Positions 1-64,000 of a DNA stretch of 64,000 bases are shown in pieces. Position 1 is the first letter of the stretch. Every line of letters starts with the position of its first letter. This DNA is from Thermodesulfovibrionales bacterium. GTDB taxonomy: Bacteria; Nitrospirota; Thermodesulfovibrionia; Thermodesulfovibrionales; SM23-35. The notes below the pieces were generated by a model that had not been told where the DNA came from, searched no databases, and saw only the letters and a list, made by a program, of their open reading frames with translations. The translations under genes and the position numbers were made by a program. Location: contig CAVQRT010000007.1 of NCBI GenBank assembly GCA_963715195.1, positions 320,001-384,000 of the forward strand, in the 5' to 3' direction.

Positions 1-4
1 AGGA

Positions 5-1156
5 ATGAAGAAGATCGCTCTTTCCACCAGGATCCTGTTATCTCATACAGTATCCCCTTCCGATTTTATCGAAGGATGCCTCCTCGGAATTTACAGATTT
101 CAAAAATATTTTCGTGAAAAAAAGAACACCGCAATCGAGTCGATAACAATACTTTCAAAATCCTCGAGGGAACTGCAGGATGTTCTGCATTGGACTGAAT
201 CCCTCACGTCCTCTGTCAATTTTGCGAGAGATCTCATCAATACCCCCGCAAACGATATGACACCGACACATCTTGCAGATACGGCACTTTCTCTCGAGAG
301 AAAACATCTTTCGATAAAAATTCTCGAACACAAGAATGCTAAGAAACTGGGTATGGGGGCCTATCTTTCTGTAGCACAAGGATCACATCAGCCGCCAAAA
401 TTCATTATCCTCGACTACAAGGGCTCAAAAAGCAAGCCCATTGTTCTTATCGGTAAATCAATCACTTTTGACAGCGGAGGCATATCATTAAAACCAGCGA
501 ACGGAATGGAAAAAATGAAATACGATATGGCAGGCGGCGCGGCTGTCCTGGGAGTTTTGAAAGCCATTTCTGCATCGCGGATGCCTGTTCATGTCATAGG
601 AATTTTGCCTGGAACTGAGAATCTCCCTGGCGGTTCTGCCGCGAGACCGGGTGATGTTGTCAGGGCGGTAAATGGCAAAACTGTCGAAATAATCAGTACT
701 GATGCGGAAGGACGCATGACGCTGGCCGATGCGATCGGGTATGCAATACTGCGTTACAGACCGCGGGCGATCATCGACATAGCGACGCTCACCGGGGCAT
801 GTGCAATAGCCTTCGGCAATTGTGCAATCGCCATGATGGGAAACGACAGGGCACTTCTCGATGCAATGAAAAAGGCCGGTGAGAGTACCCATGAAAGAGT
901 CTGGGAAATGCCCCTTCTTGAAGAATGCAAGGATTATCTGAAAAGTGATGTTGCTGACTTGAAAAATACGGGCGGAAAAGGCGGTTCACTCTTATCATCC
1001 GCGTATTTCCTCTCTGAATTTGCGGAAAAGATCCCTTGGGTTCACCTGGACATCGCTGGAACCGCATGGGGAGAAAAAGAACGGCCCTATATTCCTAAGG
1101 GCGCTTCAGGAGTGGGAGTCAGGCTCCTCGCAACCCTTATAAAGGAGTGGCAATGA
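5..1156 (+). CDS. pepA: Leucyl aminopeptidase (M17), probably 5'-truncated by the window edge
   Basis: Motifs GKSITFDSGG, MKYDMAG, STDAEGR, WVHLDIAG; shorter than a full PepA and the frame is open to the window start. Confidence 0.93.
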   Translation: MKKIALSTRILLSHTVSPSDFIEGCLLGIYRFQKYFREKKNTAIESITILSKSSRELQDVLHWTESLTSSVNFARDLINTPANDMTPTHLADTALSLERKHLSIKILEHKNAKKLGMGAYLSVAQGSHQPPKFIILDYKGSKSKPIVLIGKSITFDSGGISLKPANGMEKMKYDMAGGAAVLGVLKAISASRMPVHVIGILPGTENLPGGSAARPGDVVRAVNGKTVEIISTDAEGRMTLADAIGYAILRYRPRAIIDIATLTGACAIAFGNCAIAMMGNDRALLDAMKKAGESTHERVWEMPLLEECKDYLKSDVADLKNTGGKGGSLLSSAYFLSEFAEKIPWVHLDIAGTAWGEKERPYIPKGASGVGVRLLATLIKEWQ

Positions 1157-1989
1157 TACTTTTTAAGCTCATATGCATCATCTCTTTTTTGATGATTCCA
1201 ACCCTCGCTTTTGCCTGGGGTCCATTGACGCATACGTACCTCGGCAATGAGTTATTGTCACTCGGGGCATTGCTCCCTGCAGGGGTTTATAAGATTATCA
1301 GGCGCCACAGGAAGGATTTTATCTACGGAAATCTGATGGCTGATATTATTGTGGGGAAGAAATATCTCCCCGATCACAAAAACTCACACAGCTGGGGATT
1401 TGCCTTTAATCTCCTGAGTGTGGCGGAGACGAAGCAACAGAAAGCATTCGTCTACGGATATATGTGCCATCTCGCAGCAGATACAGTGGCGCACAATATC
1501 TATACCGTAAACAAAAAGAGTTTGCGGCACACCTTACTCGAAATGAAGGCTGACTGCATTATTGATAAAAAATACTGGCAGCAGGCAGTTTTTATCGATC
1601 CCGAAATACAGATGAGAAATGATATCTTTCTGCAGAATTCTATCGAACGGTTTATTTTTTCCTTCAAAACAAATAAGAGAATATTGAAGGGTGTGGTATA
1701 TCTAACTATCTGCTATCCGCCGCATATAGGTGATTTTATAGACAGGAATCTCGTGACATACATGCCCGACCGTGAAAAGATCGAAAAACTTCACCACGAA
1801 TCACTTGACAGAATTGTGGATCTCTTTCAGCACTGGGAAAAGGCTGAAGCCTTAAAACTCAACCCAAGCGGGCACATGCACAGGAGAAAAATAATCAACG
1901 GGCAGTTCAAATCTTTTCTCTTCAGACCGATTACGATAAGGCCTGCTGACTTTTTGCGTAAAACGACAAAACGCCTCAGGGACATGTAA
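1153..1989 (+). CDS. Zinc-dependent phospholipase C family protein
   Basis: Signal peptide followed by WGPLTH; GYMCHLAADTVAH and HTLLE motifs; ATGA overlap with the pepA stop. Confidence 0.7.
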   Translation: MILFKLICIISFLMIPTLAFAWGPLTHTYLGNELLSLGALLPAGVYKIIRRHRKDFIYGNLMADIIVGKKYLPDHKNSHSWGFAFNLLSVAETKQQKAFVYGYMCHLAADTVAHNIYTVNKKSLRHTLLEMKADCIIDKKYWQQAVFIDPEIQMRNDIFLQNSIERFIFSFKTNKRILKGVVYLTICYPPHIGDFIDRNLVTYMPDREKIEKLHHESLDRIVDLFQHWEKAEALKLNPSGHMHRRKIINGQFKSFLFRPITIRPADFLRKTTKRLRDM

Positions 1990-3160
1990 CATTTTCTCCA
2001 AGCCTGTCCCTTCCAAACGGTGAGAGCTGTCTGAGATTTAGAATTATCCCCGGCATAATTTCTATCACCCGATCGATCTCGGCTTCAGTATTATAGCGGC
2101 TCAGCGAGAACCGGATTGATCCGTGGATTGCAGTGAAAGGCACACCCATTGCACGGAGAACATGGGAGGGTTCGAGCGACCCCGATGTACACGCCGATCC
2201 GGATGAAGCACAGATACCATATTCATTGAGTCTCAGCAATATCGCCTCTCCCTCAACATATTCGAAACTCAGGTTTGTCGTATTCGGCAATCTGCTGGTA
2301 ACGTCACCATTAATTCTCACGTCGGGGCATTTCTGAATAAGTGCTTTCTCAAGTTTGTCCCGCAGATAAGAAAGCTGCCGAGACTCCTCTGATAGATTTT
2401 TTGCAGCGATCTCACATGCCTTCCCAAGTCCAATGATTGAAGCGACATTTTCAGTCCCTGCCCTTCTCCCCCTCTCCTGATGACCTCCGATGAGATAAGG
2501 AGAAAATCTCGTCCCTTTCCGGACATAGAGGATACCTATTCCTTTCGGAGCGTGCAGCTTGTGGCCGGAGAGGGATAGCATATCGACCGGGAGATTATTC
2601 ACGTTAATGGGTATCTTGCCTGCAACCTGGACTGCATCAGTATGAAACAACACCCGGCGCTCTTTGAGTACGCTGCCGATTTCCGAAATAGGGAATATGT
2701 TACCTATTTCATTGTTCGCATACATGATGGTTACGAGCACGGTATCTTCATCAATCACCTTATAGAGCTCATCAGTGTTTACCTGTCCTTGATGGTTTAC
2801 CGTCAAGAAGGTTATCCGATATCCTTTTCGTGCAAGATGCCTGCAAAAGCTTAATACGGCTGGATGTTCCACTCTTGTCGTGATGATGTGTTTTTTCTGC
2901 GGAAATGATTCTGCTACACTCATGATTGCGGTATTGTCGCTCTCTGTTCCGCAACTTGTGAAGATGATCTCCTCCGGTTCGGCCCCGATGAGCCGGGCAA
3001 CCTTTTCACGTGATTCCTCAATTTTCCTGTGAAGCTGCCCGCCGAAAGTGTGCATGCTGGACGGATTACCGTAATATTCCCTGAGATAGGGGAGCATCTC
3101 TTCAATGACCTCTGGCGCTATCTGCGTCGTTGCATTATTATCAAGGTAAATAGGATTCAT
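1976..3160 (-). CDS. nifS: Cysteine desulfurase NifS
   Basis: YLDNNATT, SGHKLH (PLP lysine), SSGSACTS (catalytic Cys); coupled to nifU. Confidence 0.95.
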   Translation of the reverse strand: MNPIYLDNNATTQIAPEVIEEMLPYLREYYGNPSSMHTFGGQLHRKIEESREKVARLIGAEPEEIIFTSCGTESDNTAIMSVAESFPQKKHIITTRVEHPAVLSFCRHLARKGYRITFLTVNHQGQVNTDELYKVIDEDTVLVTIMYANNEIGNIFPISEIGSVLKERRVLFHTDAVQVAGKIPINVNNLPVDMLSLSGHKLHAPKGIGILYVRKGTRFSPYLIGGHQERGRRAGTENVASIIGLGKACEIAAKNLSEESRQLSYLRDKLEKALIQKCPDVRINGDVTSRLPNTTNLSFEYVEGEAILLRLNEYGICASSGSACTSGSLEPSHVLRAMGVPFTAIHGSIRFSLSRYNTEAEIDRVIEIMPGIILNLRQLSPFGRDRLGENVTCP

Positions 3161-3987
3161 TGAGCCTCAACGATAATATCATCACTTACCAGTTCTCTCA
3201 GTTTTTCCTGGATACCATTGATGGTGACTCCCGCCATGACGCAGCCGGTGCACATGCCCCGGAGGGCAATCATCACCTTATTGCCGTCAATGTCTATAAT
3301 TTCCAGATCACCGCCGTCTGCCTGCAGACCGGGCCTGATCTCCCGCTCTATAATTTCCTGAATGAGAGCGATTTTCTGGAGGTTTGTCAGCTTTTTCGGT
3401 TTCTCCGGTTTCTCCTGCGCATTCAGAGACCATATATCTCTCAAGAGTGCTTCTATATCATCGCTGCATTCACCGCACCCTCCCCCCGCTTTGGTGTAAT
3501 CTGTTATCTCCTCAACGGTTGTAAGGTGATTTTCGATCGCGACTTTCCTGATCTTTTCCTCAGTGACGTTGAAGCACTTGCAGACAACCTTGCCCTCTTC
3601 CTCAACAGGAACCGGTGTACCACGGTAATTTGCGATAGCTGCTTCAAGGGCTTCTCTTCCCATCACAGAGCAATGCATCTTTTCCTTGGGAAGACCACCG
3701 AGGAAATCCGCGATATCCTGATTTGAAATCCGCAGCGCCTCATCAACGGTTTTCCCTTTTATCAGTTCAGTGAGGGCCGATGAGCTTGCAATAGCACTCG
3801 CACAGCCAAATGTCTGGAACTTCGCATCGGCGATCTTGTTCGTCTCCTTGTCTATTTTCAGGGTCAGCCGTAATGCATCACCACAGACGATACTGCCTAC
3901 GTCTCCGACGCCATCAGGGTTCTCGATCTCGCCGATATTTTTTGGCTGGAGAAAGAATTCCTTTACTTTCGCAGTGTAATCCCACAT
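3157..3987 (-). CDS. nifU: Fe-S cluster assembly protein NifU (IscU-like, Bfd-like and Nfu domains)
   Basis: CGD, FGCASAIAS, KMHCS; central CKC...CGEC; C-terminal CTGC. Confidence 0.95.
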   Translation of the reverse strand: MWDYTAKVKEFFLQPKNIGEIENPDGVGDVGSIVCGDALRLTLKIDKETNKIADAKFQTFGCASAIASSSALTELIKGKTVDEALRISNQDIADFLGGLPKEKMHCSVMGREALEAAIANYRGTPVPVEEEGKVVCKCFNVTEEKIRKVAIENHLTTVEEITDYTKAGGGCGECSDDIEALLRDIWSLNAQEKPEKPKKLTNLQKIALIQEIIEREIRPGLQADGGDLEIIDIDGNKVMIALRGMCTGCVMAGVTINGIQEKLRELVSDDIIVEAQ

Positions 3988-4186
3988 GGTTAATTTAATC
4001 AGATGGGTGAAGGAAATGTCAATTTATTACTGTAAATTAAGGGCTTAGCATAGCATGAGCATGAAGAACGCAATGAGTGGAATATCAGTGCATATCTGCT
4101 ATAATGAGAGGGCATGTTTGGGAAACGGTTATTCTTCGTAGTTCATGCTCTCAGAGAAATCTATCAGAGAAAAGGAGGAGATCAAA

Positions 4187-4471
4187 ATGGCTTACTATGT
4201 TGTTCTCAGTACACTCACTGATGAAGGAAGGAAAACGATCAAGGAGAATCCCAAAAGAATCCTGGAAGTAAATCATGAACTTGAGAAAATGGGGATCACA
4301 GTGAAGGAGCAGTATGCAGTTCTTGGACCCTACGACTTTGTGAACATCGTTGAGGCGGCTGATAACACTGCGATCATGAAAATGTCCGTTGATCTTGGTG
4401 CACGGGGGTCAGTCCAGCTTCTCACGCTCGCCGCACTCCCTATTGAGGATTTTATCAAAAAGGTTAAGTAG
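4187..4471 (+). CDS. GYD domain protein
   Basis: LSTLTDEG...LGPYDFVNIVEA pattern; AGGAGG upstream of ATG 4187. Confidence 0.75.
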   Translation: MAYYVVLSTLTDEGRKTIKENPKRILEVNHELEKMGITVKEQYAVLGPYDFVNIVEAADNTAIMKMSVDLGARGSVQLLTLAALPIEDFIKKVK

Positions 4472-4552
4472 GGCATTTTCCGTTCAGGGCTGTTGAGAAC
4501 ATCCCCCTTGACTTCCTACCGGAGGCAAGGGGGATGGAAAAGGTATGACAGG

Positions 4553-4840
4553 ATGAATACATGTGCATTATGTGGCAAGCAGATTTATACAGATAAGTAC
4601 TTTTCGCGGAAATCTTCATGCCCCAAATGTGGCGGCGACCTCCATATCTGTATGAATTGCAAGTTCTATTCCGAGAAAAGCCATAACAAATGCCTTGAGC
4701 CAAAAGCGGAATTTCAGCGCGTACGCGACAAAGCCAACTTCTGCGACTTCTTTGCCTTCAGGGAATCCTCTGCAGCCTCATCCGGTAAGGAAAAAGAGGA
4801 TGCCTTGAACGCGTTCGAGAATTTATTTAAAAAATCCTGA
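4553..4840 (+). CDS. Small Cys-rich, zinc-ribbon-like hypothetical protein
   Basis: CALC, CPKC, CMNC and NFCDFF motifs. Confidence 0.65.
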   Translation: MNTCALCGKQIYTDKYFSRKSSCPKCGGDLHICMNCKFYSEKSHNKCLEPKAEFQRVRDKANFCDFFAFRESSAASSGKEKEDALNAFENLFKKS

Positions 4841-4861
4841 AGTTCGAGTATTTGTGGTGCC

Positions 4862-5326
4862 TCAAGAATTTTTTTTCCTGGCGAGAATACGGATTCCCTC
4901 ACCAGCTATAACCAACAAAACACCGGCAACAAAAATATACCGGTTAGATACAGCAATTTTCCTCTGTATGGTCATAACCTGCTTTTTCTCGAATTTTAGA
5001 TTGAACAGAACACGCGGCATTCGGTCTTTGTATCGCGCATTGTAAAATCTTTCGACGATCTGGTCTTCCGGAAGGGATTTCAGTTCCCGGTGATCCCTTC
5101 TATATTCAATGAATTCCGCGTACAATTGTTCGTCTCTATCCGGCACAACTTTGACCGTGCCTTCCCGAAAAACGATTTCTCCTGTCCAGATAACTCTGAC
5201 AAGACACCAAAGAAGACTGCCGTGATCACCGTACGCCGAAGACAAGGGGACACTGGCAAGCGGGACTAGAATGCCGGTAATGATGAGAATTACACCGATC
5301 GTCTTCTTTTGCCTATTGTTGAACAC
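4862..5326 (-). CDS. Hypothetical membrane protein
   Basis: 154-aa ORF with hydrophobic segments near both ends. Confidence 0.55.
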   Translation of the reverse strand: MFNNRQKKTIGVILIITGILVPLASVPLSSAYGDHGSLLWCLVRVIWTGEIVFREGTVKVVPDRDEQLYAEFIEYRRDHRELKSLPEDQIVERFYNARYKDRMPRVLFNLKFEKKQVMTIQRKIAVSNRYIFVAGVLLVIAGEGIRILARKKNS

Positions 5327-5341
5327 TGAGCATTATAGCCA

Positions 5342-5378
5342 AAAAAAGGGCGAGGTAAACCCTCGCCCAATGTTTTTT
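5342..5378 (-). terminator. Intrinsic terminator after the octaheme cytochrome gene
   Basis: GGGCGAGG/CCTCGCCC stem followed by a T run on the minus strand. Confidence 0.75.
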
Positions 5379-5393
5379 AGTAAATCTTGACCG

Positions 5394-6674
5394 CTATTTG
5401 GTATGAGTTGCCCTCATCGTTGCAGCCAGTTCCCTGATCTCACCGAGATCCTTCACCATCATCGCCCACCCATACCAATAGGCATAATCAGGGTTTACAT
5501 GGAATAAGGCCTGATATGCCCTCATCCGGTGTTTCATATACATCTGAAACAATACCTGGTCGATAAAGGAAAGTTTTTTCATATCGCCGCCTCCGGTCTG
5601 CATGAAATACAGGAAATCAGGATACGCGAAGGCGTAATTGTCAGGCTTTTTGATAATACCGTCTTTATAGAGCCCTGCAACAATTTCGATCGCCTCAGCA
5701 AGAAGACGGTCGGTCTTCATCATCATAGTGTCAGCCATATTCAATTGCTCACGGGCATAAGGCTCCGAGTGGCAAGTGCTGCATACCTTTATCATCTTTT
5801 CACGTTCGGTCTTCCATGCCTCTTCTGTAAGGCGCACCATATCGACAGCCTTCACTGCGTCAAGACGAGCAGTTGGTTGTCCTGTTTCAGGATTTAAAAC
5901 ACCCAGCGCCTTCAGAATTATGATCCTGTCCGCCTTCCATTGAGGGTCTTCAGGCAACGGAAGCCGGACACCAAGGAACCCCCAGGCCGTTCTGTTTTCA
6001 TGAGAGCCGGTGGGCATATGGCAATCCTGGCATTTCGGTGCAGTAGCCTCACCCGGAAGATTCTTAGAATCCCGTATAAACCAGCGGGTCCCGTGCTTGG
6101 CGCTGCTCCACATCTCCCATTGAGGATGATCATACCCCATATGGCACTGCTGACATGCCCGCGGGTCTGATGCCTCCTTCTTTGAAAAAGTATGCCTGGT
6201 ATGACATTCATCGCACGAATTCATTTGGTATCTGTATCCTTTATCCCGTTGTTCCTTTTTCTGTGCTTCGGTTTTTATGCCCATATTATGGCAACCACCG
6301 CAGCCTTTGCCGCCTTCCATCAGTTCATCCGGCTCGACATGGGTAATCGGGAGGGCATTCATCGAAATCCACCCAAAATTGTGTTTGCCTTTTCCAAATT
6401 CGCTAAATTGTTTTGCATGACATTGACCGCAGACCTTTTCATCAGGCATTTGGGCAAGGTTAGCATTCTGGGCGCTATTGTGATTATTCCCATGGCATGT
6501 TGAACAGGTAACGTTCACTGCACTGTGTTTGCTTATCTTCCAGTCTTTGACCTGCCCAGGTGATAACTTTTGATGACACGAAACACAGGAATTCTCTTCA
6601 GCATATGACGCGCTCATCAGTACAAATACAATGAAGAAAAAGATACAAGACAGCATTACCATACTTCTTTTCAT
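5394..6674 (-). CDS. Octaheme cytochrome c, hydroxylamine oxidoreductase (HAO)-like family
   Basis: Signal peptide; eight CxxCH motifs (CVSCH, CSTCH, CGQCH, CGGCH, CDECH, CQQCH, CQDCH, CSTCH); HAO-type CHTRHTFS and CHMGYDHPQWE segments. Confidence 0.85.
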   Translation of the reverse strand: MKRSMVMLSCIFFFIVFVLMSASYAEENSCVSCHQKLSPGQVKDWKISKHSAVNVTCSTCHGNNHNSAQNANLAQMPDEKVCGQCHAKQFSEFGKGKHNFGWISMNALPITHVEPDELMEGGKGCGGCHNMGIKTEAQKKEQRDKGYRYQMNSCDECHTRHTFSKKEASDPRACQQCHMGYDHPQWEMWSSAKHGTRWFIRDSKNLPGEATAPKCQDCHMPTGSHENRTAWGFLGVRLPLPEDPQWKADRIIILKALGVLNPETGQPTARLDAVKAVDMVRLTEEAWKTEREKMIKVCSTCHSEPYAREQLNMADTMMMKTDRLLAEAIEIVAGLYKDGIIKKPDNYAFAYPDFLYFMQTGGGDMKKLSFIDQVLFQMYMKHRMRAYQALFHVNPDYAYWYGWAMMVKDLGEIRELAATMRATHTK

Positions 6675-6812
6675 GGCTCAACTCCTTTTTTGGATCATTT
6701 GTAGTTTTTGACGCAGCACTCCGAAGTAGCTCATTATATCACAAAAGTAAATTTCGGAAATGTTTCCAGCAGGATACGTGATAAATTATCGTTCCGGCAG
6801 ATTCGATCATAA

Positions 6813-6842
6813 TTGACGTATCTCCTGCATATTCTTTACAAT
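6813..6842 (+). promoter_or_regulatory. Sigma70-like promoter of tRNA-Leu
   Basis: TTGACG-18 nt-TACAAT ending 7 nt before the tRNA. Confidence 0.55.
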
Positions 6843-6849
6843 CAGGCAT

Positions 6850-6936
6850 GCCGAAGTGGCGGAATTGGTAGACGCAAGGGACTTAAAATCCCTCGTGGGC
6901 AACCGCGTACCGGTTCGAGTCCGGTCTTCGGCACCA
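6850..6936 (+). tRNA. tRNA-Leu (anticodon TAA)
   Basis: Acceptor stem GCCGAAG/CTTCGGC, anticodon arm AGGGA-CTTAAAA-TCCCT, long variable arm, GGTTCGAGTCC, encoded CCA. Confidence 0.97.
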
Positions 6937-7671
6937 ATACTATCAAGTGTTGGTGAGGTGCAAGGGATTTTAATATAATTTATGAGACATGTATTGCTAA
7001 CAGTTTTACACCAGTCGGCTTCATAATTGGAATGGGTATAACGGTTTATACGTGGCATGTCCGAAAGCGAAGCACAAACACGACCTAAGTTAGCGTCCTG
7101 AGTCCTGATAGCGCCGCAAATCGAAGAACATTCACTTCATGCTTATCTGCCGGTTGGTGCTCATTCTCACAGTAGTCGATAAAAACATCAATTTTCGATA
7201 TCTGTTTAATTCCCATTCTACTGAACAGGACTTAGAAAATCAGGGGCGTCACTTTCCATTTGAATGATGCATGGCAAGAAGCTGACGGGTTATTCAATCC
7301 GAAAAGAAATAAACGATTTCCAGAAAAGTGTGGCAAGAAAGAATAACATTGTGACTCGATTTGAACAGTCAACCTATTAACACGCAGAAACAAGAAAGGA
7401 TGGAAACGAAAGATTTTGGTTACAAATAAGCAGATAACAGTTTTGGCACAGCAAAAGAGAGCAGGGTCTTCACTTCCTTCTCCTCTTCTTAGTTCGGAAA
7501 ATTAAGAAAAAAAGCAAAACCAAAATAAAAAAAACGATTTCAGCAGAGTGATTTTTTAGAATGTTAAGTACAAAGTCCATATTTGGATTTTTAGCAAATT
7601 ATAGGTGGAAATCACTCGCTATAGCAGTTGTCGCAGTCTGCAGAATTATACAGACTGTTAAAATACCTTTT

Positions 7672-8842
7672 TCATTGCACTACCCCCCTCAACAGCCTAT
7701 AACTGTAATATGTCTCCGCATTATACACATGCCAGTTATTGTATTGGTCACCATAGATAAACCACTCTGTCGGCTGAGTAGCGTACAGAGTTTCACACAT
7801 CTCTGCCTGATTGCACATTTCATAACAGATGCCCGTATTCTCAGCAGGGCAACATGAGGTATCGTAAGGTTCTACATCTATGAGGATTATTCCCCAGCCT
7901 ATTTTCATGTACCAGTAAGGCCTTGCATACATATCGCCTGTGCAATAAACCTCAATACCGATTTCTTCTGCTGTGCAGGGATTAGATTCTGTGCAATCAC
8001 CACACCGTAACACTCTCGCTTGGTCAGGACAGCAATCAATCGGTTCAGGTTCAGGCGTAGACATGAGTTGGTTCAGGTGTAAGTTCGGGAGTTGGTTCAG
8101 GTGTAGGTTCGGGAGTTGGTTCAGGTGTAGGTTCGGGAGTTGGTTCAGGTGTAGGTTCGGGAGTTGTCACACAAGCTTTGTTGCTATGAGTAGACTCATT
8201 GCCAGCAGCATCATAAGCCGTTACCGTATAACAGTATTGAGTGCCTGGATTTAAACCATCAAAATATGTTGAAGTTCCGGTTTCGGATTTTTGATATGTT
8301 CCATCCCCGCAATAAATCCTATATCCGACAACTCCAGTATTATCTGTGCCAGCAGTCCAAGAGAGGTTAATCAGACCTGATGTAACGGCTGTTGCTGTTA
8401 GTGCTGACTCATATGGCGGAACCCCGTCTTGTAATATGTTTAGATAAACAACACAGTTTCCGTTGCTTGTCAATGTATATTTGAATTTTACATAACCTTC
8501 AATAAAATTATCCTTAGGTATCACAATTGGAACAAAATGAGATTTGTTTTCCAATAACCCCTCATGAAAAAAATAACCGTTATGCTTCATAGAGGTTTTA
8601 TAATTTTTTAAATCAACAGAAGGCAGAGTAACCATTAAATTCCATGCTAATTTCTTAGGTTTGCTGTATGCATATATGCTTTCAAAATAAACCAACTCCC
8701 CTGCAATTGCTGAATTGATAGTATCGCCCTCTTCATTAATAATTCGACATTCCATTGCACAAAGGTCGGAAACCCAAAGGAATAGATATACCACTAAAGA
8801 TACGAATAGTATTTTTCTTTTCATTGGACATTTCCATGACAT
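7672..8842 (-). pseudogene. Secreted fibronectin type III protein with a PEPT linker and Cys-rich C-terminal domain, frameshifted near 8055-8065
   Basis: ORF 8051..8842 has a signal peptide, an FN3 repeat (LSWTAGTDNTGVVGYRIY...YTVTAYDAAGNES) and PEPT repeats; the TPEPEP linker continues in another frame into ORF 7672..8064. Confidence 0.7.
8065..8166. repeat. 24-bp tandem repeat, four copies plus a partial, encoding PEPT repeats
   Basis: Unit GAGTTGGTTCAGGTGTAGGTTCGG. Confidence 0.9.
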
Positions 8843-9154
8843 AGCAATCCTCCTTGATAATTCAGACTAAGTGTACCCTTCAGGTCTTTGACCGAAAATT
8901 TATCTGAGAATAATTAAACATTTCTCCTTCAATGTTGCCTAACTTCAGAAGATATTAATGTGAGGACCATCACAAAACATCTTAGAATAATTAGGAACAG
9001 ATCCGAAGAGAGATATAAATCCTAACCTGAGTGGAGATAAACGACGACTCACGTTGATTACGGTATGAAATGCTGTATTCATAAGATAATCGAAAGGATC
9101 ATAGAGAGGAAGAACGAGACAGGGCAAGCTTCATCAAAGCAAAGATGCGCGTTG

Positions 9155-9568
9155 CTAAGTCCTTCCGTTTGAAAGAACAATTTTCAAAACAAGCCTGAAA
9201 ACCAGATAAGCTACCAGTAACCATATTAAGACTATAATTAATGCTGCAAGCCATTTTGTTTTGCCACCAATAGGAGTAGATTGAGCTTTTTCTCTACATT
9301 CTTCTATAACTTCTTTTGGGATGATTTTAAGTGATAGATAAATTCCCGCAGGTATAATGATTAAATCATCAAGATATCCTAAAACGGGTATGAAATCTGG
9401 AATCAAATCAATAGGGCTTAATGCATAAGCTACAACGATAGCAACGAAGACCTTCGCATACCAAGGAACTCTTGGATCTTTATAGGCTAAATAAAGGGCA
9501 TGTGTATCTGTTTTAAGTTGTCTTGCTTTTTCTTTTAATGATGCCATCCGCATATTATCAATTACCAT
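9155..9568 (-). CDS. YkvA/DUF1232 family membrane protein
   Basis: YALSPIDLIPDFIPVLGYLDD signature; start could be a few codons downstream. Confidence 0.9.
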   Translation of the reverse strand: MVIDNMRMASLKEKARQLKTDTHALYLAYKDPRVPWYAKVFVAIVVAYALSPIDLIPDFIPVLGYLDDLIIIPAGIYLSLKIIPKEVIEECREKAQSTPIGGKTKWLAALIIVLIWLLVAYLVFRLVLKIVLSNGRT

Positions 9569-9668
9569 TGATATTCTGCAGCATTATATAAGGTTTAAGG
9601 GAGGAGTATTTCAGGAAGGATGCTTGCTTCTTGGGATTCTTTGGATTTGCGGGTTCAGTGCTCGTATT

Positions 9669-10724
9669 TCAGTCCTTGAGTTGTTTTTTTGCCGATTTGA
9701 TGAAACGTCCAAAAGCTCTGTCTTTCTTCCGCTTGTCCAGGTATGACATCTCGTAGTATTCCGATTCTTTCTTCAGCTTCATATAGCTGGCATACCGATC
9801 TTCGGTCAGATCTCCTCTTTCAACCGCGGCTCGGACGGCACAGCCAGGCTCGTGTTCGTGGCTACAATTTGCGTAGCGACAATTGGCCGAAAGCCCAACG
9901 AGGTCCTCAAAACCTCTATTCACCCCATCATTGGCTCCAACAAGGCCTAGTTCTCGCATGCCAGGGGTATCAATTAGCATCGCACCTTGGGCAAGTACGA
10001 TAAGCTGCCGGCGTGAAGTCGCATGGGTCCCTTCCCCCGTACCGCTGACGTTCTTTGTATCTAAGACGTCCTTTCCTATGAGACGGTTGATGAGAGTTGT
10101 CTTCCCTACACCAGAGGAACCAAGCAGACAGAACGTCTTCCCTGGGGAGAGGGTCTCTTGAAACACGTCAAACCCGATACCGGTAATGTTGCTGAGACCG
10201 AGCGCTTTGGCTTTGGTGACAGAGGACACGATCGCAAGTTTCTGCTTCAATTCATCACTGGTAATCAGATCGGTCTTCGTCAGAATGACAATCGGTTCCA
10301 CATGCCCATCCGCTGCCATTACCAGGTAGCGGTCCAAACGTCGCGGATTGAAGTCAAAATGGCATGACTGGACAATGAAAGCCGTATCTATGTTGGCTGC
10401 AATCATCTGGAAGTCGACGATTTCACCCGCTGCTTTACGGCGTAAGAATGTCTTTCGCGGAAATACTCGGTGGATGATTGCTGCTGCACCATCGTTGTAG
10501 TATTGTGCCAGCACCCAATCTCCGACACACGGCAAGTCAACGGAATTCTCGGTCTCGTAAGAGAGCTTCCCCGAGAGTTCGGCAGGGACTTCTTTTGATT
10601 CATTCCTTATCAGATACGAACCGCGGTCAACTGCCGATACACGAGCTATAGTGCGGTCGTCCTCGTGCAACGGAGTAATATGCGCTTCAAACCATTGGTC
10701 AAAGCCTAGGTCGATCAATTTCAT
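9669..10724 (-). CDS. rsgA: Ribosome small subunit-dependent GTPase A
   Basis: Circularly permuted GTPase motifs TKTD, GSSGVGKT, DTPG; C-terminal CRYANCSHEHEPGC zinc finger. Confidence 0.93.
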   Translation of the reverse strand: MKLIDLGFDQWFEAHITPLHEDDRTIARVSAVDRGSYLIRNESKEVPAELSGKLSYETENSVDLPCVGDWVLAQYYNDGAAAIIHRVFPRKTFLRRKAAGEIVDFQMIAANIDTAFIVQSCHFDFNPRRLDRYLVMAADGHVEPIVILTKTDLITSDELKQKLAIVSSVTKAKALGLSNITGIGFDVFQETLSPGKTFCLLGSSGVGKTTLINRLIGKDVLDTKNVSGTGEGTHATSRRQLIVLAQGAMLIDTPGMRELGLVGANDGVNRGFEDLVGLSANCRYANCSHEHEPGCAVRAAVERGDLTEDRYASYMKLKKESEYYEMSYLDKRKKDRAFGRFIKSAKKQLKD

Positions 10725-11647
10725 GATATTTTGTCACCGAACATGCATTTTTTACGTAGCATGCTTCTTTATTGAAAAGTCATGTTTGCAGATTTGTGAT
10801 ATTCCATTTCATGTCCCGTTGGTTTTCATTAGAAATATACTACATCCTGAGAGAGCATGGGAAACAATATTTCAGGAAGCAATGTTGTTTTTCTACAATT
10901 ACTGCAACAATTGCAACATTCACCCCGAAGGCAACATAGCATTTTTGAGGGGTATACCCACAAGTCAACAGCCTTGAGGTCTCTCAGACCATTCGGATGA
11001 CTTCCTGAAGGAGTGATTTCTAAATCTTACTCCAATATGCAACATTTCAATTGAAATCAATAGAAAAATGTTTGTTAGACTCACATTGAAAATAGTATTT
11101 CGTAATCACTAAACTCCTCAGTTTATCTTGTAAGAAGAATTCTTACAAAAAAATCAGACTTATACTGATACCTTTTACTCCTAACCTGAGATAGGGTTGT
11201 ATGTATAAAAAGAGAGGGTAAGGTTTTACCCTAAGGTAGACACAATATTCCCCCCAATCGGGTGTTACCCCAACACCCTTTGAGTTTACCTATTCCCTCC
11301 AATTACCCTCTCATTTTTTTGATTTTTATATTAAAGAGGAAGAAGAAAAAGTCAAAGCATTCGTTAAATATAAAGTGTAACTGGCCTTCGATAACCATAC
11401 TCACTTTCGATTTTCAGAGGTTCGAAGAAACCGTCAAAAGACGTCAATAAAGACAAGGAGCATGCGGAAAAGTTAACGTACTCAATGAGTAGCTTGCGAT
11501 GGCGGCCTCACACGTAAGAAAGTCTCGAGTAAATGCATCAATATCTTTCTTATTGGATGAAAGGAGGTGAGTTTAGATTTCGGAAGAGATTTGAAGAATA
11601 TGTTTTTCGTCTCAATATATGAAAATATGAAAAAAGGAGGGAAAATT

Positions 11648-12607
11648 ATGAGGAAGATATTTTTACTGTCACTCTTGGTTCTCGTCACCCTGACGTTCCT
11701 CGTCGGATGCGGCGGCAGAGTATATGCACCAAGAGAGGGAAGCGCAATATGGTACTACCATCCAGAATTGCCGGAAGCAGCGCAGGCCGTAGAAGGTGCA
11801 CAGAAGGCTGGGAAGGATACCGTATGTCCTGATGAATTTCAGGCTGCAAAAGATCTTATGGAAAACGCTTATCGTACCTATTGGGCATGCAGGACTGAAG
11901 AAGCAATTGGGATGGCCAAAAAGGCAACCGCAATGGCAAAGGCACTCTGCCCTCCGCCGGCTGCCTGTTCGTTAACAGCATCACCAAAAGAGATCCTGAA
12001 GGGAAAATCTTCGACTCTTACCTTTACAACATCGGGAACAGTCAAATCTGCAATGCTGGACGGGGAAGAAGTTCCGGTCACCGGTGCCACAAAAACGGTA
12101 AGCCCGATGGCTACCACCAACTATACTGGTGAATGTACCGGTGTTGGAGGGACGCAAACAGCTACTGCAACCGTAACAGTCACATCACCACCACCACCGC
12201 CTCCACCACCGCCACCACCCGCACCAAAACCGGAACCAGCGCCACCACCACCGCCGAAAGTATTGGATAAGATGACCCTTCACATAAACTTTGACTTCGA
12301 CAAATTTAATATCAGGAAAGCTGACGAAGCTGAGCTGAAGAAGGCAGTCGAATTTGTGAAGAAATACCCGGATGCCAAGGTTGAGATCGACGGGCATACA
12401 GATAGTATCGGTACCGAACAATACAACCAGAAGCTATCGGAAAAAAGGGCGGGAGCCGTACAGAACTACCTTATTGAAAAGGGTGCCTGCAAGAAGGCGG
12501 ACATAACGACTGTCGGTTATGGAGAATCAAAACCTATAGCAGATAACAAAACTGCCAAGGGCAGGTTTGAAAACAGGAGAGCAGAGATTCTCATTCTCGA
12601 GAAATAA
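11648..12607 (+). CDS. OmpA-family lipoprotein with a proline-rich linker
   Basis: Lipobox LVGC; poly-Pro tract; INFDFDK, GHTDSIG, NQKLSEKRA and NRRAEI; AGGAGG upstream. Confidence 0.88.
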   Translation: MRKIFLLSLLVLVTLTFLVGCGGRVYAPREGSAIWYYHPELPEAAQAVEGAQKAGKDTVCPDEFQAAKDLMENAYRTYWACRTEEAIGMAKKATAMAKALCPPPAACSLTASPKEILKGKSSTLTFTTSGTVKSAMLDGEEVPVTGATKTVSPMATTNYTGECTGVGGTQTATATVTVTSPPPPPPPPPPPAPKPEPAPPPPPKVLDKMTLHINFDFDKFNIRKADEAELKKAVEFVKKYPDAKVEIDGHTDSIGTEQYNQKLSEKRAGAVQNYLIEKGACKKADITTVGYGESKPIADNKTAKGRFENRRAEILILEK

Positions 12608-12649
12608 AGCATAACAATAATTGATATACATTAAGTCTCCATTTAAGGA

Positions 12650-12686
12650 AGAGGCAGGGTCAGCGATGGTTCTGCCTCTTTCTTTG
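12650..12686 (+). terminator. Intrinsic terminator after the OmpA-family gene
   Basis: AAGAGGCAG/CTGCCTCTT stem followed by a T-rich tract. Confidence 0.65.
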
Positions 12687-12743
12687 CTTCAATATGTTAC
12701 TCAATCATCTTAATCTCCGCTCTCGAACCATTTTTATTCCAAT

Positions 12744-12782
12744 TTGACATACTGCCGTATAATATGATATGGTTAACCATAT
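12744..12782 (+). promoter_or_regulatory. vapBC promoter with a palindromic operator
   Basis: TTGACA at 12744; perfect 16-bp palindrome ATATGGTTAACCATAT (12767-12782) covering the -10 region and start codon. Confidence 0.6.
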
Positions 12783-13026
12783 GAAGACAACCATACAGAT
12801 ACCTGACAGCCTTTTGAAAGAAGCTCGCAAACTTGCAAATGAGGAGCGCACGACGCTGAAGTCCCTCATGGAAGAAGGTCTCCGTCGTATCGTCTCCGAT
12901 CGCAAGCGGCGAGGCAGGTTCAAACTGCGCAAAGCTACCTTCAAAGGAAAGGGACTTCAGCCCCATCTTGCAGGTGCAACCTGGGATCAGATTCGAGACC
13001 TCGGCTATGAAGGACGCGGAGGGTGA
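12781..13026 (+). CDS. vapB: VapB-type antitoxin
   Basis: MKTTIQIPDSLL ribbon-helix-helix-like start; overlaps the PIN-domain gene. Confidence 0.85.
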   Translation: MKTTIQIPDSLLKEARKLANEERTTLKSLMEEGLRRIVSDRKRRGRFKLRKATFKGKGLQPHLAGATWDQIRDLGYEGRGG

Positions 13027-13457
13027 TCGCAGTAGACAGCAATCTTCTGGTTTACGCGCACCGCGAAGATGCCCCCTGGCATGATGCCGCCTATGTCCGG
13101 ATTGCCGAATTGGCTGAGGGTCAGGCGTCGTGGGCAATACCATGGCCGTGCGTTCACGAGTTCCTTGCCATTGTGACTCATCCGAAAATTTATGCTCCTC
13201 CAACACCTCTGGGGAAAGCTCTTGAACAGTTTGAAGCCTGGCTGGAATCTCCAGGCCTCGTTCTTCTCTCCGAAACAGAGGATTACTGGCTTCAACTCCG
13301 CCCCATTCTCGTGACCGGAAGGGTATCGGGTCCGCAAATACACGACGCCAGGGTAGCGGCATTATGCATGGAGCACGGCGTAACCGAGTTGTGGACTGCG
13401 GACAAGGACTTTGGTTGCTTTCCGGATATACAGACACGAAACCCACTCGTAAATTAG
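13023..13457 (+). CDS. vapC: VapC PIN-domain toxin
   Basis: VDSNLLVYA, IHDARVAA and WTADKDF motifs. Confidence 0.9.
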   Translation: MIAVDSNLLVYAHREDAPWHDAAYVRIAELAEGQASWAIPWPCVHEFLAIVTHPKIYAPPTPLGKALEQFEAWLESPGLVLLSETEDYWLQLRPILVTGRVSGPQIHDARVAALCMEHGVTELWTADKDFGCFPDIQTRNPLVN

Positions 13458-13758
13458 AGCCTCCCATTGCTTTCTGTTGGTTGTAATTGGTTTTATTATT
13501 ATCTAAACGTAAATAGCCTTCTCCAAACATTCTTCATGGATATAGCCATCTCAAGGTTAAAGTCCTTTTTCTCTCTGCGGAAGACTATCGATTCATTTGG
13601 CTAAGATATCTTTTTGAAAAACTTACTATTGCCCTGATAACAATGTTGTCTTTATATCTTTTGATTATTTTCATATTGATTATAATAAGATAAAGAGGAT
13701 AAGAATTTAAGAATTCTGGAGGATGAAAAAAAATGCCTCCGCACAAAAGGAGAGAGAA

Positions 13759-14256
13759 ATGAAAAATAAAGTTTGTCTTATCTTAGTTGTTTTGGTGTTT
13801 CTCTTTACAAGCAACATACCTGGATATGCAGCTAGCGATGGTGGTTATAAAGGCGGCGGTGGTTATAAAGGCGGCGGTGGTTATAAAGGCGGCGGTGGTT
13901 ATAGAGGCGGTGGTGGTTATAAAGGCGGTGGTGGTTATAAAGGCGGCACGTATTACCGAGGAGGTCATTACCGAGGAGGTCATTACCGAGGAGGCTGGGG
14001 TGGGTCTATCTGGGTTGGGCCTGTATGGGGTGGATGGAGGCCATGGTGGGGTCCTGCGTACTATCCCTATTATTATCCATACTACCCGGAGACACCCGTG
14101 GTTATCCAGCAACAGCCTCAGACGTATGTCCAGCCGGAGGAACAGTATTATTGGTATTTCTGCCAAAATCCCGAGGGATACTATCCATACATAAAACAAT
14201 GTCCTAATGGCTGGTTGAAAGTTGTTCCGCCAGCTCCGCCGGACGAGAAGGAGTGA
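13759..14256 (+). CDS. Secreted Gly/Tyr/Pro-rich hypothetical protein
   Basis: Signal peptide, GGYK repeats, YWYFC...YYPYIKQCPNGW tail; AAGGAG upstream. Confidence 0.75.
   Translation: MKNKVCLILVVLVFLFTSNIPGYAASDGGYKGGGGYKGGGGYKGGGGYRGGGGYKGGGGYKGGTYYRGGHYRGGHYRGGWGGSIWVGPVWGGWRPWWGPAYYPYYYPYYPETPVVIQQQPQTYVQPEEQYYWYFCQNPEGYYPYIKQCPNGWLKVVPPAPPDEKE
13840..13995. repeat. 18-bp tandem repeat (six copies) followed by a 15-bp repeat (three copies)
   Basis: GGTGGTTATAAAGGCGGC-type units, then CATTACCGAGGAGGT-type units. Confidence 0.9.
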
Positions 14257-14260
14257 AGAC

Positions 14261-14782
14261 ATGATGAAACACAGGATAATCGTCTTTTTATTTCTGGCTT
14301 TGTTGGTGATGGGTGGCTGTGCGACCATCCCCAAGGGACCCAGTGTAATGGTGTTGCCACCACCCGAAAAGCCTTTTGAGGTATTCCAGGCTGATGATGC
14401 CGTTTGCAGGACATGGGCAGCACAGCAGATTGGACTGTCCCCTCAGGAAACAGTCAATCAGAATACTGTCACAGGCGCTGTCGCGGGTACGGTCATCGGA
14501 GCTGGCCTCGGCGCGGCCATTGGCTCTGCCTCAGGTGATATGGGTCCTGGTGCGGCTATCGGTGCCGCAAGCGGGCTTTTGCTCGGGACAGCAGCAGGCG
14601 CGGATTCTGCGCGGGTTTATGGATGGGAAGCACAACGCAGGTACGATATTGCATATATGCAGTGCATGTATGCCAAAGGGAACCAGATTCCAGGAGTGGT
14701 GCCACAGACCCGTTCTATCCAGAGAATGCCTCCACCGCCGCCCCCGGGCTCGGGCTATGCACCGCCGAGGTATTCTCCGTAA
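14261..14782 (+). CDS. Glycine-zipper lipoprotein
   Basis: Lipobox MGGC; GAVAGTVIGAGLGAAIG zipper; YDIAYMQCMYAKG. Confidence 0.8.
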   Translation: MMKHRIIVFLFLALLVMGGCATIPKGPSVMVLPPPEKPFEVFQADDAVCRTWAAQQIGLSPQETVNQNTVTGAVAGTVIGAGLGAAIGSASGDMGPGAAIGAASGLLLGTAAGADSARVYGWEAQRRYDIAYMQCMYAKGNQIPGVVPQTRSIQRMPPPPPPGSGYAPPRYSP

Positions 14783-14943
14783 TTCCCCGGGAACGCCTTA
14801 CCAGTTGCGATAGCGGCGCTAAGTATAGACTGTATGGAGATTTCCGTACCGCTAACATTCTACTATTGCCTAAGTGACAAAGGCTTCCAAATCTGTTATT
14901 GGGACACTACACTAGATGTCATCGACAATTTGCGCTCTTTGGA

Positions 14944-15058
14944 ATGAAGAACCCCGCAGCAGAGCTGCGAGGTATCTTATCGCAAGGAGTTATTATTTCC
15001 ATATTCGCTCGCTAACCCCGCAGCAAGCTGCGAGGAATGCGCTCACTATCCGATTCAA
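14944..15058. mobile_element. Non-autonomous palindromic element (PATE/MITE-like)
   Basis: Two directly repeated hairpins CCCCGCAGC(AGA/AA)GCTGCGAGG at 14952-14972 and 15016-15035. Confidence 0.5.
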
Positions 15059-15221
15059 TAGAGAGCCCCGTGCAGTAAGGTTTGAAACAAATGCTATCTA
15101 TGGATTTTTGCTTTCTTCCAATTATTCCATGAAGAAACAAATGCCGTAATGAGGAGATGCAAAGCAGATGAAAAGGGAACCTTTTGCACGTTGTGGCAGA
15201 ACAGCCAATATAAATAATTTT

Positions 15222-15255
15222 AGGGATTGGTCCATCAGATCGGACAAATCCCTTT
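15222..15255. terminator. Hairpin downstream of the P-type ATPase, probable terminator
   Basis: AGGGATTGGTCC/GGACAAATCCCT stem flanked by A/T runs. Confidence 0.5.
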
Positions 15256-15278
15256 ATTAAACAGTTAAAGACTGAAAG

Positions 15279-17942
15279 CTAACGATCCGGCTTTCTCCCC
15301 CTTATCCATTTATCCATCTCAACTACAAGTATGACTGTAGTGGAGACCATAAATATCTGCACCCACTCGTTTATTGTAATCGGCACTGTCCTGAAGACCC
15401 ACTGGAACGCCGGAACATAAATCACCGATAGTTGAGCAAGGAATGCAGCAATCATGCTGATAAACAGCAATGGATTGCTTATCGGACTCATTCTGAAAAT
15501 GGATCGTGTCTCTGAACGACAGTTGAACGCCTGATAGAATTGGAAAAACACCATTGTCGTGAGGGCAATTGTACGCGCCCTTTCAAGAGGCACTCCTGCG
15601 TTAAGGTTTAATATAAATAAAAACAGTGTTCCGGCAGCCAGCGTTATTCCCATTAATACTGTTCTCTGTACCATAAGGCTTGATAAAATGCCCTCTTTTG
15701 GATTTCTTGGAGGTCTGTTTAATACACCTTTTTCTGCCGGCTCAAAGGCAAGAGCAACATCCTGCAGTCCATTCGTTACAAGATTAAGCCAGAGTATCTG
15801 TGCAGGGATATATGGAATAGGGTATCCCATGACTATTGTTCCGATGATGGCAATCAGTTCTCCAAAACCACATGATATGAGGAAAAGAGTAACCTTCTTT
15901 ATGTTGTCATATACAACCCTTCCCTCTTCAACTGCAGCAAAAATACTGGCAAAGTTATCATCAGCGAGAACCATATCAGATGCTTCTTTTGCAACATCAG
16001 TTCCCGACTTCCCCATTGCGATTCCTATATGTGCTGCTCTGAGGGCCGGTGCATCATTTACTCCATCACCCGTCACGGCAACGATCTCTCCGTATCGAAT
16101 CAGCTGCTCAACTATCCTGAGTTTATGCTTGGGTGAGACCCTTGCAAAGACAGAAATGTCTTTGACCTTATTGAAGAGTTCATCATTACTCATTGCTTCT
16201 ATCTCTTTGCCGGTCATAACCCCGGATTCCTCACTTGATATCCCGAGCATCTTTGCTATTGCTGAGGCTGTAGCAGCATGGTCACCTGTGATCATTACAA
16301 CCTTAATACCAGCTTTTTTACAGCCTTTCACTGCATCCATAACATCCGTTCTTGGTGGGTCGATCATCCCCTGAAAACCAACGTATACAAGATTTCCGTC
16401 AACATCATGGTGGGTTATCTCATCGATGTCATGAGGTGCTTCCTTATAAGCCATAGCAAGGACCCTCATACCTTCTCTGGCAAACAGGTGTGCTTTATTC
16501 AGTATTTCTTTTGTCTCGATCCTATCCTTTACTACGCATTCAGTACACATATCGAGTATTTTTTCTGGAGCTCCTTTTACAAAAATAAACTTTTTCCCGC
16601 CGTGTCTGTGAAGGGTCGCCATATACCCGTACTCAGACTCAAACGGTATTATTGCTGTTTGAGGATAGTGTCTCGTTTCCTCTATAAGGTTAAGACCTGC
16701 TTTCATTGCAGAAACGATTAATGCCCCTTCTGTCGGATCACCATCAACCTTAAACTCACCTTCCTCCTCATAAATATTGGATTCATTGCAGAGCATGCCT
16801 ATCCTAAAGACCATGAGCAGGTTCGCAGATGCCTTGATATCGACTGGTTCCAGTTGATAGCGGATTTCCCCCTTTGGTTCATAACCAATTCCGCCTATTC
16901 TATATGCCTTTTCACCATCGTACACTACCCTTACGGTCATCTCGTTCTTTGTGAGGGTGCCAGTCTTATCTGACCCTATAACGGTCGTGCTCCCGAGTGT
17001 CTCAACCGCAGGCAATTTTCTTATGACGGCATTTCGCCTTGCCATCCTCGCAACACCGATAGCCATCACTATCGTTACAGCGACCGGAAGTCCTTCAGGA
17101 ATTGCTGATACTGCCGTGGCCACCGCAATCATAAACATTTCGGAAGCCTTTTCTCCCAACAATATCCCTGCTCCAAAGATCAAGGCTGAAAAGGCTATTA
17201 CGAGAATTCCTATTAACCTCGCAAACCTCATAAGTTTATACTGAAGGGGGGTCTTTACCACTGCGACTTCCCTGACTTCGGTGGCAATCTGTCCGAGGAC
17301 CGTGCTGTGTCCTGTCTCAACAACAATGCCTTTCGCCCTGCCACTTACGACAATTGTGCCCATAAATGCCATATTTTTCTGATCACCGGGTGTCAAGTTT
17401 TCTTCTTTGATCAGGGAAGTTGCTTTTTCAGCAGGCAGGGACTCTCCGGTCAGCGTTGCTTCTTCGACCCTCAGCTCAATTGTTTTAAACAGTCTGAGAT
17501 CTGCAGGCACCCTCACTCCCGATGCAAGCAAAACAATATCCCCCGGCACAAGCTCTTCACTATTAATTTCCTTCTCTTTTCCTTCCCGCAGAACCTTAGC
17601 TTTTGGTACGACCATCTTTTTCAGTGCCCTGACACTTTCCTCTGCCTTGTACTCCTGTATATATCCGATAATTGCATTCAGTATTACAACAGCAAAGATT
17701 ACACCCGAATCTATATATTCATTTAGAAATATTGTCACCACACCGGCGATGAGCAGGATATAAATGAGTGTACTGGTAAACTGGTGGACTAGTATTTTTA
17801 GTCTGCTAATCTTCTCTTCTTCAATGAATTTGTTCGGGCCGAACTGCAGGAGGCGCTCTTTGATCTCCGAATTGGATAGTCCGCTCTCCGAGGCCCTAAG
17901 CTTTTCGAATGTTTCCTTGACAGTTAATTGATACCAGTTCAT
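15279..17942 (-). CDS. Cation-transporting P-type ATPase (type IIA, Ca2+-like)
   Basis: TGES, IPEGLP, DKTGTLT, KGAPE, GDGVND and LWLNLVTN motifs; start at MNWYQL. Confidence 0.92.
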   Translation of the reverse strand: MNWYQLTVKETFEKLRASESGLSNSEIKERLLQFGPNKFIEEEKISRLKILVHQFTSTLIYILLIAGVVTIFLNEYIDSGVIFAVVILNAIIGYIQEYKAEESVRALKKMVVPKAKVLREGKEKEINSEELVPGDIVLLASGVRVPADLRLFKTIELRVEEATLTGESLPAEKATSLIKEENLTPGDQKNMAFMGTIVVSGRAKGIVVETGHSTVLGQIATEVREVAVVKTPLQYKLMRFARLIGILVIAFSALIFGAGILLGEKASEMFMIAVATAVSAIPEGLPVAVTIVMAIGVARMARRNAVIRKLPAVETLGSTTVIGSDKTGTLTKNEMTVRVVYDGEKAYRIGGIGYEPKGEIRYQLEPVDIKASANLLMVFRIGMLCNESNIYEEEGEFKVDGDPTEGALIVSAMKAGLNLIEETRHYPQTAIIPFESEYGYMATLHRHGGKKFIFVKGAPEKILDMCTECVVKDRIETKEILNKAHLFAREGMRVLAMAYKEAPHDIDEITHHDVDGNLVYVGFQGMIDPPRTDVMDAVKGCKKAGIKVVMITGDHAATASAIAKMLGISSEESGVMTGKEIEAMSNDELFNKVKDISVFARVSPKHKLRIVEQLIRYGEIVAVTGDGVNDAPALRAAHIGIAMGKSGTDVAKEASDMVLADDNFASIFAAVEEGRVVYDNIKKVTLFLISCGFGELIAIIGTIVMGYPIPYIPAQILWLNLVTNGLQDVALAFEPAEKGVLNRPPRNPKEGILSSLMVQRTVLMGITLAAGTLFLFILNLNAGVPLERARTIALTTMVFFQFYQAFNCRSETRSIFRMSPISNPLLFISMIAAFLAQLSVIYVPAFQWVFRTVPITINEWVQIFMVSTTVILVVEMDKWIRGRKPDR

Positions 17943-18025
17943 TCTCCACCTTTCATGGCAACTCTTAATAAAACAGGGGGCGAACACATTCACTGTAATC
18001 CAGAGAGCCAACAAGAGGATACAGA

Positions 18026-18481
18026 TCAGAAGAACGTTACAATGCGATCAAATGATTTTCTTAAACGATCTGATACAGTAAGGAGCATCCCCTTCAGGAG
18101 TTTGGCTCCCAATCCAGGATATATGGCGATTAGTTTATCCAGGTTTTCCCGAGTTATAATAGCAAGTGAGACATCTTCAAGTGCTACGGCTGTAACTTTC
18201 CTAAGACTGTCATCAAGAATGCATAATGCACCCTTGCTGTATATGCCCAAAATCACATTCTTGCCCTTATACTCTGTCTCTTTTTTTATTTCGACCCTGC
18301 CTGAAACAATAATTGCTATGTAATCGAACGGATCCTCTTCTTTCCAAAGTGTCTCACCTGCCGGGATATCCTTGCATTCAAAAAAAGATGACAGATTCTC
18401 GAAATCTTCATCACTCAGAAAATTGAAAGCGCTCTTCTTCCCTTTCATAGAAATATAGAGGTCTTTAAATACATCGTTCAT
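18026..18481 (-). CDS. Cyclic nucleotide-binding domain protein
   Basis: AGETLWKEED...IIVSGRVEI...VTAVALED pattern; phosphate-binding cassette looks degenerate. Confidence 0.75.
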   Translation of the reverse strand: MNDVFKDLYISMKGKKSAFNFLSDEDFENLSSFFECKDIPAGETLWKEEDPFDYIAIIVSGRVEIKKETEYKGKNVILGIYSKGALCILDDSLRKVTAVALEDVSLAIITRENLDKLIAIYPGLGAKLLKGMLLTVSDRLRKSFDRIVTFF

Positions 18482-18483
18482 AG

Positions 18484-18867
18484 TTAAACCCACTCCCCGT
18501 CTTTCCATCTCTTCTTGCATTTTTCAAGCATGATAAAAGCAAGCCATAGTTTTTCCATACTATCAAATTTATCAAAGTATGATTCATTGTCGTCCATCAA
18601 AACATTACTAAATGCTATGGCTAAATCCCAGGGCGTTGCATATTTTTCGATTACCATATCCTGCAACTGGTCTTGTCTTGGCAGCCAGACGGCCTCTATT
18701 GTTTTTAAGTAAGACTTCTTCTTCTCAAGATCACTTGTAATTGGTTGAGATTGTGAAATCAGGCCTAATGACATCGAGACAAAAAAGTCTCCAAATTCAG
18801 GTTTCCACTGCTTTTGCATCACTGTTGCACTTTCACACATCTTGATATAGTGAGATGATTTATCCAT
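18484..18867 (-). CDS. Hypothetical protein
   Basis: 127-aa ORF with AGGAGG upstream, abutting the cNMP-binding gene. Confidence 0.65.
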   Translation of the reverse strand: MDKSSHYIKMCESATVMQKQWKPEFGDFFVSMSLGLISQSQPITSDLEKKKSYLKTIEAVWLPRQDQLQDMVIEKYATPWDLAIAFSNVLMDDNESYFDKFDSMEKLWLAFIMLEKCKKRWKDGEWV

Positions 18868-19026
18868 AAAACCTCCTGATTGTTAACTCCGTTACATGCA
18901 AGTCCTTCAGTTAACTCTATCTCTTCGAAACCACGTTCGATTACTCTTCAAGCGTGCCTTTGCCCGGTCAATAAAAATTTATATTAACTTGTACAACTTC
19001 ATTCTTTTTATTCTTCTCCTCCACTT

Positions 19027-20511
19027 TCAACTAATGCGTTTCTCAAAGACCTTCCGAAAATGAAACCCGTAAATCGAGAGGGTAACGGCCTGAGGAAGAA
19101 GGCGGGGACGGCTGATCACAGTCCAAAGCAGTAACCTCCAATAATGGAATCTCTCTTTTCCGATGATCCCCAGAACAATAACAGACCTTATGAATGCGGC
19201 AATGTAGCTGAAACGGAAATGAAACAACTTTTTCTTGGGGGGGATATATTCACTCAGGAATGTCCTGACCCTTTCATAGTAATGTTTGGGAGAATAGATG
19301 GTTTGGAGGACCCTTTTGTAGCCGCTGATCAGCAGGTCATAGTCCATCTTGGGAATAAAATTGGTCGCAAAATCTGTATTGTTCCCCGAGGTCTCTTTCA
19401 CCAGCCGCTGCTCCCTCTTGAGTCTCTCGTAGAGTTGCGTGCGCGGAAGGGCATTGAGTATGCCAACCATCGCCGTGACGACCCCGCTTTTCTGGATGAA
19501 CCTGATCTGGGTGTCGAAAATTGCAAGGGGGTCGTTGTCGAAACCAACGATGAATCCTCCCTGCACCTCGAGGCCGGACTTCTGTATCTTCCTGACACTG
19601 GCGAGGAGATCGCGGTTTCTGTTCTGGAATTTGTTGCATTCTGCCAGGCTCTGCTCATGGGGGGTCTCGATGCCGACGAAGACTACATCGAATCCTGCCC
19701 TAACCATCATCTCCATGAGGTCTCTATGGTCAGACAGTTCTATGGATGCCTGCGTATTGAAGTTAAAGGGATACTTTCTCCTCTCCATCCATTCGATGAT
19801 GGCGGGGAGGACCTCCTCCTTCAGCTTTTTCTTGTTCCCGATAAAATTGTCGTCAACAAAGAAGACCTGGCCCCTGAACCCTGATGCGTAAACACTCCCG
19901 ATCTCCCTGATTATCTGGTCCTTATCTTTTGTGCGCGGCGTGCGACCGCAGAGCAGGGTAATGTCACAAAACTCACAGTTGAAGGGGCAGCCCCGGGAAT
20001 ACTGGATATTGATTGAGGCATAGTGCTTCATATTAATAAGCCCCCAGAGCGGAATAGGTGTCTTTCGTATGTCAGCCCATTGACCAGTGGTATAGAAATG
20101 GTCTGCATCACCTTTCTCGAAATCTTTTAGGAAACGGGGCAGGGTAATCTCGGCTTCGTTCAATACCAGATGGTCTACTTCCCCGAATGATTCATATTCG
20201 GTTGTGAAAAGAGGACCGCCGGCAACAATCCTGACGCCAGCGGTTTTGCATCTTTGAATAACTTCTTTCACCGATTCCTTCTGGACAGACATCGCACTTA
20301 TAAAAACGAGGTCAGCCCATCTCATGTCCTCGTCATCCAAACTTTTCACGTTCATGTCGACCAGTCTTTTCTCCCAAGCATCAGGAAGCATCGCTGCTAT
20401 AGTCAATAATCCAAGGGGTGGACTGCTAGCCTTTCTGTGAATAAATTTCAACGCATACCTGAAACTCCAGAAGGTATCCGGGAATTCAGGATAAATGAGG
20501 AGTGCTTTCAC
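19027..20511 (-). CDS. B12-binding radical SAM protein (DUF4070-type C-terminus)
   Basis: PPLGLLTIAAM and VAGGP (cobalamin-binding domain); SRGCPFNCEFC; DDNF. Confidence 0.9.
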   Translation of the reverse strand: MKALLIYPEFPDTFWSFRYALKFIHRKASSPPLGLLTIAAMLPDAWEKRLVDMNVKSLDDEDMRWADLVFISAMSVQKESVKEVIQRCKTAGVRIVAGGPLFTTEYESFGEVDHLVLNEAEITLPRFLKDFEKGDADHFYTTGQWADIRKTPIPLWGLINMKHYASINIQYSRGCPFNCEFCDITLLCGRTPRTKDKDQIIREIGSVYASGFRGQVFFVDDNFIGNKKKLKEEVLPAIIEWMERRKYPFNFNTQASIELSDHRDLMEMMVRAGFDVVFVGIETPHEQSLAECNKFQNRNRDLLASVRKIQKSGLEVQGGFIVGFDNDPLAIFDTQIRFIQKSGVVTAMVGILNALPRTQLYERLKREQRLVKETSGNNTDFATNFIPKMDYDLLISGYKRVLQTIYSPKHYYERVRTFLSEYIPPKKKLFHFRFSYIAAFIRSVIVLGIIGKERFHYWRLLLWTVISRPRLLPQAVTLSIYGFHFRKVFEKRIS

Positions 20512-20574
20512 GGAATGCTCCTTATCATTTTAGGTTTTCGTATAAACGGCTGTCAGGATCACTGTGCCAGCCCC

Positions 20575-22455
20575 CTATTCTTTCGAATCCTGGATTATCT
20601 GTTCCACATCAGCCTTTTCAAGCGTCTCTTCCTTGATCAGCGCCTCTGCAAGTACATCAAGCGTATGCTTTTTCACTGTCAATATTTCAGTCGCCCTTGA
20701 TTCAGCATCGATGATCATTTTCTGGATCTCCTGGTCCATAAGCCAGGCCATCTCCTCACTGTAACGCTTTGGTAGGGACAGCTCCCTTCCCAGGAACGGA
20801 TGTTCTTCTCCGCGTCCGAGATTTATCGGGCCAACCCTGTCGCTCATTCCCCACTGCGCCACCATCTTCTCTGCCAGCGAAGTTGCTTCTTTCAGATCGT
20901 TCTGTGCGCCGCTGCTGACGTCGCTAAAAACAATTTTTTCCGCAACTCTTCCGGCAAGGGCTATACTCAATCTGTTCATAAGATAAGTGCGTGGATAATA
21001 ATGTCTGTCTTCCCCGGGCAGGAGCTGCGTAACTCCCATCGCCATACCACGCGGGATAATGCTCACCTTATATATGGGATCAGCACCGGGAAGTTCCCAT
21101 GCGACAAGGGTATGTCCTGCCTCATGATATGCAGTGATCCGTTTTTCAGTATCGCTTATGGTCTCCTCTTTCACTGCCCCCATAAGAATAATGTCCTGGG
21201 CCTCCTCAAAGTCGTGCATATCTATTGCTTCTTTGTTCTTTCTCGTAGCAACGAGTGCGGCCTTGTTTGTAAGATTCTCAAGGTCAGCGCCTGTCATGCC
21301 AGAGGTGCCTCTCGCCAGCTTCTCAAAATCGACATTATCTGCCAGCACCTTGCCCCTGACATGGATTTCAAGGATCGCCTTCCGTTCTTTCCAGCCCGGC
21401 TTGTCTATCACGACATGCCGGTCGAACCTCCCAGGCCTCAAAAGTGCGGGATCCAACACGTCCGGTCTGTTCGTGGCTGCCATAACAATCACTTCCTCGT
21501 GCGCATCGAATCCGTCCATTTCACTTAAGAGCTGGTTCAGTGTCTGTTCCCTTTCATCATGTCCGCCTCCAAGCCCTGCACCCCGTGTACGGCCTACAGC
21601 ATCGATCTCATCGATAAAAATAATGCTTGGCTGGGACGCCTTCGCCTTTTTGAACATATCCCTGACGCGTGAGGCGCCGACTCCTACAAACATCTCGATG
21701 AATTCAGAAGCGCTGATGCTGTAAAAAGGCACCGCTGCCTCACCTGCTGTTGCGCGCGCAAAAAGGGTCTTGCCCGTTCCCGGAGGCCCAATCAGAAGCA
21801 CTCCCTTGGGAACTTTCGCTCCGAGTTTCGCGAATCGGGAGGGGTCTTTTAGAAACTCTATCGTCTCTCTCAATTCAATCTTTACATTGTCCATGCCTGC
21901 AACATCTTTAAAGGTTATACTCGGTTTTTTCGTATCATACAGTTTGGCCTTGCTTGCTCCGAACGCAAAGAGCCCTCCCGGGCCACCCTGAATCTTCTGA
22001 TTCCTCCTCATTATCAGGACCCAGATACCGATGATCAGCGCCCATGGAAGGATCCCGATAAGAATCTGCCAGAAATATCCCTGTTCAGAGGACTCGATAG
22101 TGATAATCACATTTTTTTCCCTCAGTTGAGACAGAAGTCCTTCACCCTGGAAAGAAGGCAGGACGGTCTGAAAGTATTTCACCTGTGCGGGTTTCTTTTC
22201 CCCCTGAAACTGTATGTTCACCTCATTAACGAATTCACCGCCCACGTCCAGCTTTTTAATTAAAACGGACTTGACATTGCCTGCGTTCAGCTGCTCCATA
22301 AACTGACTGTAATTTATCGTATATTGCGCGGGAGCACTTGTGCTGAAAAAGCTATTCCATGCATATGACAATGCAATAATTAGAAAAAATACCGCAATGT
22401 ACCTCCAATATGTACCGGGAATACCGCCTATCCCGCTTTTCTTATCTTCAGCCAT
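20575..22455 (-). CDS. ftsH: ATP-dependent zinc metalloprotease FtsH
   Basis: Two transmembrane helices, [21 protein letters not shown] and HEAGH. Confidence 0.95.
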
Positions 22456-22583
22456 GATTCATGCCTGTCTTCATCCTTTTTGAGGCACATCCTCCATCTG
22501 TTTCCTATTCATGAATATCTCGGTACATCGACTTTCCTGAAATCGATATAGCCCCGGTCAAAGTCTACAAATGTTCCGTAGGG

Positions 22584-22772
22584 TCAGGCAATTTTTTCTA
22601 TGAACTGTTTGAAGCGTTCAATTCGGCCTTCCATTCCTACCGCACTTTTTAACATCAGCTACAAACGCAATACCCGTCCCCGGCTTATGGTGCTGCCAGC
22701 AGATTGAGCGGCTTCTGCGATTCGGCCTGTTTCTGTGGTCTTGACCATTGCTACGATTAACTTAAATTTCAT
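22584..22772 (-). pseudogene. P-II family signalling protein remnant
   Basis: Start MKFKLIVAMVK...AEAAQSAG, then KPGTGIAFVADV and SAVGMEG in shifted frames; central part missing. Confidence 0.55.
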
Positions 22773-22938
22773 GTCATTTCTCTTTGGCTATTCTCTAATT
22801 ACTCAACACCGTCCAGCGTGCGATTTGAGCATAACCAATCACAGTTATTATAGAAGAAATACTTGCAACAGCAATTAATCCAAATCCGTCCAAGAGTTGA
22901 TTACGCCCCCGAATTGTTTGAGAAAGTCCATTTTTATA

Positions 22939-23766
22939 TCATAACAGCTGTTTCAATGTTTCTATGTTTGATTTATCGTATTTCTGTTTTTTCCATTTGA
23001 AAGGAATATCGATAATCTCTCCCGCCTTGTCTATCGAATAGAGTGCTTTAAAAGCTTCTATGAGTACAGCCCTTTGCTGAGTCACGCTAAATGGCTCTCC
23101 AAGAGGATGTCCAAATGGCCATCTGAGATAAATTGTTCTTGGTGGTTTTATTTTTTCAGTATACTTTCTCAAAATAGATATTCCTACAGTTGATATTCCA
23201 ACTCTTTCAATTTCTCGTTGTATCAATCCAACGGATTGGTTGCATATGCCTCAGCCAGGTGTTAGCAGAACAATATCTACGCGATCAGATTTGAGTCTAT
23301 TAGCAACTTCGGGAGCTGTTATTTTTATAAGAGTCTCGATATGAGGACCCAAGATATGCCCCATGAAACCATAATGCCAATCTGGTAGTCTGCCTATTGT
23401 GCCCTCTTTTTCGAACTCTCTCAGTCTATCAATGGGAAACACAACATTGATGTCCTTGTCTGCATCGGTATGGTCATAGTAATCATGGGTTATCATGAGA
23501 TCAGTTAATGGCTTCGATATATCAATTGTCCTGAACGTTGGATCACCATTTGGGTCCACCATGTCAAAATGCTTCTGCGCTTTATCATGCACACCTGCCG
23601 TGGTAACCACAGCTAATGTGCTATCTCTTAAAGCCTTTTTTAAAGGCGTCCACGGTATTCCCTCCGATTCCATCGGTTTGTATAAACCGGTTAACAGTTT
23701 TACAAGCAAGGGAAAGTGAGTTAAAATCTTTGCGATGAGCCTATTTTTTATCCGATGACCTACCAT
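22939..23766 (-). CDS. GrdB/PrdB-like reductase selenoprotein (UxxC), one gene read through TGA 23251-23253
   Basis: ORFs 23251..23766 and 22939..23226 are in frame: LLTPG-TGA-GICNQSVGLIQREIERVGISTV; also DINVVFPIDRL and PFGHPLG. Confidence 0.9.
23224..23238 (-). promoter_or_regulatory. Putative bacterial SECIS element
   Basis: CAATCC-GTT-GGATTG hairpin with the loop G 19 nt after the TGA. Confidence 0.65.
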
Positions 23767-23992
23767 GAAAACCTCTTACAACCAATTACTAAACTGTTAG
23801 ATAGAGTTTTAAGAATATCTCTCTCACTTCTGCATCAAAGATAAATACTATACGAATAATTATTAATTGAAGGTTGCATCATTTTAGCAGGTACTTTATT
23901 AAAGGTACATTAGATTTTGAGTGACTGATACTTTTGGGGTACTTTTTCAGGTGTGTTTTATAAGCGAGGATAGTCTCTTCAGAATCTTCTTT

Positions 23993-25197
23993 CTAGTTAT
24001 CGGTCTCAGCTATCCAGAAGTGCGCATTGTCTGATAGCTCATCCCCGGGGAATGCCTTGATAAACCCTTCAAACTTTTCCCGGGATTCTCTGTAATGCTT
24101 TTTTTTGAAAGCGGTATAGGCTTCATCATACTGATGCGCGCTGTCACCCGGTGATGACTGCGTGGCAGTTTCAACATCCCCCGGCTGAACCTCTTCTTGA
24201 GACTCTTCAGGTTTTCTTTCCGTTCGCAAAACAACAAAATGCGCTCTTCTGTTCTTTGCCCAGCATTCTTCTGTCTGTTCCATGCACTGGGGCTTCTCTT
24301 CACCGTAACTGACGATCTCAATCCTTTTCGAAGCAACTCCGAGAGCGATGAGGAAATCTCTCACCGACTTTGCCCTCCTGTCCCCGAGTGCAAGATTGTA
24401 TTCATTGGTTCCCCGCTCATCACAATGCCCTTCAACAGAGAGATTTGCACTGGGATTTTTCAAGAGCCAGGAAGAGATATTATTCAGGACCTGTCTGTCT
24501 TCCGGTTTGATATCATATTTATCAAAATCAAAATAGATGTCTGCAAAAAGCCTGCTCTCCTCGCTGAATCTGGCCGGCTCTTCTGTTGTCTCAATCTTTG
24601 CGAGCTGTTGTTCCGTAATTCTCTCCTCCGGCTTCAGTGCTCCCCTCTTGTCCATGGTTGCATCTGATAACTGCTGGGCAAAGGTTTGACCTGCTGGGCA
24701 ACAGGTTTGACCTGCTGAGCAACAGGTTTCTGCGAGCATCCAAGCTGAAACAGACTGCAGAGGTATGCGTGTAGTGACTCAATTATCGGATTAGTCGTAA
24801 TAGGGTCCCATTTTATTTCTACATTGAGATTGACTGAATCGCTTGTGCCATCCGAATAAAGTAATGTTCTATGTAGCAGTCTTCTCATGCCCGTTTCACA
24901 AGCACTTTCCTGAAAAGTCAGTTCCTCTATTTCCTGGTATTTTTCCGGATGTTTCGGTATCTTTCTTGTCCATACCCTTACATAATGTTGTGGGAGATCG
25001 CTGATACAGCGATCAAGCGAAGGGAGACAACATCGTGTACAAAATGAACAGGTTACCTCACTGCATTGAATGCTATTCTCATCAAGATAATACTGCTGAT
25101 CGTTATTTTCGGCAAACAATTCCCATTCGGCAGCTTTTGCGGACTGCGCAATAAGAAATGATACAAAAAGAAATACAACAATATTCTTCATGAACAT
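23993..25197 (-). pseudogene. Chimeric secreted domain + Pal/OmpA domain + partial CpoB(YbgF)-like TPR, frameshifted near 24681
   Basis: ORF 24634..25197 runs into KPVAQQV repeats; one missing base shifts into ORF 23993..24739 with IYFDFDK, EGHCDERGTNEYNLALGDRRA and NRRAHF. Confidence 0.7.
24671..24729. repeat. 21-bp tandem repeat, about three copies, one with a 1-bp deletion
   Basis: Unit CTGCTGGGCAACAGGTTTGAC; copy 24671-24690 is 20 bp. Confidence 0.85.
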
Positions 25198-25814
25198 GAA
25201 AAATATCTTTCCTTTTGTAATATTTCTACCCTCCTTATATTGATAACACCTTTCGTCTTGCTCAATATTATGCTAAAACTCAATGTGGCTTCTGTGATGA
25301 TCATCACTATGAAAATCTCGTGCGGAGGAGAAACGGGTGAGATTTTAGGAGTTAGATTTAATACGTAGTTTCAGTTCCCATTTCATTCGAAAACATAAAA
25401 TATGCTTCAAAAAGGCACTTTCCGTTAATTTATTAATTTCTATTTATACTACTGCGATGAAAGAAAAGATCATCGTTGCGCATTCCAGGAAGAAGCATTT
25501 TTATGTCTGACGACTTGAACGAAGACTAATGAATTGACCACCTATAGGATTCTTGCCGTAGCATTAATGCAATTCCCGCCATAATTAGAAAACCGGCCAC
25601 GCTTATCCATAAGATGCGGAATCCTACACATTCGAACACCCTTCTCTTACACCACTTCGCAAGTGAACTTTCCATGAATTCTCTTAGCCTGCGGATATCA
25701 CCTGCCCTTGCTTCTTAATACTACATAGAATCATTTCATATCCTACTGCGGTAGGATTGAATATGGTGCCAAAAATACACAGAATTATTATAGGTCACAT
25801 ATTAGAGGTAAATA

Positions 25815-27083
25815 ATGTATATGAACCATTTGATAATATTTATAGTCCTGCTATCATTGTCACTTATTATTGTATCAATCATGAGACAATACTACGTGAC
25901 ACGCATTAAGGACATGGAACGGAGTAATATTGAGTTTGATAGAAAGTATCAGGGGGAGATACTGAGCAGGGACGATCAAATCCGAAAATATGAAAGGAAA
26001 ACAGAAATCCTTAATAGTGTTGTTGCCCGTTATGGGTCGTTCATGTTGAAAATTCCTTCTATAGTTCAAAGGCTTAATACCACAGCTGATTTTAAAGAAG
26101 TTACCACAACAATTACGCAGTTAGTCAGTGACATTGTGCCAACAAAAAAAGTTGATCTTTACTATCTCGATACAACAGATAATCTTCTGAAAAAGGTTTC
26201 TTCATCAAAGCATGGCAATAATAAGGAGGTTGCCTATGCTTTAGGAGAAGGACTCATCGGAAAAGCTGCACGGGAACGGATGGTATGGCGTAAGGAACAG
26301 TTAGAGACTATTTATGCTCAGACAAAAAACGACCACCAAACTGATGAAGATCTGTGGATGGCTGTTCCAATTTGTTTCAGAGAAAGAGTGCTTGGAGTGA
26401 TTGGTATCGGTCACGTTGCTTTTCCTGTTGGAAACGAGAGTGACAGCATGAGGATGATAGCAAATTTAGCAGGTGTGGCATTGATAAACCAGGCGATGCT
26501 GGGTGAGGCAAAAGACAAGGCAAATACCGATTCTCTCACAGGGCTTAATAACCGTCATTATCTACAGCATATGGCGCAGACTTTTGTTGAGAAGGCTCTC
26601 AGAGAGAATACACCAATCTCCATTTTTCTTTTTGATATCGATAATTTCAAACATTACAACGACACGAATGGACATGATGCAGGAGATAAGCTGCTGGTAG
26701 AGCTTAGTGATCTTGCCCGCAGTGTTACCAGGAAAAATTCTGTTATTATTCGATATGGGGGTGAAGAGTTTCTCGTTGTGCTACCCGCGATATCGAAAGA
26801 GGAAGCATCTGTCTATGCTGAGAGATTTAGAGAAAAGGTTTCATCTCATCCTTTTCCCCACAGGGAAAATCAACCACTTGGATGCTTGTCAATAAGCGGA
26901 GGAATTGCAAGTTTTCCTGCTGACGGTGAGACGATATTCAAGGTAATTCAGCATGCGGATAGGGCTTTGTATCAGGCCAAGTCTGACGGCAAAAACCGCA
27001 TTTTACAGTATACTCAAGAGTGTTTTTCTGATGTTGATACTGAGCAAGATGTTTTACACGTACCTCATTTAACATTGACATAA
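25815..27083 (+). CDS. GAF-GGDEF diguanylate cyclase with an N-terminal membrane anchor
   Basis: DSLTGLNNR, DIDNFKHYND, RYGGEEF and ADRALYQAK. Confidence 0.92.
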   Translation: MYMNHLIIFIVLLSLSLIIVSIMRQYYVTRIKDMERSNIEFDRKYQGEILSRDDQIRKYERKTEILNSVVARYGSFMLKIPSIVQRLNTTADFKEVTTTITQLVSDIVPTKKVDLYYLDTTDNLLKKVSSSKHGNNKEVAYALGEGLIGKAARERMVWRKEQLETIYAQTKNDHQTDEDLWMAVPICFRERVLGVIGIGHVAFPVGNESDSMRMIANLAGVALINQAMLGEAKDKANTDSLTGLNNRHYLQHMAQTFVEKALRENTPISIFLFDIDNFKHYNDTNGHDAGDKLLVELSDLARSVTRKNSVIIRYGGEEFLVVLPAISKEEASVYAERFREKVSSHPFPHRENQPLGCLSISGGIASFPADGETIFKVIQHADRALYQAKSDGKNRILQYTQECFSDVDTEQDVLHVPHLTLT

Positions 27084-27215
27084 TCGTTTACAATCGGTTC
27101 GCCTATTTCCTGCATCTCTTCCTCGGATGTCCAGGGCCTAACGCCCTGCTCAACGAGGAAGCAACGAATAATAATAAAAATAGTGTTTACGAACAACAAG
27201 TGTTGAGATAGAGCG

Positions 27216-27488
27216 TTATCTATCAGAAGACACCTTTACCATCTCTATAGGTTGCTCCTTGCCACAGTGTTTGCAAATATGTGCATTTTCTTTAATGATC
27301 TCTGCACAGTAAGGACATTCCTTGGTATATCCTTTAGATACCAGAGGTGGGAGCACAATAATAACAGCAATAAGTAACGGAACGATTGCACATAGGATAA
27401 ACCACAATATCGGGCTGCGCCCTTTTCTTATAGCTATAATACTACCTACAATTCCTGCAATAATAATCAGAATAAAATATCGAAACAA
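27216..27488 (-). CDS. Small membrane protein with a zinc ribbon
   Basis: Two hydrophobic helices; CPYCAE...CKHCG. Confidence 0.75.
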   Translation of the reverse strand: MFRYFILIIIAGIVGSIIAIRKGRSPILWFILCAIVPLLIAVIIVLPPLVSKGYTKECPYCAEIIKENAHICKHCGKEQPIEMVKVSSDR

Positions 27489-27519
27489 TGGGATTCCTCA
27501 CATTTTTATGATTATTCTT

Positions 27520-28389
27520 TTATCTTTTCTGTATATCACCTACACCAATAAATGGTACTGCCCCACCACCTGTGACCTGCGGGAGGATTCCGTTCCATTT
27601 CTCTATCGCCTTGAGATTGGCCTCTATCTTTCTGAGCTCTATAAGGTCCCGTGAAATATTTGCTTTCTGCAGCCTCAATGACTCTGCCTCTGCCTTTGCT
27701 GCCGTAATCTTCTGCTCTGCTTCAATCTTTATCCTTTCAAGGTCTCGCTTTGACTTTAGCGCAAGCTGCTCTGCCGTTTGCTTTGCCTCAATAGCCTCTG
27801 TAAATACTTTGGAGAAACTGAATGAGACAATAGAAAATGTGTCAACTGCAATGTTATACGCCAGGAGTCTTTCAGCAAGCGCTGCTCTCATTGCCTCGCT
27901 TACTGCTGGCCTCTTTGTTATAAGTTCTTCTGCTGTATACTGGGCTGTTACTGCTTTCATTACTTCCTGTATTGCAGGGTCTATAATGCGCTCCTTGAAT
28001 TGTACACCGATGGTTTGGTAGACAACATTTGCTTTATCAGGTATTACATGATAGTTGAGCGCAACCGATGAGGTCACATCCTGAAGATCGGATGAAGCAG
28101 CTGCGGCATCAGTCACTGCCTTCTGCACCTTGACATCCACTATGGCAACCGTCTGTTTTATAGGCATCCTGAAATGCAGTCCTTCATTCATCACGGTATC
28201 TTGAACAGCGCCAAAATTGAGGAGAACCCCTCTTTCACCTGCACCTATCTGAACCCATGGTCTAAAAAACAGGAAAACCAGCAGAATTCCACCAATAATT
28301 ACTACTAACCTCAAAGGTAGTTTCTTCATAGCAGACTGCATTGCTACCTTTGTTGCCTCTTTTGCCCTGTAAACATCTTGCTCATCCAT
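27520..28389 (-). CDS. Prohibitin/SPFH (band 7) protein
   Basis: One TM helix, AGERGV, SSDLQDV, AIEAKQTAEQ coiled coil and KWNG. Confidence 0.9.
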   Translation of the reverse strand: MDEQDVYRAKEATKVAMQSAMKKLPLRLVVIIGGILLVFLFFRPWVQIGAGERGVLLNFGAVQDTVMNEGLHFRMPIKQTVAIVDVKVQKAVTDAAAASSDLQDVTSSVALNYHVIPDKANVVYQTIGVQFKERIIDPAIQEVMKAVTAQYTAEELITKRPAVSEAMRAALAERLLAYNIAVDTFSIVSFSFSKVFTEAIEAKQTAEQLALKSKRDLERIKIEAEQKITAAKAEAESLRLQKANISRDLIELRKIEANLKAIEKWNGILPQVTGGGAVPFIGVGDIQKR

Positions 28390-28501
28390 TATGCTGCCTC
28401 CTTTGTAATTATTTAAAACTGTTCACTATTATAAAGATGTGGAAGGAGGTGAGACATCAAAATCCCAATACTTTGGTGAGTAATGGTTAATAATTTTCGA
28501 T

Positions 28502-29008
28502 TTATACATAGGCTTCTTCGACAATTGTAGTTGAAATACTTGTTGTTTTAGGAACGTAACGAAAAGTTATTTTTAACCCATGACCATCATCACAGGAACA
28601 AGTATCATTTGAAAGATCATAGTGCACATTCTCCATCCCAAAGATTTCATTCATGAAAGGGCGCAGTTTGAGTGAATTGAACTTAACAGCTTTTGATTTT
28701 GCAAACCATCCCTGAAAAAATATCTGAGCAGAAAAATCTACGAGTCTTCCTTCATGAAAGATAACGTCGAGGATGCCCCACATTTTATCTGATTCTTTGA
28801 ATTGAAATACCTGTTTGTCAGAACCCTCCGGCAAGATTGGAGCTATAACTATAGATTTACTTTGAGAGGTATCCGTTATATCAGTCAAACAATCACTGCC
28901 AAATCTGTCAATAATATCTAATCGGGAATGAAGCACCCTAAAATCAGCAAGAAATTCAGAAATGAGGGTCAAATATGGAATTTTACAAAATGGCTCGTAT
29001 TGCCGCAT
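28502..29008 (-). CDS. Hypothetical protein
   Basis: Long ORF in an AT-rich stretch; GAGG upstream of ATG 29008. Confidence 0.5.
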   Translation of the reverse strand: MRQYEPFCKIPYLTLISEFLADFRVLHSRLDIIDRFGSDCLTDITDTSQSKSIVIAPILPEGSDKQVFQFKESDKMWGILDVIFHEGRLVDFSAQIFFQGWFAKSKAVKFNSLKLRPFMNEIFGMENVHYDLSNDTCSCDDGHGLKITFRYVPKTTSISTTIVEEAYV

Positions 29009-29076
29009 TGAATTTCCTCTTACGTATCTTCTGTTATTCAACTTTCAATTTTTCTTATATCAAAGAGTTTTAGCTA

Positions 29077-29550
29077 TTAGTTATAGTTAAGAGTACGTCG
29101 TATATAACCAGAATAATCCTTCATTATCGGTTCATACGTCGTGTTTAATAAAGACGATGATATCATAAAATCGGCTGTTGAACGATTACATGCAGTTGGT
29201 ATATTGTATAAAACTGCAATTCTCAGCAGGGCCTTTACATCAACATCATGCGGTTGCGGCTCCATTGGATCCCAAAGGAAGATTACTAAATCAATGTCTC
29301 CCTCTGCTATCATCGCACCTAATTGTTGGTCCCCTCCCAGAGGCCCCGATTTTAATAAAGTTATTTCATATCGGACAGTATCTTCATTTTTCAGCTTAGC
29401 TTTGATAGTCTGTTCAATTAATTTCCCAGTAGTTCCCGTACATATTAATTTATGGACTATTAACAACTTATAGTTCCATTCAACCCATTCAACTAAATCT
29501 TTTTTACGATTATCATGGGCTACTAACGCAATTCGTTTATTTTTTTCCAT
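29077..29550 (-). CDS. mgsA: Methylglyoxal synthase
   Basis: IALVAHD, TGTTG, SGPLGGDQQ and PHDVDVKALLR. Confidence 0.96.
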   Translation of the reverse strand: MEKNKRIALVAHDNRKKDLVEWVEWNYKLLIVHKLICTGTTGKLIEQTIKAKLKNEDTVRYEITLLKSGPLGGDQQLGAMIAEGDIDLVIFLWDPMEPQPHDVDVKALLRIAVLYNIPTACNRSTADFMISSSLLNTTYEPIMKDYSGYIRRTLNYN

Positions 29551-29599
29551 TGCTACCTTTCTCCAATATCAAAAAAGAATCGGGTTCTGATCGATTCAA

Positions 29600-29830
29600 T
29601 TAATCCAATATCTCAAGGACACAACGCTTTTTAAGCTTAGCACCGACAGCACCCAGTATTGTCCTCATTGCCCGTGCTGTATTCCCCTGCTTTCCGATAA
29701 CTTTCCCAATGTCACTCTTAGCAACACGCAATTCAAAAATAGCAGCTATTTCTCCGCCTACTTCGGCCACCATAACTTCCTCCGGTTTATCCACCAACGT
29801 TTTCGCCATGAGCTCAATAAGTGCCTTCAT
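29600..29830 (-). CDS. khpA: KH-domain RNA-binding protein (KhpA-like)
   Basis: DIGKVIGKQGNTARAMRTIL. Confidence 0.88.
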   Translation of the reverse strand: MKALIELMAKTLVDKPEEVMVAEVGGEIAAIFELRVAKSDIGKVIGKQGNTARAMRTILGAVGAKLKKRCVLEILD

Positions 29831-29923
29831 ATCCTCCTCCATAAGCCTTCGGGTTGTTTTTCAGACCCGGGGAAATTTTAAGTTTCTTTTCAATAATCAT
29901 ATCGACCTTTATCGCCAAGAGAT

Positions 29924-30235
29924 CTATCTCCAACCTCTCCCTGCGCCACCACCGTAACCACTGCCTCTCTTATTAAAACCTTGTCGCTTCTGTTGAGGCC
30001 TTGCCTCAGCAACAGTAAGTGATTTTCCTTTGAATTCTTTTCCATTAAGGGTTGCAATCGCCTTTTTTGCATCTTCTTCATTGACCATCTCAATAAAACC
30101 AAATCCTTTAGACCGTTCAGTGAATTGATCCTTCATTATTTTTAGAGATTCAATCTCACCATATTCAGCAAACAGTTCCCTTAAATTTTCTTCAGTTGCG
30201 TTATACGGTATATTTCCAATATACATTTTTCTCAT
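29924..30235 (-). CDS. RRM RNA-binding protein
   Basis: MYIGNI (RNP2), KGFGFIEM (RNP1), Gly/Arg-rich tail. Confidence 0.92.
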   Translation of the reverse strand: MRKMYIGNIPYNATEENLRELFAEYGEIESLKIMKDQFTERSKGFGFIEMVNEEDAKKAIATLNGKEFKGKSLTVAEARPQQKRQGFNKRGSGYGGGAGRGWR

Positions 30236-30690
30236 TTTTTATCTCCTTTTTTGTTTATCAAACCTTGCCCTCTCCAATTATCTCGAAAACTTTTCAATGC
30301 TTCCTTATAAAGATCAGCCTCCTTTATCATTCACTCATTTTTTATCTTTGTTTCTGGTTCAACACCACCGCAATATCTTTTTAAAAAGTCCTCCTTGCTC
30401 ATCTTGTGCCCCAAACATAAACCAGAAACATCGGTTCTATCACACCCTACTGTCTGATACTGTCCATTTAATCTCATTACTTCAGAATGAAACATCATGC
30501 TATTACGTCCGTCACCATATATATATCGAACATGAGGCAAAATAATAGATTTGCCCATGCGATACATGTTCATAGTCTCTCTACTCGTGTAGGTGCATTT
30601 ACTTATATAAAGCGACAAGAGAATCCTTTTTCAGGAATGGAAGCAAAATATGATGTATCCTAATTGGGGAAACCACTGAATAGACAGCGG

Positions 30691-31059
30691 TTACGTGTAT
30701 TGTATCGCAACTTCATAGACGATATCCGAGTGGTTCGTGGAGGAATCTGTGCCTGCGCAGCTCAATGAACCTTTTGCCTCCACTCTGCGGTTTCTAATCA
30801 TGGTAGTTATTACCTGGGTTAGATCAAATCCACCATCAACACAGTCCCGTCTCAAGCAATTTACTACAAAAAAAGCATAACTGTCAGGAGTGAAATGAAA
30901 GGTCCGCAGTATTGATTTTGCCCCGTTCTGTTTATAGGTCATATTCATAACGATGCTTGCAACTTCAGGGAAGCGAGTCATTACAGAACCTGCTTCATGT
31001 TTCTGCTGCATGATTTCCTGCCTCTTCTCCATCATTGCTGTATGCCTACTGTTATTCAT
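30691..31059 (-). CDS. Hypothetical protein with Cys/His residues
   Basis: 122-aa ORF directly downstream of the csp gene; CLRRDC...C...H. Confidence 0.7.
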   Translation of the reverse strand: MNNSRHTAMMEKRQEIMQQKHEAGSVMTRFPEVASIVMNMTYKQNGAKSILRTFHFTPDSYAFFVVNCLRRDCVDGGFDLTQVITTMIRNRRVEAKGSLSCAGTDSSTNHSDIVYEVAIQYT

Positions 31060-31121
31060 ATTCCTCTCATTCCTCCCAACGGAGAAGGCTCCCTCCGGCC
31101 GAGGGAGCCTTGCCCAATTCC

Positions 31122-31322
31122 TTAGAGTTTAACTACATTAATCGCCTTGGGACCTTTCGGGCCTTCTTCGGTATCAAAGCTAACGATGTCACCTTCGGTG
31201 AGGCTCTTAAAGCCATTACCCTGGATAGACGTATGGTGTACAAAAACATCATTGCTGTCTTCACTGGCGATGAAGCCAAACCCTTTGCTGTCATTGAACC
31301 ACTTCACAGTTCCTTGTTTCAT
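31122..31322 (-). CDS. csp: Cold-shock protein
   Basis: GTVKWFN, KGFGFI and DVFVH; AGGAGG upstream. Confidence 0.96.
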
Positions 31323-31370
31323 GCTATTTACCTCCTTATCCTTAAATTAAAATCTCAGAAGGACTCAATA

Positions 31371-31404
31371 AAAAAGGCCACAAAGCTAAAAGTCTTTGTG
31401 GCCC
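31371..31404 (-). promoter_or_regulatory. Terminator-like hairpin in the csp leader region
   Basis: GGCCACAAAG/CTTTGTGGCC stem followed by a T run on the minus strand, about 50 nt upstream of csp. Confidence 0.55.
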
Positions 31405-31574
31405 TCTGTGAACGCAAAAACTTCTAAAATCTTATCTATACAGTAGCACTTCCCAGCAGGTTAGTCAAGGTAATTCAGGAATGACAGGGTATCGGGGGAA
31501 GCAGGTCATGTTTTCTTCGGAAACGCTCTTGAGAGATTATTCTGCCGCCGTTGTCTGTGCCGGAACTGAGACCC

Positions 31575-31925
31575 CTAATACATCGACCGTATTCTTCCGG
31601 TCCTTTTGTCAATCAGGATCAAATCAATAAGAACCCCCTTGTGGTTCATAATTTCGGCGATATAAAAATGCGCCTTCTCCCGCATCCTGACGATCCTGAT
31701 GCCCCCGTCCTGAAGAAGAAGTTGTTCGATAATCTCTCTCGCCTCAACCGGTGTCCTAACCTCCCTTCGGGCTCCGTACCATCCCCACTTATAACTGCGC
31801 CAGTAGTTTCCATAAACAGGCTGACATTCGACCGGTTCTTTCTTCGTCTGTTGCGCTGAGGAAATATCAACAGCCGGAAGAAAAACAAGAATTATTATGA
31901 ACAATGCGATATTCGCTTTTACCAT
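31575..31925 (-). CDS. Secreted hypothetical protein (PepSY-like C-terminus)
   Basis: Signal peptide; ILIDKRTGRIR ending; follows the two-component pair. Confidence 0.6.
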   Translation of the reverse strand: MVKANIALFIIILVFLPAVDISSAQQTKKEPVECQPVYGNYWRSYKWGWYGARREVRTPVEAREIIEQLLLQDGGIRIVRMREKAHFYIAEIMNHKGVLIDLILIDKRTGRIRSMY

Positions 31926-32069
31926 TCCTACGTATTAACCTAAAACTTGCTTTTGAAAAGCACAGCCTGCCAGAACCGAACTTACTATCAATCCTTTCCT
32001 CATACTGTTCACATCACTGGCATTTCTCGATAAACAATATCAAAAAAATGTGAAGAGGCCGCGAAGGAA

Positions 32070-33455
32070 TTATGAAGATTTTGTGAATTTTGGAATGGAA
32101 AGAATGAACGTGGAACCTTTACCATATTCACTCCGGACGTCGATGCGCCCTCCGTGGGCATCGGTGAGCTCCTTGACTATGGTAAGCCCCAGGCCGAGTC
32201 CGCCTTCGGAAGCCCGGTAAAACCTTTCGAACACAAACGGCAGGTCTTGCTTTTTGATGCCGGTTCCGGTATCTGAAATGTCTATAAAACTGTCTGTTTC
32301 TCTCTCGCCTGCTTTCATCCGCACCGTGCCACCCTTCTCTGTTGCCTTGAGTGCATTGCTCAGGAGATTAATCACGATTTGGCTCAGTTTATCGGGGTCG
32401 GCATCCATGGTTGCCGTATCGGTGCATTCGAATTCGAGGACTACCCCTTTATCAGAGAATAATTTCTCGAAACGTTCTTTCAAGATGCCCAGAAACGGTT
32501 TAAGAACAACCGGTCTTCTCCGCAGTTCAAGGACACTCGCCTGGGCTCTTGAAAGTTCCTCGATTCCTTCAATGATATGTTTCAGGCGGTTTGTTTCTTC
32601 GTGGAGGGATATCAGCCGTTCCCTGTCGATCCTGATCAGTCCGTCAAGCATGCCCTCGATCTCCCCCTGCATGGCACTTAACGGTGTTCTGAGTTCATGG
32701 GCAATATTTGATGTCAGTTTCCGCCGCAAGGCTTCCTGGACTTCGAGATTATGAGCCATCAAATTAAACGTCCGCGAGAGATTGCTGATTTCATCATTCC
32801 CTTTTACCGGGACCCTGCTAGTGATATTCCCTTCGCTGATGTCTGCTGCAGCTGTCGTCAGTCTCTTGATCGGCTCAGTCATTCTCCGCGAATAGACAAA
32901 ACTCAGGAGAACAGACAGCCCTCCCAATACAAAAATCACGAGAACAAGAAACCGGTTTGACCTCATCATGAAAATGGTCTCCTTGCCCTGGGGCTCATGC
33001 ATGAACAGAGGGCGAATTTCGAGAAACCCTATTCCATTGCCTCCCAGGAATAACGGGTAGTTTGTGAACGGGGCATTCGAACTAAGCAGGTTGCCTTCAG
33101 GTGAAAAACCCGCAAGAGCTGAAATTCTTCTTTGCATGAGCGGCGGAAGATTTTCGATCGCCTTCCTGGTACTTATCAGCTGGTTATTGCCGGCATCGAA
33201 AATGTTGATCTCGTATCCGAGCAGGAGAGCCCAGACGGCATTCTCCTGGAGCAATTCCGTGCTCCATCCGGAATGTCGTTCATACGATCCCTCGATTGTC
33301 GCCATAACCCGGTAAATCCTGTCCTCATTCTCGCCTTCGAGATATTCCTCGAAATCCGTTACGATGAGTTCGCGTAAGGTCATGGCTGCTGAAAGAGATA
33401 TGACGGAAATTGAAAGAAGAAGAATGAGGAACTTAACCCAGAGACTTTTTATCAT
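32070..33455 (-). CDS. Membrane sensor histidine kinase (HAMP-HisKA-HATPase)
   Basis: HELRTP, NLLSNA, DTGTG and GLGL; two TM helices. Confidence 0.93.
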   Translation of the reverse strand: MIKSLWVKFLILLLSISVISLSAAMTLRELIVTDFEEYLEGENEDRIYRVMATIEGSYERHSGWSTELLQENAVWALLLGYEINIFDAGNNQLISTRKAIENLPPLMQRRISALAGFSPEGNLLSSNAPFTNYPLFLGGNGIGFLEIRPLFMHEPQGKETIFMMRSNRFLVLVIFVLGGLSVLLSFVYSRRMTEPIKRLTTAAADISEGNITSRVPVKGNDEISNLSRTFNLMAHNLEVQEALRRKLTSNIAHELRTPLSAMQGEIEGMLDGLIRIDRERLISLHEETNRLKHIIEGIEELSRAQASVLELRRRPVVLKPFLGILKERFEKLFSDKGVVLEFECTDTATMDADPDKLSQIVINLLSNALKATEKGGTVRMKAGERETDSFIDISDTGTGIKKQDLPFVFERFYRASEGGLGLGLTIVKELTDAHGGRIDVRSEYGKGSTFILSIPKFTKSS

Positions 33456-34149
33456 CCCGTGTACCGGCAAACTTATATCCTACTCCATAGACCGTATGAA
33501 TCAACATCGGGCTTTTCGGGTCATCTTCAATTTTCTGACGGATATTTTTGATGTGGGCATCAATGCTCCGTTCATATCCCTCGAATTGGTATCCAAGGGC
33601 GCTCTCCACAAGCTCTCCCCGGGTGAAGACTCTCCCGGGCGCATGGGAAAGCACCGAGAGTATCTTAAACTCGGTAGGCGTCAGGGTTAATGATAAACCC
33701 TTTTTATTCACTTCATAACTCCGGGGGTCGATGGTTAGCATACCGCCGTTGAAACTCATCTGTTCTGCAGAATGGAATTCATGTTTGGGTGATCTTTTCA
33801 GAACAGCCCTGACCCGCGCAACGAGCTCCTTCGGGCTGAAGGGTTTCACAACATAGTCATCCGCCCCAAGAGCAAATCCTGCAACACGCTCATTCTCAGA
33901 GGATTTTGCCGTAACCATAATGATAGGGAAATCACCCATTTCCCTGAGTTCCTGACAAACCTCTTCGCCCGACATGTCAGGGAGCATGAGATCAAGTATT
34001 ACTAACGTAGGGATTTCTTTCAGCGCGGCAGACAGGGCATCTCTGCCATTTTCAGCCGTGACTACCCGATACCCTTCACCTTCGAGATATACCTTTACAA
34101 CCCTCGAAATCTTTTTATCGTCCTCGACAACGAGTATCGGCCTGATCAT
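33433..34149 (-). CDS. OmpR-family response regulator
   Basis: VVEDD, LDLMLP, GADDYVVKPF and winged helix ending TVYGVGY. Confidence 0.94.
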   Translation of the reverse strand: MIRPILVVEDDKKISRVVKVYLEGEGYRVVTAENGRDALSAALKEIPTLVILDLMLPDMSGEEVCQELREMGDFPIIMVTAKSSENERVAGFALGADDYVVKPFSPKELVARVRAVLKRSPKHEFHSAEQMSFNGGMLTIDPRSYEVNKKGLSLTLTPTEFKILSVLSHAPGRVFTRGELVESALGYQFEGYERSIDAHIKNIRQKIEDDPKSPMLIHTVYGVGYKFAGTRDDKKSLG

Positions 34150-34395
34150 ACCTAACTATACCATAGAGTGAAAATTTTTCTTCCCGGTCTACACGAGAAT
34201 ATGTCTGATGACCTCATCAAGATTCAAGCAGCGTTTGCATGTCCGGGCTTTATTATCGGCTTTTTCAAGAACATTTTTTCTCCCATCTCCGTCTGACGGA
34301 AGCCAGATCCTTGAACTCTTTTTGTCTCCCAGATTTTTCATTCCTCCGCTCTGTTTTTGGAAAGAGCACGCTCATTTGTATATAATAGCTGCACT

Positions 34396-35070
34396 ATGTC
34401 CAGAATCATTTTTGACATCGAGACCGTTGGAAAAGATTTTGATTCACTCGATGCACCGACCCAGGAATATCTTCTGAGATATGCCGGAACAAACGACGAA
34501 AAAGAGGAGATCAAAGACCGCCTGTCGTTTTATCCTCTGACAGCCGAAATCGTGACGATCGGACTCCTCGAACCTGAGTCAGGGAAAGGGTTTGTTTTTT
34601 TTCAGACTTCCGGTGAACCGTTGCTCCCGTTCGAAGAGGACAATATCCTCTACGAGACCGGAACGGAACAAGAGATTATCCGGAAATTCTGGAATGAAAT
34701 CAAGCGATACAGGCATTTTATCACCTTCAATGGCAGAAGCTTCGACTGTCCTTTCATACTGATAAGAACCGCTGTCAATAAAATAAAACCGACAAGAGAT
34801 CTCATGCCGAACAGGTATGCAGACACCCATATTGACCTGTTCGATCAGCTCCAATTTTTTGGCGCTTCACGAAGACGGTTCAGCCTCGATATGTGGTGCA
34901 GGACTTTCGGCATTAAAAGTCCCAAAGCAGAGGGTATTACAGGGTATGAGGTAAAGGATCTATTCAAAGCGGGCCGGTGCCTTGATATCGCCAGATATTG
35001 TGCCGGAGACCTCCGGGCAACGAGAGAGCTCCTGTTTTACTGGGAGAACTATATACGTTTTTCACCGTAA
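34396..35070 (+). CDS. Stand-alone RNase H-like (PolB-type) 3'-5' exonuclease
   Basis: FDIET, FNGRSFD and YCAGD motifs. Confidence 0.8.
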   Translation: MSRIIFDIETVGKDFDSLDAPTQEYLLRYAGTNDEKEEIKDRLSFYPLTAEIVTIGLLEPESGKGFVFFQTSGEPLLPFEEDNILYETGTEQEIIRKFWNEIKRYRHFITFNGRSFDCPFILIRTAVNKIKPTRDLMPNRYADTHIDLFDQLQFFGASRRRFSLDMWCRTFGIKSPKAEGITGYEVKDLFKAGRCLDIARYCAGDLRATRELLFYWENYIRFSP

Positions 35071-36138
35071 GTATTCATTCACCCTTTCGACGTCAAAATC
35101 CGCATCGCTTAAAACATTCAGAACAAATCTGAAGATGCATTTTCTCTGTTCATTCGTCACATCGGGATAAAAGAGAGGATTTCCGACAACAGCCCCCCGG
35201 AAAGCGTAGAACGGTGCAGCAACTGCTGTTATCTCCGCATCACCGGATTCCCTGATATATTCATTGAAGAAAAGACGCAACCCTTCATAAAAAGGTCCCC
35301 GCACATCCCCGTAGGTAAGAATCGAAAAAAAGATGTAATTGATTGTCAGCGCAGTTACATCATCTGCGGGATCTCCCCACGGACCGCGGCTTCTGTCGAG
35401 AAGGACAAAGTTCTCACTGCCTGCGTCTCCTCCCGACAAGGATGGATCAGGAGGAACAAACCAGATGTTACCTGGATGAAAGTCCCCGTGCACCTGTGAA
35501 AGCCTTTCATGTTTTGGTTTAAGTTTTATAATCCAATCTATTGATTTTTTTATTATATTAGACATTTTTGCAGTGCTGATGAACCCGTCAGGATAGGTAT
35601 CAAAAACGCCCATCAGACACTCACCGTGTCCGACCGTATCCCGCAACTTTCTTCGGTAAAGAGCAGGCGATTCTCTTTTCACAGCGTGAATACCAGTAAG
35701 ATACGATGTCATGGCCTTGATTTTTCCTCTGTCCGATGCATCAAGACTTTTCTTTTTGGCAAACAATTTGAGGTCATGGAAATAATGTCTCCCCTCTGCC
35801 CTTTCCATGAGCAGATAATATTCCCTTCCGCCACCGATTGATTTTATGGAACCGTCTTCCATCTCTGAAAGGACATCAACCGCTTTCACATGGTTCGGGA
35901 GATTTGTATATTCATCAAGGTCGAGGAGAAACACTGCTGCTCTGTCCGATGGGTAGTCATGTCCCAATCCCTCGGTAAGGAGCGCCTTTATAACATATGA
36001 CTGAACGCCCCCCGGTGTCCGGACCTCGATAAGGAACCCTGACCCCTGCACGCCGGAACCGATCGGTGATATCCGGATATCGACGGCATTGCTGAATGTA
36101 TTGAGGAGATACGCCTTTATTGCGGTTTCGTTGATCAC
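35062..36138 (-). CDS. APH-like phosphotransferase
   Basis: HGDFHPGNI motif; LLD...GDPADD. Confidence 0.8.
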   Translation of the reverse strand: MINETAIKAYLLNTFSNAVDIRISPIGSGVQGSGFLIEVRTPGGVQSYVIKALLTEGLGHDYPSDRAAVFLLDLDEYTNLPNHVKAVDVLSEMEDGSIKSIGGGREYYLLMERAEGRHYFHDLKLFAKKKSLDASDRGKIKAMTSYLTGIHAVKRESPALYRRKLRDTVGHGECLMGVFDTYPDGFISTAKMSNIIKKSIDWIIKLKPKHERLSQVHGDFHPGNIWFVPPDPSLSGGDAGSENFVLLDRSRGPWGDPADDVTALTINYIFFSILTYGDVRGPFYEGLRLFFNEYIRESGDAEITAVAAPFYAFRGAVVGNPLFYPDVTNEQRKCIFRFVLNVLSDADFDVERVNEYLR

Positions 36139-37067
36139 AGTGCACCGAAGTTGCTTCTGTATCGTTCAAGGAAATCATCATACAGGAAATGATGTTCCTG
36201 GGTACCATAGTGTTCAATCGCATAGGTAGCGGCAACCGAACCTAATCGTGCGGCGGTCTGGATATCCCTCCCTTCAACAAGACCTTTCAACAGCCCTGCC
36301 CTGTAGGCATCCCCTGCACCGGTCGGGTCAAAAACGCGTTCTACCCGCATTGAAGGTACATGCTGATCAGACTCAGGGGTGCTTATCAATGAACCCTCTT
36401 CTCCCAGCGTTGTGATGATAACATCAGTCAGCTTGAGCAGATCAATTTTCTTCAATCCGGTAATCTTCAGAATGATCTCGAGTTCATAATCATTGGAGAT
36501 TAACACCATGGAGCCCTTGATCCACTCTCTGAGCGCTTCACCTCCCCATTTTGTCAGAGACTGGCCGGGGTCACAGATGAACCGGATTCCCTTCAGGCGG
36601 CACTGCGCTGCGTATTCGATCATGTCCTGAAGATTTCCGGGTGCAATCAGGACAAGCGATTGTTCCGGTTCTCCGTCATCAAACCGGTATGCGGACGGAT
36701 GTTTCATCGCTCCGGGATTGAATCCCGTAATCTGGTTATCCGCCATATCGGTTGTGATGTAGGCACCCGCGGTAAACTCTTCAGGGATGATTCTGATTCC
36801 ATCAACCGGGATGTTGTTTTGCTGAAGCCATGCAAAATACTGCTGGTGGTCCTTGCCGATCGTTGCAACAATAATCGGTTTCTCTCTCAGGAGACTGAGC
36901 GTATATGCAATGTTGCCCGCAGTACCGCCGAATTTCTCTGACAATCCGTTTACATTGAAACAGACATTCAGCACATGGATTTTATCCGGGAGTATATAGT
37001 CGGAAAATTTACCCGGAAAATCCATAATCCTGTCATACGCCATCGAACCAGATATGAAAATATTCAT
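36135..37067 (-). CDS. PfkB-family kinase (adenosine kinase-like)
   Basis: GSMAYD, GGTAGNIAY and DPTGAGDAYRAG. Confidence 0.88.
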   Translation of the reverse strand: MNIFISGSMAYDRIMDFPGKFSDYILPDKIHVLNVCFNVNGLSEKFGGTAGNIAYTLSLLREKPIIVATIGKDHQQYFAWLQQNNIPVDGIRIIPEEFTAGAYITTDMADNQITGFNPGAMKHPSAYRFDDGEPEQSLVLIAPGNLQDMIEYAAQCRLKGIRFICDPGQSLTKWGGEALREWIKGSMVLISNDYELEIILKITGLKKIDLLKLTDVIITTLGEEGSLISTPESDQHVPSMRVERVFDPTGAGDAYRAGLLKGLVEGRDIQTAARLGSVAATYAIEHYGTQEHHFLYDDFLERYRSNFGAL

Positions 37068-37101
37068 GATAAACCCTATTTCAATGGTTGAAATGATATG
37101 T

Positions 37102-37199
37102 TGTCATTCCCGCTTGTCGGGAATCTTTCTGGTTCCCCTTCGTAAAGGGAAACAAAGAGGGTTGTTTTGAAGAAAGATTCCGGCCAGGCCGGAATGACA
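37102..37199. repeat. REP-like composite palindrome
   Basis: Terminal inverted repeat TGTCATTCC/GGAATGACA, inner GAATCTTTCT/AGAAAGATTC, each arm forming its own hairpin. Confidence 0.75.
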
Positions 37200-37250
37200 G
37201 ATTAAATAACACCAACCAACTATTAAAATATTTATAGAGTAACAACATGG

Positions 37251-39029
37251 CTATTCCCCCAGTTCCTTCAGAAGATCCCCGGCAACGCGCCTGTTAAAAC
37301 CTTTCAGGCCGGCTATTGTCTCGATAGTAGCATTTTTTATATTTTCCACGCTACCGAAAACGCGCAACAGTTCGAGCCGCCGCTTTTTCCCGATTCCTGC
37401 AATACTTTCGAGAGGAGATTTTAAAAGCGCTTTGTCCCGCAGTTTTCTGTGATACCCAACGGCAACCCTGTGGGCTTCATCCCGTATACTCTTCAGGAGA
37501 AGCGAAGACCGCCTTCTGTCTTCAAGATTCACCGGCATTGCCGACGTTGAGAGGAATGCCCGGTCAGGGTCTTTAGCGATTGCAACGACATCGGGCACTT
37601 TCTTCAGCGCAGAACTGTTATCAGCGAGAACCTTTTTTGCGGTCTCCAGATGTCCTTTCCCGCCATCAATAATGAGCAGATCCGGCATAGTGCCTTCGAG
37701 ATGTGCTATCATCCGTCCGATCATCTCCTCCATCATCGAATAATCATCAATCCCCATGACCGTTCTGATCCTCACCCTCCGGTAGCGGTCTTTGTCAAAA
37801 GCCCCCTCCTCCCAGTAAACAAATGATCCTGCCGCCTCGTTCCCCGATATATTTGAAATATCAAATGCCCCCATGCTTCCGGGAGTATTGATGAGATGCA
37901 ACCGCTCACGGACCTCGCTTAGGATCTCATGTGTTGTCAACGTTCTCCTTTCCCTGAATGCAAAACTGGCATTTTCCGAAGCCATATCGACAAGTTCTTT
38001 CTTTTTTCCCTTCACCGGTTTTCGAATCCTCACGCTTTTTCCGCTACGCTCTCCAAGCCACCCCTCCAATGATTTCACCTCATCCGGCAGAACAGATGTC
38101 AAAATTTCAGCAGGAGCAATAATCTCCCCGGAATAGAACTGCATGAGAAACGCACGCAGCAACTCTTTTTCGGGAAACTCACCTGCCGTGTGCACCCGGA
38201 AATCTTTTGATCCGATCATGCATCCGTTCCGGATAAACAAAACGGTGAACAAGACTTCCTGTTCTTCCCGTGAAAAGCCTATGATATCGATATCCCGGAG
38301 TTCCGGTGCAACAACCTTCTGGGACTCCATGCCACGCTCAATTGCCCTGATCCTGTCGCGCATTGCGGCAGCCTCTTCATACTTCATCTCCCCGGAGAGT
38401 TTCAGCATCTTTCGTTTAAGATTCCCGATGAGATTTTTTTTCTGCCCTCTCAGGAAAAGCCTGACTTCTTCGACCAGTTGTGCATATGCTGCTTTGCTGA
38501 CATGGCCTGTGCACGGCGCGACACATTTTCCCATCTGATGCTGAATACAGGGCTTCATCGGTTTCTGAAATGAAAACCGGCAATCCCGTATACGGAAATT
38601 TCTCCTGATAAATGCAATGATATCCCACAAGGCACCTGCCGGCACATAAGGACCAAAATACAATGCACCGTCCCTTGTAACTTTCCTCACAACCTCAATT
38701 CCCGGCCAGTCCTCGTGGACATTCAGCTTCAGGTAAGGATAATTTTTATCATCACGCAGAATAATGTTGAACCGCGGTTTGTATTGTTTGATAAGATTCG
38801 CCTCGAGAACAAAGGCTTCGAGTTCATTCTTGGTGACGATGTAGGAAAATTTCTCCACATCCCTCATCATCGAGGTCTTGCGGGGATCAGGGATTGATTG
38901 TTTCCGAAAGTAGCTCCTTATGCGGCTTCTAAGGTTCTTTGCCTTCCCGACATACAGTACTTTCTGCAGCGAGTCTTTGAAGAGATAAACGCCCGGCTTT
39001 AAAGGTATTGAAGAAAGTCTTTGCGGCAT
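37251..39029 (-). CDS. uvrC: Excinuclease ABC subunit C
   Basis: GIY-YIG domain (PGVY...YVGKAKNL), FDISN, IDGGKG and HhH motif; exact start uncertain. Confidence 0.95.
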   Translation of the reverse strand: MPQRLSSIPLKPGVYLFKDSLQKVLYVGKAKNLRSRIRSYFRKQSIPDPRKTSMMRDVEKFSYIVTKNELEAFVLEANLIKQYKPRFNIILRDDKNYPYLKLNVHEDWPGIEVVRKVTRDGALYFGPYVPAGALWDIIAFIRRNFRIRDCRFSFQKPMKPCIQHQMGKCVAPCTGHVSKAAYAQLVEEVRLFLRGQKKNLIGNLKRKMLKLSGEMKYEEAAAMRDRIRAIERGMESQKVVAPELRDIDIIGFSREEQEVLFTVLFIRNGCMIGSKDFRVHTAGEFPEKELLRAFLMQFYSGEIIAPAEILTSVLPDEVKSLEGWLGERSGKSVRIRKPVKGKKKELVDMASENASFAFRERRTLTTHEILSEVRERLHLINTPGSMGAFDISNISGNEAAGSFVYWEEGAFDKDRYRRVRIRTVMGIDDYSMMEEMIGRMIAHLEGTMPDLLIIDGGKGHLETAKKVLADNSSALKKVPDVVAIAKDPDRAFLSTSAMPVNLEDRRRSSLLLKSIRDEAHRVAVGYHRKLRDKALLKSPLESIAGIGKKRRLELLRVFGSVENIKNATIETIAGLKGFNRRVAGDLLKELGE

Positions 39030-39057
39030 GGTATTCAGACTAAAAAGAGCGGGGTCC

Positions 39058-40038
39058 TTATTCCACCTCTTCCATGAAGCTCCCGATCCTTCTGAATCTT
39101 CGGTACCGCTCCTCAAGGAGCTTGCCCGGCGTTTTGGCCTTCAGTTCTTCGAGGGCAGCCGCAAGATGTTCAGAGATATTCCGCGCTGTCTCTTCAGGAT
39201 TCCGGTGTGCTCCTCCATGAGGCTCAGGGATTATACCGTCGATGATTTTAAAGCGCAGGAGGTCCTGCGCTGTCATTTTGAGAGCATCCGCAGCCCGCGA
39301 AAAATCTGCAACGCCAAGGTCGCCCTCCTTCTTCCAGAGAATCGCAGCGCATCCTTCAGGTGAGATAACGGAATAGCAGGAATGTTCGAGCATATACAGG
39401 CGGTCAGCAACTCCGAGGGCAAGCGCACCGCCGCTCCCGCCCTCACCGATGACAAACGAGACAACAGGGGTTTTGAGCCGGGACATCTCCATCAGGTTAA
39501 CAGCAATGGCCTCCGCCTGTCCCCTTTCCTCTGCACCGATTCCGGGAAACGCTCCCGGGGTATCGATAAAAGTTATCACCGGACGTTTGAATCGTTCGGC
39601 AATTTTCATCACCCTGAGCGCTTTCCGGTAACCCTCCGGCTGGGGCTGTCCGAAATTGCGGGAGATCCGCTCCTTTGTCCCGCGCCCTTTCTGATGTCCT
39701 GCGACCGCAACAGGGTTAGCCTTAAATTTTGCCACACCTGCGACGACAGCAGGGTCATCAGCAAATCTTCTGTCTCCATGCAATTCGACAAAATCAGTCA
39801 TAATCGTATTGATGTAGTCGAGGGTGTATGGCCTGTCAGGATGCCGCGCTATGAGGGTTTTCTGCCACGGACTTAACGAAGTAAAAATCTCGGAACGGAG
39901 ATCTCTTACCTTTTTTTCAAGCTTCTTGATTTCACTGGAGATGTCAATATCCTTCCCGTCAGACACCCGTTTCAGTTCCTCGATCTTCAGTTCGAGCTCC
40001 TCAATCGGTTTTTCGAAGTCAAGGTAATACCGTATCAT
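39058..40038 (-). CDS. accA: Acetyl-CoA carboxylase carboxyltransferase alpha subunit
   Basis: [24 protein letters not shown] and SVISPEG. Confidence 0.97.
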
Positions 40039-43000
40039 TGGAAAATCACAGCTCCCTTTCCCACTATTGCTTCGATCCGGCGAACCATCTCTTTATCACC
40101 CGAGATTTTCATGTCCGTCTCGATTACTGTTTCTGCATCTCTATGCATAACTCTGAGAAAGAGAGGGTAAAGTCCTGTATTGTCTGTGAGAATAGAGCGA
40201 AGCGTTTGGAGCTGCATGCCGTCTGCCAAAGGCAGTCTCAGGGTCAACTCAGCTTTCCGCAGATGGTTTCCTACCATAACATCCAGACGTGATATCTCAT
40301 TCGCAATGATCTTGATTCCCTTCTCCGTTTTATCCACGCTGCCTTTCACAAGAAGGGGAACATCTTTCTGGAGGATTGCGAGGCTCGACTTATACAGCTC
40401 CGGGAAGACAATGATATCAATATTGGCCTCGGGGTCCTCAAGTGTGCAGTATGCCATAATCTCAGCCTTTGATTTGGTCTGGGTCTTCCGTATAGCCGTC
40501 AGTATACCTGCAATCCTGACCTCCTGGCCATCAGCAGTCTCTTCAAGTTCCGATATGGTCTTTGTCCCCAATTTTTTGAGATAGGCCTCATATTTGATTA
40601 AGGGGTGTCCGGTAATATAAAACCCGAGTGATTCCTTTTCGTATTTCAAGAGTTCATCCTTATTCCACTCAGACACAACACCGGTCTCAGCATCCGGGAT
40701 ATCACCGAAAATGCTTTGCTGTCCAAATACCCGTCCTGCTGAACTTTTCATTCCATTGCCCAGGAGTCTGTTCATGGTGTCCATTGCCCCAGCTCTGGTG
40801 CCTTCAAGCGAATCAAAAGCACCAGCTTTGATGAGGCCATCAATAACCTTCTTATTGACCTTGCGCTGATCGATCCGTTCAAGAAAATTCGTGACAGAGG
40901 TAAAAGGACCGGTTGCATCTCGGGCTTCTATGATCGACTCTATGGCTGCAGAACCGACACCTTTTACCGCCTCAAGTCCAAACCGTATTGAGGTCCCGAC
41001 AACCTTGAACTCCTTCCCCGAGTGATTGATGTCCGGCGGCAGAATCTCTATCCCCATATCCCTGCACCCGGCGATTGATTTGACAATCTTGTCAGTATTG
41101 TCCATATCGGCGCTTAATGTCGCCGCCATGAATTCAACGGAGTAATGGGCTTTCAGATATGCAGTCTGATATGCAACGTACGCATAAGCAGCGGAATGAG
41201 ATTTATTGAACCCGTATTCCGCAAAATAAGCCATGAGGTCAAAGATGCGCTTCGCCTTTTTCTCAGGAATACGGTTTGCAATCGCCCCCTGAATGAAGGC
41301 TTCTTTCTGCTTTTCCATCTCCTCAGGTTTTTTCTTCCCCATAGCCTTACGCAGAATATCCGCCTGACCCATAGAAAAATTCGCGAGTTTATTTGCGATC
41401 CTCATGACCTGCTCCTGATAGAGGATAACACCGTATGTCTCGTCCAATATCTCTTTCAGCTGCGGCAGATCATATTTCACCGGAATCTTTCCCTTTTTTC
41501 GTTTGATGAATTCGTCAATCATGCCGCTCCCCATCGGACCAGGCCTGTAGAGCGCGACGATGGCGATGATGTCTTCAAATCTGTTCGGAGAGATTTTGAC
41601 GAGCAGATCACGCATCCCCGCACTTTCGAGCTGAAAAATACCCGTCGTATTTCCCGAACTGAGGAGTTCATAGGTCTTTCGGTCGTCAAACGATATATCT
41701 TTCAGAGCAAAATCACTCCCGTTCTCACGCATATAAGCCAAGGTTTTATCGATGACCGTGAGGGTCTTCAATCCCAGGAAATCAAACTTTAAAAGGCCTA
41801 TCCGTTCGATAGAGAGCATGTCGAACTGTGTCATGATACTGCCGTCGGACGGATTCCGGTAAAGAGGCGTATAGTCCGTTAGCGGAGCGGGCGAGATGAC
41901 GACTCCTGCTGCATGGGTGGATGCATGCCGGCTGAGGCCCTCAAGCCGCATTGCCGTATCGATCAGTTCCTGTATCTTCGGATTGCTTTCATACAGGGCC
42001 TTCAACTGAGCCTCGGATTTCAGGGTGTCCTGAATTGTTATATGCACGGTATTCGGAATCAGTTTCGCGATTCTGTCAACTTCACCGTAGGGCATATCAA
42101 GCGCTCTTCCCACATCACGGATAGCAGCCTTGGCAGCCATCGTCCCAAAGGTAATAATCTGCGCGACATGGTCCTTTCCATACTTATCAGCGACATACGA
42201 AATGACTTCAGATCTCCTGTCTTTGCAAAAGTCGACATCGATATCCGGCATGCTGATTCGTTCAGGGTTCAGAAAACGCTCAAAGAGGAGAGTGTATTTC
42301 ACGGGGTCAATATCCGTAATTCCAAGGCAGTATGAAACAAGACTGCCTGCTGCCGATCCCCTACCGGGGCCGACCGGGATTCCCTGCTCTTTGGCGTGGC
42401 GGATGAAATCCCAGACGATAAGGAAATAGGATGCATAATCCATCTTCCTGATAATCTCAAGCTCCCTGTCCAAACGCTGGGTATACACAGCGTCCGCATG
42501 CCTTCCCAACCGGTTTGTCAGACCGGCATGGACAAGTTCATCGAGGAGCGATTCAGGCGATTTGTCCTGCACTTCATACCTCGGTAGCAGACTGTCCCCG
42601 AGCTTGAATTCCACACTGCAGCGCTCAGCAATCGCCCTCGAATTCAGGACTGCTTCAGGGATGTCCCTGAAGGCACGCTTCATCTCATCGGGTGATTTAA
42701 AATAGAAACCGTCCGACTGAAACCGGAGCCGGTTTTTATCATTGACGGTTTTTCCCGTCTGGATGCAGAGCAAAATATCATGCGCCCGGGCGTCCTCCCG
42801 TTTCAAGTAATGACAATCATTCGTCGCAACAATGCCGATATGCAGCTCCCTGGCCAGTTCAAAGAGCTTGTGATTGAGCTTCTCCTGCTCAGGCAGCCCG
42901 TTATCCTGCAATTCAATATAAAAATTTTCAGGGCCAAGGATGTGTTTGTACTCAAGGGCCTTTTCGCGGGCCTTCTCAATCATCCCCCGCTGAAGGTAAA

Positions 43001-43448
43001 CGGGAATTTCACCCTTCATGCACGAGGTGAGGGCGATCAATCCTCCGCTGTATTGCTCGAGCAGGTCACGGTCTATTCTTGGTTTGTAATAGAACCCTTC
43101 GGTATATGCCCTGGTAACCAGTGACACGAGATTGCGGTATCCCTGATTGTCCCTGGCGATCAGGATAAGATGATACGATGCATCTTCACTGTCATTTCCG
43201 TGCCGCTTCTCAAGACGGCTCCCTGGGGCGACGTATACTTCGCAGCCGATGATCGGTTTTATCCCGGCCTTCGTTGCAAGGCGATACAATTCCACTGCAC
43301 CGAACAGATTGCCGTGGTCTGTGACTGCCACTGCGGGCATTCTGAATGCGGATGCTTCGTCCACGAGTTCCTGCAACCGTATCGCTCCGTCAAGAAGGCT
43401 GTATTCAGAATGCAGATGGAGGGGCACATAATCTGCGTGTTGATGCAT
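40035..43448 (-). CDS. dnaE: DNA polymerase III alpha subunit
   Basis: PHP domain ([11 protein letters not shown]), [14 protein letters not shown] and FNKSH; no intein-sized insertion evident. Confidence 0.97.
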
Positions 43449-43541
43449 AATAGAGATATTAACCCCAGCAGTATTTTTTAGTCAATGCAGGAAGAGGCTG
43501 CATTTTTCTGTTTTTGACAGCTATTTTTGATCAAGATTATA

Positions 43542-45863
43542 ATGAATAGATATATGAACCGAAAACTGTTTATCAGCGTTGCACTGATTTCGATTCTTCT
43601 CGGTGTCTCCGCCGGAGGGTATGTTGCCTACAGTATGGGAATTCCATCCATCGAAGAGATCAAACAGTATAAACCGACAGGCGGCACAAAGATTTATGCC
43701 GACGACGATGTGATAATCGGAGAGCTCAAGGCAGAGAAAGGCACCTTTGTTCCTCTGAAGAATATTCCGGAATCCATAATCAATGCCGTTGTTGCAGTCG
43801 AAGATGCACGCTTCTGGAAACACAAGGGGATTGATTACCTCGCAATAGCGAGGGCCCTCTTCAAGGACATCATCCACGGGGAATTGCGGGAGGGCGGAAG
43901 CACCATAACGCAGCAACTCGCCAAGGTGGTTTTTCTGACGCCCGAAAAAACCCTTCAGAGAAAGATCAGGGAAGCCGCCCTTGCAATAAAGATAGAAAAG
44001 AACCTCGACAAGCGGGAGATTCTCGAATTATATCTCAACAAGATCTATTTCGGTCACGGTGCATACGGCGTCGAAATGGCATCGCGAATCTATTTCGGAA
44101 AGCCGGTACGGGACATTAAGCTGCCGGAGGCAGCTCTCATTACCGGTCTCATCAAGGCCCCCTCCCTGTATTCCCCCTTCAACGACCTTGGAAAAGCCAG
44201 AGAGCGGCAGTATATTGTGCTGTCCCGTATGGTAGAAGAAGGGTACCTGAAAAAGTCCGAAATGGAGCAAGCCCTCAAACAGCCTCTCTCTCTCTCGAGC
44301 ATGAGAAAAGGCATTGACGCGAATAACTACTTCATTGAATACGTCCGGAAATATCTTGAAGACAAATATGGTATCGAGAAGGTCTATAAAGGGAATCTCA
44401 GGGTTTACACTACCCTCGACAGAACTGCTCAGACTGCAGCTGCAAAGGCTGTGCAGGATGGGCTCAGAGCGCTCGATAAAAGAAGGGGCTGGCGTGGTCC
44501 GATCGACCACAAAAAAGACCTCGATATCGGGCAGGAGATGAAGACCAGTGAACTGTCCACCATTGTTGCTACAAACCCCGGCGATCTTTCCACCGGTCTT
44601 GTCCTGAAAGTAACCAATAAGGAAGCAATCGTTAAGGTAAGGGGAGTCATCGGAAAGCTTGCCCCCGAGGATGCACAATGGGCATCGAAAATTCTCGATC
44701 TGGACAGCGGAAAAAGCCGGGTGCTAAAAAAATTTATCCTTCCACAGATCCTGCAACCCGGCGACATCGTGAAAGTGAGTATCAAAAGCGTTCAGGGCAA
44801 TACTATCCGTCTTTCCCTGCAGCAGGAACCTCAAGCAGAGGCCGCTCTGGTCGCTCTTGATCAGGAGACCGGGTTCATCCGTGCAATGATCGGCGGGTAT
44901 GACTTTGTAAAAAGCGATTTTAACAGGGTACTCTATGCAAAACGCCAGCCGGGATCTGCCTTCAAACCGATCATCTATGCTGCTGCTCTGCAGAATGGAT
45001 ATACTCCGGCAAGCATCATTACTGATGAGCCAGTGACCTATACCGGAGGGGCGCAGGGCGACTGGTCTCCGGAAAATGCCGACAATAAATTTCATGGTCC
45101 GACAACACTCAGGGAGGCGTTGACTTATTCGAGAAATGTCGTTACAGTAAAGCTGGTTGATGCCGTAGGAATTGATAAGGTAGTGGATTTTGCCCGGACA
45201 ATAGGTATCCAGGGGGAATTGCCCAGAAATCTGACGCTGGCACTTGGATCTTTGAGTATCTCACCACTTGAGCTTGCACTCTGCTACAGCGTTTTTGCAA
45301 ACGGTGGCTTGAAAGTCAAGCCAATTGCCATTAAATATATCACAGATGCAAACGGCAGTGTCCTTGAAAGCAATGACCCCGAGGCGGAAGAAGTGATCAG
45401 CTCCACGACAGCGTTTCTGATCACTTCCCTGATGGAAAATGTTGTTCAGCATGGAACAGGATGGAGGGCAAAGGCCCTCGGCAGACCGGTTGCAGGCAAA
45501 ACAGGTACAACGAATGACTACAGAGACGCCTGGTTCGTCGGCTATACACCAAATCTGACCGCAGCGGTTTGGGTGGGTTTTGACGATACGAAACCGCTCG
45601 GAGCACTGGAAACAGGGGCACGCGCAGCGTCTCCTATTTGGGTATCGTTTATGCAAAATGCCCTGAGCGGTCCTCCCGAGGCATTTACCGTTCCCGAGGG
45701 AATCGTCATTCGTACCATTGATCCGGGAACAGGCCTTCTCGCGAGGGAAGAAGCTGACGGTGTGCGGGAATATTTCAAGGAAGGAACAGAGCCGGAACAG
45801 TATACGCCATCACCTTTCTTCCGCAGGATATGGGAACAGGATACAAATCTTAATTTTGATTAG
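43542..45863 (+). CDS. mrcA: Penicillin-binding protein 1A
   Basis: EDARF and GGSTITQQL (transglycosylase); SAFK, SRN and KTG (transpeptidase). Confidence 0.93.
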   Translation: MNRYMNRKLFISVALISILLGVSAGGYVAYSMGIPSIEEIKQYKPTGGTKIYADDDVIIGELKAEKGTFVPLKNIPESIINAVVAVEDARFWKHKGIDYLAIARALFKDIIHGELREGGSTITQQLAKVVFLTPEKTLQRKIREAALAIKIEKNLDKREILELYLNKIYFGHGAYGVEMASRIYFGKPVRDIKLPEAALITGLIKAPSLYSPFNDLGKARERQYIVLSRMVEEGYLKKSEMEQALKQPLSLSSMRKGIDANNYFIEYVRKYLEDKYGIEKVYKGNLRVYTTLDRTAQTAAAKAVQDGLRALDKRRGWRGPIDHKKDLDIGQEMKTSELSTIVATNPGDLSTGLVLKVTNKEAIVKVRGVIGKLAPEDAQWASKILDLDSGKSRVLKKFILPQILQPGDIVKVSIKSVQGNTIRLSLQQEPQAEAALVALDQETGFIRAMIGGYDFVKSDFNRVLYAKRQPGSAFKPIIYAAALQNGYTPASIITDEPVTYTGGAQGDWSPENADNKFHGPTTLREALTYSRNVVTVKLVDAVGIDKVVDFARTIGIQGELPRNLTLALGSLSISPLELALCYSVFANGGLKVKPIAIKYITDANGSVLESNDPEAEEVISSTTAFLITSLMENVVQHGTGWRAKALGRPVAGKTGTTNDYRDAWFVGYTPNLTAAVWVGFDDTKPLGALETGARAASPIWVSFMQNALSGPPEAFTVPEGIVIRTIDPGTGLLAREEADGVREYFKEGTEPEQYTPSPFFRRIWEQDTNLNFD

Positions 45864-45873
45864 GGGGTAAACA

Positions 45874-46179
45874 ATGGAAACGAAAAGACATATCTGGAAA
45901 ACAGCGGCAATCCTCGGTATTTTCATTCTCCTGCTCATACCTTCTCTTCTCTCAGCGCAGGAAAATTCCTATGATAAAGCCGTCCAAGCCTATATGAAAA
46001 AGGATTTCAAAACCGCTGTCAGAATTCTCAGGGAATACGGAAAGAAAAACCCTGATCCGTATGTATATTATCTGCTGGGGTATGCATTGTATAAGCAGAA
46101 AAAGCATGCTGAATCTGCAAAGTATTTTCAAGAGGCGTACGTTCTCGATCCGAACATTTCACCGGTTGTAATGAAATAG
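45874..46179 (+). CDS. Small secreted TPR protein
   Basis: Signal peptide; YYLLGYALY...EAYVLDP. Confidence 0.75.
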   Translation: METKRHIWKTAAILGIFILLLIPSLLSAQENSYDKAVQAYMKKDFKTAVRILREYGKKNPDPYVYYLLGYALYKQKKHAESAKYFQEAYVLDPNISPVVMK

Positions 46180-46202
46180 TGTATTGTCATAATGTCGCAG
46201 TT

Positions 46203-46485
46203 TGTTATTGTCCGGTTTGACCGGATAATCCAGTCTCTACAATAATCGTGCTTGAAAAACTGGATTCCCCGACCGAGAGGCAGTGTCGCAATGTCATTCT
46301 AAGGCCCAAGCCGAAGGATCTCGGTTTTATCGCACATTGATCTGATGAGATTCTTCACGGAGCCTGTCCTGAGCAAAAAGGCGAGATTCTTCGCTTCGTT
46401 CAGAATGACAGGATGCGAATGGTTCAGAATGATAAATTTACATTTCAAGGTAATTGCGGCACAGCTTCCGAGCAGGAGAACGACA
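46203..46485. repeat. Nested REP/MITE composite
   Basis: Outer TTGTCCGGTTTGACCGGATAATCCAG...CTGGATTCCCCGA palindrome interrupted by a segment with imperfect inverted ends and internal GTCATTCT/AGAATGAC repeats. Confidence 0.7.
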
Positions 46486-46539
46486 TAAGTATTTGAAGTT
46501 TTACATTATTTTATTGGCTTGATCAGGCAATTCGGAATA

Positions 46540-46568
46540 TTGACATTTCATTTGATGTTATGTAATAT
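46540..46568 (+). promoter_or_regulatory. Sigma70 promoter of atpB-atpE
   Basis: TTGACA-17 nt-TAATAT. Confidence 0.6.
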
Positions 46569-46597
46569 AACCAAACTTTTTCGATCAGGAGGCACAT

Positions 46598-47290
46598 ATG
46601 GAAGGTTTGCACGAAGTACTGTTGATGGATGCGTTTATCAATCCTGAAGTAATTCCCCATAATGTCAGCCATGCCTTTCTCGTCTCGGTTCTGCTGATTG
46701 TCGCAGCCTTGATAGTCAAGGGGTCGTTGCGTCTGGTGCCGAGAGGCTTCCAGAATTTTGTGGAGATGCTCACCGAACAGATTCTGAAGCTGGTTGACGA
46801 CACCATAGGACTTAAATGGAGCAGATCTCTGTTTCCTTTCATCTGTACGATATTCCTTTTTATACTCGTTGCGAATCTCATGGGCCTCATACCCGGCTTC
46901 ATGGCGGCAACTTCTAATGTGAACACCAATGCTGCAATGGCAGTACCGGTTTTTTTGATGTACAATTATTACGGTATAAAGGTCCATGGTGTCCATTATC
47001 TCAACCATTTTCTTGGCCCTATTCGTTCACTGGCTGGCCTCCCGCTCATGATCATGATGTTCTTTATAGAAATCATCGGTCATTTCGTCCGTCCGATTAC
47101 CCTGACCGTACGACTTTTCGGCAACATGACCGGGAAACACATCCTGCTGCTCGTTCTGGGTATTATCTCTCCTGCGATTATTCCTTCGGTCATTCTCGGT
47201 CTCGGCCTTCTGGTCAGCGTTGTTCAGGCACTTGTCTTTACCCTTTTAACCACATGTTATTTCGCCGGTGCCGTTGAAGAGGCACATTAA
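46598..47290 (+). CDS. atpB: ATP synthase F0 subunit a
   Basis: [21 protein letters not shown] and QALVFTLL. Confidence 0.95.
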
Positions 47291-47322
47291 TTACCATATT
47301 TCAAGAAAGGAGGAAGGTAATA

Positions 47323-47679
47323 ATGAAGAAAACCATCACAACAATTCTTATCGCCCTCACCCTGATCGTTGTACTGGCACCTGTATGCTTTGCTGAAGAA
47401 GCAGCAGCCGCAGGAAAAAGCACCAACATTCTCTATTACGCTCTCGCTGCCCTCGGTTCCGCAATCGGAATGGGTCTTGCAGCACTCGGCACAGGTATCG
47501 GCATGGGTACCGGTTTAGGTGGCGCATGCGAAGGAGTGGCAAGGAATCCTGGTGCATCAGGTAAAATTACCACAACCCTCATCATCGGTCTCGCGATGAT
47601 CGAGTCCCTCGCAATTTACGCACTCGTCGTCGTCCTCATCCTCATCTTCGTGAACCCGTTCGGGAAACTCCTCCAGTAA
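47323..47679 (+). CDS. atpE: ATP synthase F0 subunit c with an N-terminal signal-like extension
   Basis: Glycine stripe, ARNP loop and IESLAIY. Confidence 0.95.
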
Positions 47680-47699
47680 GAGTGCACGTTAAAGATTAC

Positions 47700-47729
47700 A
47701 AAAAAGGGCAGGTACCCCCTGCCCTTTTT
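47700..47729. terminator. Bidirectional intrinsic terminator
   Basis: AAAAAGGGCAGG...CCTGCCCTTTTTT between convergent genes. Confidence 0.85.
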
Positions 47730-48271
47730 TATGTGATTTTCTCAAATTCTTTCTTAAAATACCCTGCCGTCTGATCATCAAAGACGCAGAATTCGATGAC
47801 TTCAAGGCTGGTTTCAGGGTATTCCTGTATATAATAGATTGATTCTTTGACGAGTATCATTGCACACCTGTCTTTCGGAAATCCGAAAATGCCTGAGCTT
47901 ATGGCAGGCATGGAGATGCTTCGAAGTCCCTTTTCTGAAGCAAGCTGAAGGCTGCTGCGCACTGTGCTCTTCAGTTTTTCATCCTCATCACCCTCCCCCA
48001 TCCTCGGGCCTACTGCGTGGATTACGAATCGCGCGCGAAGCTTTCCCGCCCCAGTAATTGCTGCATAGCCGACAGGTACGAACCCGATTTGATCGCTCTC
48101 CTCCTGAATGATCTGTCCGCCTTTTCTGACAATCGCACCTGCTACCCCGCCACCGTGCTGCAGACGGGAATTTGCTGCGTTCACGATACCCTCTGCGTCT
48201 CTGTCGGTAATGTCCCCCTGAACAAGTCGGAGGGTTGTCCTGCCGATTCGGTGTTCTGCGATAATATTCAT
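47729..48271 (-). CDS. Macrodomain protein (ADP-ribose processing)
   Basis: GDIT, IVNAAN, HGGGVAGAI, HAVGP and ISSGIFG. Confidence 0.92.
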   Translation of the reverse strand: MNIIAEHRIGRTTLRLVQGDITDRDAEGIVNAANSRLQHGGGVAGAIVRKGGQIIQEESDQIGFVPVGYAAITGAGKLRARFVIHAVGPRMGEGDEDEKLKSTVRSSLQLASEKGLRSISMPAISSGIFGFPKDRCAMILVKESIYYIQEYPETSLEVIEFCVFDDQTAGYFKKEFEKIT

Positions 48272-48346
48272 GATGACCTCCAAGTCCCCCTCGTCAATAT
48301 GACAATTCTATGATAAAATATTATAAAAACTCATGGAGGGATATAC

Positions 48347-49978
48347 ATACCAGCGCTCCACGGAAACATTTCAGGCCTTAAAGCAAGTTATCTGACTGCT
48401 CTCGAACGGATTTACCGGAGAAAGCTCCACCGCGAATTCATCAGCCCTGAGCTTGCCCGCTACCTTACCTCTCTCTCCCATGAAATAAACCGCCAGATCG
48501 GCATCCTTGTCAGCAGGTCGGGAAATATTACCCATGTGATTGTCGGAGATGCGAGGGGGATATTTATCCCTGCACTCGAAGATTATCCTTTGGGCAGAAA
48601 GGCTTTAAGAGGCTTGAGGCTTGTTCACACGCATCTTCAGGAAGAGCCTCTGACCCAGGATGACCTCACAGACCTTGCCCTGCTCAGATTCGATCTCATT
48701 GCGGCAATGGGGGTCAGACACGGCCTTCCCGGAAATATCTCTGTTGCCCATTTGACTCCTGCCGGCAATGAGCCGTTTGAAATCCTGCGTAATGAGAATT
48801 TCCATAATTTTGAATTTGATTTTCTCCCCTTTATAGAATCCCTTGAAGAAGAGATGGAGAGGATCAGGCACTTTAATCCTGACGACAGGAGGGAACGGGC
48901 CATCCTGGTCAGTGTTTCGAAACAGCCAAAATATGAGCAGCAGGATTCTGTCGCCGAATTGGATGAGCTCGCACGTTCGAGTGATCTGCTGGTCCTTGAC
49001 ACGGTAATCCAGAGGCCTAAGGAGATAAACCCGAGATATTTAATGGGAGAGGGGAAAATCAAGGATCTCATCATCAACGCACTGAGCAAAGGCGCAACTA
49101 TCCTGGTCTTTGACCAGGAATTAAGTCCTTCACAGATTAAGGCGATCAGTGAACTCACCGAATTGAAAGTCATTGACCGCTCCCAGCTCATTCTGGACAT
49201 TTTCGCGCGCCGCGCGCACAGCAGGGACGGTAAGGTTCAGGTTGAACTCGCGCAACTGAAATACCGCCTACCGCGCCTGACGGGAAAGGGGACCGCGATG
49301 TCCCGTCTTATGGGAGGTATCGGCGGAAGGGGGCCCGGAGAAATGAAGCTCGAGATTGACAGACGCCGCGTGAGGGAGAGGATCTCGCTCCTCGAAAGAG
49401 AACTCAGGTCTCTCGGTGAAGCGAGGAAACAGAGAAAACAGAAGAGGATCGAAACAGGCATCCCTATTGTATCGATCATCGGGTATACCAATGCGGGGAA
49501 ATCAACGCTCCTTAATTCCCTTACGAAGAGCTATGTGTTTGTTGAGGATAAACTGTTTGCAACGCTTGATACGGCGAGCCGGCGGTTGCGTTTTCCGCGG
49601 GAACGGGACGTCATTGTTACCGATACCGTCGGTTTCATACGGGACCTGCCGAAGGATCTTCTGACAGCATTCAAAGCAACGCTTGAGGAACTCGAAGATG
49701 CCGACCTGCTGGTGCATCTGATAGACGCCTCAAATCCGAGATTCGAACAGCAGACAGACTCCGTTGAGAATATTCTCAGGGATTTGCAGCTTCACGAAAA
49801 ACCGAGGGTCCTCGTGTTGAATAAAATAGACAGAATCAGTCGAGAAGAGACTTCAAACCTTGCCGTGCGGTACCATGCTGTCACTATATCCGCACGAGAC
49901 CCGTCAACGTTCGGGCCTCTTCTCAAGGCGATAGAGGAAAATATCTGGAGTGATAAACTTGTCGAAGCGGAGGTTTGA
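48347..49978 (+). CDS. hflX: GTPase HflX (long form), probable ATA start
   Basis: GYTNAGKS, LFATLD, DTVG and NKID; frame stays open upstream of 48536 with HGNISGLK, up to ATA 48347 behind GGAGG. Confidence 0.92.
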   Translation: MPALHGNISGLKASYLTALERIYRRKLHREFISPELARYLTSLSHEINRQIGILVSRSGNITHVIVGDARGIFIPALEDYPLGRKALRGLRLVHTHLQEEPLTQDDLTDLALLRFDLIAAMGVRHGLPGNISVAHLTPAGNEPFEILRNENFHNFEFDFLPFIESLEEEMERIRHFNPDDRRERAILVSVSKQPKYEQQDSVAELDELARSSDLLVLDTVIQRPKEINPRYLMGEGKIKDLIINALSKGATILVFDQELSPSQIKAISELTELKVIDRSQLILDIFARRAHSRDGKVQVELAQLKYRLPRLTGKGTAMSRLMGGIGGRGPGEMKLEIDRRRVRERISLLERELRSLGEARKQRKQKRIETGIPIVSIIGYTNAGKSTLLNSLTKSYVFVEDKLFATLDTASRRLRFPRERDVIVTDTVGFIRDLPKDLLTAFKATLEELEDADLLVHLIDASNPRFEQQTDSVENILRDLQLHEKPRVLVLNKIDRISREETSNLAVRYHAVTISARDPSTFGPLLKAIEENIWSDKLVEAEV

Positions 49979-51058
49979 TTGATTACAGAATTTACGCCGA
50001 AATGGATAGCGTGGGAAATAACGAGAAGGTGCAACCTGAGATGTGTTCACTGCCGTTCGTCTTCAGACACCGAGGCAAAGGCACATCCTGATTTCTCCAC
50101 AGAAGAAGCGTTCAGAATCATCGATGACATCAGCGGTTATGCACAACCGGTCATCGTACTCTCCGGTGGAGAGCCTCTTTTGAGAAATGACGTCTTCAAG
50201 ATTGCCCGCTACGGAACTGAGAAAGGTCTCAGGATGTGTCTTGCAACAAACGGTACGCTCGTGAGTGATGAGATATGTGAGAAGATCAGGGATTCCGGAA
50301 TCAGGATTGTTTCCCTCAGCCTCGATGGTTCAGAGGAGAAGGTGCATGATGACTTCAGAGGGCAGAACGGTGCCTTTGCAGGATCGCTCCGAGCAGCCGG
50401 ACTCTTTCGGAAACACGGCATCGAATTTATCATCAACTCTTCCTTTACGAAGAGAAATCAGGAGGAAATTCCAAAGGTATACGCGCTGGCAAAGAATCTT
50501 GGCGCCACAGCATGGTATATGTTCATGATTGTGCCGACCGGCAGGGGCGAGGAAATCATGAACGAGCTGATCACCAAGGAGGATTATGAGGAAATTCTCG
50601 ACTGGCATTATCATATGGAGAAAGACGAAAAAGATATTCTCGTCAGGCCTACCTGCGCACCTCATTATTACCGGATAGTCCTGCAGAAGTCGAAGGAAGA
50701 AGGTTCAAAATTTGAGAGGAGAACTTTGAAATTTTCCACTGGCGGCTCAAAGGGATGCATAGCCGGGCAGGTCATCGCGCTGATCGATGTGGACGGTAAC
50801 GTCCTCCCCTGCAGTTATTTTCCAAAACCCGCCGGGAACATACGGTCACAATCGTTCAGAGAGATATGGGAAAATTCAGAGCTGTTCAAAAATCTCCGGG
50901 ATTTCAAAAAATACAAGGGTAAATGTGGCTCATGCGAGTATGTGACCGTCTGCGGAGGTTGCCGTGCAAGAGCATATGCCGTCCACGGGGATTACCTCGA
51001 AGAAGAGCCATTCTGCGGATACAAACCGCGCAAACTAAAAAAAGTGGATAGCGGATAG
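49979..51058 (+). CDS. Radical SAM/SPASM heme biosynthesis protein (AhbD/NirJ-like)
   Basis: [29 protein letters not shown] and SPASM cysteines; directly upstream of hemE-hemH. Confidence 0.8.
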
Positions 51059-51136
51059 GGATTATAGAATTAAACAAAGGAGTCCTATATACTACCTACG
51101 GTCTAGTATCTCATATCTTTTTAGGGGGTGGGTTTT

Positions 51137-52168
51137 ATGAACGATATATTTCTGAAAGCATGCCGTGGTGAAGAAGTTGATTACACCCCTGTCTGGCTCA
51201 TGCGTCAGGCAGGGAGATATCTCCCTGAGTATCAGTCCGTTCGGTCCACTATTGATTTTCTGTCACTCTGCAAAAGCCCGAAACTAGCCGCAGAGGTAAC
51301 ACTCCAGCCTGTCGATATTCTCGGTGTTGATGCAGCAATCCTTTTCTCCGATATCCTTATTCCCCTAGAAGCAATGGGAATGCATCTCGAATTTTCAGAC
51401 AAGGAAGGCCCTGTCCTCAGTGAACCAATACGGAACAAAACTTCTGTGGAAAAGCTGATTATTCCTGATGTGGAGGACGACCTGCCTTTTATTTTCGACA
51501 CCATCAGGATTCTTCGTATGGAACTGGAGCATAAAGTCCCTCTCATCGGATTTGCAGGCGCCCCGTTTACTCTGTCTACCTATATGATCGAAGGCGGAAC
51601 GTCAAAGAATTTCCTGCATACGAAAAAAATGATGTTCCAGAATAGTCAGGTCTTCCACTATCTCATGGAAAAAATAACCGACATGCTGATATCGTATCTT
51701 TCCTTCCAGGTAAGGGCGGGAGCACAGGCGATCCAGATCTTTGACTCATGGGCAGGAATTCTTGCGCCGGGTGACTACAAGAAATTTGCTTTCCCGTATG
51801 CCAAAAAAGTGATATCCGAAATAAAAAAGGAGCGGGTTCCGGTCATCTATTTTGTGAATGACTGTGCGGGCATCCTCAAGGAAGTTAAAAATTCCGGTGC
51901 AGATGTCATCAGTGTTGACTGGAGGGTTGACATCTCCGATGCGATCAAGAAACTCGGCAAGAAAGTGATCATTCAGGGGAACCTTGATCCATGTGCGCTC
52001 TTTCTCCCGAAAGAGAAACTTGAGGAAAGAGTCAAGGAAATCCTCTGGAAGGGTGAAACCGCAAAAGGTCATATCTTTAATCTTGGCCACGGTGTTCTTC
52101 CGCAGACGCCTGTTGAGAATGTAATCGCCATGGTTGAAGCCGTCCATACCTATGGAACAAAAAGTTGA
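51137..52168 (+). CDS. hemE: Uroporphyrinogen decarboxylase
   Basis: PVWLMRQAGRY, FSDIL and FNLGHG. Confidence 0.97.
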   Translation: MNDIFLKACRGEEVDYTPVWLMRQAGRYLPEYQSVRSTIDFLSLCKSPKLAAEVTLQPVDILGVDAAILFSDILIPLEAMGMHLEFSDKEGPVLSEPIRNKTSVEKLIIPDVEDDLPFIFDTIRILRMELEHKVPLIGFAGAPFTLSTYMIEGGTSKNFLHTKKMMFQNSQVFHYLMEKITDMLISYLSFQVRAGAQAIQIFDSWAGILAPGDYKKFAFPYAKKVISEIKKERVPVIYFVNDCAGILKEVKNSGADVISVDWRVDISDAIKKLGKKVIIQGNLDPCALFLPKEKLEERVKEILWKGETAKGHIFNLGHGVLPQTPVENVIAMVEAVHTYGTKS

Positions 52169-53172
52169 CCACGTCCCGAATAACGACAGGAGTTATCCTT
52201 CTCAATCTCGGCGGTCCCGATTCACTGCAGGCAGTAAGACCGTTTCTCTATAACCTTTTTTCGGACAGGCAGATCATACGGCTCGGACCTGAGTTCATGC
52301 AGAAACCCCTTGCATGGCTCATATCAACCCTCCGTTCAAAGAAGACCGAAAATATGTACAGCCAGATCGGGGGCAAGTCACCTATTCTTGATATTACAAA
52401 AGCTCAGGCAAAGGCGCTGGAAGAAGCATTAAATACACATGCCAATTCCCCTCATTCTTTCACCGTTTACATCGGCATGCGTTACTGGCGTCCTTTTACT
52501 GAAAAGGTTATAGCGCAAATCTCGAAGGATGGCATCAAAAAAATTGTCGGTCTGAGTCTTTATCCGCATTATTCCGTGACAACATCCGGCTCATCTCTCT
52601 CCAAGTTCAAAGAAGTCTCATCCGCTTATGACATGGAAATCCTTACTGTTGATTCATGGCACAATCACCCGTTATATATAGAGGCCCTCGTTGATGTCAT
52701 TAAAAAGGGATTTATGTCGTTTCATTCTTCTCCCTTAAGCCCTGAATCTTCATCCTTTGATCATATCCATGTCCTCTTCAGTGCGCATAGTCTCCCCCAG
52801 AAGATAATCGACCATGGTGATCCTTATGTTGATCAGACGCTGGGGACGATAAAGGAAATCGAGAAACTTCTCCCCGTCAAGTGGCATCTGAGCTATCAGT
52901 CAAAAAGCGGCCCGGTAAAATGGCTCGAGCCCTCCACGGAGGATAAGCTCGAAAAACTTGCGCGCGACGGCATACAGAATGTGCTGGTTGTCCCGATCAG
53001 TTTCGTCTCCGATCACATCGAAACCCTTTACGAGATCGATATTCTGTACAAGAACCTTGCCGAAAGACTCAATATCAATATGAAGAGAACGGAATCACTG
53101 AATACCCATCCGAAATTCATCGGGGCCTTACAAGACATTGTGCTGAAGTGTCTTAGAACTGAGGCGAAATAA
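52165..53172 (+). CDS. hemH: Ferrochelatase
   Basis: LNLGGP, FSAHSLP and SDHIETLYE; TTG start overlapping the hemE stop. Confidence 0.95.
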   Translation: MTTSRITTGVILLNLGGPDSLQAVRPFLYNLFSDRQIIRLGPEFMQKPLAWLISTLRSKKTENMYSQIGGKSPILDITKAQAKALEEALNTHANSPHSFTVYIGMRYWRPFTEKVIAQISKDGIKKIVGLSLYPHYSVTTSGSSLSKFKEVSSAYDMEILTVDSWHNHPLYIEALVDVIKKGFMSFHSSPLSPESSSFDHIHVLFSAHSLPQKIIDHGDPYVDQTLGTIKEIEKLLPVKWHLSYQSKSGPVKWLEPSTEDKLEKLARDGIQNVLVVPISFVSDHIETLYEIDILYKNLAERLNINMKRTESLNTHPKFIGALQDIVLKCLRTEAK

Positions 53173-53275
53173 ACCTATAGTATTACCTTGCTTTTTACCT
53201 GTAACATATGCTATTAATTACAAAATTTAACTTCTTACTTCAAAAATAAAGGATACTTTTCAAAAGATCACCATA

Positions 53276-54583
53276 ATGGCCTTTTCATCATTCAGAGGAG
53301 GAATACATCCTCCTGACAAAAAAGAACTTTCTTCGGAGAAACCGATCTCCGCGACAAAACCTCCGGCCCGGGTCATAATTCCACTCAGCCAGCATCTCGG
53401 GGCACCATGTAAACCAGTCGTCACGATGGACCAGAAAGTGAAAAAAGGAGAAATGATCGGTGAACCAGCTGGCTTTGTCTCGGCACCGGTCCATGCATCC
53501 GTATCAGGCGGGGTGATCGCGATCGGAGAATTCCTCAATGCAATGGGAAGGATGGTGCCTTCTGTTGTGATCGAAAATGATGGGAACGAGGAATGGTCAA
53601 TGCTGAAAGATCATCCTGATTATATGAACCTCTCACCTGATGAGATGAGAGAAAAGATCAGGAACGCCGGGATTGTCGGAATGGGAGGAGCTGCTTTCCC
53701 GACAGTCGTTAAGCTGTCTCCGCCTAAGGAAAAACCCATCGATACAGTTATTCTGAACGGTGCCGAATGCGAACCATATCTGACCGCAGATTACCGGCTG
53801 ATGCTCGAAAAACCATTCGAGGTTGTCGAAGGGCTTAAGGTGCTCATAAAGGTTTTGGGGGTTCAGAGGGGATTCATCGGTATTGAGAACAACAAGCCTG
53901 AAGCTGTAAAATCGCTTAAAAAAGCTGCCCAGGGAGAGAACTCTGTTGAGGTCTGCTCACTTCCTACGAAATATCCTCAGGGTGCTGAGAAGATGCTTAT
54001 TAAAACAATTACCGGCAGGGAAGTTCCCCCGAGGGCACTTCCGATGGATGTCAGGGTGGTTGTTCAGAATATCAGTACTGCAGTCGCTGTCTTTGAAGCG
54101 GTTCGATACGGGAAACCCCTCATAGAAAGGGTTGTAACCGTTACCGGAGAAGGCATTTACCAGCCAAAAAATCTTTTGACAAAAATCGGGACTCTGGTAT
54201 CACAGCTTATTGAGGATTGCGGAGGCATAAAAGGCGAAAATCTGAAGGTGATCTCCGGAGGACCGATGATGGGCTTTGCACTCTCTTCACTCGAAATTCC
54301 TGTTACGAAGGGGACATCGGGCATCGTCGTTCTGGCAGAGAGTGATATTGTGCATATGGAAAGTTTCGGGCCGTGCATCCGCTGCGGCAGGTGCATTGAT
54401 ATCTGCCCGATGGGTTTGATGCCCTCGATGCTCAGCATCTATGCAGAAAAAGGCTTCTATGAAGGAGCAAAAGAATACGGCCTGTTCGACTGTTTTGAGT
54501 GCGGTTCCTGTGCATTTGTCTGCCCGTCGAAAAGGCCGATAGTTCAGCTCATACGTCTCGCAAAATCACAGGTAAAACCATGA
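53276..54583 (+). CDS. rnfC: Rnf complex subunit C
   Basis: FRGGIHP, GMGGAAFP, NGAECEPY and two ferredoxin motifs. Confidence 0.95.
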   Translation: MAFSSFRGGIHPPDKKELSSEKPISATKPPARVIIPLSQHLGAPCKPVVTMDQKVKKGEMIGEPAGFVSAPVHASVSGGVIAIGEFLNAMGRMVPSVVIENDGNEEWSMLKDHPDYMNLSPDEMREKIRNAGIVGMGGAAFPTVVKLSPPKEKPIDTVILNGAECEPYLTADYRLMLEKPFEVVEGLKVLIKVLGVQRGFIGIENNKPEAVKSLKKAAQGENSVEVCSLPTKYPQGAEKMLIKTITGREVPPRALPMDVRVVVQNISTAVAVFEAVRYGKPLIERVVTVTGEGIYQPKNLLTKIGTLVSQLIEDCGGIKGENLKVISGGPMMGFALSSLEIPVTKGTSGIVVLAESDIVHMESFGPCIRCGRCIDICPMGLMPSMLSIYAEKGFYEGAKEYGLFDCFECGSCAFVCPSKRPIVQLIRLAKSQVKP

Positions 54584-54673
54584 TTAAATTCAAAACTGTT
54601 TTGTTCATTTGGAATTATGATTTGTTTAGCCGTTAGATATTTAAATTCAAGATTTAGACTCCTCATGTAATTT

Positions 54674-55669
54674 ATGGAAATTACCAAGAAACCATTTATT
54701 GTCTCGGTCAGTCCGCACATAAGAAGTGACGAGACAACGGCAAGGATCATGTGGAGCGTATCCGCTTGTCTGCTCCCAGCAGCAGTTATGGGAGCATACT
54801 TTTTCGGTCCCAGGGCAGTTTTGACTGTTTCGCTCTGCGTCATTGCATCAGTCCTCTCGGAACACCTGTATCAGAAGGCCCTGAAGAAACCGTCAACAGT
54901 CCGCGACGGCAGTGCCTTTCTTACCGGCCTTCTGCTCGGCCTTAATCTGCCACCTTCAGCGCCTTTTTACCTATCGCTGATCGGATCTTTTGTTGCAATC
55001 ATCATCACCAAACAGCTCTTCGGGGGACTCGGCTACAACATCTTCAACCCCGCCCTTATCGGAAGGGCATTCCTCGTAATCTCATTCCCAAAGCTAATGA
55101 CCGTGTGGAGCGAGCCGACTGCCGCATTCATTCTCCTTGACGCAAAGACCACGGCAACCCCGCTCGGAATTCTCAAAGAAGAGGGGCCTGCAAAGCTGAT
55201 ACAAGTCTTCGGAGATCAGCTAAACCTTTACGCCCAGCTTATTACCGGTCACAGAGCGGGTTCAATCGGAGAGACTTCGGCTGTTGCCCTTCTCATCGGT
55301 GCTGCATTCCTGCTTTATAAGAGATATATCACCTGGCATATACCTTTGTCCTTTCTCGGGACAGCTGCGGTGATCGCGTGGATAATCGGTGGAACGGATT
55401 CACTCTTTACCGGGGATCCCCTCCTGCACCTTTTCAGCGGCGGTATGATTCTTGGGGCTTTTTTTATGGCAACCGATTATGTCACGAGTCCTTCGATGAA
55501 AAGCGGCCAGATCGTTTTCGGAGCCGGATGCGGTTTTCTCACAATGCTCATCCGGCTCAAGGGCGGCTATCCCGAAGGGGTTATGTTCGCCATTCTGATC
55601 ATGAACGCTTTTGCGCCCCTCATCGACAGAGGATTTCAATCAAAATTCTTCGGGGCCGGAAAGAAATAA
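54674..55669 (+). CDS. rnfD: Rnf complex subunit D
   Basis: SPH, GGLGYNIFNPA, TTATPL (FMN threonine) and FFMATD. Confidence 0.95.
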   Translation: MEITKKPFIVSVSPHIRSDETTARIMWSVSACLLPAAVMGAYFFGPRAVLTVSLCVIASVLSEHLYQKALKKPSTVRDGSAFLTGLLLGLNLPPSAPFYLSLIGSFVAIIITKQLFGGLGYNIFNPALIGRAFLVISFPKLMTVWSEPTAAFILLDAKTTATPLGILKEEGPAKLIQVFGDQLNLYAQLITGHRAGSIGETSAVALLIGAAFLLYKRYITWHIPLSFLGTAAVIAWIIGGTDSLFTGDPLLHLFSGGMILGAFFMATDYVTSPSMKSGQIVFGAGCGFLTMLIRLKGGYPEGVMFAILIMNAFAPLIDRGFQSKFFGAGKK

Positions 55670-55684
55670 CCAGAGGGAGATACC

Positions 55685-56257
55685 TTGTCGGGAAAGGATA
55701 TACTGAAAATAACGTTTAACCTTGTTACAATCTATCTCGCTGGTGGATTAATCCTTGCACTCGTTTATGCAAAGACTTCACCGATCATGTACCGGAATGC
55801 TGTTCTGGAAAAGGAGAACGCCTTAAAAATGCTCATACCTGAAGCCGACAGCATTGACAAGCTGGGCGACTGGACGATTCATGACAAGCATGCAGAGTAT
55901 TTTGTCGCAAAAAAAGGAGATGCTGTCGCAGGGTACATTATCCAGTCATTCGGCAAAGGCTATTCAAGCTATATTAATACCCTCATTGCGGTCGATCCCG
56001 ATTTCAAAGTCCGGAAGATCAGTATCCTCGGTCATGCAGAGACACCGGGTCTCGGAGATGAGATTGAAGCAGAAAGCTTTCAGAACCAGTTCATTGGGAA
56101 AGGGCCGGACCATCTGACGGTATTGAAAACGGAGACGACAGACTACATTCAGGCAATTTCCGGAGCAACGATTTCAAGCAGGGCAGTTACCGAAGATGCG
56201 GTGAAAGCAGGACTCGATTTTCTCATAACCACCATGACAGATAAAAGCGAGGAATAA
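55685..56257 (+). CDS. rnfG: Rnf complex subunit G
   Basis: ETPGLG and ISGATISS FMN-binding motif; TTG start. Confidence 0.93.
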   Translation: MSGKDILKITFNLVTIYLAGGLILALVYAKTSPIMYRNAVLEKENALKMLIPEADSIDKLGDWTIHDKHAEYFVAKKGDAVAGYIIQSFGKGYSSYINTLIAVDPDFKVRKISILGHAETPGLGDEIEAESFQNQFIGKGPDHLTVLKTETTDYIQAISGATISSRAVTEDAVKAGLDFLITTMTDKSEE

Positions 56258-56874
56258 TGGTCCAGGGAGAAAAACCTGATTATATTGGGCTCATCAAAGA
56301 TGGCATTTTCAAGGAGAATACCATCTTCAAGCTTGCGCTGAGCCTGTGCCCTTCCATAGCGGTTACGAACAGTCTGCGGAATGGTGTTCTCATGGGAACC
56401 GCCGTCCTTTTTGTTCAGGTAATGGTCAACATTACCATTTCCATGATGAGAAATTTCATTCATCCGAGAATCCGTCTCCCTGTCTTCATGCTCGTCATTT
56501 CAGGGTGGGTCACGGTCACCGATCTGACCATGGCAGCCTTTGCCCAGGATGCATACAAGCAGATGGGTCTCTATATTCAGCTCATCGTTGCCTTTGCATC
56601 AATCCTTGCGCGCGCGGAAATGTTTGCGAGCAAGAACAAGATTGTTCCGTCCCTCTTTGACGGGATCGGGATGGGCCTCGGCTTTCTCTTTGCGCTCACT
56701 ATCATAAGTTTTTTCAGGGAGCTTCTCGGGAAAGGTTCACTGTGGGGTGTTCCGATTATCAACGCAAAGCCTCTCCTCATCATGATCCTCCCGGCAGGCG
56801 GCTTTTTTGCTGTCGGCATTTTGATGGGGTTTTTCAACTGGTTAGGTATGAGAAATGCTGGAAAAAGTCATTAA
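56257..56874 (+). CDS. rnfE: Rnf complex subunit E
   Basis: LSLCPSIAVT, RLPVF and LPAGGF. Confidence 0.9.
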   Translation: MVQGEKPDYIGLIKDGIFKENTIFKLALSLCPSIAVTNSLRNGVLMGTAVLFVQVMVNITISMMRNFIHPRIRLPVFMLVISGWVTVTDLTMAAFAQDAYKQMGLYIQLIVAFASILARAEMFASKNKIVPSLFDGIGMGLGFLFALTIISFFRELLGKGSLWGVPIINAKPLLIMILPAGGFFAVGILMGFFNWLGMRNAGKSH

Positions 56875-57039
56875 TGCGATGCAGGGAATAGTGTTTGAGC
56901 GAATTTTCCTGCCGATAGTCAATTCATACTCAGCTCATAAAGATGCAAAAGCCTCGGAGTTTTCCGATCCCGAAATCATTCGGGACCGGGAAACGAGAAT
57001 GGGCAGCAATACGCTACCTTGCATTGAAGGAATGCGATA

Positions 57040-57627
57040 ATGGAATTTTGGAAACTTTTTGAATTGATTGTCTCAGCATCGCTGATTAATAACTTTGTGT
57101 TCACCCGTTTTCTAGGCCTCTGCATATTTTTTGGCGTCTCCCGGAGAATGGAAACAGCCATCGGCATGAGCATAACCTTCACGGTGGTGATGATGATCAG
57201 CGCAGGACTGAGCTGGCTCATTTTTCAGTACGTCATGATTCCCCTTGATATAACGTTTCTCAAGATTATCATCTTCATCGGTATTGTTGCCGGTTTTGTG
57301 CAGGCCTCAGACACCATCATGAGAAAAATCTCCCCGGGCCTTTATCACAAACTCGGCATATACCTTGCTCTGATATCTACAAATTGCATCATTCTTGCCG
57401 TTCCGCTGATTAACGCAGGGGAACAATACAGTTTTTTTGAAAGTCTTGCTTTTGCCCTCGGTTCAGGCCTCGGGTTTGCGCTTGCACTGATCATCATGGC
57501 AAGCATTCGCGAAAAGCTCGAACTCGCAGATGTTCCGGGTCCGTTCAGGGGAACACCGATCGCGTTTATCGTCACCGGCCTGATCGCCCTCGCATTTTCA
57601 GGCTTTGCAGGGCTTATAAAAATCTGA
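57040..57627 (+). CDS. rnfA: Rnf complex subunit A
   Basis: NNFVFTRFLGLC, LISTNC and AFSGF. Confidence 0.93.
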   Translation: MEFWKLFELIVSASLINNFVFTRFLGLCIFFGVSRRMETAIGMSITFTVVMMISAGLSWLIFQYVMIPLDITFLKIIIFIGIVAGFVQASDTIMRKISPGLYHKLGIYLALISTNCIILAVPLINAGEQYSFFESLAFALGSGLGFALALIIMASIREKLELADVPGPFRGTPIAFIVTGLIALAFSGFAGLIKI

Positions 57628-57637
57628 TGGGGGGGAA

Positions 57638-58774
57638 ATGCTGACGGATATCCTTCAACTGTTGCACCTTCCCGATATCGTTCACTTTCTTGTTCCATAT
57701 GCCGGGGTCGGAGGCGGGGTTGAGGCAAAAGAACATGTGGCGTTAGCGCCGTTAATCAAATACACCCTCATCTTCCTCGCTGCTGTTGGAACCATATTCG
57801 GACTCGGGCTCGCGCTTGCCGCAAAAAAATTTTCTGTAAGGACTAATCCAAAGGTCGAGAAGGTCAAGGAAGTCCTTGCTCATGCTCACTGAGGGGCTTG
57901 CGGGTTCGCAGGGTGCGAACAATACGCGGAAGCAGTTGTCAAAAACCCTGAGGTCCCCCCGAATCTCTGTGTGCCTGCGGGAGCAAGAGGAGCGGAGACA
58001 ATTTCCCGTATCACGGGCAAGAAACCCGTGGCACGGGAGCCAATTTTTGCGCGGGTCATGTGTCAGGGCGGTTGGAGCAGATCTGCAAAAAAATTTGTTT
58101 ATGAGGGAGTTCAGGATTGCAGGGCGGTCATGCTCACCGGCGGTGATAAGGCGTGCAGATATGGATGTCTTGGTTACGGGACATGCGAGCGAGTCTGTCC
58201 GTTCGGTGCAATTACCATGACAGGCGATCATCTCCCCTTCGTCGATATTCAGAAGTGCACCGGGTGCAGAAAATGTGAAGCGGCCTGTCCGACACAAATA
58301 ATCGAAGTTCTTCCGGAATCGAAACAGGTTCTCATTGCATGTCATTCAAAAGACAAAGGTGCCGACACGAAAAGAAGCTGCGAGGTCGGATGTATCGCGT
58401 GCGGGATCTGTGCAAAAATTTGTCCGTTTGATGCACCTTCCATCAAGCATAATCTGTCCGGAATCGATCTGAATAAGTGCACCGTTTGTGGTCTCTGCGT
58501 TCCGAGATGCCCGACAGGAGCAATAACAGAATTTATTCCGCAGCGGCCGAAAGCATTCATTCTCAGTCATTGCACAGGCTGCCGGATATGCGCCGAAGTG
58601 TGTCCCGTGGATGCGCCTTCTGGTCAAGTGCACAAGCTGCACGTCATCGATACGACGAGATGCACCGGTTGCGGTATCTGTACTGTACATTGCCCGGTCC
58701 AGGCTATTGACGGAACATTCAATGTTACCGCGGTCTTTGCCGCTGCGGCACAAAGGAAGCAAGAAGCCGCATAA
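57638..58774 (+). CDS. rnfB: Rnf complex subunit B (polyferredoxin type), predicted selenoprotein read through TGA 57890-57892
   Basis: ORFs 57638..57892 and 57971..58774 are in frame: VLAHAH-TGA-GACGFAGCEQYAEA...NLC; six ferredoxin-type motifs follow. Confidence 0.9.
57904..57920 (+). promoter_or_regulatory. Putative bacterial SECIS element in rnfB
   Basis: GTTCGCA-GGG-TGCGAAC perfect 7-bp stem; loop G 19 nt after the TGA. Confidence 0.7.
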
Positions 58775-58868
58775 AACCCAGATGCTTTGTGCTTTCCAAA
58801 GATAGTCGGTTGTCGGGCACCCCATCTCTCTGATATCATTGTAGAGAAACGAAGGGAGCACCCTTTTC

Positions 58869-60677
58869 ATGGAAGAACTAATCATTCAATTCATTCGGAC
58901 AAATCCGATACTCGCCAACTACAATCTTACAGAACACGATATCAACGAGCTTGCCGTCCTGCTCAGAAAACACTGTATTGCAACCCATGTCGAACACGTC
59001 GTCCGGATGGTCGAAGAGGTCATCAGCATAGATCCAACCATGGAATGGAAGGAGATTCTTGCAGCCGCCGCACAGAAGATTGTCCAATTTCTTCATGCAG
59101 ATGCTGCCTCTATCAGAATTTTTGACCCGGAGACGGAGAAGCTCGTCGCTTTCGGCTCATATCAATACTATTCTGAAACCGGAAGGGAAAAAACAATTCC
59201 TCTTGAAAAGTCTGTCGCAGGCAAGGTAATCCAGAGCGGCAAGAGTTATCTGGTGCCGAATATCCTCAATGAACCCGATTACATGAACAAAGACGTCGTC
59301 AAGGACCTCGGCTTTCACTCACTGATGGCTATTCCGATTGTCATTAAGGGATTTCTCGAACATGAGGCGATCATACAGGGTACTATTCAGCTCTATTATA
59401 AAGAAGCGGACAAAGAATTTGATCCTCTCGAAGTAGCAAATGCAGAACTGATGGCCAGACGGGTCAGTTATGTCCTCGCAAAAAAACGGATCCTGGACCT
59501 CCAAAAATTGAATATCCAGAAAGAAAAAATCGTCGAGAAAATATTTGTAAAGCTCAGTCACCGCGAGGGGATCAAGATGAAAGATGTCTTCCAGATGATG
59601 ATTCCGGAACTGGTCAATATTATTCAGGTACAGAGCTGTACGCTTTTTTCCGTATCGTCTGACAGAAAACATGTTCAGATCGAGCTCGAGTATCCTTCGG
59701 GTCAGGAAATTCATCAGATCTGCTGCACGTATGCAGTGCAGGATCATCCCTATTTTCACGCATTGCTCAATGACACGGAAACACGCGGTGATTTTGAATA
59801 CGAACGCATTACCCAATCGTATATCCTTATCAAGGATCCGCTCAAGAGCAGGCTATCAAACGATGACCTTAAGCGCTATGCATCCCGCAAGAATGTAAAC
59901 TCCGTCCTTCTGATCCCTCTCGCGGCAAAGAATGAAATCAATTATTTTCTGGTCTTCTATGCCAAAGACCGCCGGCAGGAATTTACCGAATACGAGATAG
60001 ACCTCCTCACTTTTTTCGGAAAAGAGATCATGAAGGCACTCAGGATTGAGAAACTGGATGACGTTCTCCATGATTTCAAGAATCCTGCGGTCGCAATCGC
60101 GGGATTTGCAAAAAGAACAAAAAAACTATTGGAAAAGGAAGACATCGAAACTGTAAAGGAAAAGCTCTCAGATTATCTGGATATCATTATTCAGGAGAGT
60201 GTCAGGATGCAGGAGCTTGCCATTTACCCGAACATAGAGGGGCGTGAACGGGAGGTAGATCTGTCCGAGACGCTCGGAAGACGGTTCAGGATCAACAAGG
60301 AATCAATACGGGAGCAGAAAAGGTTGAATATTCATCTCATTGAAGGGGAGCGCGAGCCTGGCCTCAGGATCTATTGTTCCCCACTCGGTCTTGAGCGTGT
60401 ACTCGACAATCTCCTTGATAACGCCACGAAAGCGATTCCTGAGGAAGGAGGCGAGCTGTCAATAAAAAGCTACCGCAGCGGAGATATGGGGGTGTTTGAG
60501 ATCCGGAATACCGGGGAAATACCTGAAGAAAATATCGATCAGATCAGAAAAGGAGAAGTAAAAGGACGCGGTCTTAATATTATTTACCGCTTCATACAGG
60601 CAAATCGTGGAAAGCTCGATGTTTTCACCGAAGATAATTCAACAACCTTCCGTATCATGCTTCCCCTTCGTCCATAA
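58869..60677 (+). CDS. Cytoplasmic GAF-GAF histidine kinase-like protein
   Basis: GAF-like segments, HDFKNP H-box, NLLDNA N-box and atypical G boxes. Confidence 0.8.
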   Translation: MEELIIQFIRTNPILANYNLTEHDINELAVLLRKHCIATHVEHVVRMVEEVISIDPTMEWKEILAAAAQKIVQFLHADAASIRIFDPETEKLVAFGSYQYYSETGREKTIPLEKSVAGKVIQSGKSYLVPNILNEPDYMNKDVVKDLGFHSLMAIPIVIKGFLEHEAIIQGTIQLYYKEADKEFDPLEVANAELMARRVSYVLAKKRILDLQKLNIQKEKIVEKIFVKLSHREGIKMKDVFQMMIPELVNIIQVQSCTLFSVSSDRKHVQIELEYPSGQEIHQICCTYAVQDHPYFHALLNDTETRGDFEYERITQSYILIKDPLKSRLSNDDLKRYASRKNVNSVLLIPLAAKNEINYFLVFYAKDRRQEFTEYEIDLLTFFGKEIMKALRIEKLDDVLHDFKNPAVAIAGFAKRTKKLLEKEDIETVKEKLSDYLDIIIQESVRMQELAIYPNIEGREREVDLSETLGRRFRINKESIREQKRLNIHLIEGEREPGLRIYCSPLGLERVLDNLLDNATKAIPEEGGELSIKSYRSGDMGVFEIRNTGEIPEENIDQIRKGEVKGRGLNIIYRFIQANRGKLDVFTEDNSTTFRIMLPLRP

Positions 60678-60699
60678 CCTCCCGCAAAGCCGGAAAGAT

Positions 60700-61257
60700 A
60701 TGACAATGACTACGGTAATCAATAAGAAAACCCTGTATGAAGGGAAGTTTCTGAAGTTTGTGGTGGCAACCTATACCGACTCACGCGGCATCCGGAGGGA
60801 GTGGGAATTTATCGAGCGCCTCAACTGCAACGGTATCGTTGCTATCGTACCGGTTACGGAAGCCCGGGAAGTTCTTCTTATCCGGCAGTTCCGGCCGCCG
60901 GTAAACCGTCATGTGATCGAATTCCCAGCCGGTCTCAACGATAAAGGCGATTCAATTGTAGAAGCAGCCCGGAGGGAACTCCTCGAAGAAACAGGCTATT
61001 ATGCGGGGGAAATAATTTTTCTTTCGGAAGGTCCTCTGTCATCAGGGGCTTCAGGAGAAATTCTCTCGGTCTATCTTGCACGGGATCTTCAGTTCAAAGG
61101 CACGATCGAACGGGATGAGACCGAAGATATCGAGGTTCTCAGAATACCGGCCGATGCGGTGCCTGAGCGTTTGTCCGCTTACCGGTCACAGGGAGATTTG
61201 GTGGATTTAAAAATTTTGGGACTGCTCGAACTCGCAGAGGAAGCAATGAGACCGTAA
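60700..61257 (+). CDS. NUDIX hydrolase (ADP-ribose pyrophosphatase-like)
   Basis: IRQFRPP and EFPAGL...AARRELLEETG. Confidence 0.9.
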   Translation: MTMTTVINKKTLYEGKFLKFVVATYTDSRGIRREWEFIERLNCNGIVAIVPVTEAREVLLIRQFRPPVNRHVIEFPAGLNDKGDSIVEAARRELLEETGYYAGEIIFLSEGPLSSGASGEILSVYLARDLQFKGTIERDETEDIEVLRIPADAVPERLSAYRSQGDLVDLKILGLLELAEEAMRP

Positions 61258-62472
61258 TCAGCTTCTGGCGGTTACCTTCAGAAACTTCCGTTTGCCGACT
61301 TTGAAGAGGTACTCTCCTGCCGGCAGCTTCGCATCCGGGTCATTGAGTTTCTGTTCATTGACGGTGACACCTCCCTGCTTGATCAGCCTCATCGCTTCGC
61401 CCGTGCTCGGTGTCAGACCTGAAAGCTTCAAAATCTTCGGTACCCACATTTCATGTGCGTCCCAGAAAAGAGCGACCGAAGGGATGTCTTCAGGAAGGCC
61501 TTTCTGCCGGAAAACATGTTCAAACTCATCCCTGACCCGCAGGGCTTCCTCCCTGCTCCAGTACCGTTCAACGATCTCAAGAGCGAGGTTCTCCTTTGCA
61601 CGCTTTGGATGAACAGACCCCGCCTTCAGACCTTCCTTCAGGGAAGAAAGCTCTTCCAATGAAAGATGGCTCAGCAACTCATAATACCTGAGCATGAGAT
61701 CATCGGAAATCGACATGATCTTGCCGTACATCTCCCCGGGCTGTTCGGTAATACCGATGTAATTTCCCAGACTCTTGCTCATTTTTTTCACTCCGTCAAG
61801 ACCTTCAAGCAGCGGCATGAGCACAACGCATTGCGGCTCCTGCCCGTATTCCTTCTGGAGTTCCCTGCCAACGATGAGATTAAATTTCTGATCCGTTCCC
61901 CCGAGTTCCACATCAGCATGCAGCGCCACGGAATCATATCCCTGGATGAGCGGATACATGAATTCGTGAATACCGATAGGATTCTGATTTACCCATCTCA
62001 TCCTGAAATCCTCGCGTTCGAGCATCCGTGCAACGGTATATGTGCTGGTAAGCTGTATCATCTGTGAGGAGGTCATCTGTGACATCCACTCTGAGTTGAA
62101 AACCACCCTGGTCTTTTGGGGATCAAGCATTTTCGATATCTGATCCCGGTAGGTCGCTGCATTCTGAAGAACCTCCCCCCGTGTGAGCGGTTTCCGCATC
62201 TCACTCTTACCGCTCGGGTCACCGATCATCCCGGTAAAATCACCGATGAGAAAGATCACCTCATGGCCGAGCTCCTGGAACTGCCTCATCTTTTCGAGCA
62301 GGACAGTATGACCGAGATGAATGTCCGGTGCGGTTGGATCAAACCCTGCCTTGATTTTCAGCGGCCTCTTTTCGTGGAATGACTGTTCGAGTTTCCGGAG
62401 AAGGTCTGCCTCAACAATGGTTTCGACTGCACCCCTTTTAATGATATCAAGTTGACGCTCCGGTTTCAGCAT
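61258..62472 (-). CDS. tyrS: Tyrosine--tRNA ligase
   Basis: [23 protein letters not shown] and C-terminal S4 domain. Confidence 0.97.
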
Positions 62473-62517
62473 GACATGTATGTTAAAATTTGTTCCGGCC
62501 GCAGGTCAAATGCCTGA

Positions 62518-62964
62518 TCAGGATTTGAGCCTCAGTATTCTAAGAAGAATACCGAGATATTTATTGAGCCAATTGCTTCTCTTAAGAAAAGGCAAGACGG
62601 GCGAGCTTCTGATGCCGAGTCTATGCAGTTCACCCGCAATTTCATCGTTCGGGCCATACCTGAGCCCTTCCCGAAAACTTCGAATTGCTTCCTCCCGGTT
62701 CTTCATGAGAAGATAAATCCTCCCAAGATTGAGGTAGTGAACTGAATTCTCAGGTTCCTTGCGGAGGCTTTCTTCACACCATGCGATGCCCCTAGTCGTC
62801 AATCCGCGTTCTTTTGCAATGCAGAATGCCAGATAGGAACGCGCGGACGGGTTGTCTTCTCGTTCAGCCGCCCTCTCGAAGAAACCAAGTGCCAGGAGGG
62901 TATCGCCCTGCCTGAGCGCTTCCGTCCCATTCTTGATGAGGTCTATTCCTTCGCTCTCCGTCAT
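62518..62964 (-). CDS. TPR protein
   Basis: SYLAFCIA...HYLNLGRIY TPR-like helices. Confidence 0.75.
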   Translation of the reverse strand: MTESEGIDLIKNGTEALRQGDTLLALGFFERAAEREDNPSARSYLAFCIAKERGLTTRGIAWCEESLRKEPENSVHYLNLGRIYLLMKNREEAIRSFREGLRYGPNDEIAGELHRLGIRSSPVLPFLKRSNWLNKYLGILLRILRLKS

Positions 62965-63088
62965 ATATGATCTATATAATACCCGAAACCTGCTTCAAAC
63001 TGCAGATATGTTTGCTCTGGTTTATTTTGAGATATGCTAAAATTACAAGAATGCCTGTTTTCAGCACAAAGAGCAGGAGGTGCATACT

Positions 63089-64000
63089 CTGATACGGTTT
63101 TATAATACCCTCGGAAAGAACCTTCAGACATTCCAGCCAGTGAGGAAACGCGTGGTGACCATATTCACCTGTGGTCCCTCCGTGTACCAAAAATCTCACA
63201 TCGGCAACTTTAGAACATTCCTGTTCGAAGACATTCTCTCGCGCTATCTTGCCTATGCCGGCTTTAAAGTCACGAGAGGCATGAATTTCACCGACATGGA
63301 AGATAAGGCAATCATCGAAGCGGCAAAGAAAAAGATTACGGTTCAACGCCTGACAGAGAACAATATAAAAGAGTTCCTCCGTACAATAAAACGCCTAAGG
63401 ATGCAATTTCCCGACTATCTGCCGAGGGCCTCTGAACATGTTGATGCTGCGGTCGCACTCATTCAAAAGCTGATCGAGCGGGGTATTGCTTATTGGCACA
63501 ACGGAAATGTGTACTATAATCCGTTAACATTTCCGGGATTCGGGAAACTCTATGGTCTCGATATGTCCCGTTGGCCGTTACAGAGAAAAAGATTCCACAA
63601 GGATACCTATCCCGGCCTGCAATGGAATAAAGGGGATTTCATTCTCTGGCACGGATACAAAAATGGCGACACCTGTTACCGGGATACAGAGATCGGCAGG
63701 GGCCGTCCATCATGGAACATTCAGGATCCGGCCATGGTCAGTCACTGCTTCCATGAGACCCTCTCGATCTATTGCGGAGGGATAGACAACCTCTATCGTC
63801 ACCATGACTACACAAAGGCAATCCTTGAATCAGTGAGACCCTACCCGATGGCAAAATTCTGGCTTCACTGCAATCATTTATATGTGAACGGAGAGAAGAT
63901 GTCGAAAAGCAAGGGCAATGTCATCCATGTTGATACGCTCATCAAGAGGGGTTTTAGCATGGATGAAATTCGGTTCTTTCTCATATACGGACATTACCGG
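63089..64000 (+). CDS. Cysteinyl-tRNA synthetase-like protein (divergent), 3'-truncated by the window edge; absent from the ORF track
   Basis: Own translation: LIRFYNTL, TCGPSVYQKSHIGNFR, NFTDMEDK, DFILW and KMSKSKGN; CTG start behind AGGAGGT. Confidence 0.85.
   Translation, partial: MIRFYNTLGKNLQTFQPVRKRVVTIFTCGPSVYQKSHIGNFRTFLFEDILSRYLAYAGFKVTRGMNFTDMEDKAIIEAAKKKITVQRLTENNIKEFLRTIKRLRMQFPDYLPRASEHVDAAVALIQKLIERGIAYWHNGNVYYNPLTFPGFGKLYGLDMSRWPLQRKRFHKDTYPGLQWNKGDFILWHGYKNGDTCYRDTEIGRGRPSWNIQDPAMVSHCFHETLSIYCGGIDNLYRHHDYTKAILESVRPYPMAKFWLHCNHLYVNGEKMSKSKGNVIHVDTLIKRGFSMDEIRFFLIYGHYR

Follow-up and report, generated by a model that had tools for sequence, protein, structure and literature searches.

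The rnfB gene of this Thermodesulfovibrionales bacterium contains an in-frame TGA, and the question raised by the locus is whether this codon ends translation or is read as selenocysteine (Sec). The gene lies on the forward strand at positions 57638 to 58774 of the window, that is, of the whole stretch of 64,000 nucleotides that was analysed. We estimate at roughly 93% the probability that the UGA is decoded as Sec with the help of a downstream hairpin, yielding a full-length RnfB in which Sec would take the place of one of the four cysteines that are predicted to hold the mobile, membrane-proximal B8 cluster.

The rnfB gene and its operon

When the TGA is read as Sec, the product has 378 residues. 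Its best NCBIfam model was NF005503 (274.1 bits for a cut-off of 252); it also matched TIGR01944 (138.5 bits, cut-off 68.7) and the A. woodii RnfB 9eri_B (E-value 1e-72). The structural features of RnfB are present: a membrane helix, an N-terminal domain with four ligands and ferredoxin modules. The membrane anchor helix was predicted at residues 36-64 (57743 to 57829, forward strand) from a hydrophobic stretch, which is helical in the AlphaFold model and aligns to the N-terminal helix of solved RnfB. The TGA (57890 to 57892, forward strand), in the context VLAHAH-U-GACGFAGC...NLC, encodes the predicted Sec85 and opens the motif U85-x2-C88-x4-C93-x17-C111 (57890 to 57970, forward strand), whose four residues are predicted to ligate the mobile B8 (FdI) cluster. 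The polyferredoxin part (residues 142-352; 58061 to 58693, forward strand) contains 28 Cys and is predicted to bind seven further clusters. In total, 31 Cys and residue 85 provide 32 candidate cluster ligands, sufficient for eight clusters. The first-pass annotation had announced six ferredoxin-type motifs downstream of the TGA. This is corrected here to five canonical CxxCxxCxxxCP motifs and an atypical one (C177-C183-C187), for which A. woodii RnfB has an aligned counterpart.

The same annotation had described one in-frame TGA, at residue 85 of 378 and at the first Cys position of the N-terminal motif, with no other lesion. The frame 57638-58774 was re-read and the TGA is its sole stop. Two solved Cys-type proteins, of A. 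woodii (9ERI chain B) and C. tetanomorphum (7ZC6 chain B, 7zc6_B), align with our RnfB over residues 46-360, including the anchor, the four-ligand domain and the polyferredoxin, and U85 pairs with the first Cys of NCGGCG in both, in agreement with the proposed position. Across 53 aligned full-length RnfB proteins, the columns C85, C88, C93 and C111 are invariant. Compared with the solved proteins, the source RnfB differs by its TGA-coded first ligand and by about 35 additional N-terminal residues. The AlphaFold model has a pLDDT below 50 at residues 82-87 (mean 63), and Se-Fe ligation is not visible in it; a fold search gave solved RnfB as top matches with a low TM-score and merely repeated the sequence result.

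The N-terminal extension, residues 1-35 (57638-57742), carries a conserved GVGGG(V/I)E motif ahead of the membrane helix. In the relatives P0034, P0044, P0046, P0048 and P0052, a signal-peptide-like stretch with YA at its end precedes the extension; the counterpart of this stretch in the source family looks degenerate and acidic. Immediately before the Sec or Cys position, AHAH (57878-57889) is found where solved RnfB has PGAN, the Sec and Cys forms of the lineage being alike in this respect, and H84 is invariant in the 53 aligned proteins. Judging from their position, the two histidines adjoining the B8 ligand could influence the cluster.

The rnfB gene is the last of an operon ordered rnfCDGEAB, the order also given for C. 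aceticum in the accessible part of PMC7911925. On the forward strand, rnfC (53276 to 54583), rnfD (54674 to 55669) and rnfE (56257 to 56874) scored above the cut-offs of TIGR01945, TIGR01946 and NF009070, respectively. The best matches of rnfG (55685 to 56257) and rnfA (57040 to 57627) were TIGR01947 and TIGR01943, with scores slightly below the cut-offs (92 bits for 102 and 219.9 bits for 229.3). With rnfG and rnfA taken as such best matches, the operon is complete, as had been claimed. The rnfA stop and the rnfB start are separated by a G tract (57628-57637), within the rnfB ribosome-binding region, that varies among populations, runs X5, X7 and X10 having one extra G. A tblastn search with the six subunits, the query for RnfB being its first 135 residues, detected a single rnf operon, and no further copy of rnfB, in the genome (2.81 Mb, 6.6% contamination), which is 97.8% complete, so that a second, Cys-type rnfB could be absent from the assembly. 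Contigs of the RNA run X20 contained scattered pieces of the rnf operon, none of them over the UGA among the matches listed.

Selenocysteine machinery and the predicted SECIS hairpin

In the bacterial Sec pathway, SelB with its Sec-tRNA binds a hairpin and decodes UGA. The first-pass annotation had left this machinery to be confirmed; selA, selB, selC (tRNA-Sec) and selD were all found in the genome, selD carrying an in-frame TGA of its own. The tRNA-Sec scored 73.4 bits (cut-off 47) and was the sole tRNA with a UCA anticodon found in the genome. TGA terminates 420 of the 1144 open frames longer than 300 codons and, being so common as a terminator, is not reassigned. Further likely Sec codons with hairpins were noted in the source genome (G000) at C7:305195 (+), C7:137465 (-), C14:10236 (-), C10:5473 (-) and C3:283983 (+). 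The likely selenoproteins concerned are FdhA-like, SelD, two near-identical DsbA-like (UPFC) and one DsbC-like (UPYC), all names except SelD being derived from motif recognition.

The predicted SECIS upper stem-loop of rnfB is located 11 nt past the UGA (57904 to 57920, forward strand) and also encodes the peptide G-F-A-G-C-E-Q. The perfect hairpin GTTCGCA-GGG-TGCGAAC reported earlier is present as given. Its conserved part is shorter, a 6-bp stem (57904-57909/57915-57920) closing the 5-nt loop AGGGU, because the seventh pair is not retained by all relatives; what they have in common is six base pairs closing a 5-nt NGGNU loop. The folding z-scores calculated in three windows were -0.69, -1.17 and -2.41. 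A loose hairpin rule was satisfied by 4278 of the 121437 TGA triplets of the genome (3.5%), and a genome-wide scan of this kind was rejected as too loose to define the selenoproteome. By itself the hairpin is weak evidence, and its weight derives from the comparison with relatives.

In that comparison, a perfect 6-bp stem was found in 16 out of 16 TGA loci versus none of 60 Cys loci, and in none of the 12 Cys loci encoding the same F..E peptide. In a second set of 25 TGA and 34 Cys loci, perfect stems numbered 11 and 1, respectively, and Watson-Crick outer pairs 25 and 5. Once pooled, and after removal of duplicates and of frames shorter than 140 residues, 131 distinct loci, which are kin and hence not independent, showed at least 5 of the 6 Watson-Crick pairs in 41/41 TGA versus 8/90 Cys loci. 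The outer pair is G-C, C-G or A-U depending on the lineage, the silent third base of the Gly codon tracking the first base of the residue that follows Glu. TGA loci from the class of G445 have a looser inner stem: 9 of the 23 were perfect and 18 of the 23 free of mismatches. Phylogenetically independent pairs on well-supported branches numbered 3, with none contrary (p 0.25, too few for power). Sequence traits by which bacterial selenoproteins are recognised were found together at this site: a UGA at a conserved Cys and a downstream stem-loop with a G in its loop, kept in the Sec forms and lost in the Cys forms.

A near- or fully intact stem was also observed in some Cys-coding rnfB genes, L124 (G002), L102 (G016), L117 (G011) and L153 (G478), and 5 of the 6 Watson-Crick pairs are retained by the three that belong to the source family (G002, G016 and G011). 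From their sequences, such loci may have reverted recently from Sec to Cys or may be poised for conversion.

Distribution of Sec and Cys forms among relatives

The named relatives are Nitrospirota. Out of 60 relatives searched, 44 gave a match, and an internal TGA was detected in 8 of 22 genomes of the same family versus 0 of 22 from the order's other families. When the search was extended to the entire family, matches were obtained in 34 of 57 genomes; one TGA was present in 13 of these 34, including the source genome, and all 13 had it at the residue-85 site. TGA and hairpin are thus both conserved in relatives and the TGA is not private to the source genome. Within genera the two codons alternate, with four TGA and two Cys in g19 and one of each in g1. 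Two deltaproteobacterial classes, those of G445 and G446, were reached via loci L045 and L065. For G445, the search covered 151 genomes of its class, and 51 of the 59 best matches had one TGA; for G446, it covered 122 genomes of its class and gave 74 matches, of which 12 had one TGA. The site was verified in 23 and 4 distinct loci, respectively. The 91 weaker matches listed for the class of G445, where 49 more fell outside the listing, were mostly frames of about 690 residues and all free of stops; an additional RnfB-like gene, about 690 codons long, is present in many genomes of this class. Judging from the listed matches, only the short RnfB type seems to carry Sec.

In the pooled set, 41 of the 131 distinct loci had TGA at the site, and no other stop codon was found there. 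Either rnfA or rnfE was located 5' of the TGA-containing rnfB in 24 out of 24 genome loci and in 51 out of 51 metagenome loci with at least 900 upstream bases. A metagenome scan yielded 105 loci; 82 distinct TGA loci were scored, 77 of them with RnfB sequence downstream. The scan pattern included the stem, so these loci inform on spread and context and not on covariation. A search of 401 genomes of the phylum with a 14-base pattern matched 385 of them and was discarded, the pattern being too short to be meaningful. Each of the nine TGA genomes in the first set has selA, as do the four genomes of L043, L045, L065 and L067; with selA present in 56 of 61 genomes overall, this co-occurrence barely discriminates. 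Since most relatives are Cys-type even with selA so widespread, Sec is not required for RnfB generally; that so many selA-positive relatives use Cys speaks against Sec being essential to the reaction.

Sec forms sit in three RnfB clades, interleaved with Cys forms. A single Sec clade was rejected (p-AU 0.0003, on a quick tree with 18 of 47 rows Sec), and at least 15 Sec/Cys changes were counted on a FastTree tree of 131 rows. As far as they go, the trees are compatible with repeated gains or with one old gain followed by many reversions. The site is probably easy to convert, since G-F-A-G-C-E encodes the stem by synonymous choices alone. The Sec and Cys forms are most likely near-equivalent in function and have replaced one another many times.

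Reading of the UGA and predicted role of the B8 cluster

Other readings of the codon were weighed against Sec. An error of sequencing or assembly has a practically negligible probability and is refuted by the contigs of four out of four sequencing runs, from four studies, one run being possibly the source of the assembly itself: where a TGC or TGT could have appeared, all retain TGA, with no other letter at the codon (one run differs at 57913, the third G of the loop). The TGA is moreover shared by 12 further genomes from the family. If the TGA were a true stop, rnfB would be a pseudogene or would fall into two pieces, an anchor of 84 residues and a polyferredoxin of 267 residues starting at GTG 57971. 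Both open frames do exist and, as had been anticipated of gene callers, the 84-residue piece preceding the UGA has protein records in NCBI, JGI, Logan and ENA and falls in a five-member cluster; the 267-residue frame, as cut here, was absent from the same protein collection. Such a split would leave in neither piece the residues 85-111 with all four ligands of B8, a cluster whose cysteines, when mutated in A. woodii, abolish growth and activity according to the accessible part of PMC11889175. The recurrence of codon and stem in 41 of the 131 distinct loci, the lack of any alternative stop codon at the site and the intact state of the remaining operon also count against a stop, which we regard as highly improbable. 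The UGA could instead be read as Cys or Trp through a suppressor tRNA or an altered genetic code. Some deltaproteobacteria possess an opal-reading tRNA-Cys, and Cys at residue 85 would restore the canonical motif. Against this, the only UCA-anticodon tRNA found is tRNA-Sec, TGA is a common stop, and a stem that tracks TGA would be left unexplained; a reading of this kind is very unlikely. Selenocysteine at residue 85 is very likely on these comparisons.

A different proposal would supplement Sec decoding and not replace it: Sec would be a selected tuning of the B8 shuttle, acting on its potential, electron-transfer rate or oxidation resistance, and would recur for this reason. Sec on B8 would then be a repeatedly selected adjustment of the Rnf gating step, and the sole Rnf of these sediment bacteria would be gated by selenium at translation. 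In its favour, Sec occupies only one of the 32 candidate ligands and does so in three separate RnfB clades, grouping into one clade being rejected; in the class of G445, most of the best matches (51/59) have it; and the pumping cycle is set in motion by the reduction of B8 (accessible part of PMC11889175). On the other side, Sec and Cys alternate inside the genera g19 and g1, with the many changes counted on the 131-row tree, Cys forms occur in selA-bearing genomes, and the recurrence may merely reflect a downstream peptide that already encodes the stem. We hold this tuning to be possible but doubtful.

If the UGA is decoded as Sec, SelB with Sec-tRNA would bind the rnfB hairpin and residue 85 is predicted, by alignment to the solved Cys-type complexes, to be a ligand of B8. 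The accessible parts of PMC9588780 and PMC11889175 describe the N-terminal domain of RnfB as mobile and as shuttling from the ferredoxin chain to the RnfA/E centre. By analogy with these Cys-type complexes, B8 would be reduced by the ferredoxin chain in RnfB and then swing to the RnfA/E cluster. A failure of decoding would end translation after 84 residues and leave the anchor without any cluster; as the genome has a sole Rnf, a working Rnf would need selenium. We infer this dependence for the Rnf route alone and not for energy conservation as a whole.

The source RnfB is not a new selenoprotein family: it is a Nitrospirota-type member of a family already catalogued, generically named and listed as predicted. 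The catalogue representative, in RefSeq, has U at the same site in the context AQUGGCGFAGC (PMC12013277 supplement), also present in loci L161-L190. The family shares with our RnfB the best model NF005503, above its cut-off, the UxxC motif and the Sec site, the latter compared by reading the printed motif. The source protein differs from it by its Nitrospirota-type lineage, its length (378 residues, eight predicted clusters), its N-terminal extension and AHAH ahead of Sec. Neither the main text of the three catalogue papers nor that of BSepDB contained "Rnf", and the main text and supplement of BSepDB gave no match for Rnf, PRK07118 or NF005503. The family was not found in the accessible parts of the main text and supplements of PMC2398784, cited as the origin of the catalogue entry. 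Sec-RnfB was not described in the accessible parts of PMC5109826, PMC7911925 and the Haft preprint, and nothing on Sec-ligated ferredoxin-type clusters was found in that of PMC10779653. In the literature searched, which covered a minority of subscription journals, we found no description of Sec-RnfB among the papers listed and no paper that names the catalogued family as RnfB or places Sec on the B8 shuttle.

Sec likewise replaces Cys in other redox proteins of the energy metabolism of anaerobes, namely FrhD/MvhD/VhuD, HdrA, [NiFeSe] hydrogenase, FdhA and the RnfC-like Sec-PrdC. In MvhD/VhuD and HdrA, Sec ligates an Fe-S cluster. Those proteins have Sec at a catalytic centre or in a soluble bifurcating complex, whereas in the source RnfB it is predicted at the mobile shuttle of a membrane ion pump. 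All of them are catalogued; Table S3 of PMC5029168 has a row "RnfC" for an RnfC-like family, but no RnfB row.

The generically named catalogue entry is RnfB within rnf operons, with Sec predicted on an essential mobile cluster. Since public collections cut rnfB at the UGA, metabolic reconstructions can wrongly score Rnf as broken in these sediment bacteria. With Sec predicted on B8, one route of energy conservation would be tied to the supply of selenium. Close natural Sec/Cys pairs within a genus offer a test of the effect of selenium on an electron-transfer Fe-S cluster; if the tuning were true, the effect of a selenolate on the electron-transfer cluster of a pump would be directly testable in these pairs.
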